Both the position numbers and the translations under genes were made by a program. A stretch of DNA of 10,407 bases, taken from positions 1-10,407 of IMG/VR virus record IMGVR_UViG_2695420809_000010; one strand, written 5' to 3'. The stretch comes from a virus (taxonomy: Duplodnaviria; Heunggongvirae; Uroviricota; Caudoviricetes). A model generated the notes under the pieces. The model was not told where the DNA came from. It saw nothing but the letters and a program-made list of their open reading frames with translations, and ran no database searches. This document shows, piece after piece, positions 1-10,407 of the stretch (positions within the stretch are counted from its first letter, which is position 1; each line of letters begins with the position of its first letter).

Positions 1-273
1 CTCACGACGCGCCAGAAAATTGTTTCGTTCTGGCTGGGAGTGGCTTTCACGGAATGCCGCCATCCACACGGTTGCAGCACGACGGTATAAGCCCCTGGAC
101 TCCAGTTCTTCCGCCTGGCGGGTCAGGCACAAAATCACACGGGGATCGTTAGTGCCGACATAGAAATTGCGCACAGGTCTGGTTTCTCGAACTGGTTGTG
201 GTTCCGGTTCCTGCGCTCTCTCAGTCAGGCGCGGGAAATGTCTGCGTGTATCTCCTTCACAACGGTGAGCCAC
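1..273 (-). CDS. Possible 5' part of a minus-strand CDS running off the window start; product unknown
   Basis: The minus-strand frame is stop-free from 351 down to position 1 (117 codons). In-frame candidate starts are GTG 273..271, GTG 174..172 and ATG 63..61. It is absent from the ORF track because it leaves the window. It overlaps the + ORF 198..383 and a 57-codon minus ORF 398..225, so the true coding frame is unresolved. Confidence 0.3.
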   Translation of the reverse strand, partial: MAHRCEGDTRRHFPRLTERAQEPEPQPVRETRPVRNFYVGTNDPRVILCLTRQAEELESRGLYRRAATVWMAAFRESHSQPERNNFLARRE

Positions 274-413
274 ACGCCCACTCTGACGTAACTTGCTTGC
301 TGACTGCAGAACGCGCTGCCGTGAGTAACCTGCAAAAGCATCCGCAATGTCTCAGGAAGTACATCCCGGATGGGCTTCAATGAATTTCTGAACTTCATTC
401 AAAAGACTCATGA

Positions 414-1232
414 TCACCCCCTGAATCCTGCCGGGATCTGGCTGTAGTCCACGTTGTCGTAACTGGCTTTGAAGTACGGGTCCTCGCGTCTGGCTGCAGA
501 TACCGCAGGAACTTCCCAGGATTCTTCGAAATGACGATCTGGACCAAAGAACGTGACAGCCTGTTTCACAAATTGTGTGCCGCTATTGCCCATCGCAGAT
601 ACCCAGCCCGCGTAGCGTTTCACACCTTCCAGCATGGTTTCGGGGTTTACCCCCTCGTTCAAACGGGCTTTCCAGGCTTTGAAGGCTGCAGATTTTGAAT
701 TGCCACCAGCACGTTTGGGATATGCCAGCCATGCCTGCTCAAACTCCGGAGAGTATTCCGGTCGGTTTGAACGAACTCGCACGGACTCATCAACTGATGC
801 ACCAACAGCTATTGGTTCATTGACTGGTTCTTTGACTGGTTCAAAAGAGTGACTGGTTCTGGGTGAATCTCCTGCACTACCCCCTGGTGCAACTCCTGCA
901 CTACCTGGTGAATTTGCTGCACCAGATAGTGAATTATTTGCACTACCCCCTAGTGAATCTCCTGCACCATCCAGATGAAGGAGATAGATATTACTTGAGT
1001 TACCTTTTTCACCTTTCCGGGTGACTTTTTTTACCAGCCCGGAATCACAAAGGGCCGCAATATGATTCATCACAGAACGTTTGCTAATCTCGCACTGGTC
1101 AGCAATATGCTGGTAGCTGGGCCAGCACTCACCCTGATCGCTGGCATTATCAGCCAGCTTGATCAGAACCAGTTTTCGCAATGGATTACCCACTCGAATT
1201 TTCATCGCTTTAACCATCAGCTCCATACTCAT
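414..1232 (-). CDS. Phage replication initiation protein (O-like / DUF1376-type): N-terminal winged-HTH, low-complexity Gly/Ser/Ala linker, C-terminal DnaT-like domain
   Basis: 272-aa ORF. N-terminus (LVLIKLADNASDQGECWPSYQHIADQCEISKRSVMNHIAALCDSGLV) looks like the wHTH of phage replication initiators; C-terminus (EFEQAWLAYPKRAGGNSKSAAFKAWKARL) resembles the DnaT-like domain. Start ATG overlaps the upstream stop (ATGA at 1229..1232). Last gene of the Cro-side operon, the expected position for an O-like gene. Confidence 0.7.
   Translation of the reverse strand: MSMELMVKAMKIRVGNPLRKLVLIKLADNASDQGECWPSYQHIADQCEISKRSVMNHIAALCDSGLVKKVTRKGEKGNSSNIYLLHLDGAGDSLGGSANNSLSGAANSPGSAGVAPGGSAGDSPRTSHSFEPVKEPVNEPIAVGASVDESVRVRSNRPEYSPEFEQAWLAYPKRAGGNSKSAAFKAWKARLNEGVNPETMLEGVKRYAGWVSAMGNSGTQFVKQAVTFFGPDRHFEESWEVPAVSAARREDPYFKASYDNVDYSQIPAGFRG
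821..970. repeat. Direct-repeat cluster inside the replication gene linker; candidate origin iterons
   Basis: Three copies of tgactggttc (821..830, 833..842, 850..859), then degenerate ~22-bp repeats built on ctgcactacc(ccc)tRgtg (872..889, 896..910, 938..955) and gtgaatctcctgcac twice (863..877, 953..967). This is the inter-domain linker, where lambda places its origin within O. Confidence 0.4.
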
Positions 1233-1465
1233 GCTGCACCTCCGAGATGCTTCATGTTTTTTCCGGAGCGAAAGGCTATAAGCGGCATACTGACGCGGTA
1301 ATTACGGCCCAGCGGTTCACAAACCACCTTCTGACATTCACGGTCAACCAGGCTAACACGTAGAACATGCCCTGCAGGCGTGGTGTACCACTGCCCAACT
1401 GTAGGAATTGATGTTTTTTTACGCTGAAGCAAACGGCAAATATTGAGGATCAACGGATTAAGCAT
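1229..1465 (-). CDS. Hypothetical protein, 78 aa, three Cys; translationally coupled early-operon gene
   Basis: ATG 1465..1463 overlaps the end of the upstream ORF (stop 1460..1458) and its stop overlaps the start of the replication gene. No family recognised. Confidence 0.5.
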   Translation of the reverse strand: MLNPLILNICRLLQRKKTSIPTVGQWYTTPAGHVLRVSLVDRECQKVVCEPLGRNYRVSMPLIAFRSGKNMKHLGGAA

Positions 1466-2294
1466 GACGATGCCCTCCGCTGATATTCAGGAGACGGTGA
1501 ATATGAAAATTAGCCTTATCCGCCAAACGGATACGTTCAGCCTGCAAGTTAAGAAGGGTTTCTACCAGAACCTGATGCGCCTGCGGATCCGAAAGAGTTA
1601 CCTTGCGCAGAGCACGTAGTGCAGTTGTTACATAACTGAGTTTATGTAAGTCTTCATCATTCAGACGAGTGAGGGCTGGGACAGTAGCCATGATGGCAGC
1701 CTCCGATAACAGTGAATTACCTTCACCACCGGAAACGCCAATTTCGCTGGTGGTGAACTGAACGGGGTTGGCGTAACCGGCGTTATCGGAAACCGGCGCA
1801 CCTTTCAGTGCCCCCGTCCAGCCCACCATAATTTGGGTGTGCGCAGACGCAGACGATAAAAAAGACGCTGGCGCGTCATATATCGCCGATAACATTTCCA
1901 GGACGCCAATCCCGGCACCCGCTTTATAAGGTGCCTGAACAGTGTAACGTCCCGGAATGGCAGAATCAATGTGCTGGTGGTCCTTCACACTCAACAAAAT
2001 CACGCCTGAATTTCCACAAAGGACTAAAGCACTCATGCGGGTAGTCTTTGCGAAGATAGATAACGCGCTGTGTTTCTGGCTCCCAACGAATAACATGAAC
2101 ATAAAGTCCTCTTCCGTCACGAAACCAGCGGTTAAGTTCCTGCACAACTCGCCCCCCACAGTCAGGTAAAGTTCTCTGTGGTTACTTACAGCCAGGAGAT
2201 TTGGTAATCTGCATTCATGCCGTAACAACAGGTGTTCAGCGACGCTGACCACCAGCTGTTGCGACAAACGGTTATTTGCCGTTAAACTGTTCAT
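1458..2294 (-). CDS. Hypothetical protein, 278 aa, function unknown
   Basis: Long ORF with ATGA start/stop overlap to the CII-like gene (2291..2294) and an 8-nt overlap with the next gene. Contains glycine-rich segments (CGNSGVILL, YKAGAGIGVLEML) that might mark a nucleotide-binding fold, but I cannot assign a family. Confidence 0.65.
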   Translation of the reverse strand: MNSLTANNRLSQQLVVSVAEHLLLRHECRLPNLLAVSNHRELYLTVGGELCRNLTAGFVTEEDFMFMLFVGSQKHSALSIFAKTTRMSALVLCGNSGVILLSVKDHQHIDSAIPGRYTVQAPYKAGAGIGVLEMLSAIYDAPASFLSSASAHTQIMVGWTGALKGAPVSDNAGYANPVQFTTSEIGVSGGEGNSLLSEAAIMATVPALTRLNDEDLHKLSYVTTALRALRKVTLSDPQAHQVLVETLLNLQAERIRLADKANFHIHRLLNISGGHRHA

Positions 2295-2842
2295 GCGTTA
2301 GTTTCTCCACAGACACAAAACGCCACGACGCCCGGAGCTGCACACTCGCGGGCGTCACTCTTTTCTGGAGCGCAAAAGATTTTGTAGACCAGTGCTGCAT
2401 GCTCCTGGAGCTTCGAAATTGACAGATACAACTCATCATTAATTGCTGTCTGCTCGTGTGGCTCCACTACCCCATCTTCGATTGCCGAACGAATCTGCTT
2501 TGAGTAACTCCCGATCTGTTCGATGACTTCCAGCAGGCGCTGGTTTATATCGGCGTTCTCTACTTCCTCAATTTCAGGAAGCGATACAAACACCCCACCA
2601 GCAGACTGTGCGACAGCATCCGCAATGTAGTGAGTGCCAGCCGCGCGCTGTAAAATCATTGCCCATCCCAGCGGGAAAATCTGATCGCCATCTGCACGAA
2701 GGCGGTTGAATAAAGCGTTCTCTGTTACATCTAGCCACTCAGCAGCTTCAGCGTACCCCCCCGGCAACGCCGCGATAGTTTTTCTGACAGCTTTCACGTA
2801 CCACTCAGGCTGTTTTTCCACTTTCCAGTGATGCTTACCCAC
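2291..2842 (-). CDS. Phage regulatory protein, CII (CP76) / YdaT-like, 183 aa
   Basis: Sits directly after the Cro-like gene. GTG start at 2842 is preceded by a strong SD (AGGAGG, 6-nt spacer). The central region (AEWLDVTENALFNRLRADGDQIFPLGWAMILQRAAG) resembles, from memory, the phage-186 CII / YdaT family; I could not verify this by search. Confidence 0.55.
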   Translation of the reverse strand: MGKHHWKVEKQPEWYVKAVRKTIAALPGGYAEAAEWLDVTENALFNRLRADGDQIFPLGWAMILQRAAGTHYIADAVAQSAGGVFVSLPEIEEVENADINQRLLEVIEQIGSYSKQIRSAIEDGVVEPHEQTAINDELYLSISKLQEHAALVYKIFCAPEKSDARECAAPGVVAFCVCGETNA

Positions 2843-3095
2843 GGCTTACCTCCTGTTCCTGTGGTTTAAACCCATTCTGGTTTTGGCTAGATTGAAAACG
2901 TGCCGGATAAAGAATCTGCATTTCGCTGATTTCACCCTTAAAAAAATTGGCCAGACGTTCTGCAAGATCGATAGATGGAATTTGTTCCAGTCTTTCAATA
3001 CGACTCAGCGTCGCTGGATTGACCTGAACGCCAGCAGCAACATGCTGCAAAGTAAATCCGTGCGCCTTACGCACATTCCGTAATGGTGATTGCAT
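2835..3095 (-). CDS. cro: Cro-like XRE-family HTH regulator, 86 aa
   Basis: HTH motif (GFTLQHVAAGVQVNPATLSRIERLEQIPSIDLAERLA). Divergent from the CI-like repressor across a 97-bp operator region. SD GGAGG lies 4 nt before the ATG at 3095. Confidence 0.8.
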   Translation of the reverse strand: MQSPLRNVRKAHGFTLQHVAAGVQVNPATLSRIERLEQIPSIDLAERLANFFKGEISEMQILYPARFQSSQNQNGFKPQEQEVSRG

Positions 3096-3192
3096 ATGAC
3101 CTCCACATATTGCGTGATGAGCATATTATTTCACGCAAATATTTTGCGCAAGTTGATTTGCTTAACGCGCAATAAAGAAATGTAATAAACGC
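3096..3192. promoter_or_regulatory. Divergent promoter/operator region of the immunity switch (OR-like: PR toward cro, PRM-like toward cI)
   Basis: Minus-strand promoter: -35 TTGCGC (plus 3146..3151), 17-bp spacer, -10 TAATAT (plus 3123..3128). Plus-strand candidate: -35 TTGCTT (3158..3163), 17-bp spacer, -10 TGTAAT (3181..3186), placing the start at or near the cI ATG. Five CGCAA/TTGCG half-sites in 97 bp, including the inverted pair TTGCGTGA (3110..3117) / TCACGCAA (3131..3138), the palindrome TTGCGCAA (3144..3151), and TTGCTTAACGCGCAA (3158..3172). Confidence 0.6.
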
Positions 3193-3885
3193 ATGAACAT
3201 AGGAAATCGAGTCAGACAACTTCGCCAGGCGAAGAACATGAAAATCGCCGATCTCGCTGAAGCAATAGGAGTGGATGCGGCGAATATCTCACGCCTGGAA
3301 ACAGGTAAGCAGAAACAATTCACTGAACAAGCCCTGAGTAATATTGCCAGGAGCTTAGGTGTTGATATTGCTGATCTCTTTACCTCAGACTTCAAAAGTA
3401 ATACTGTATGTAAAAACAGTATTAGTGAGGATGTTGCGCAGGTGAAGGATGTATTCCGTATTGAAATGCTGGATGTCAGTGCCAGTGCGGGAAATGGCCT
3501 TATCCAGGGCGGTGATGTCATTGATGTGATTCATGCCATTGAATACAGAACTGATAATGCTGTATCGATGTTTGGCGGACGACCAGCCAATCACATTAAA
3601 GTTATCAACGTTCGTGGGGACAGTATGTGTCCAACCATTGAGCCAGGAGATCTCATCTTCGTTGATGTCAGTATCAATCAGTTTGATGGAGATGGTATCT
3701 ATGTATTTGGTTTTGATGATAAAATTTATGTCAAACGACTGCAAATGATACCTGACAAACTACTGGTGATTTCTGATAACCAGATTTACCGTGAATGGGG
3801 AATTACCAGCGAAAATGAACACCGGTTTATGGTCTTTGGAAAGGTCTTAATCAGCCAGTCACAAACCCTTAAGCGACACAATTAA
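3193..3885 (+). CDS. cI: CI-type prophage repressor: N-terminal XRE HTH plus C-terminal S24 (LexA-like) autopeptidase domain, 230 aa
   Basis: N-terminal HTH (IADLAEAIGVDAANISRLETGKQ). C-terminal domain carries the Ser motif (RGDSMCPTIEPGDLIFVD) and a downstream Lys (YVKRLQ), as in LexA/CI. No SD precedes the ATG, consistent with a leaderless maintenance transcript. Confidence 0.9.
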   Translation: MNIGNRVRQLRQAKNMKIADLAEAIGVDAANISRLETGKQKQFTEQALSNIARSLGVDIADLFTSDFKSNTVCKNSISEDVAQVKDVFRIEMLDVSASAGNGLIQGGDVIDVIHAIEYRTDNAVSMFGGRPANHIKVINVRGDSMCPTIEPGDLIFVDVSINQFDGDGIYVFGFDDKIYVKRLQMIPDKLLVISDNQIYREWGITSENEHRFMVFGKVLISQSQTLKRHN

Positions 3886-3905
3886 CCCTTACCTCCTCAT
3901 CAATT

Positions 3906-3927
3906 AGCCACCCGAAGGTGGCTTTTC
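3906..3927 (+). terminator. Intrinsic terminator downstream of cI
   Basis: Stem AGCCACC (3906..3912), loop CGAA, stem GGTGGCT (3917..3923), followed by TTTTC; 20 nt after the cI stop. Confidence 0.75.
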
Positions 3928-3940
3928 ATTACCCATCAAA

Positions 3941-3992
3941 TTGCATATCTCGCAACAAAACACTTGCACAATGCGCAATTTCATTTTATCTT
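3941..3992 (+). promoter_or_regulatory. OL/PL-like operator-promoter region for the plus-strand early operon
   Basis: Two 15-bp sites of the form TTGC-N7-GCAA (TTGCATATCTCGCAA at 3941..3955; TTGCACAATGCGCAA at 3964..3978), matching the OR site at 3158..3172. Possible -35 TTGCAC (3964..3969) with a weak -10 near 3987..3992. Exact promoter elements are uncertain. Confidence 0.45.
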
Positions 3993-4403
3993 TCTTTCCA
4001 GACCAACAAACAAGGTACTAACAAAATTTGGTTGTAACACGGCGTATGGCACATGCGTCGTTAGCGGTCTGGGGACGTTAAAGGGGACAATCCACTCCTT
4101 GCTCGGGCAAACAAACCAGGTAGCCGGAATGTGCAAGTCAATGATGATGCTGATAAGACGCCTAACCAGCGTGGCGATCCGGTTTGACGCCTGGGAAGAG
4201 ACCAGGGGGCAACGATGAGGGCATTTATGGAGCCGCGACAAAGTGTGGTGCCGTAACTGGCTAAGTGCTCTCAGCGTTGTGGTAATCCGCGAAATGGCGC
4301 GGCGGTAAGTATGGCGGGGTTACTCTTTCCCCGTTGAGGACACCGGATTGTCAGGTTGACCATACGCCTGAGTGACAACCCCACCACAACAGCCACTGCT
4401 TTG

Positions 4404-4450
4404 GCGGTACCAGTTTGTACACTTGCTTCCGGCTGGTACCGCTCTTTTTA
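4404..4450 (+). terminator. Terminator-like hairpin within the leader upstream of the yfdP-like gene
   Basis: Perfect 10-bp stem GCGGTACCAG (4404..4413) / CTGGTACCGC (4433..4442), 19-nt loop, followed by TCTTTTTA (4443..4450). Confidence 0.45.
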
Positions 4451-4538
4451 CAAAACAGAGAAGAGCATCACCGGACGACGGGCTCATAACCCAATCCATC
4501 CGGGCGGCTGCCACCGCAGGTGTTCTTCTCTGTTTTGT
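4450..4538 (+). repeat. 15-bp perfect inverted repeat with 59-nt spacer in the leader RNA
   Basis: ACAAAACAGAGAAGA (4450..4464) is the exact reverse complement of TCTTCTCTGTTTTGT (4524..4538). It lies immediately after the terminator-like hairpin and about 50 nt before the yfdP-like start. Confidence 0.6.
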
Positions 4539-4586
4539 GGAGAAACCAACCGACCTTGCAGGGTCGATATGATGAGGAGCAGCAAA

Positions 4587-4949
4587 ATGGCTAGCGAACG
4601 CAGTACTGATGTGCAGGCATTTATCGGGGAGCTGGACGGCGGCGTATTTGAAACCAAAATCGGCGCAGTTCTCAGTGAAGTCGCTTCCGGTGTGATGAAC
4701 ACGAAAACCAAAGGGAAGGTCTCACTCAACCTGGAAATCGAACCATTTGATGAGAACCGTGTGAAAATCAAACACAAACTCTCATATGTTCGCCCGACTA
4801 ACCGCGGGAAAATTTCCGAAGAAGACACCACCGAAACGCCGATGTATGTCAATCGCGGTGGTCGCCTGACTATTCTGCAGGAAGACCAGGGACAATTACT
4901 GACTCTTGCCGGTGAACCTGACGGAAAACTCCGCGCAGCAGGTCATTAA
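4587..4949 (+). CDS. yfdP: YfdP-like prophage early protein, 120 aa, function unknown
   Basis: Internal ATG at 4587 preceded by SD GAGGAG (4574..4579, 7-nt spacer). The track's longer ORF from 4356 runs through the structured leader and has no SD. The 120-aa length and the MASERSTDVQAF N-terminus match my recollection of K-12 YfdP. Confidence 0.7.
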   Translation: MASERSTDVQAFIGELDGGVFETKIGAVLSEVASGVMNTKTKGKVSLNLEIEPFDENRVKIKHKLSYVRPTNRGKISEEDTTETPMYVNRGGRLTILQEDQGQLLTLAGEPDGKLRAAGH

Positions 4950-5014
4950 TATCGTTTTTAATAAACTGATTATTTCTCTCATCACTGAATATTTTTATAT
5001 AGTGAGGACTTATT

Positions 5015-5839
5015 ATGTCTCAGAACTTAGACTCATCCGCAATTAATCAAATCCATGCCCTTATTTCTGCTCAGGGTGTTAATGAAATTATCAGTAAGAT
5101 TGGTGCCGATGCTGTGGCATTGCCTGAGAATTTCCGCATTCATGATCTGGAAAAATTTAATTTAAATCGCTTCCGTTTCCGAGGTGCGCTTTCCACTGCA
5201 AGCATCGATGACTTTACCCGTTATTCTAAAGATCTTGCAGATGAAGGCACCCGCTGCTTTATCGATGCCGATAATATGCGAGCCGTCAGTGTGCTTAACT
5301 TGGGTACTATTGATGAACCAGGTCACGCAGATAACACCGCCACTCTCAAACTGAAAAAGACAGCACCGTTCTCTGCCCTGTTGTCTGTTAACGGCGAGCG
5401 TAACTCCCAGAAGTCACTGGCAGAATGGATTGAAGACTGGGCCGACTACCTTGTGGGCTTTGATGCTAATGGTGACGCTATTCAGGCAACAAAAGCGGCT
5501 GCGGCAGTCCGTAAAATTACGATTGAAGCAAACCAGACCGCTGATTTTGAAGATAATGACTTCAGCGGCAAACGCTCCCTGATGGAGTCTGTCGAAGCGA
5601 AGACCAAAGACATTATGCCAGTGGCATTTGAATTTAAATGCGTTCCGTTTGAAGGCCTGAAAGAACGTCCGTTTAAATTACGCCTCAGCATTATCACTGG
5701 CGATCGTCCTGTACTGGTTCTGCGCATTATTCAGCTGGAAGCAGTCCAGGAAGAAATGGCTAACGAATTTCGTGATCTGCTTGTTGAGAAATTCAAGGAC
5801 AGCAAAGTAGAAACCTTTATTGGTACTTTCACCGCCTGA
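5015..5839 (+). CDS. yfdQ: YfdQ-like DUF2303-family prophage protein, 274 aa
   Basis: 274-aa ORF with SD GTGAGGA 5 nt before the ATG. Length and sequence agree with my recollection of CPS-53 YfdQ, and it is followed by the yfdR-like gene as in K-12. Confidence 0.8.
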
Positions 5840-5851
5840 TTTCATTACTGC

Positions 5852-5873
5852 AAATGCCCCTGCGGGGGCATTT
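5852..5873 (+). terminator. Intergenic hairpin between the yfdQ-like and yfdR-like genes; weak or partial terminator, or an mRNA-stabilising structure
   Basis: AAATGCCCC (5852..5860), loop TGCG, GGGGCATTT (5865..5873): a perfect 9-bp stem. There is no clean U-tract beyond the stem, so termination is probably partial. Confidence 0.4.
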
Positions 5874-5966
5874 ATGGAAACGTAATTGACTCAATAATCG
5901 CCGGATGGTGAGTGCTTCCTTTTACCATAATCCAGCGCGGTGCAGCGCATATACGTGGAGAACAAA

Positions 5967-6503
5967 ATGTCATTTATTAAAACTTTTTCCGGGAAGCATT
6001 TTTATTATGACAAGATAAATAAAGATGACATCGTTATTAACGATATCGCGGTTTCCCTTTCAAATATCTGTCGCTTTGCCGGTCATCTTTCGCACTTCTA
6101 CAGCGTCGCCCAACATGCGGTTCTTTGCAGCCAGCTGGTGCCGCAGGAATTTGCTTTTGAAGCGTTAATGCATGATGCAACAGAAGCGTATTGCCAGGAC
6201 ATTCCCGCACCACTGAAACGCCTTCTTCCTGACTATAAACGGATGGAAGAAAAAATAGACGCCGTAATCCGTGAGAAATACGGGTTACCCCCAGTTATGA
6301 GTACACCCGTGAAATATGCCGATCTCATCATGCTGGCAACCGAACGCCGCGATCTCGGGCTTGATGATGGCTCTTTCTGGCCTGTACTGGAAGGCATCCC
6401 GGCAACAGAGATGTTCAACGTGATTCCACTGGCACCGGGCCATGCCTACGGGATGTTTATGGAACGTTTTAACGATTTATCGGAGTTACGCAAATGCGCA
6501 TGA
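5967..6503 (+). CDS. yfdR: HD-domain phosphohydrolase, YfdR-like 5'-deoxynucleotidase, 178 aa
   Basis: ATG at 5967 with SD GGAG (5957..5960); the track's ORF begins at an upstream GTG (5940). HD-domain signature spacing is present (H..H then D in AGHLSHFYSVAQHAVLCSQ...LMHDATEAYCQDIP). Confidence 0.85.
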   Translation: MSFIKTFSGKHFYYDKINKDDIVINDIAVSLSNICRFAGHLSHFYSVAQHAVLCSQLVPQEFAFEALMHDATEAYCQDIPAPLKRLLPDYKRMEEKIDAVIREKYGLPPVMSTPVKYADLIMLATERRDLGLDDGSFWPVLEGIPATEMFNVIPLAPGHAYGMFMERFNDLSELRKCA

Positions 6504-6856
6504 ATGTTCTCGAAATGGAAGGGTTTCTTCGCGGGAAATGTGTACCGCGAGATCTGAAAGTGAACGAAACAAATGCTGAGTACCTGGTACATAAATTCGA
6601 CGCGCTTGAAGCTAAATGTGCGGCACTGGAAAACAAAATAATACCAGTGTCAGCTGAACTGCCACCAGCAAATGAAAGTGTTCTGTTATTTGATGCTAAC
6701 GGAGAAGGCTGGCTGATTGGCTGGCGTTCTCTCTGGTACACCTGGGGACAAAAAGAAACCGGAGAATGGCAGTGGACATTTCAGGTCGGGGACCTTGAAA
6801 ACGTCAATATCACTCACTGGGCAGTAATGCCGAAAGCACCGGAGGCGCGAGCATAA
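6494..6856 (+). CDS. yfdS: YfdS-like prophage protein with a DUF551-like C-terminus, 120 aa
   Basis: Start overlaps the yfdR-like stop; SD GGAG 9 nt upstream. C-terminal region (GEGWLIGW...ITHWAVMPKAPE) is paralogous to the C-terminus of the next gene. Confidence 0.75.
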   Translation: MRMNVLEMEGFLRGKCVPRDLKVNETNAEYLVHKFDALEAKCAALENKIIPVSAELPPANESVLLFDANGEGWLIGWRSLWYTWGQKETGEWQWTFQVGDLENVNITHWAVMPKAPEARA

Positions 6857-7635
6857 TGATCACGTTTACCGACAAAGAACTGATTAAAGAAATCAAAGAG
6901 CGCATAGGAAGCCTGGATGTGAGAGACAATATTGAACGCCGCGCTTATGAAATCGCACTGGCATCGCTGGAAGAGGATCCGGTGGCATGGCTGCATTCAG
7001 ACAATGGCTTAGGTATTCCGGCAATAACCAGGAGTAAAAACATTGCTGACAGTTGGTTATCAAAGGGCTGGTATGTTCAGCCGCTATATATAGCCAAGCC
7101 AGTACCAGTGGCGCCAGATGCTCGTCCGTCTTTAAATAATGGCATAGTCGGTTTTGATGAAGGCTGGAACGCCCGCCGCACCGCCATGATTCATGGTGCC
7201 GTACCTGCAAGCCAGGCTTACAAGTTGCCACAAACGCAGTTTAAACAGGTTGCTGACCTCTACGAAATGCAATTTGATGACGGTCGCACTTGTACCTTTC
7301 ACACTGATGCGCAAAAGGCTGTGCAATGGCTTCAGGCGTGCGACGGAAACAGGGTTCAGGAATACGTTAAGCTGGAACGATTGCAGAACGCACTGTCTGG
7401 CAACTCTCCGGTAATTCCGGATGGTTGGATAAGCTGTAGTGAGCGAATGCCGAACGATAAACAGTATGTTTGGTGTTGGGGTAAGTCTTACGGCTGGACT
7501 GAGTGCGATACCTTCGAAGGGTATTACGATTGGTCGAGAAACAAATGGTGGGCAGTTACTGACGATGGGGAAGAACCGGCATCGAAAGTAACCCACTGGA
7601 TACCGCTACCGGAGCCGCCGCAGGAGGTGAAGTAA
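6856..7635 (+). CDS. yfdT: YfdT-like protein with C-terminal DUF551 domain, 259 aa
   Basis: TAATG overlap with the upstream stop; SD GGAGG 8 nt upstream. C-terminal W-rich domain ends in THWIPLPEPP, typical of DUF551 phage proteins. The N-terminus (MITFTDKELIKEIKERIG) matches my recollection of K-12 YfdT. Confidence 0.75.
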   Translation: MITFTDKELIKEIKERIGSLDVRDNIERRAYEIALASLEEDPVAWLHSDNGLGIPAITRSKNIADSWLSKGWYVQPLYIAKPVPVAPDARPSLNNGIVGFDEGWNARRTAMIHGAVPASQAYKLPQTQFKQVADLYEMQFDDGRTCTFHTDAQKAVQWLQACDGNRVQEYVKLERLQNALSGNSPVIPDGWISCSERMPNDKQYVWCWGKSYGWTECDTFEGYYDWSRNKWWAVTDDGEEPASKVTHWIPLPEPPQEVK

Positions 7636-7829
7636 TGAACAACTTAATGACAACAAAACAAGTTGCCGAATTCTGTGGCGTTTCAGTATCGACAGTTCTT
7701 CGCTGGAACAGCGTAAACAGGAGAACTGGCCAGAAATACAGGCCTGACTTTCCAGATCCTGATATTAAATCCTGCCCAAATAAATGGGCATCACGCAAGA
7801 TATACAGGTTTGCTGGAGTTATTGAGTAA
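7635..7829 (+). CDS. Excisionase-family (Xis/AlpA-like, HTH_17) DNA-binding protein, 64 aa
   Basis: TAATG overlap with the upstream gene; strong SD AGGAGGTGA. The motif TKQVAEFCGVSVSTVLRW is the typical excisionase/AlpA winged-helix. It is the last gene of the plus-strand early operon, the usual position for xis. Confidence 0.75.
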   Translation: MNNLMTTKQVAEFCGVSVSTVLRWNSVNRRTGQKYRPDFPDPDIKSCPNKWASRKIYRFAGVIE

Positions 7830-8050
7830 CGTGTATTATCTCAGATGGGAGCTGACACATCTATGGCACAGAGCCAAACCTAATCTGACAGCTTGCGCTA
7901 TGCTGTGAGTTCAACGGGTCGATGCAACGCTATCCTTGAACAACGGGGAACAGCTCAGTCAGCTGGTGCGCCCGGCGGCGATTCTTGATGTACGCGCTGC
8001 AAGATACTGTCACTTTAGACAATCTGCAAAACATATCACGACCGACTTTT

Positions 8051-8138
8051 CACAATAAGTGCGCACTATTGTGAATTGAATTCTGGAAGTATCGCCTAGT
8101 TATATAACGTTAACTGATTGTTTTTTCTAGCGTAGAAT
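8051..8138 (+). promoter_or_regulatory. Putative promoter with an upstream near-perfect palindrome (operator candidate) for the small orphan gene
   Basis: 23-bp palindrome CACAATAAGTGCGCACTATTGTG (8051..8073), imperfect by one extra A, with a perfectly palindromic AGTGCGCACT core. Candidate promoters: -35 TTGAAT (8076..8081) with -10 TATATA (8101..8106), or -35 TTAACT (8110..8115), 17-bp spacer, -10 TAGAAT (8133..8138). Confidence 0.4.
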
Positions 8139-8151
8139 GAGGGATTTATCG

Positions 8152-8340
8152 ATGAAAGAAGAACTGATTGAACTATACAAAGACTCCTTACTTTTAGGAA
8201 AATATATTGAGCTGGAACATATTGCTAATGGCATGTTACCAGGCCTATTTCCTGGAAAGGAACTAGAAGAACTTTCTGACAAGGAGTTAATTGCATTAAC
8301 TAAAGCCGTAATTACAGGTATGACCTCGTGGCTGTGCTAA
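8152..8340 (+). CDS. Hypothetical small acidic protein, 62 aa, in the AT-rich islet
   Basis: ATG at 8152 preceded by SD GAGGG (8139..8143, 8-nt spacer); the track's ATG at 8137 lacks an SD. A palindromic terminator follows 15 nt after the stop. No family recognised. Hand-counted GC is about 37%, lower than flanking phage genes. Confidence 0.5.
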   Translation: MKEELIELYKDSLLLGKYIELEHIANGMLPGLFPGKELEELSDKELIALTKAVITGMTSWLC

Positions 8341-8354
8341 TACTGATTAAAACT

Positions 8355-8370
8355 GGCGGCATATGCCGCC
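8355..8370. terminator. Perfect 16-bp palindrome between the convergent orphan genes; candidate bidirectional terminator
   Basis: GGCGGCATATGCCGCC is identical on both strands: a 6-bp GC stem with AUAU loop. The minus-strand transcript continues into AGUUUUAAU; the plus-strand tail is less U-rich. Confidence 0.55.
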
Positions 8371-8444
8371 ATAATACAACTAACTCGAACAGCCTGCCGT
8401 AGGCGTTATCTTCAATGGTCAGTGGTTATAGCAATACCCTCTCG

Positions 8445-8996
8445 TCATGAATATCGGAGATTTAGTCGGGAATACAGCCTTTCTATCTCATCGACAACTT
8501 TGCTAAACTCTTTGGCTAATTTGGGTGGCAATTCAATATGCCCATGCTGGTTCGCTAGGTCACCAGTATTTAATATTTCAAAACGTTTTCTAGCAAGATA
8601 CAACCATCTGATCACATCAGGATCATTTACAAGAGCCTGGCGGATATTGTCTACCTGCTGCCCCCTATAAATCCGCGTACTATCAGGTAGAAATAAAATA
8701 TTTTCCGTACGATAAGGATATGGCGTGATATCCAGCATTTCTCCAGCATCATTCTCCCAAATACAGTGGAACTCAGCTTCAATATAAACTCCCGGTACCT
8801 GCCAGATAGCCCAACCGTAAACAGCTCTTCCGCCATTCTGTTCAATCACCATTTCAACATTCGAAAAGCAGTCCATAACTTCCGCTCCCGAGAAAGGTTC
8901 ATTTTTAATCAATACAGCATGAGCATCAGGAACAACTTGCAGACAAAAATTCAGGGTTTCAGGCGTATCTAACTGTGCGGGTATTGGATGGTGCAT
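8445..8996 (-). CDS. Hypothetical protein, 183 aa, function unknown; orphan gene in the integrase-proximal islet
   Basis: ATG at 8996 with SD AAGGA 5 nt upstream. Lies 188 nt downstream of the integrase stop on the same strand and converges on the 62-aa gene. AT-rich relative to the phage core. No recognisable domain. Confidence 0.6.
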   Translation of the reverse strand: MHHPIPAQLDTPETLNFCLQVVPDAHAVLIKNEPFSGAEVMDCFSNVEMVIEQNGGRAVYGWAIWQVPGVYIEAEFHCIWENDAGEMLDITPYPYRTENILFLPDSTRIYRGQQVDNIRQALVNDPDVIRWLYLARKRFEILNTGDLANQHGHIELPPKLAKEFSKVVDEIERLYSRLNLRYS

Positions 8997-9183
8997 AGCA
9001 TTCCTTACATTAGAGCTAAATGGGAGGTTTGTAGTAAAGGACTTGCAGATAATGTCATCGCTGGCGAAGTTTTGGTTTCATTGACTGCTTATCTGTGTCT
9101 GCTCACTTATCAATCAATAGTTTTACTGCAATCTGGCGACACCGTTTGTATAAGAATATCCGTTCCTAGCTCAGAGCGAACTA

Positions 9184-10407
9184 TCAGTTGGTGTCTGAGT
9201 TAGTACAAGTAACGATCGATTCAACTCTCTCCCACCATGCCAGGTAAGCTTTACGCTGTTCTTCTAGATAATCGCTCTTATCATAAACTTGCCATACCCC
9301 TGGCAGTTTATGACCTAGCATTATTTCTGCAATATGCGGCGCAGTAAGATCAGAAAAGTTTGTTCGTGCTGTTCGCCTCAAATCATGAAGAGACCAATGA
9401 GGGAATTGATACCCCAAACGCCGCCATGCGTACTGCATTAAATTGTAAGGCAGCGACTGCAATGATGTCCGACCAACGGGTTCCCTGCTTCCTTCCTTAG
9501 TAAAAAGCATATCGGAACCATTGTTCATAGAAATAGCGTACTTTATAAGCTCTTCAACCGGTTCAATAATGGGCCGCTTTAGCGGTTCGCCTGTTATGTC
9601 CCCTGTCTTATGTCGTTCAGGTGGTACAGTCCATACCTTATTTATGAAATCAAAATCACCCACCCTAGCAGTAATTAGCTCCGAACTACGGCAACCAAAA
9701 TGCAGTAATAGTTTAATGAAGGCCCGGTATTTGGGAACCATTCTAGAGCCATCGATCGCAGCATAAAGAATTTTAATTTCATCGTGTGTCAGAAACCGTT
9801 TCTTCTGACCTTTACGGATATCCATATCTTTACCCGTGATATCCGACAGCGGGCGAGTTTCAATAAGCTTTCTCTTATACGCCCAGACATGGGCCTGCTT
9901 TGCGTTAATTAGCAATCGGTCTGCTATTGCTGGAGTCTTAGTGCTAAGAGGCTCCAGGACTTCTAACCAATCATGCAATGTAGCTGCATCGTGAGGGATA
10001 TTCCCGATTTTAGAGAACAGGTGCAACTCAAACGAGCGGAGTATCTGTTCAGAACCCTTTTTATTTTTTACACAATATGCTTCATACCAGGCACGGATCA
10101 CAGACTCTACCGTCATGGCTTCAGTAGCTTTTCGTTTTTCAGCCTGCTTGACCAATCGTGGATTACGGTTTGACTCGAGTTCACCACGGAGACGGATAAC
10201 TTCTTCTCTGGCCTCTTTTAATCCAGTTGCCGGGTAAGTTCCGATATCAAGACGCTCACCTTTCCCTGCCCATTGATAACGATATTGGAACACTACGCGA
10301 CCTTTCGGTGATACTCTGACAGACAGACCATCACGATCGGATTTAACCAAAACCTTATCACGTTCCTTTCCAACGACTGAACGCAACCACGCATCAGACA
10401 GCGCCAT
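9184..10407 (-). CDS. int: Tyrosine site-specific integrase, P4-type (DUF4102 arm-binding N-terminus plus catalytic domain), 407 aa, complete
   Basis: N-terminus (LSVRVSPKGRVVFQYRYQWAGKGERLDIGTYPATGLKEAREE) has the DUF4102 pattern. Catalytic residues are in the expected order: R (HFGCRSSEL), H-x-x-R (HDLRRTART), and Tyr in LGHKLPGVWQVYDKSDY. The start ATG is at 10405..10407, the window edge. Confidence 0.95.
   Translation of the reverse strand: MALSDAWLRSVVGKERDKVLVKSDRDGLSVRVSPKGRVVFQYRYQWAGKGERLDIGTYPATGLKEAREEVIRLRGELESNRNPRLVKQAEKRKATEAMTVESVIRAWYEAYCVKNKKGSEQILRSFELHLFSKIGNIPHDAATLHDWLEVLEPLSTKTPAIADRLLINAKQAHVWAYKRKLIETRPLSDITGKDMDIRKGQKKRFLTHDEIKILYAAIDGSRMVPKYRAFIKLLLHFGCRSSELITARVGDFDFINKVWTVPPERHKTGDITGEPLKRPIIEPVEELIKYAISMNNGSDMLFTKEGSREPVGRTSLQSLPYNLMQYAWRRLGYQFPHWSLHDLRRTARTNFSDLTAPHIAEIMLGHKLPGVWQVYDKSDYLEEQRKAYLAWWERVESIVTCTNSDTN

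Follow-up and report, generated by a model that had tools for sequence, protein, structure and literature searches.

A probable P4-type RNA immunity module located 5' of the replication genes in an SfV/CPS-53-like lambdoid prophage

In a lambdoid prophage, a YmfL/CII-like gene and an HTH_36/DnaD-like replication initiator are separated by two overlapping open reading frames of 278 and 78 codons, and the question raised by this locus is what the inserted block does. The window analyzed in this study is a 10,407-nt stretch of Caudoviricetes DNA (IMG/VR record IMGVR_UViG_2695420809_000010). The original prediction treated the block as two uncharacterized, translationally coupled protein genes that might serve in replication, host takeover, defence or anti-defence. 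Its description of the layout was confirmed: both ORFs and both flanking genes have the positions listed in Table 1, all four overlaps are present (8 nt between cro and ymfL, ATGA between ymfL and the 278-codon frame, 8 nt between the 278- and 78-codon frames, and ATGA between the 78-codon frame and the replication gene), and the 78-aa protein has three Cys residues. Coupling by overlap at every junction is probably functionally important. The block is also an insertion with respect to simpler relatives, as intact e14-like phages have the order ymfL, DUF4222, replication gene. Matches to related DNA occur in 338 phage records and, among 5,426 complete genomes of E. coli, in 1,560. The 278-aa frame has relatives in more than 100 clusters with 278 aa at 90-99% identity, and both the 278- and the 78-aa frames are kept open in relatives.

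Sequence features and analogy with known systems indicate that the locus is probably a P4-type RNA immunity module inserted within the rightward early operon of a lambdoid prophage of the SfV/CPS-53 type. This makes it a known kind of system and not a new protein pair, here placed 5' of lambdoid replication genes. The order along the transcript is the leader, the DUF4222 gene, a weak putative promoter, IsrK with its terminator, C4, the seqC-like target and 77-aa ORF, the 78-aa gene and the replication gene.

Table 1. Features of the locus (window coordinates)
Feature	Position	Strand	Details
Replication initiator	414-1232	-	HTH_36/DnaD-like, phrog_270; iteron-like repeats internal
78-aa ORF (= SfV orf38)	1229-1465	-	Overlaps 77-aa stop by 8 nt and replication start by ATGA
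77-aa ORF from Met202	1458-1691	-	Position of P4 kil; starts behind GGAGG in a2
Long 278-codon frame (= SfV orf37)	1458-2294	-	Start in ATGA overlapping ymfL stop
a2	1700-1711	-	UGUUAUCGGAGG; contains GGAGG Shine-Dalgarno (1700-1704) of 77-aa ORF
seqC-like downstream target region	1700-1741	-	b2 + a2; 12-bp complementarity to C4 loop
b2	1735-1741	-	UUGGCGU
C4 / P4 CI-like antisense RNA	1746-1833	-	Rfam RF01695; 17-bp closing stem, two hairpins
C4 junction b'	1768-1774	-	ACGCCAA
C4 recognition loop a'	1781-1792	-	UUUCCGAUAACG
C4 loop sequence			CCGAUAAC
AUG of Met156 ("MVGW")	1827-1829	-	5' edge of C4; in frame with 77-aa ORF
isrK / P4 seqA-like RNA	1858-1934	-	Rfam RF01394; two hairpins; same strand as operon
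IsrK intrinsic terminator	stem 1864-1877	-	Stem + U-run; terminator scan
Target a1	1886-1894	-	Single-stranded segment of IsrK
Target b1	1903-1909	-	Loop of IsrK hairpin 2
Putative internal promoter	1941-1969	-	TTGATT-17-TACACT; read from sequence; PLE/PisrK equivalent
DUF4222 gene, 59 aa	1966-2145	-	GTG start after G-run; frame differs from 278-codon ORF
Leader, 149 nt	2146-2294	-	After ymfL; no coding constraint, no significant RNA structure
YmfL/CII-like gene	2291-2842	-	Pfam Phage_CP76, NCBIfam YmfL; stop overlaps long-frame start (ATGA)

Composition of the 278-codon frame

The 278-codon frame had been regarded as a single uncharacterized protein gene. Codon-level analysis and Rfam instead resolved it into several parts: an unconstrained leader, an overlapping genuine gene read in a different frame, a pair of structured RNA genes and, at the end, a short tail that is truly coding. 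Positions within the frame are given as Q coordinates, with Q1 at its ATG. The codon-position test utilized loci picked through the Ash part of the frame and through YmfL, with BLAST projections serving as the alignment.

The long frame contains 0 stops in seven alleles and P4, where the other two frames have 18 and 28 (shuffle test of its openness, P ~0.02 per allele). Indels between alleles are 3 nt and in frame, and direct translation found the long frame open in every allele, L060 and L081 included. The alleles are approximately 98-99% identical over Q1-384, so for the open frame 5' of isrK they count as about one observation, to which P4 and the ymfM frame of e14 can be added. Values of pN/pS, which are pooled pairwise counts from related and recombining sequences, are 2.3 for Q150-258 and 1.4 for Q385-628 in the long frame. 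By these measures the peptide sequence of the long frame upstream of Met202 is unconstrained. A lack of stops together with an unconstrained peptide is expected if the long frame is translated only to override an RNA block. Compared with P4, the frame is analogous to eta, and on this reading the 278-aa product would matter as an act of translation and not as a protein.

Codon substitution identifies the DUF4222 gene, the 77-aa tail and the core of the 78-aa ORF as the sole parts evolving as proteins. In the leader, none of the three frames is favored (pN/pS 0.50/0.59/0.89; variable sites by codon class 10/16/12), and the RNA fold of its 149 nt is not significant (z = -1.55). The 59-aa ORF matches Pfam PF13973 (9.5e-14, 51.1 bits against a cutoff of 27) and is assigned to phrog_1343. 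The pN/pS of this DUF4222 gene is 0.08, against 2.3 in the overlapping 278-aa frame, and its variable sites by codon class are 1/9/0 in loci selected through YmfL. The gene is also called by PGAP, which on identical DNA reports the other-frame DUF4222 gene together with an "ash family" CDS from Met87.

The IsrK and C4 RNAs and their targets

Both RNAs matched their covariance models over the full length, isrK with 63.7 bits against a gathering score of 50 (model positions 1-77 of 77) and C4 with 79.8 bits against 45 (positions 1-87 of 87, E 8.5e-15). Rfam found isrK and C4 in all variant loci, in P4 and in three independent phage lineages. The IsrK terminator identified by the terminator scan reads GACGCGCCAGCGTC, followed by T6. 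The putative internal promoter is weak (8/12 match), with a -10 element that ends 6 nt before the isrK 5' end, and a promoter scan at 9/12 consensus detected nothing before isrK. Its geometry is as in P4 (TTGCCT-18-TATAGT), and the same geometry is found with the strong TTGACT-17-TATATT and TTGACG-18-TATATT in phages P13803 and Stx2a WGPS4.

The C4 fold consists of 27 pairs, which are 100% paired in the seven alleles (189 pair cells), compared with 36-49% in slid controls. Eight pairs in its helices show compensatory changes on both sides among these alleles. The minimum free energy (MFE) structure of the 255-nt module reproduces the C4 fold (z = -4.75) and places the GGAGG inside a hairpin. 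Loop a' is predicted to pair with a1 over 9 bp and with a2 over 12 bp, including the GGAGG, and junction b' with b1 and b2 over 7 bp. Helices within the same allele are 9-12 bp in six of seven alleles and 6-7 bp in L006, versus cross-allele scores of 3-8.5. The allele matrix is diagonal-dominant, with a', a1 and a2 switching together across the seven alleles, and b', b1 and b2 show three-way co-variation in allele L009. The a-word GTTATCGG has three occurrences in the window (a1, a2 and the complement of a') versus 0.24 expected. In addition, the Met156 AUG is in frame with the downstream ORF in 7/7 alleles, and a start there might yield a protein of 123 aa (phrog_4908).

The 77-aa and 78-aa ORFs

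The last 77 codons of the long frame, from Met202, are a real coding tail as judged by their pN/pS of 0.16 (Q629-829). An exhaustive HMMER search with this tail returned 11 matches among 1.8 billion representatives; the credible matches were all in the same module, and three were multi-stretch matches in 800-aa proteins. On these searches the 77-aa ORF is an orphan outside this RNA module. Comparison of the tail with P4 Kil gave no convincing similarity past "MAT", only a marginal one, and the BLASTP match to the eta frame of P4 (5e-06) stems from the RNA region. In sister alleles, a Rha antirepressor-like module replaces the tail. A host takeover function for the 77-aa ORF is possible, given the position it shares with P4 kil.

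The 78-aa ORF, with a core pN/pS of 0.19, is by its sequence a real gene and a distant DUF4222-like paralogue. The window protein has no Pfam match, 3 of 20 family members reach DUF4222 at E 0.064 or weaker, and its ties to DUF4222 come from PHROG cross-hits (7e-07 and 0.008) and BLASTP (0.022), so it was filed as DUF4222-like and not as a member. A replication accessory role for it is possible, since e14-like phages have a DUF4222 gene directly ahead of their replication gene.

Structure prediction, proposed earlier as a check on the ORFs, was carried out on the 77-aa tail and the 78-aa protein. It yielded modeled folds for both, a two-helix hairpin for the tail (AF2 pLDDT 83.7) and an N-terminal helix with an SH3/Tudor/KOW-like barrel for the 78-aa protein, but the fold searches returned generic matches only: helical hairpins for the tail, with no significant match, and SH3/Tudor/KOW folds for the 78-aa model. 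Searches of the 278-aa and 78-aa ORFs gave zero PADLOC component HMM matches and no NCBIfam match; the idea of an anti-phage defence system was therefore dropped. A 278-aa protein paired with the 78-aa protein, whether for defence or anti-defence or as replication factors, is likewise not supported; the center of the 278-aa frame is isrK and C4 RNA, and its amino-acid sequence shows no purifying selection (pN/pS 1.4 in its own frame).

Known systems, proposed mechanism and alternatives

The immunity mechanism of P4 is outlined in PMC10111431, citing Forti 1999. The P4 locus (PLE-seqA-cI RNA-seqC in nested eta/kil) matches the window locus in order and strand, has isrK/seqA and C4/CI both above the Rfam thresholds as in the window, and carries its own a/b-type complementarities at the same three places. 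The eta start (8767-8761) lies on the orf88 stop (8764) as the window long ORF lies on the ymfL stop, the nested short ORF (kil) starts in the same 21-nt context (GGAGGCTGCCATCATGGCTAC) as the 77-aa ORF, and replication genes are downstream in both. The window differs from P4 in that its host element is a cI/cro lambdoid prophage and not a satellite, the upstream gene is ymfL and not an alpA homologue, and an extra DUF4222 gene overlaps the long frame. Also, its 77-aa tail is not recognizably Kil-homologous, its putative internal promoter is weak, and two small ORFs precede the replication gene instead of cII/epsilon and the rest.

The C4 Rfam family is described as the P1/P7 c4 antisense RNA of the immI locus (c4 RNA-icd-ant). 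In P1, c4 likewise recognizes its target in two parts (a, b) and thereby masks the RBS of a small leader ORF, to which the genes that follow are coupled. The window, where the targets are replication-module genes, showed no homologue of icd or ant further downstream. The Gifsy-1 isrK-orf45-anrP-isrJ locus (Hershko-Shalev 2016, PMC4825925) resembles the window in its IsrK with a terminator, an AUG at about +107 and translational coupling to the next gene, and its anrP is paralleled by the Rha-type antirepressor-like gene in sister alleles of the window locus. Its downstream processed RNA, STnc1160, was compared with P4 CI by the authors (PMC4825925). Unlike the window module, the Gifsy-1 locus has its own promoter and lies outside any upstream-coupled long ORF, orf45 ends before anrP, and the output is an antirepressor and, via the antirepressor, AntQ, whereas in the window it would be the replication genes.

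Closer relatives share the whole 1,066 nt and the same neighbours, at 95.5-98.5% DNA identity in SfV, 2H10 and Ayreon and approximately 92% in Stx2c phages. Their records list proteins only, with neither the RNAs nor the DUF4222 gene, and SfV orf37 ("immunity region") is a different specificity allele from the window. The e14 locus of E. coli K-12 (ymfL-ymfM-oweE) has the same ymfL and the same ATGA-started frame ("MNSLT...") over an embedded DUF4222 gene; unlike the window, it is without isrK or C4 (Rfam), and DUF4222 directly abuts the replication gene.

By analogy with P4, P1 and Gifsy-1, the C4 RNA would pair with a1/b1 and a2/b2 and occlude the GGAGG. For transcripts from the internal promoter, the untranslated RNA would then be terminated, leaving the 77-aa, 78-aa and replication genes off. 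When pR fires, ribosomes leaving ymfL would restart at the ATGA and carry on through the 278-codon frame across the RNA region, and this translation would block folding, pairing and termination so that the replication genes are expressed. The replication initiator is the gene that the RNA module would gate. Repression is the inferred direction of regulation. Each of the 77-aa, 78-aa and replication genes comes with a GGAGG of its own, and polarity may thus be a matter of Rho and not of coupling.

A Gifsy-1-type positive switch is a rather unlikely account of the module, although it and the immunity lock are not mutually exclusive and both can hold. In such a switch the isrK-C4-ORF read-through transcript would fold into a translationally silent form until short IsrK opened it in trans. 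Translation would then start at the orf45-like AUG (Met156), enter the 77-aa tail in frame and continue to the 78-aa and replication genes. The module would be an activator that helps trigger induction or replication and not an immunity lock. This account is supported by the Gifsy-1 experiments, in which short IsrK activates and does not repress (PMC4825925). The AUG at the C4 5' edge, approximately +106 from the isrK 5' end, compares with +107 for the first orf45 AUG in Gifsy-1, and its conserved frame in all seven alleles, the extent of phrog_4908 (exactly Met156 to the end) and the GGAGG within a cis hairpin in the MFE structure also agree with it. However, the a'/a1/a2 and b'/b1/b2 arrangement follows the repressor scheme of P4 and P1, and the module lies in a pR-driven operon under an eta-like frame as in P4, unlike the copies in Gifsy-1 and Stx phages.

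Two protein-centered accounts were also weighed. The 278-aa ORF, or its Met87 or Val103 version, is very improbable as a genuine Ash-family regulator or antirepressor in which the RNAs are merely embedded. The original prediction was mistaken in naming no family for the frame, as Pfam Phage_ASH (PF10554) matches aa 117-210 with 61.1 bits against a gathering threshold of 26 (1.6e-16). In favor of a real Ash protein, phrog_3960/821 are labeled "transcriptional regulator," NCBI records carry "ash family protein," and PGAP, PHROGs and phage authors annotate a regulator or antirepressor of this kind. In addition, Ash is regarded in the literature as a domain found fused to Rha, and no allele interrupts the frame, the indels being in frame. 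However, the Pfam match covers isrK, C4 and seqC, and in P4 it falls on the 137-aa ORF that overlies the CI RNA, the obsolete "cI gene product," and not on epsilon. The Ash region has a pN/pS of 1.43 in its own frame, so the purifying selection expected of a folded domain is absent, and its variable patches coincide exactly with the RNA recognition sites. The N-terminal 86 residues have no matches and are encoded over a genuine gene that uses a different frame, and in independent lineages every frame across isrK is interrupted by stops. The glycine-rich segments noted in the original prediction are present, but they are merely the RNA region read as protein. Somewhat less improbable, though still unlikely, is that the small proteins (77-aa, 78-aa and DUF4222) are the payload, as replication accessory proteins, host-takeover proteins or division inhibitors, or an anti-defence pair, with the RNA only as regulator. 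All three are under purifying selection, e14-like phages have a DUF4222 gene immediately ahead of the replication gene and overlapping it, the 77-aa ORF takes the place that the toxic kil has in P4 and icd in P1, and e14 DNA encoding ymfM/DUF4222 causes filamentation. Against this, none has homology to a characterized protein, PADLOC was empty and the fold matches were generic; moreover, such a payload would stand alongside the RNA module as an explanation, not in its place.

The RNA immunity module has consequences for annotation. Calls of "Ash family protein," "antirepressor" or "transcriptional regulator" on related DNA in many E. coli and phage records are largely translated RNA genes, and Pfam PF10554, which is in use as a P4 epsilon marker, is not epsilon. 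The locus is a clear example of a frame held open for translating and not for its product, and a frame-assignment question is raised for the K-12 gene ymfM. The e14 SOS-inducible division inhibitor SfiC is currently assigned to the 112-aa YmfM in E. coli K-12, and filamentation screens did not distinguish the active frame of ymfM. One tentative idea, on balance doubtful, is that small DUF4222-type SH3-like proteins, and not the annotated long frames, are the conserved products beside the replication genes. In that case e14 SfiC would really be the other-frame DUF4222 protein, and the window would encode two inhibitors, the second under the allele-specific RNA lock, which would give this cI/cro phage another layer of immunity acting on replication.

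A P4-style, allele-specific RNA lock would lie directly 5' of the replication genes in common lambdoid prophages, among them the SfV family and Stx-phage relatives. Its specificities, at least seven and interchangeable, could provide control of immunity or induction on top of that by cI/cro.

Operon layout and coding content of the long frame

The original prediction described the ORFs, their coordinates, their overlaps and the three Cys of the 78-aa product correctly, as confirmed on recheck. In cro-to-replication order, the junctions overlap by 8, 4 (ATGA), 8 and 4 (ATGA) nt. The authors of Shigella phage SfV and many NCBI records call the 278-codon ORF (the long frame) as 278 aa, and SfV orf37 ("immunity region") and orf38 share 96% DNA identity with the locus in the window. 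Phage 2H10 DNA is 98.5% identical to the locus and Stx2c phages are similar. Among 5,426 complete E. coli genomes, 1,560 contain related DNA, and 439 of these cover at least 80% of the locus. For DNA that matches the window at 100% identity, PGAP annotates a 59-aa DUF4222 gene in another frame (1966-2145) and an "ash family" CDS from Met87, an internal Met of the long frame; the 2H10 annotators start the long frame at about residue 98. The 59-aa ORF is a Pfam DUF4222 match (51 bits, cutoff 27), whereas residues 1-86 of the long frame gave no match.

A collection of 243 related loci was assembled. Two locus sets were picked, via the downstream Ash part and via YmfL, which avoided selection on the disputed region, and substitutions were counted by frame. 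In the YmfL-selected set, variable sites in Q150-258 fell 1/9/0 by codon class. The frame-wise pN/pS values and these counts indicate that DUF4222, the last ~77 codons of the long frame and the core of the 78-aa ORF are real coding sequence, whereas the sequence evolution of the "Ash domain" is not that of a protein. The claim that the 278-aa ORF is one protein is therefore not supported; the frame is a composite of an unconstrained leader, DUF4222 in another frame, an RNA region and a coding tail.

Features of the locus. Positions are those of the window, or operon coordinates Q (2295 minus window position; Q1 = 2294, Q1066 = 1229)
Feature	Position	Strand	Remark
cro-like HTH gene	2835-3095	minus (operon)	
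YmfL/CII-like gene	2291-2842	minus	Pfam Phage_CP76; NCBIfam YmfL 4.4e-50
278-codon ORF	1458-2294	minus	
78-codon ORF	1229-1465	minus	three Cys in product
Replication initiator, HTH_36/DnaD-like	414-1232	minus	phrog_270
Leader after ymfL	Q1-149		pN/pS 0.50 / 0.59 / 0.89 in three frames; none favoured
DUF4222	Q150-258		pN/pS 0.08 in DUF4222 frame, 2.34 in 278-codon frame
"Ash domain"	Q385-628		pN/pS 1.43 in own frame
Tail of long frame	Q629-829		pN/pS 0.16 in 278-codon frame
Core of 78-aa ORF	Q899-1063		pN/pS 0.19 in 78-aa frame
isrK (RF01394)	1934-1858	minus (operon)	Rfam 63.7 bits, gathering score 50
C4 antisense RNA (RF01695)	1833-1746	minus (operon)	Rfam 79.8 bits, gathering score 45
a', C4 hairpin-2 loop	1792-1781	minus	UUUCCGAUAACG
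a1, single-stranded part of IsrK	1894-1886	minus	UGUUAUCGG; complementary to a'
a2	1711-1700	minus	UGUUAUCGGAGG; complementary to a'; includes Shine-Dalgarno
b', C4 junction	1774-1768	minus	ACGCCAA
b1, IsrK hairpin-2 loop	1909-1903	minus	UUGGCGU; matches b'
b2, just 3' of C4	1741-1735	minus	UUGGCGU; matches b'

A similar question of frame was seen in e14 of E. coli K-12 (locus L244), where ymfM ("cell division inhibitor YmfM", 112 aa; 4323-4681) encloses a DUF4222 ORF that is read in a different frame from a TTG codon at 4502, which follows AAGGAG. In four e14-like copies, 12 of 12 pairwise differences in the overlap were synonymous for DUF4222 and non-synonymous for ymfM. The resemblance of YmfM to the N-terminus in the window is limited to the stretch where DUF4222 is conserved (1966-2145). 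The published studies of filamentation relied on clones of entire ORFs or of fragments, and no frame-specific ymfM mutants were found among them; thus, the filamentation-active product of ymfM DNA may be DUF4222. In addition, the first ~37 nt after the ymfL stop (ATGAACAGTTTAAC...; window 2258-2294, L244 4323-4359) show 78% identity between this phage and e14, although the ~160 nt that follow are unrelated. The ~37-nt stretch may be a small element with a regulatory role or one that marks a recombination boundary.

RNA genes and their target sites

Rfam gave two full-length, above-threshold matches on the operon strand, isrK and C4 antisense RNA. Together with the downstream target they cover the Pfam Phage_ASH match (aa 117-210, Q349-630), and the "Ash domain" is two RNA genes. 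In the literature, "Ash" is still a protein domain of unknown function or a "Bro network" gene containing the RNA. Both RNAs were found in all variant loci tested, in P4 and in three unrelated phages. The isrK 3' end is GACGCGCCAGCGUC followed by U6, and the same hairpin was recovered independently by a terminator scan. The RNA region has at least seven alleles, on which the C4 fold was 100% paired in 189 pair cells (36-49% with slid partners), with eight pairs altered on both sides. The fold of the 255-nt module has a z of -4.75, and its predicted minimum-energy structure recovers IsrK hairpin 2, the terminator and the full C4 fold, with the downstream GGAGG in a hairpin. A weak putative internal promoter (TTGATT-17-TACACT, 8/12 consensus match), ending 6 nt before isrK, was missed by the promoter scan of the window.

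The Shine-Dalgarno in a2 lies 8 nt before the AUG of Met202 (1691-1689), which starts the 77-aa ORF. The three a-sites switch jointly in each of seven alleles; own-allele a-helices span 9-12 bp for six of them, L006 being the exception with 6-7 bp, and cross-allele scores are 3-8.5. In allele L009 all three b-sites are changed to UUUCCAC/GUGGAAA. GTTATCGG is present at a1, a2 and a' and nowhere else in the 10.4-kb window, three occurrences where 0.24 would be expected; 0 of 200 shuffles reached this count. The b-word is confined to its three sites. The same recognition logic is used by P1 c4 and by P4 CI.

Comparison with P4, Gifsy-1 and other phages

Direct translation showed the long frame open in all seven alleles. 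Between Q331 and the Met202 AUG it contains zero stops in the seven alleles and P4, whereas the other two frames contain 18 and 28; the chance of a stop-free frame is ~0.02 per allele (shuffles), and inter-allele indels are 3 nt. The eta model, in which the frame would be kept open for the act of translation over the RNA region, as in P4 eta, predicts such a stop-free frame whose peptide is unconstrained. P4 eta has 217 uninterrupted codons, and the stop codon of orf88 shares bases with its triple ATG. In the eta-like arrangement of the window, ymfL takes the part of the upstream gene, joined by the ATGA overlap; thus, the translational coupling noted in the original prediction is probably what matters for function.

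In P4, the C4 match (CI RNA) lies at 8507-8420 and isrK/seqA at 8692-8615, and the three positions that the a and b sites occupy in the window hold P4's own triplets, UUCACAGG for a and GUGAGAA for b. Start contexts are CACAGGAGGCTGCCATCATGGCTAC for P4 kil and ATCGGAGGCTGCCATCATGGCTAC for Met202. The P4 Ash match sits on the obsolete 137-aa "cI gene product" ORF, over CI RNA; epsilon, the true helper-derepression protein, belongs to a different family, PF25738. Within P4 8168-8584 and 7888-8175, PF10554 (Phage_ASH) matches the "cI gene product" ORF and not epsilon. PMC8628076, which surveyed P4-like satellites, took PF10554 as the marker for epsilon and thus in effect detected the immunity RNA region. 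Where PMC10111431 cites Forti et al. 1999, it describes a constitutive promoter inside eta, a transcript terminated via CI/seqA interactions and processed into CI, and Kil as a truncated Eta produced on read-through.

In the independent lineages P13803, Stx2a WGPS4 and phiV10, the module lies upstream of antirepressor genes without a covering long ORF. A strong promoter ends 6 nt before isrK in P13803 and WGPS4 (TTGACT-17-TATATT and TTGACG-18-TATATT); in phiV10 the sequence before isrK showed no clear promoter. P13803 also has a full-length Rfam sRNA-Xcc1 match (2823-2906; 79.6 bits vs 53) underlying the 48-aa CDS "antirepressor antB" (2788-2934), just downstream of its Rha-type gene, and this "antB" may be another RNA annotated as protein.

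For the module in the window, we infer RNA processing, Rho-dependent polarity and the direction of control. A positive switch of the Gifsy-1 type is kept as a rival for this direction. In Gifsy-1 PisrK-isrK-orf45-anrP, a silent read-through mRNA is opened when short IsrK acts on it in trans; orf45 (first AUG +107) is then translated, and translation of anrP is coupled to it. In that study IsrK is likened to P4 seqA, and STnc1160, a processed RNA further downstream, to CI (PMC4825925). The equivalent AUG in the window is Met156 (1829-1827), in frame with the tail, and a start there would yield a 123-aa product, exactly phrog_4908.

Small proteins and module exchange

The 77-aa product is a predicted two-helix hairpin (pLDDT 83.7). 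A fold search with this model gave no significant match, and no relatives outside this module were found among 1.8 billion representatives. Sister alleles carry a Phage_pRha module (3.6e-30), also starting "MATIP...", in place of the tail; thus, the slot after the RNA lock is exchangeable. Mosaic breakpoints between window 1229-2294 and loci L005-L060 recur at ~Q384, Q621-628 and Q899. These positions fall in IsrK hairpin 2, just past the start codon of the 77-aa ORF (Met202) and, within the 78-aa ORF, where its conserved core begins. Thus, RNA specificity cassettes and payload (77-aa tail or Rha module) reassort independently.

The 78-aa protein is one of a small enterobacterial family with a conserved core from "GQWY" and an N-terminus that differs between classes. 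PHROG cross-hits (7e-07 to e14 DUF4222, 0.008 to the window's own) connect it with DUF4222, as do weak Pfam matches in 3 of 20 members and BLASTP (0.022). Intact e14-like phages have the order ymfL, DUF4222, replication gene, and thus the window carries an insertion with a DUF4222-type gene on either side. Iteron-like direct repeats were observed inside the replication initiator gene (813-967), of the GTGAATCTCCTGCAC type at 863-967 and as three copies of TGACTGGTTC at 821-860. These repeats point to an origin inside the O-like gene, immediately after the ORFs that the RNA module would gate.

The novel protein pair originally proposed is not borne out. Instead, the locus is an RNA regulatory module of the P4/P1/Gifsy-1 type that carries nested frames resembling eta and kil and is inserted ahead of the replication genes in a lambdoid prophage.

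Follow-up and report, generated by a model that had tools for sequence, protein, structure and literature searches.

The window, which is the whole stretch of 10,407 nucleotides that was analysed, belongs to a lambdoid prophage that lacks an N gene and is of the same kind as SfV, mEp460, cdtI and ST64B. Positions ~3999 to 4586 constitute the untranslated leader of the repressor-controlled early-left (PL) operon of this prophage, and the leader is made up of a series of conserved RNA modules with covariation, namely the U domain, H1, M, the terminator-like hairpin T, a three-way junction and P4 (Table 1). The repressor transcript is terminated upstream of PL by a hairpin at whose position a terminator is also annotated in the record of phage SfII. 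Operators had been mentioned in this region, and exact TTGC-N7-GCAA sites are indeed found just 3' of cI, at 3941 and 3964; the only other one is at 3158, in the cI-cro spacer. The putative PL was called by eye and scores under the threshold of the promoter scan, and we infer that transcription starts at ~3999; in mEp390, a consensus promoter (TTGACA-17-TACATT) stands at an equal distance upstream of its U domain. Homology between phages of differing immunity starts at ~4020, just past the operators. The leader ends at the Shine-Dalgarno sequence (SD) and start codon of yfdP (the start codon is at 4587, which corrects 4588), the first of the early-left genes yfdP-yfdQ-yfdR...xis, and the PGAP annotation of an identical prophage contains no feature in 3886-4586. 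In the predicted fold, nearly all of the ~590-nt leader is base-paired, and the part 4395-4590 folds with -87.8 kcal/mol as compared with -57.0 +/- 4.1 for shuffled sequences (z -7.6). The inverted repeat, hairpin, open reading frames (ORFs) and mini-ORF of a preliminary description of this DNA were all found again, within 1-2 nt of where it had placed them.

Table 1. Features in and around the leader, with their positions in the window.
Feature	Positions	Strand	Basis and details
cI terminator hairpin	3906..3929	+	AGCCACC-CGAA-GGTGGCT + T-run; terminator scan
Two OL operators, TTGC-N7-GCAA	3941-3955, 3964-3978	.	exact match; inverted repeat
Putative PL	3964..3992	+	-35 TTGCAC 3964-3969, 17-nt spacer, -10 TATCTT 3987-3992
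U domain, multi-helix	4039-4206	+	alignments A4, A6, A7 and RNAalifold
Hairpin Ua	4039-4061	+	CGGCGUAUG-GCA-CAUGCGUCG; first hairpin of U
Invariant joiners of the U core	inside 4039-4206	+	AGCGGUC, GUAGCCGGAAUGUGCAAG (4119-4136), CACCAGCGUGGCGA, GGUKUGAC
Hairpin Ud	4190-4206	+	CCUGG-GAAGAGA-CCAGG
H1, long helix	4210..4279	+	CAACGAUGAGGGCA 4210-4223 with UGCUCUCAGCGUUG 4266-4279; fold z -3.0
M, cloverleaf-like four-way junction with three arms	4279..4387	+	fold, z only -1.2
T, intrinsic-terminator-like hairpin	4403..4449	+	13-bp stem, 15-nt loop, C + U5; fold
Three-way junction, class A	4445..4543	+	alignments A1, A3, RNAalifold
P1	4450-4469 / 4519-4538	+	extended: U-run 4445-4449 pairs with invariant GGAGA 4539-4543
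P2	4471-4477 / 4497-4503	+	apical loop ACGGGCUCAUAACCCAAUC 4478-4496
P3	4504-4507 / 4514-4517	+	
P4 hairpin	4551..4566	+	CGACC-UUGCAG-GGUCG, conserved UGCAG/GGCAG loop; alignment A3
SD and start of yfdP	4574..4589	+	GAGGAG 4574-4579, ATG 4587-4589; PGAP (identical prophage), sequence

As had been pointed out, the leader occupies the position of N, and examination of gene maps agrees that the gene is lacking in these phages: in the window, mEp460, SfII, mEp390 and the relative L140 alike, the interval from cI to the first early gene contains no N-like gene. N is likewise absent from the yfdP-type phage of the LLS paper, whose authors speculate on a put-like RNA. No arginine-rich, N-like protein occurs among the translated ORFs of at least 20 aa in 3930-4590, none of which is conserved or has a Pfam match, and mEp390 gp36 gives the same picture; a factor encoded outside the window might still act here. 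The two ORFs of the preliminary description, 3964..4218 on the + strand and 3981..4241 on the - strand, do exist and overlap each other. The leader might encode one or more small proteins, possibly an N-like factor, from the ORFs of 84 aa and 86 aa, from 4320-4514 on the - strand or from a 9-codon mini-ORF. Hypothetical proteins are in fact annotated here in several phage records, and two PHROG families are matched, phrog_3651 at 4323-4514 on the - strand (E 5e-38) and phrog_33599 at 4372-4569 on the + strand, with no others. These matches, however, lie on opposite strands of the same conserved DNA, so that the ORFs appear to have been miscalled over a conserved RNA. Moreover, each frame is interrupted by stops in 11-16 of 49 homologues (35-codon core), no leader ORF translation has a Pfam match, insertions of 6 to ~45 nt occur in P3, the substitution pattern is that of base-pair covariation, and the mini-ORF is missing in relatives such as L169. 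We regard a protein product as extremely improbable, and the earlier view of a region without a protein gene stands.

The most conserved parts of the region, the U domain and the tRNA-like modules, had gone unmentioned, as had their presence outside PL leaders. U begins ~40 nt after the putative PL start and is ~170 nt long; it has 4-5 helices, with peripheral stems that vary and junction nucleotides that do not, and its unpaired joiners are very highly conserved across genera. For U together with H1, RNAalifold gives 46 pairs in 18 sequences, 20 of them with compensatory changes, and several pairs of H1 are altered on both sides in alignment A7. H1 encloses an insert that varies in length and sequence among homologues. 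With these changes, and with those in the junction described below, the structured RNA of the preliminary description, for which covariation across relatives was to be decisive, is borne out. The mini-ORF that it had reported is present on the + strand (GAGGG at 4217-4221, ATG at 4227, TAA at 4254), but it is not conserved: it is missing in distant relatives, and its supposed SD is one strand of H1 with double-sided pair changes. No second copy of U or of the junction was found in the early-right operon of the window or in the late region of the prophage.

Between PL and xis, T is the sole strong terminator-like element on the + strand. A terminator-like hairpin between the promoter and the early genes had been noticed before; the inverted repeat scan confirmed its perfect 10-nt arms (4404-4413 and 4433-4442), and the fold and U-run agree. 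The 13-bp stem (4403-4443) has a dG of -21.2 kcal/mol (z -4.5) and is followed by C and then U5 at 4445-4449, so T is a G + C-rich hairpin with an immediate U-run, as a terminator should be. Its loop of 15-19 nt is atypical, and the generic terminator scan missed T only because of this loop length. In relatives, the hairpin and U(5-7) are kept although the stem sequences differ, and almost every one of 50 homologues has a CCGC-N(1-4)-U(5-7) run 5' of the junction. Furthermore, a hairpin with a T-run lies 170-900 nt downstream of U in 63 of 66 distinct loci, as compared with 29 of 66 in the upstream control, and at least two such terminators are present in 27 of those 63. In three relatives (L168, L169 and L171), a canonical terminator, CGCCCGGUUCGCCGGGCAUUUUUUU, stands ~10 nt 5' of the SD of the first gene, so that expression from PL is impossible there without read-through. 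T itself, with its large loop and only five U, may terminate weakly and be passed without any special factor. The T loop could kiss the Ud loop or GGAGA; independent lineages are few.

The reading that we favour, tentatively and at somewhat less than even confidence, is that U, at ~+40 from PL, licenses RNA polymerase to pass the terminator or terminators of the leader, as an analogue and not a homologue of put and N-nut. The leader would be an RNA-based gate on early transcription, which would do the same job as HK022 put or lambda N-nutL by means of an unrelated RNA. U, having emerged ~40 nt past the PL start, would fold co-transcriptionally and act in cis on the polymerase, either directly or via host elongation (Nus) factors, and the polymerase would then pass T, as well as the second strong terminator in relatives, into yfdP-yfdQ-yfdR...xis. 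Polymerases arriving without U, for example by upstream read-through, would halt at T.

T might instead be a conditional attenuator governed by U as a sensor (of a ligand, a protein, a tRNA or an sRNA) through pairing of U with the T loop. The size of U, its 4-5 helices and its varied downstream "platforms" are aptamer-like, pairing is possible between the invariant stretch 4122-4138 (AGCCGGAAUGUGCAAGU) and the T loop (4421-4434), and the T loops of relatives carry UUYCC(C), which is complementary to the invariant Ud loop GGGAAGAG. However, ~190 nt separate T from U, and this interval contains two large modules or a tRNA, an unusual arrangement for an aptamer with its platform. The complementarity is lineage-dependent and the pairing is predicted only, P1-type contexts have no terminator after U, and the varying gene context suggests no ligand or factor. 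A sensor of this kind is therefore quite improbable.

The inverted repeat 4450-4464 / 4524-4538 had been seen as a further barrier after T. It is a perfect 15-bp repeat and extends to 25 nt at 84%, but instead of a separate element it is helix P1 of the conserved three-way junction. In alignment A3 (50 sequences), 92% of the cells are paired, as compared with 43-55% when the partners are slid, and double changes occur in 20 pairs, a number that none of 500 shuffles equalled. The covariance model R1 scores 135 bits on the + strand and 33 bits on the - strand, a strong strand asymmetry, and all four stacked pairs of P4 (helix 8) carry compensatory changes in A3. While the DNA of 4445-4552 is 80-88% identical across genera, the adjoining YfdP protein is only 57-76% identical. 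The P2 loop matches the anticodon arm of initiator tRNA-Met at 4479-4492 (14/14 nt); the three G-C pairs of this tRNA-like loop are not strictly conserved. The junction lies just upstream of the first SD in early and late leaders alike. In the late leaders it is found downstream of Q-controlled terminators, so that this module, at least, is not itself the antiterminator. The compact copies there adjoin tRNA genes, and NCCA, which recalls the 3' end of a tRNA, frequently comes after them. A search of the variable downstream genes for complements to the junction loops gave no target.

M comprises ~110 nt and is closed by the stem GUGGU/ACCAC, which is extendable to 4276-4283 / 4383-4390; its arms 2 and 3 show compensatory changes in two variants (L062 and L190). 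In relatives, the slot of M is taken by a genuine tRNA-Arg(UCU) gene that begins directly after H1, the 3' end of H1 being exactly the 5' end of the tRNA. M is thus both cloverleaf-shaped and replaceable by tRNA-Arg, which recalls tRNAs and tRNA-like modules of phages such as the T4 tRNA cluster with its stable RNAs C and D. Unlike tRNAs, however, the junction has no D arm and no T loop, and M has ~110 nt. ARAGORN found no tRNA in the window or in the compact junction copies, and the Rfam tRNA model gave no match in 3800-4700 at E<=10, so that a tRNA identity of M and the junction was rejected. The likeness is only partial mimicry, seen in the cloverleaf outline of M and in the 14 nt of the anticodon arm.

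If U acts as a gate, the tRNA-like modules (M or the real tRNA, and the junction) would most likely be excised by tRNA-processing enzymes or RNase III; excision would separate the regulatory 5' portion from the mRNA, which would then begin with a compact, structured end before the first ribosome-binding site. Because put RNA keeps its activity on polymerase even when the transcript does not tether it, cleavage at the tRNA is no obstacle to such a gate. It might also be that the whole leader is passive structure, which shields it from Rho and 5'-end-dependent decay and supplies processing sites for RNase III (at the 20-25 bp of P1) and RNase P (at the tRNA-like modules), with no effect on polymerase or in trans. 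This would agree with the pairing of almost the whole ~590 nt, with P1 as a near-perfect helix of at least 20 bp and with the place of the junction immediately before the first SD in both kinds of leader; the lambda N leader has an RNase III site, too. Shielding, however, does not need invariant unpaired sequences with up to 97% identity across genera, and it accounts neither for terminators inside the leader nor for the spread of U to the contexts seen in P1 and phiV10, so that we consider it improbable.

Of 5426 complete E. coli genomes, 4769 (88%) contain the leader or some part of it, and 1637 (about 30%) contain U with H1. U is found on more than 120 viral contigs and is also present, unannotated, in P1, P7, phiV10 and Shiga-toxin phages; everywhere the leader is either unannotated or miscalled as hypothetical proteins. 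A literature search on this leader, on yfdP leaders and on the P1 ban leader found no relevant paper. In the window scan against Rfam 15 nothing in the leader reached the gathering threshold, and a permissive scan of 3800-4700 gave noise. The known prophage sRNAs AgvB, AsxR, STnc100, PasD and Esr41 were dismissed as candidates, since all are in Rfam and none matches the leader. The gene context of U varies, and its downstream "platforms" differ with it. In P1-like plasmids, U lies between tRNA-Ile and ban, ~70 nt 5' of the start codon, with no terminator after it, and in phiV10-type phages, a U-H1-tRNA-Arg-gp49 module lies between head genes.

Three of these observations speak against a gate, namely that the U of P1-like plasmids has no terminator before ban, that the phiV10-type module among head genes better suits a free-standing RNA, and that the early-right operon has no U, unlike HK022 with putL and putR. 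The main rival, which we hold to be rather unlikely, is that stable, processed, trans-acting phage RNAs are made. PL would drive a non-coding transcript of ~450 nt ending at T, and its cleavage by RNase P and other tRNA-processing enzymes would set U-H1, M and the junction free as separate RNAs. They would act on host machinery, perhaps as decoys for tRNA-targeting defence nucleases, as sponges or as binders of polymerase or ribosomes, and yfdP and the genes downstream would be expressed by mere leaky read-through. Such RNAs would account for the presence of U in unrelated contexts, always beside tRNA genes or tRNA-like modules (tRNA-Ile-U-ban in P1/P7, U-H1-tRNA-Arg in phiV10-type phages and U-H1-M in lambdoids), and for terminators after U in 95% of loci. 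The exact end of H1 at the tRNA 5' end, the NCCA after compact late-leader junctions and the 14 nt copied from the initiator tRNA anticodon arm point in the same direction, and the conserved unpaired joiners across genera suggest a conserved host partner. On the other hand, neither ARAGORN nor the Rfam tRNA model recognises M or the junction, strict conservation is lacking for the three G-C pairs of the tRNA-like loop, and the strong terminators right before the first gene in relatives would starve the excision and recombination genes unless read-through were active.

The put RNA acts in cis on RNA polymerase via the beta-prime zinc-binding domain, and Nus factors are dispensable for antitermination in HK022. 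The position of the leader is that of put, downstream of an early promoter and upstream of a terminator in an N-less lambdoid: the put RNAs of HK022 and HK639 are also non-coding and lie just past the early-left promoter of N-less lambdoids, before terminators. In HK639, as in this prophage, only the left operon has an annotated copy, whereas HK022 has both putL and putR and here the early-right operon contains no U. Stem I of put and the first hairpin of U share a CGGCG/CGUCG stem, the same G-U pair and the preceding CAUG. A cis-acting element of the "HK022 put type" had been among the proposals of the preliminary description, but membership in this family is contradicted by the put covariance model, which is silent in the leader and scores known put RNAs at 65-96 bits. 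This separate model, R2, rests on 9 put RNAs that come from 7 phages and was made because Rfam has no put family and HK022 itself gives no match there; with filters off and E<=10, it had no match in 3941-4586. The similarity to put that was looked for, in stem I and in a stem II with the conserved GGCGGGUUCAGGAUGA...CAAU core, was not found, and blastn with putL retrieved no yfdP-type phage. Homology to put was rejected, as blastn, nhmmer and R2 are all negative and the shared CGGCG...CAUGCGUCG hairpin is too little. Furthermore, put has ~70 nt and two stems, whereas U has ~170 nt and 4-5 helices and is followed by H1, the tRNA-like module and the junction, and unlike put it also occurs in P1 and phiV10 contexts.

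With lambda N/nutL, the leader shares the map slot from PL/OL to the early-left genes, and the presumed task of making early-left transcription resistant to terminators with the help of host Nus factors. In contrast to lambda, there is no arginine-rich N and no boxA, and the element is RNA only, as far as visible. No boxB-type hairpin was identified in the leader. As to boxA, the forms CGCUCUUA and UGCUCUUUA were sought: the 13-nt rrn boxA had no match in the leader with up to 3 mismatches, and the 8-mer with 1 mismatch gave only GCTCTTTT at 4441-4448, which is the stem end of T plus the U-run and is unconserved in relatives. Antitermination of the boxA/rrn type was rejected because the leader contains no canonical boxA. 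On the 3' strands of H1 and P1, the UGCUCUU varies together with the sequence that it pairs with (variants GCCCUU, GUUCUU and GAUCUU), so that pairing and not boxA identity is conserved. Without a canonical boxA, any link to Nus would be indirect. Nevertheless mEp460 and mEp390, both of which have U, come from a collection isolated as Nus-dependent phages, unlike the Nus-independent HK022, and this origin points to a step of elongation control; Q could be an alternative source of NusA dependence.

The window also contains a C4 antisense RNA (RF01695) with isrK at 1746-1934 on the - strand, the C4 model matching only at 1746-1833. The C4 of P1/P7 has the same layout as the junction, a three-way junction with a long P1 in an operon leader after the U-run of a terminator, and is excised by RNase P from the transcript that it regulates. 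The order is alike as well, the isrK terminator being followed by C4 as T is by the junction. The loop sequences, however, differ from those of the junction, and the Rfam C4 model and its clan had no match in 3800-4700, even at E<=10. The ROOL and GOLLD RNAs are likewise multi-domain, phage-borne, several hundred nt long and often found beside tRNA genes; this leader differs from them in that it has no Rfam match, occurs in Enterobacterales hosts and is clearly an operon leader past a repressor-controlled promoter.

A broader reading, which we hold to be doubtful, is that U-H1, M and the junction together make up an undescribed class of large, modular, tRNA-mimicking RNA of temperate enterobacterial phages, covering lambdoids including Stx2c phages, P1/P7 and phiV10/epsilon15-like phages. 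In members of such a class, which would be matured by the tRNA-processing enzymes of the host, the task of U would be to reprogramme RNA polymerase or a different conserved machine of the host. Mimics of anticodon arms, that of the initiator tRNA among them, would be presented by the remaining modules and would serve as effectors or decoys, directed either at tRNA-targeting defences of the host or at the apparatus of translation initiation.

To our knowledge, the passage of early terminators in N-less lambdoids has been explained for HK022 and HK639 only, via put RNA. N-less lambdoids include SfV and SfII (Shigella serotype conversion), ST64B, cdtI, Stx2c and some Stx2a phages and mEp460, and the leader is a concrete, testable candidate for their missing antitermination function. 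Since PL controls the excision and recombination genes, the leader may influence the induction of toxin-converting prophages. In addition, an undescribed RNA that is conserved and structured stands upstream of ban even in the well studied P1 and P7, two or more new RNA families with covariation support are added, and a single leader type can use a genuine tRNA gene and a tRNA-like fold interchangeably. The CACAACA motifs of the leader are helix strands, and their mimicry of a GcvB target is probably incidental.

The 701 bases between cI and yfdP, in which PGAP places no feature, hold a structured leader of the early-left (PL) operon, and this element, which appears to be so far undescribed, is real. 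A prophage of E. coli TUM12357 matches the window at 100% identity, and the gene layout is shared with mEp460, SfII and many other phages, so the region constitutes the early-left side of a lambdoid of the SfV/mEp460/cdtI/ST64B type. Exact matches to the operator TTGC-N7-GCAA are confined to 3158 (cI-cro spacer), 3941 and 3964, and a plausible PL candidate read by eye, TTGCAC-17-TATCTT at 3964-3992, would overlap the second of the latter two. Phages with other immunity regions are 99% identical to the window starting at about 4020; therefore, the segment after the operators is a separate module. Every feature listed in the preliminary description is found in the sequence, with corrections: the terminator-like hairpin, T, folds as 13 bp at 4403-4443 (dG -21 kcal/mol) rather than with a 10-bp stem, the 15-bp inverted repeat extends to 25 nt, and the ATG of the yfdP-like gene is placed at 4587.

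The predicted fold of the leader's 3' third is much more stable than those of shuffled sequences (z -7.6). At YfdP-relative loci gathered from 31 species, the best-conserved DNA is 4445-4552, upstream of the gene, and not the gene itself: DNA identity is 80-88% (Enterobacter, Kosakonia, Phytobacter, Mangrovibacter, Leclercia and others), whereas the YfdP protein shares 57-76%, and SfII has lost yfdP and yfdQ while keeping this element. The aligned sequences fold in RNAalifold into a three-way junction, followed by a short hairpin, P4. Over 50 distinct junction sequences, paired cells amount to 92%, compared with 43-55% when the partners are slid, and two-sided, compensatory changes occur at 20 pairs; the observed values are reached by none of 500 shuffles. 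The junction covariance model scores 135 bits on the plus strand and 33 bits on the minus strand. The segment 4479-4492, CGGGCUCAUAACCC, is identical over 14 nt to the anticodon arm (stem-loop) of E. coli initiator tRNA-Met, and the P3 loop (C/U)UCCUAAC of some relatives is one that we take to resemble the anticodon loop of tRNA-Arg. In two AT-rich Providencia prophages, weak matches to the junction model (L029 2377-2505 and L031 2390-2502; 20 and 17 bits, E 0.005-0.03) lie in the corresponding place ahead of yfdP homologues and may be divergent copies.

No convincing protein gene had been recognized in the leader, and the searches agree: Pfam gives zero matches for any leader ORF, and no N-like protein was found there. 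PHROG matches come from two ORFs that share the same DNA on opposite strands, one minus and one plus. Stop codons break each of these frames in 11-16 of 49 homologues (35-codon core), and P3 insertions range from 6 to about 45 nt. Both families appear to have been built from ORFs miscalled on the conserved non-coding junction RNA. The proposed mini-ORF with a strong SD does not survive comparison, since its GAGGG is a strand of the long helix H1, in which both partners differ at several pairs, and more distant relatives lack the ORF.

Conserved blocks at 4038-4075 and 4159-4207 led to the multi-helix domain U and to H1; of the 46 pairs predicted for the two, 20 show compensatory changes among 18 diverse sequences, and the joiners GUAUGGCACAUGC, GUAGCCGGAAUGUGCAAG, CACCA.C..GGCGA, GGUGUGAC and GGGAAGAG are invariant. 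The following module, M, shows compensatory changes in two arms among few divergent copies, and in many relatives its slot is taken by a genuine tRNA-Arg(UCU) gene starting exactly at the H1 end. Four IMG/VR contigs (L166, L168, L169, L171) carry this tRNA in place of M, with a T-like hairpin next and, as second terminator, the canonical CGCCCGGUUCGCCGGGCAUUUUUUU about 10 nt ahead of the ribosome-binding site of the first gene. From these conserved parts, the leader is a chain of U, H1, M or tRNA, T, junction, P4 and SD. M and the junction themselves are rejected by tRNA detectors.

Features of the window and of related loci (coordinates of related loci are their own)
Feature	Position	Strand	Remarks
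C4 antisense RNA	1746-1833	-	RF01695, 79.8 bits; directly downstream of isrK, early-right operon
isrK RNA	1858-1934	-	RF01394, 63.7 bits; terminator 1877-1864
cro-like gene	2835-3095	-	PGAP
S24/XRE repressor gene (cI)	3193-3885	+	PGAP
cI terminator	3906-3923		3' end of cI; terminator scan
U	4039-4206		alignment, predicted pairs
H1	4210-4279		alignment, predicted pairs
M	4279-4387		between H1 and T; predicted cloverleaf-like four-way junction
phrog_3651 ORF	4323-4514	-	over conserved junction RNA
phrog_33599 ORF	4372-4569	+	over conserved junction RNA, opposite strand
P1	4450-4469 / 4519-4538		long; lengthened by terminator U-run pairing with invariant GGAGA; alignment, RNAalifold
P2			junction helix; invariant apical loop ACGGGCUCAUAACCCAAUC; alignment, RNAalifold
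P3			variable junction helix; alignment, RNAalifold
P4			hairpin 3' of junction; UGCAG loop conserved; alignment, RNAalifold
yfdP	4587-4949		PGAP; then yfdQ, yfdR, more early genes, excisionase-like gene, integrase
U, complete	L250 2501-2674		P1-like plasmid pUTAK-22-3; between tRNA-Ile and ban (dnaB-like)
U-H1-tRNA-Arg	L251 2501-2818		E. coli ECONIH2 prophage; then gp49-family gene; also L253 (phiV10)
Compact junction	L035 2509-2574; L140 12006-12060		L035, Klebsiella phage GZ7; also L036, L040, L057, L071, L152, L154

Between PL and the excision genes, no strong terminator-like element other than T is present. Of the 66 distinct U loci, 63 have a hairpin with a T-run 170-900 nt downstream, and 27 have two or more; in the upstream control the count is 29 of 66. 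U starts about 40 nt past the putative PL in the window and past a consensus promoter in mEp390, no N gene is present in the phages compared (the window prophage, mEp460, SfII and mEp390 among them), and mEp460 and mEp390 come from a collection isolated as Nus-dependent. From these observations we tentatively infer that the leader is a gate, in which U, an unrelated RNA, would be analogous in function to put or N-nut: U would mark polymerases initiated at PL, the marked polymerases would read through T, and the tRNA or tRNA-like modules would be processing points. The LLS authors likewise speculated on a put-like RNA from the missing N. A ligand- or factor-controlled attenuator is improbable, and so, to much the same degree, is a leader serving purely for protection or processing. 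The element touches on the question of early antitermination in N-less lambdoids, toxin-converting phages included, and with its wide distribution it merits experiments. The T loop (4414-4432 in the window) is pyrimidine-rich in relatives, UUYCC(C), and complementary to the invariant GGGAAGAG of the last U hairpin, Ud (loop 4193-4201); that of the window is also able to pair with invariant AGCCGGAAUGUGCAAGU at 4122-4138. Judged from base complementarity, the two loops may kiss, or the pairings may act as antiterminator contacts. The N-less mEp390 (L252 2282-3062) has the same leader plan, with consensus PL, U, H1, T, a P1-type helix and P4; the helix ends in GGAGAA and its insert differs, without the CUCAUAACCC loop.

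Of 5426 complete E. coli genomes, 4769 contain some part of 3886-4600 and 1637 contain U with H1, which is annotated in none. Exact-motif scans of IMG/VR gave at least 120 matches each for the junction and for U, and among the matches listed the junction is downstream of U in about half of the U loci. In P1, P7, D6 and SJ46, U lies between tRNA-Ile and ban, and in phiV10/epsilon15-type phages U-H1-tRNA-Arg adjoins a gp49-family gene among head genes. Moreover, late-operon leaders contain a compact junction that has a 6-bp P1 and the same P2 loop and frequently precedes NCCA. It is placed after Q, tR' and in some cases tRNA genes, with the holin gene about 100-250 nt further on; one phage, L140, combines the early-left and the compact late version. 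Free, processed, trans-acting RNAs would account almost as well as the gate for the contexts in P1 and phiV10, for the close association with tRNA genes and for the NCCA tails, and this alternative is a less probable but serious one. The window's own prophage has the PL copy only, no further copy being found. The P1-family U, seen also in RCS47, begins 12 nt past the tRNA and stops about 70 nt short of the ban start codon, with no annotation in any record examined. In the podophages, the module is inserted between the portal and terminase genes in opposite orientation.

Rfam 15 has no match anywhere in the leader. Since put is absent from Rfam, a model was built from nine sequences of seven phages; known put RNAs score 65-96 bits with it, and neither the leader nor its relatives yield a match. 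The preliminary description was largely right in proposing a protein-free, structured regulatory leader in place of N; membership in the put family, one of the options it raised, is wrong. Only the first U hairpin, Ua, resembles put stem I (CGGCG/CGUCG stem, CAUG before), and no boxA was found in the leader. The junction is like P1 C4 RNA in architecture and in its place directly after a terminator U-run but fails to match the C4 model; the isrK-C4 layout of the window, a terminator and then a long-stem three-way junction, mirrors T and the junction. The put model also gives a noise-level match (10 bits, E 1.7) at 2201-2292 (-), and likewise in mEp460, in the early-right operon directly after the ymfL/cII-like gene, a position that would correspond to putR. 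C4 and isrK lie under PGAP CDSs called "ash family" and "DUF4222".

Follow-up and report, generated by a model that had tools for sequence, protein, structure and literature searches.

What occupies the DNA between the excisionase and integrase genes of a temperate phage, and does it serve the conflict between phages and their hosts? The window analyzed here is a stretch of 10,407 nucleotides (nt) from a Caudoviricetes genome (IMG/VR record IMGVR_UViG_2695420809_000010), and its segment at 7830-9183 raises this question. A first-pass annotation, made from the sequence alone, had described the segment as an islet of lower GC content with two convergent genes, and as the likeliest place in the window for an accessory function. 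We show that it is the cargo bay of an integrase-proximal defense hotspot in lambdoid (CPS-53/e14-like) Escherichia coli prophages beside yjjG. Phage morons are independently transcribed accessory genes of prophages, such as rexAB, lom, and bor of lambda. With a probability of roughly 0.55, we favor an explanation in which this yjjG-prophage hotspot holds two independent morons: ORF183, likely a defense effector enzyme, and ORF62, a separate binder or modulator.

The xis-int slot carries exchangeable cargo

Both flanks of the slot are conserved. On the left is an excisionase-like HTH gene of 64 amino acids (aa) at 7635-7829 on the plus strand, which matches the excisionase phrog_1553 (E = 1.3e-35); its match to HTH_17 in Pfam falls under the cut-off. 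On the right is a tyrosine integrase of 407 aa at 9184-10407 on the minus strand, with the Pfam domains Phage_integrase, Arm-DNA-bind_3, and Phage_int_M. The int end of the prophage adjoins yjjG in its genomic context (locus L001).

Similarity to sister prophages breaks off at 7891 and returns only at 9181. The slot boundaries are fixed: xis and about 60 nt form the left one, and the right one is the int stop codon. For its first 62 nt the islet has matches in 630 records, which its remainder lacks. The whole islet occurs in four of 5,426 complete E. coli genomes, where it is 99.3-100% conserved in strains from different hosts. By comparison, the left flank at 7400-7891 (DUF551-xis) is covered to at least 80% in about 450 genomes, the opposite of what two conserved core genes at this position would give.

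Comparison at the same junction in related prophages reveals variable cargo, in agreement with the earlier proposal of an accessory slot near the integrase. Nine distinct cargos were present in 12 sister prophages at yjjG, sampled from the approximately 450 genomes that share the flank. Five of the nine are recognized anti-phage systems: AIPR (twice), Dsr1 (twice), a dCTP deaminase, a split dGTPase, and BovA/Borvo. AIPR, Dsr1, and the anti-phage dCTP deaminase are named in RefSeq annotation, and PADLOC recovered BovA (E = 4e-241) and the dGTPase (E = 3e-44 and 7e-43). The four cargo types without recognized function are proteins of 239, 331, and 428 aa and the present islet. We show that most identifiable cargos are single-gene anti-phage defense systems, and that slot content has been swapped between lineages.

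Since the sister prophages hold nine cargos, five of them recognized defense systems, the slot is an integrase-proximal defense hotspot and hence a feature of a known kind. Integrase-adjacent defense hotspots are an established class (PMC9122126; PMC10121019). Our literature search found no paper on this particular xis-int slot, and one may exist. The slot is a natural experiment, in which the same two genes flank at least five known defense systems and four uncharacterized cargos. The unknown cargos that share it with known defense systems, namely ORF183, ORF62, and the sister-prophage proteins of 239, 331, and 428 aa, are therefore strong candidates for new genes of immunity or counter-immunity.

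Both islet genes are under purifying selection

ORF62 (62 aa) lies at 8152-8340 on the plus strand and ORF183 (183 aa) at 8445-8996 on the minus strand, convergent as first described. The reported drop in GC content is real but modest: 42.4% in the islet against 48.3% in window positions 1-7829. ORF62 alone is truly distinct, at 37.0%, the value of about 37% that had been counted by hand. ORF183 has 42.2% GC, xis 42.1%, int 45.0%, and the segment 7830-8136 45.9%. Both are real genes, since dN/dS values of 0.07-0.08 (ORF62) and approximately 0.23 (ORF183) indicate purifying selection. A further ORF of 40 aa (7936-8058, plus strand) is probably not a gene; it has no Pfam match, overlaps an insertion-sequence remnant, and has related DNA in no fetched locus except the window's own genome.

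The left part of the islet carries an IS30-like remnant

The last sequence common to all cargo variants, and the left limit of variability, is the 5' part (7830-7891, plus strand) of a conserved junction element of about 80 nt, recognized in alignments of slot variants. Two diverged copies of the element flank an ORF62 homologue in a kdgR-yobH islet. RNAalifold gave weak support for structure in the junction element, and Rfam had no match there or in the islet. The place of the element's 3' half is taken by an IS30-family terminal-repeat-like remnant (7902-7949, plus strand), an apparent insertion scar. It is identical at 43 of 48 nt (90%) to sequence in another locus (L022) that ends 7 nt before a frameshifted transposase gene containing HTH_38. 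No transposase is left beside the remnant in the window.

Upstream of ORF62 is the palindrome TTCACAATA-N9-TATTGTGAA (8049-8075), with perfect 9-bp arms, which abuts a -35-like TTGAAT. Two inverted repeats with arms of at least 9 bp were found in just 1% of shuffles, and the stability of this palindrome as RNA is not unusual (z = -1.3). It is a possible protein-binding site. Promoter-like hexamers follow at 8076-8138 on the plus strand (TTAACT-17-TAGAAT at 8110-8138, and TTGAAT at 8076 by eye), in a region where such sites are not enriched over shuffles (three found, 4.1 expected). ORF62 had been assigned its own promoter with a palindromic operator; the palindrome is real, but the hexamers do not exceed chance, and both promoter and operator are best called putative.

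Nor does this upstream region belong to a conserved ORF62 module, as had been supposed, because homology between the window and other ORF62 loci begins just 10 nt upstream of the ATG. The palindrome is absent upstream of ORF62 homologues at other loci, three of which have a common upstream sequence that differs from that of the window. ORF62 may have gained a new upstream region here, together with the 8049-8075 palindrome.

Between the convergent genes, the perfect 18-bp palindrome TGGCGGCATATGCCGCCA (8354-8371) forms a G+C-rich hairpin with seven pairs, six of them G-C, and a 4-nt loop (-14.1 kcal/mol, z = -5.1). A U-tract (GUUUUAAUCA) follows it on the minus strand, and none on the plus strand, so the hairpin reads better as a terminator for the int/ORF183 direction than for ORF62. 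The proposal of a palindromic terminator between the genes stands as to the perfect palindrome and its terminator features, but these suit the int/ORF183 direction only. A second small hairpin, GCCTGCCGTAGGC (8392-8404), is terminator-like on the plus strand. The islet-specific spacer from the int stop to the ORF183 start (8997-9183, minus strand) includes the ORF183 Shine-Dalgarno sequence AAGGA (plus-strand positions 9002-9006), and no consensus promoter-like site was found on its minus strand.

ORF62 is a solitary gene of Enterobacterales

ORF62 encodes an acidic, predicted helical protein and is preceded, at 7 nt, by the Shine-Dalgarno sequence GAGGGA. Its homologues fall into 29 clusters, all of about 62 aa, and this uniform length supports the ATG at 8152 as the start, rather than the alternative ATG at 8137. 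ORF62 has no match in Pfam, PHROGs, NCBIfam, PADLOC, or PDB sequences. PADLOC-DB v2, searched at E <= 1, held no family for ORF62 (as a 62-aa or 67-aa form) or for ORF183.

Relatives of ORF62 are confined to Enterobacterales, where the gene is always solitary and located in small variable islets. Some seven other contexts include a P2-like prophage end, the kdgR-yobH islet, an Enterobacter islet, Erwinia, a Serratia islet beside the defense candidate PDC-S06, and an Hcp-Tlde1 islet. Where large genes lie downstream of an ORF62 homologue, they are related neither to each other nor to the slot cargos. These features are consistent with a separate small protein, acidic and helical, that would serve as a binder or modulator, not as an enzyme, and would move alone between small conflict-gene islets.

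ORF183 represents a widespread family of predicted enzymes

ORF183 has an N-terminal alpha/beta domain (residues 1-125) and a helical C-terminal part. Its family comprises 3,157 clusters at 50% identity across many phyla. The first-pass annotation could assign neither protein to a family and suggested profile HMM searches as a check. For ORF183, these returned nothing in Pfam (noise only, E >= 0.07), NCBIfam, PADLOC, or PDB sequences, and the family profile found nothing below E = 0.38 among PDB sequences. The statement therefore holds for those collections, but not for PHROGs, where ORF183 matches phrog_37148, a group of unknown function (E = 3e-26). Our literature search found no paper that mentions the protein accessions or the PHROG.

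A SEC-C zinc tail (CxC...C(C/H)) is present in 83 of 242 family members, and the plasmid relatives carry the RefSeq name "SEC-C domain-containing protein"; ORF183 itself lacks the motif (PF02810). Relatives are located in prophages, an ICE, and plasmids. They have no conserved partner by neighbor clustering of 70 loci, and their lineage-specific neighbors contain no informative domains. A 184-aa gene beside the Klebsiella homologue was rejected as a paralogue. Across 66 GTDB loci, the adjoining genes are a mixture of defense or mobile-element genes and housekeeping genes; thus, the association of the family with defense outside the xis-int slot is only mild. Relatives in IMG/VR contigs lie within 5 kb of a contig end in 19 of 32 cases (13.2 expected, P ~0.02), and their nearest neighbors are repressors, integrases, umuC, and lysis genes, which suggests a moron-like placement.

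The idea of a Cys-His-Asp enzyme was recorded ahead of the fold search. Among the 242 family members, C43 is conserved in 98%, H77 in 100%, and D89 in 93%; E73 (96%), E75 (97%), and D105 (96%) are conserved as well. The structural model (pLDDT 93) places Cys43 at the N-terminus of a helix (43-54); His77 lies on the following strand (71-81) and Asp89 on the one after (87-89). The model shares with thiol enzymes a conserved Cys that begins a helix, with His and Asp coming next on two consecutive beta strands. Fold similarity to transglutaminase/papain-like thiol enzymes is faint. ORF183 has no match among solved structures, and no sequence-profile match to the Transglut_core, Peptidase_C*, or NLPC_P60-type profiles of Pfam. 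A metal site is equally conceivable, formed by Glu73, Glu75, and His77 on the same strand face. ORF183 is the most valuable candidate of the slot, being small and easy to test, with clear positions for mutation in its predicted catalytic residues. It also stands for thousands of unannotated proteins without an entry in Pfam, NCBIfam, or a defense database.

A defense effector is the favored role for ORF183

For both genes we infer function, and likewise any enzymatic chemistry, target, expression pattern, and phage phenotype. ORF183 would be the likely effector: the triad Cys43-His77-Asp89, carried by a divergent core of the transglutaminase/papain-like type, would cleave or modify a protein target. 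It would be expressed from the prophage, by its own weak promoter or perhaps by read-through from int, and the hairpin at 8354-8371 would end its transcript. The lysogen would most likely be protected against other phages, with counter-defense as the main alternative.

A bolder version of this proposal is that ORF183 founds a new and very widespread family of single-gene conflict enzymes with a Cys-His-Asp center, and that ORF62 is a further new and independent anti-phage or anti-defense miniprotein. We offer it tentatively. Such a family would number over 3,000 clusters (50% identity) in many bacterial phyla, carried on prophages, ICEs, and plasmids, and would have a fold without a close solved relative. 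The SEC-C tail of a third of its members might dock the enzyme to the ribosome or to SecB-like partners. Infection would then be aborted through a modified core translation or secretion factor, or a host immune protein would be disarmed.

ORF183 might instead be a counter-defense or establishment factor, an enzyme with which a mobile element inactivates a host immune protein on entry or induction. This is possible, although we consider it unlikely. Relatives occur on 53 plasmids, 26 of them conjugative, and, among rhizobia, in plasmid/ICE regions that also have RepC, DUF736, and DUF932-like genes. ArdC adjoins one relative in the GTDB set, another lies on an Acinetobacter plasmid in a row of small unknown genes with the same orientation, and those in viral contigs neighbor repressor/cro and early genes. 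Anti-defense islands have reportedly been documented in leading regions. Plasmid/ICE placement near ArdC, DUF736, and DUF932 nevertheless suits counter-defense and defense alike. The identifiable alternates in the slot are all defense systems, with no anti-defense genes among them, and ORF183 shares the orientation of int, at the silent end of the prophage, and is not part of an early lytic operon. Furthermore, ORF183 is nearly missing from 50,697 sequenced phage isolates, with a single weak match there, a scarcity that is unusual for a phage counter-defense gene.

It is doubtful that the hotspot simply takes up any DNA, and that ORF62 and ORF183 are accessory cargo unconnected with conflict, such as genes for stress tolerance, envelope or metabolic modification, or host regulation. 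The four functionally unrecognized cargo types would allow this, and many ORF183 relatives lie beside housekeeping genes, among them those for aconitase, Obg, RNase E/G, and FMN oxidoreductase. The SEC-C tail that some relatives have occurs in general cytoplasmic proteins, too (SecA, YecA, and YchJ). Yet each identifiable cargo in the slot is anti-phage, and conflict genes recur at ORF62 loci (PDC-S06, Hcp-Tlde1, prophage ends). A patchy distribution combined with strong purifying selection also appears typical of conflict genes.

It is improbable that ORF62 and ORF183 work together as a two-gene system, such as an enzyme toxin with its small inhibitor or antitoxin, coordinated by their convergent layout and shared terminator. 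They are neighbors around one hairpin, many protein inhibitors share the small size and acidity of ORF62, and both genes are found in every copy of the islet, in the four E. coli genomes and in the three IMG/VR copies. Those copies, however, are a single 99-100% identical islet and therefore count as one event. Among 105 loci, ORF62 relatives occur in 16 and ORF183 relatives in 78, and both occur solely in the window's own genome. The 15 other ORF62 loci lack ORF183, and the 77 other ORF183 loci lack ORF62. Closer ORF183 relatives (68-89% identity) are likewise without ORF62. Taxonomic range also differs, with ORF62 in Enterobacterales only and ORF183 relatives in many phyla. The pairing implied by the first-pass annotation is thus not upheld: because the two do not co-occur elsewhere, the locus comparison shows them as independently mobile, unrelated moron genes and not as a functional unit.

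Least probable is that the islet is unexpressed, decaying debris of insertion-sequence activity and recombination, as the IS30-like end remnant truncating the junction element, the replaced native upstream region of ORF62, and the lack of a statistically supported promoter might suggest, since neither ORF is broken or shortened relative to any homologue, their Shine-Dalgarno sequences are good and their dN/dS is low, and the islet is near-identical in four strains from different hosts.

Comparison with known systems

The favored reading, a hotspot with two independent morons and a likely effector enzyme in ORF183, can be set beside four kinds of known system. For the predicted Cys-His-Asp center, the transglutaminase-/papain-like enzymes for comparison are TglA (9crn), PeiW (8jx4), LapG (4fgo), SseI (4g29), and arylamine N-acetyltransferase (2ija). 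With the SEC-C (PF02810) proteins, namely SecA with its C-terminal tail, YecA, and YchJ, about one-third of the ORF183 family shares the same zinc knuckle. ORF183 itself differs in having no tail, and its N-terminal domain was unrelated to the domains of SecA, YecA, and YchJ in the searches run.

Like phage morons, the islet genes are compact single-gene units between core genes, with their own Shine-Dalgarno sequences, a terminator close by, and lower GC content, and homology extends no more than about 10 nt beyond the coding sequence. In contrast to morons, ORF62 is found also outside prophages, in small chromosomal islets.

The slot itself resembles the P4 psu-int, P2 variable, and Vibrio K139-like cI-int hotspots (Rousset et al. 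2022, PMC9122126), which likewise have fixed genes beside the integrase. In those hotspots, too, one or a few cargo genes vary between similar elements, and known single-gene defense systems are found with many unknowns. The slot described here differs in its carrier, a lambdoid CPS-53/e14-like prophage at yjjG, and in its flanks, xis with a junction element of about 80 nt on one side and int on the other.

The xis-int interval is an exchangeable slot

The window covers the early-left arm of a lambdoid E. coli prophage together with its integration module. Strain TUM12357 carries a 100% identical sequence, with the integrase adjoining yjjG. An islet of 1.35 kb (7830-9183) separates an excisionase-like HTH gene (xis, 7635-7829; phrog_1553, E = 1e-35) from a tyrosine integrase gene on the minus strand (int, 9184-10407). 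As described in the first-pass annotation, it holds two convergent genes, encoding proteins of 62 aa (ORF62, 8152-8340, plus strand) and 183 aa (ORF183, 8445-8996, minus strand), and has a low GC content (42.4% vs. 48.3% elsewhere in the window). The GC contents of xis (42.1%) and int (45.0%) are lowish too, and so only ORF62 (37.0%) is clearly distinct. An xis-like CDS is annotated in RefSeq in TUM12357 and UTAK-13 only, and is missing from most related E. coli prophages at yjjG with the same flanks (sister prophages; L002, L023-L027, and L097-L100, at locus positions ~4736-4990). The corresponding DNA of those without the CDS is 94-97% identical to the xis of the window.

The islet had been proposed to be an accessory slot with variable cargo and an undescribed function, and comparison with related prophages at this junction bears this out. 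Of 5,426 complete E. coli genomes, 4 contain the entire islet; the DUF551-xis flank is present in ~450 genomes, and the initial 62 nt of the islet match 630 records. DNA similarity between the window and a sister prophage ends at 7891 and restarts three bases short of the int stop, at 9181. We sampled 12 prophages with the same left flank and an integrase adjoining yjjG. Besides the present islet, their slots carry an AIPR abortive-infection protein (two prophages), Dsr1 (two), an anti-phage dCTP deaminase, and a CHAT protein corresponding to Borvo BovA (PADLOC E = 4e-241). Strain UTAK-13 has a dGTPase-type defence gene in two ORFs (HD part, 121 aa; HD_assoc part, 268 aa; L028 5182-6407), probably a frameshifted or decaying copy. 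Further cargos are uncharacterised proteins of 239 aa (two prophages; L025 5213-5932, minus strand), 331 aa (L024 5304-6299, plus strand), and 428 aa (L097 5425-6711, plus strand), none with a match in Pfam or PADLOC; judged by position, these are equally good candidates for new defence genes. We show that the cargo of the xis-int interval is exchanged between prophages, and that the identifiable cargos are single-gene defence systems.

A shared element lies at the slot junction

The 62 nt after xis (7830-7891) belong to an ~80-nt element common to all slot variants (~5000-5085 in L002), with an imperfect inverted repeat GGCACAGAG...CTCTGTGCC. In an E. coli islet between kdgR and yobH, two diverged copies (L016 ~5835-5915 and ~6335-6415) stand on either side of an ORF62 homologue, the second being 5' of a gene for a 495-aa protein. 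From this arrangement, the element may mark a cassette boundary or anchor recombination; a terminator is a further possibility. Rfam has no match to it, and support from covariation is weak. In the window, its 3' half is replaced by a 48-nt remnant of an IS30-family end (7902-7949). In ST131-like genomes, a 90% identical sequence immediately precedes a frameshifted transposase of IS30 type (HTH_38), and ~530 complete E. coli genomes contain 48-mers similar to the remnant. A 40-aa ORF (7936-8058) that overlaps this remnant and has no relatives is probably not a gene.

The islet genes are independent

Both are real genes: against homologues of other genera, ORF62 has a dN/dS of 0.07-0.08 and ORF183 one of 0.23. 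Relatives of ORF183 occur at 78 loci and those of ORF62 at 16, with the window's own genome as the sole overlap. A toxin-antitoxin-like pairing is therefore unlikely. We show that both genes in the islet are intact, under selection, and mobile independently of each other.

Both palindromes recorded in the first-pass annotation are real: an inverted repeat, TTCACAATA-N9-TATTGTGAA, at 8049-8075, and a perfect palindromic 18-mer, TGGCGGCATATGCCGCCA, at 8354-8371. Shuffled sequences contain two such repeats in 1% of cases. The 18-mer folds stably (-14.1 kcal/mol, z = -5.1) and has a U-tract on the minus strand only, and so it looks like a terminator of the int/ORF183 direction. The terminator proposed between the genes thus stands for that direction but not for the plus strand, that of ORF62. 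ORF62 may have its own promoter with a palindromic operator, as proposed: the palindrome and promoter-like hexamers are present 5' of the gene, but the hexamers are no more frequent than expected by chance.

ORF62 starts at 8152, as fixed by homologue alignments. Its relatives form 29 clusters, all of ~62 aa and all from Enterobacterales, and each is a solitary gene within a small variable islet. These islets include the ogr-att end of a P2-like Citrobacter prophage, the kdgR-yobH interval of E. coli (the 495-aa protein downstream, L016 6700-8187), an Enterobacter locus (a 583-aa protein downstream, L021 6329-8080), and the livF-ugpQ interval of Erwinia. The two downstream proteins are unrelated to one another and have no Pfam or PADLOC match. 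Neighbours elsewhere include conflict genes, such as the PDC-S06 candidate defence ATPase in Serratia and an Hcp-Tlde1 effector module. No match to ORF62 was found among 50,697 sequenced phage isolates. DNA homology of these loci to the window runs from only 10 nt before the ATG to the stop, and three of them have ~90 nt of upstream sequence in common that is absent from the window. This indicates that the upstream region in the window, palindrome included, is a local replacement. ORF62 would be a small acidic helical binder or modulator under its own, locally acquired upstream region.

ORF183 is a predicted divergent thiol enzyme

The earlier statement that no family could be assigned holds for Pfam, NCBIfam, PADLOC, and PDB sequences, none of which gives a match to ORF183, but a PHROG of unknown function does, as its sole database match. 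A profile search of 1.84 billion representatives recovers 3,157 members at E <= 0.001 and 2,206 at E <= 1e-10, from Proteobacteria, Acidobacteria, Verrucomicrobia, Clostridia, and even Nanoarchaeota bins. About one-third carry a C-terminal SEC-C zinc motif, which is missing from the window protein.

In the confident AlphaFold model (pLDDT 93), residues 1-125 form an alpha/beta domain, and the C-terminal part that comes after it is helical. Cys43 (98%), His77 (100%), and Asp89 (93%) are conserved among 242 diverse members; helix 43-54 has Cys43 at its N-terminus, and the next two long strands bear His77 and Asp89. This placement is possibly papain-like, an idea recorded ahead of the fold search, whose matches to transglutaminase/papain-like enzymes are faint and interleaved with glyoxalase-fold proteins. 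We infer a divergent thiol enzyme that probably acts on protein as a protease, deamidase, or acyl/amido-transferase. Alternatively, His77 could form a metal site with the similarly conserved Glu73 (96%), Glu75 (97%), and Asp105 (96%).

ORF183 relatives occupy diverse mobile elements. At a Klebsiella prophage end (L004 4817-6552), a 68% identical homologue adjoins int; on the same strand it is preceded by a Hin/Gin-type invertase and an unrelated, uncharacterised 184-aa gene, and a tail-fibre/depolymerase gene and the integrase enclose all three. Others lie in a Dickeya ICE-like region, a Pseudomonas P2-like prophage, and 53 plasmids, a Xanthomonas plasmid among them. SEC-C-bearing relatives adjoin a DarT-NADAR pair in Mesorhizobium (L013 6908-7952) and lie near an AAA-ATPase/UvrD-helicase pair in Xanthomonas (L095 1910-4565), both in accessory plasmid regions with many conflict genes. 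On 32 IMG/VR viral contigs, the neighbours are repressors, integrases, umuC, and lysis genes, and 19 relatives lie within 5 kb of a contig end (13.2 expected, P ~0.02). The 50,697 phage isolates yield one weak match. Neighbour analysis found no conserved partner gene, and outside prophages conflict and housekeeping genes are mixed.

We tentatively favour defence of the lysogen as the role of ORF183, with a probability of about 0.4-0.45. In the lysogen, transcription of ORF183 would start at a weak promoter within 8997-9183 or come from int by read-through, and would end at the 8354-8371 hairpin; the enzyme would act on a protein in the conflict between phage and host. A role outside conflict, or none, takes up what the other readings leave. 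Counter-defence or establishment is rather unlikely.

The slot resembles known defence hotspots

Our results support a defence hotspot of known kind that holds two unrelated orphan genes. A literature search found no description of this particular xis-int slot. A slot with such cargo is no surprise in principle; the cargo is new, while the architecture is already known. ORF183 stands for a very large family without annotation and lends itself well to experiment; the other identifiable occupants of its slot are immune genes. The defence systems of E. coli are carried by mobile elements with variable defensive cargo (PMC10121019), with which the slot agrees. Its anatomy is the same as that of the integrase-adjacent antiviral hotspots known in P4, P2, and other prophages (PMC9122126).
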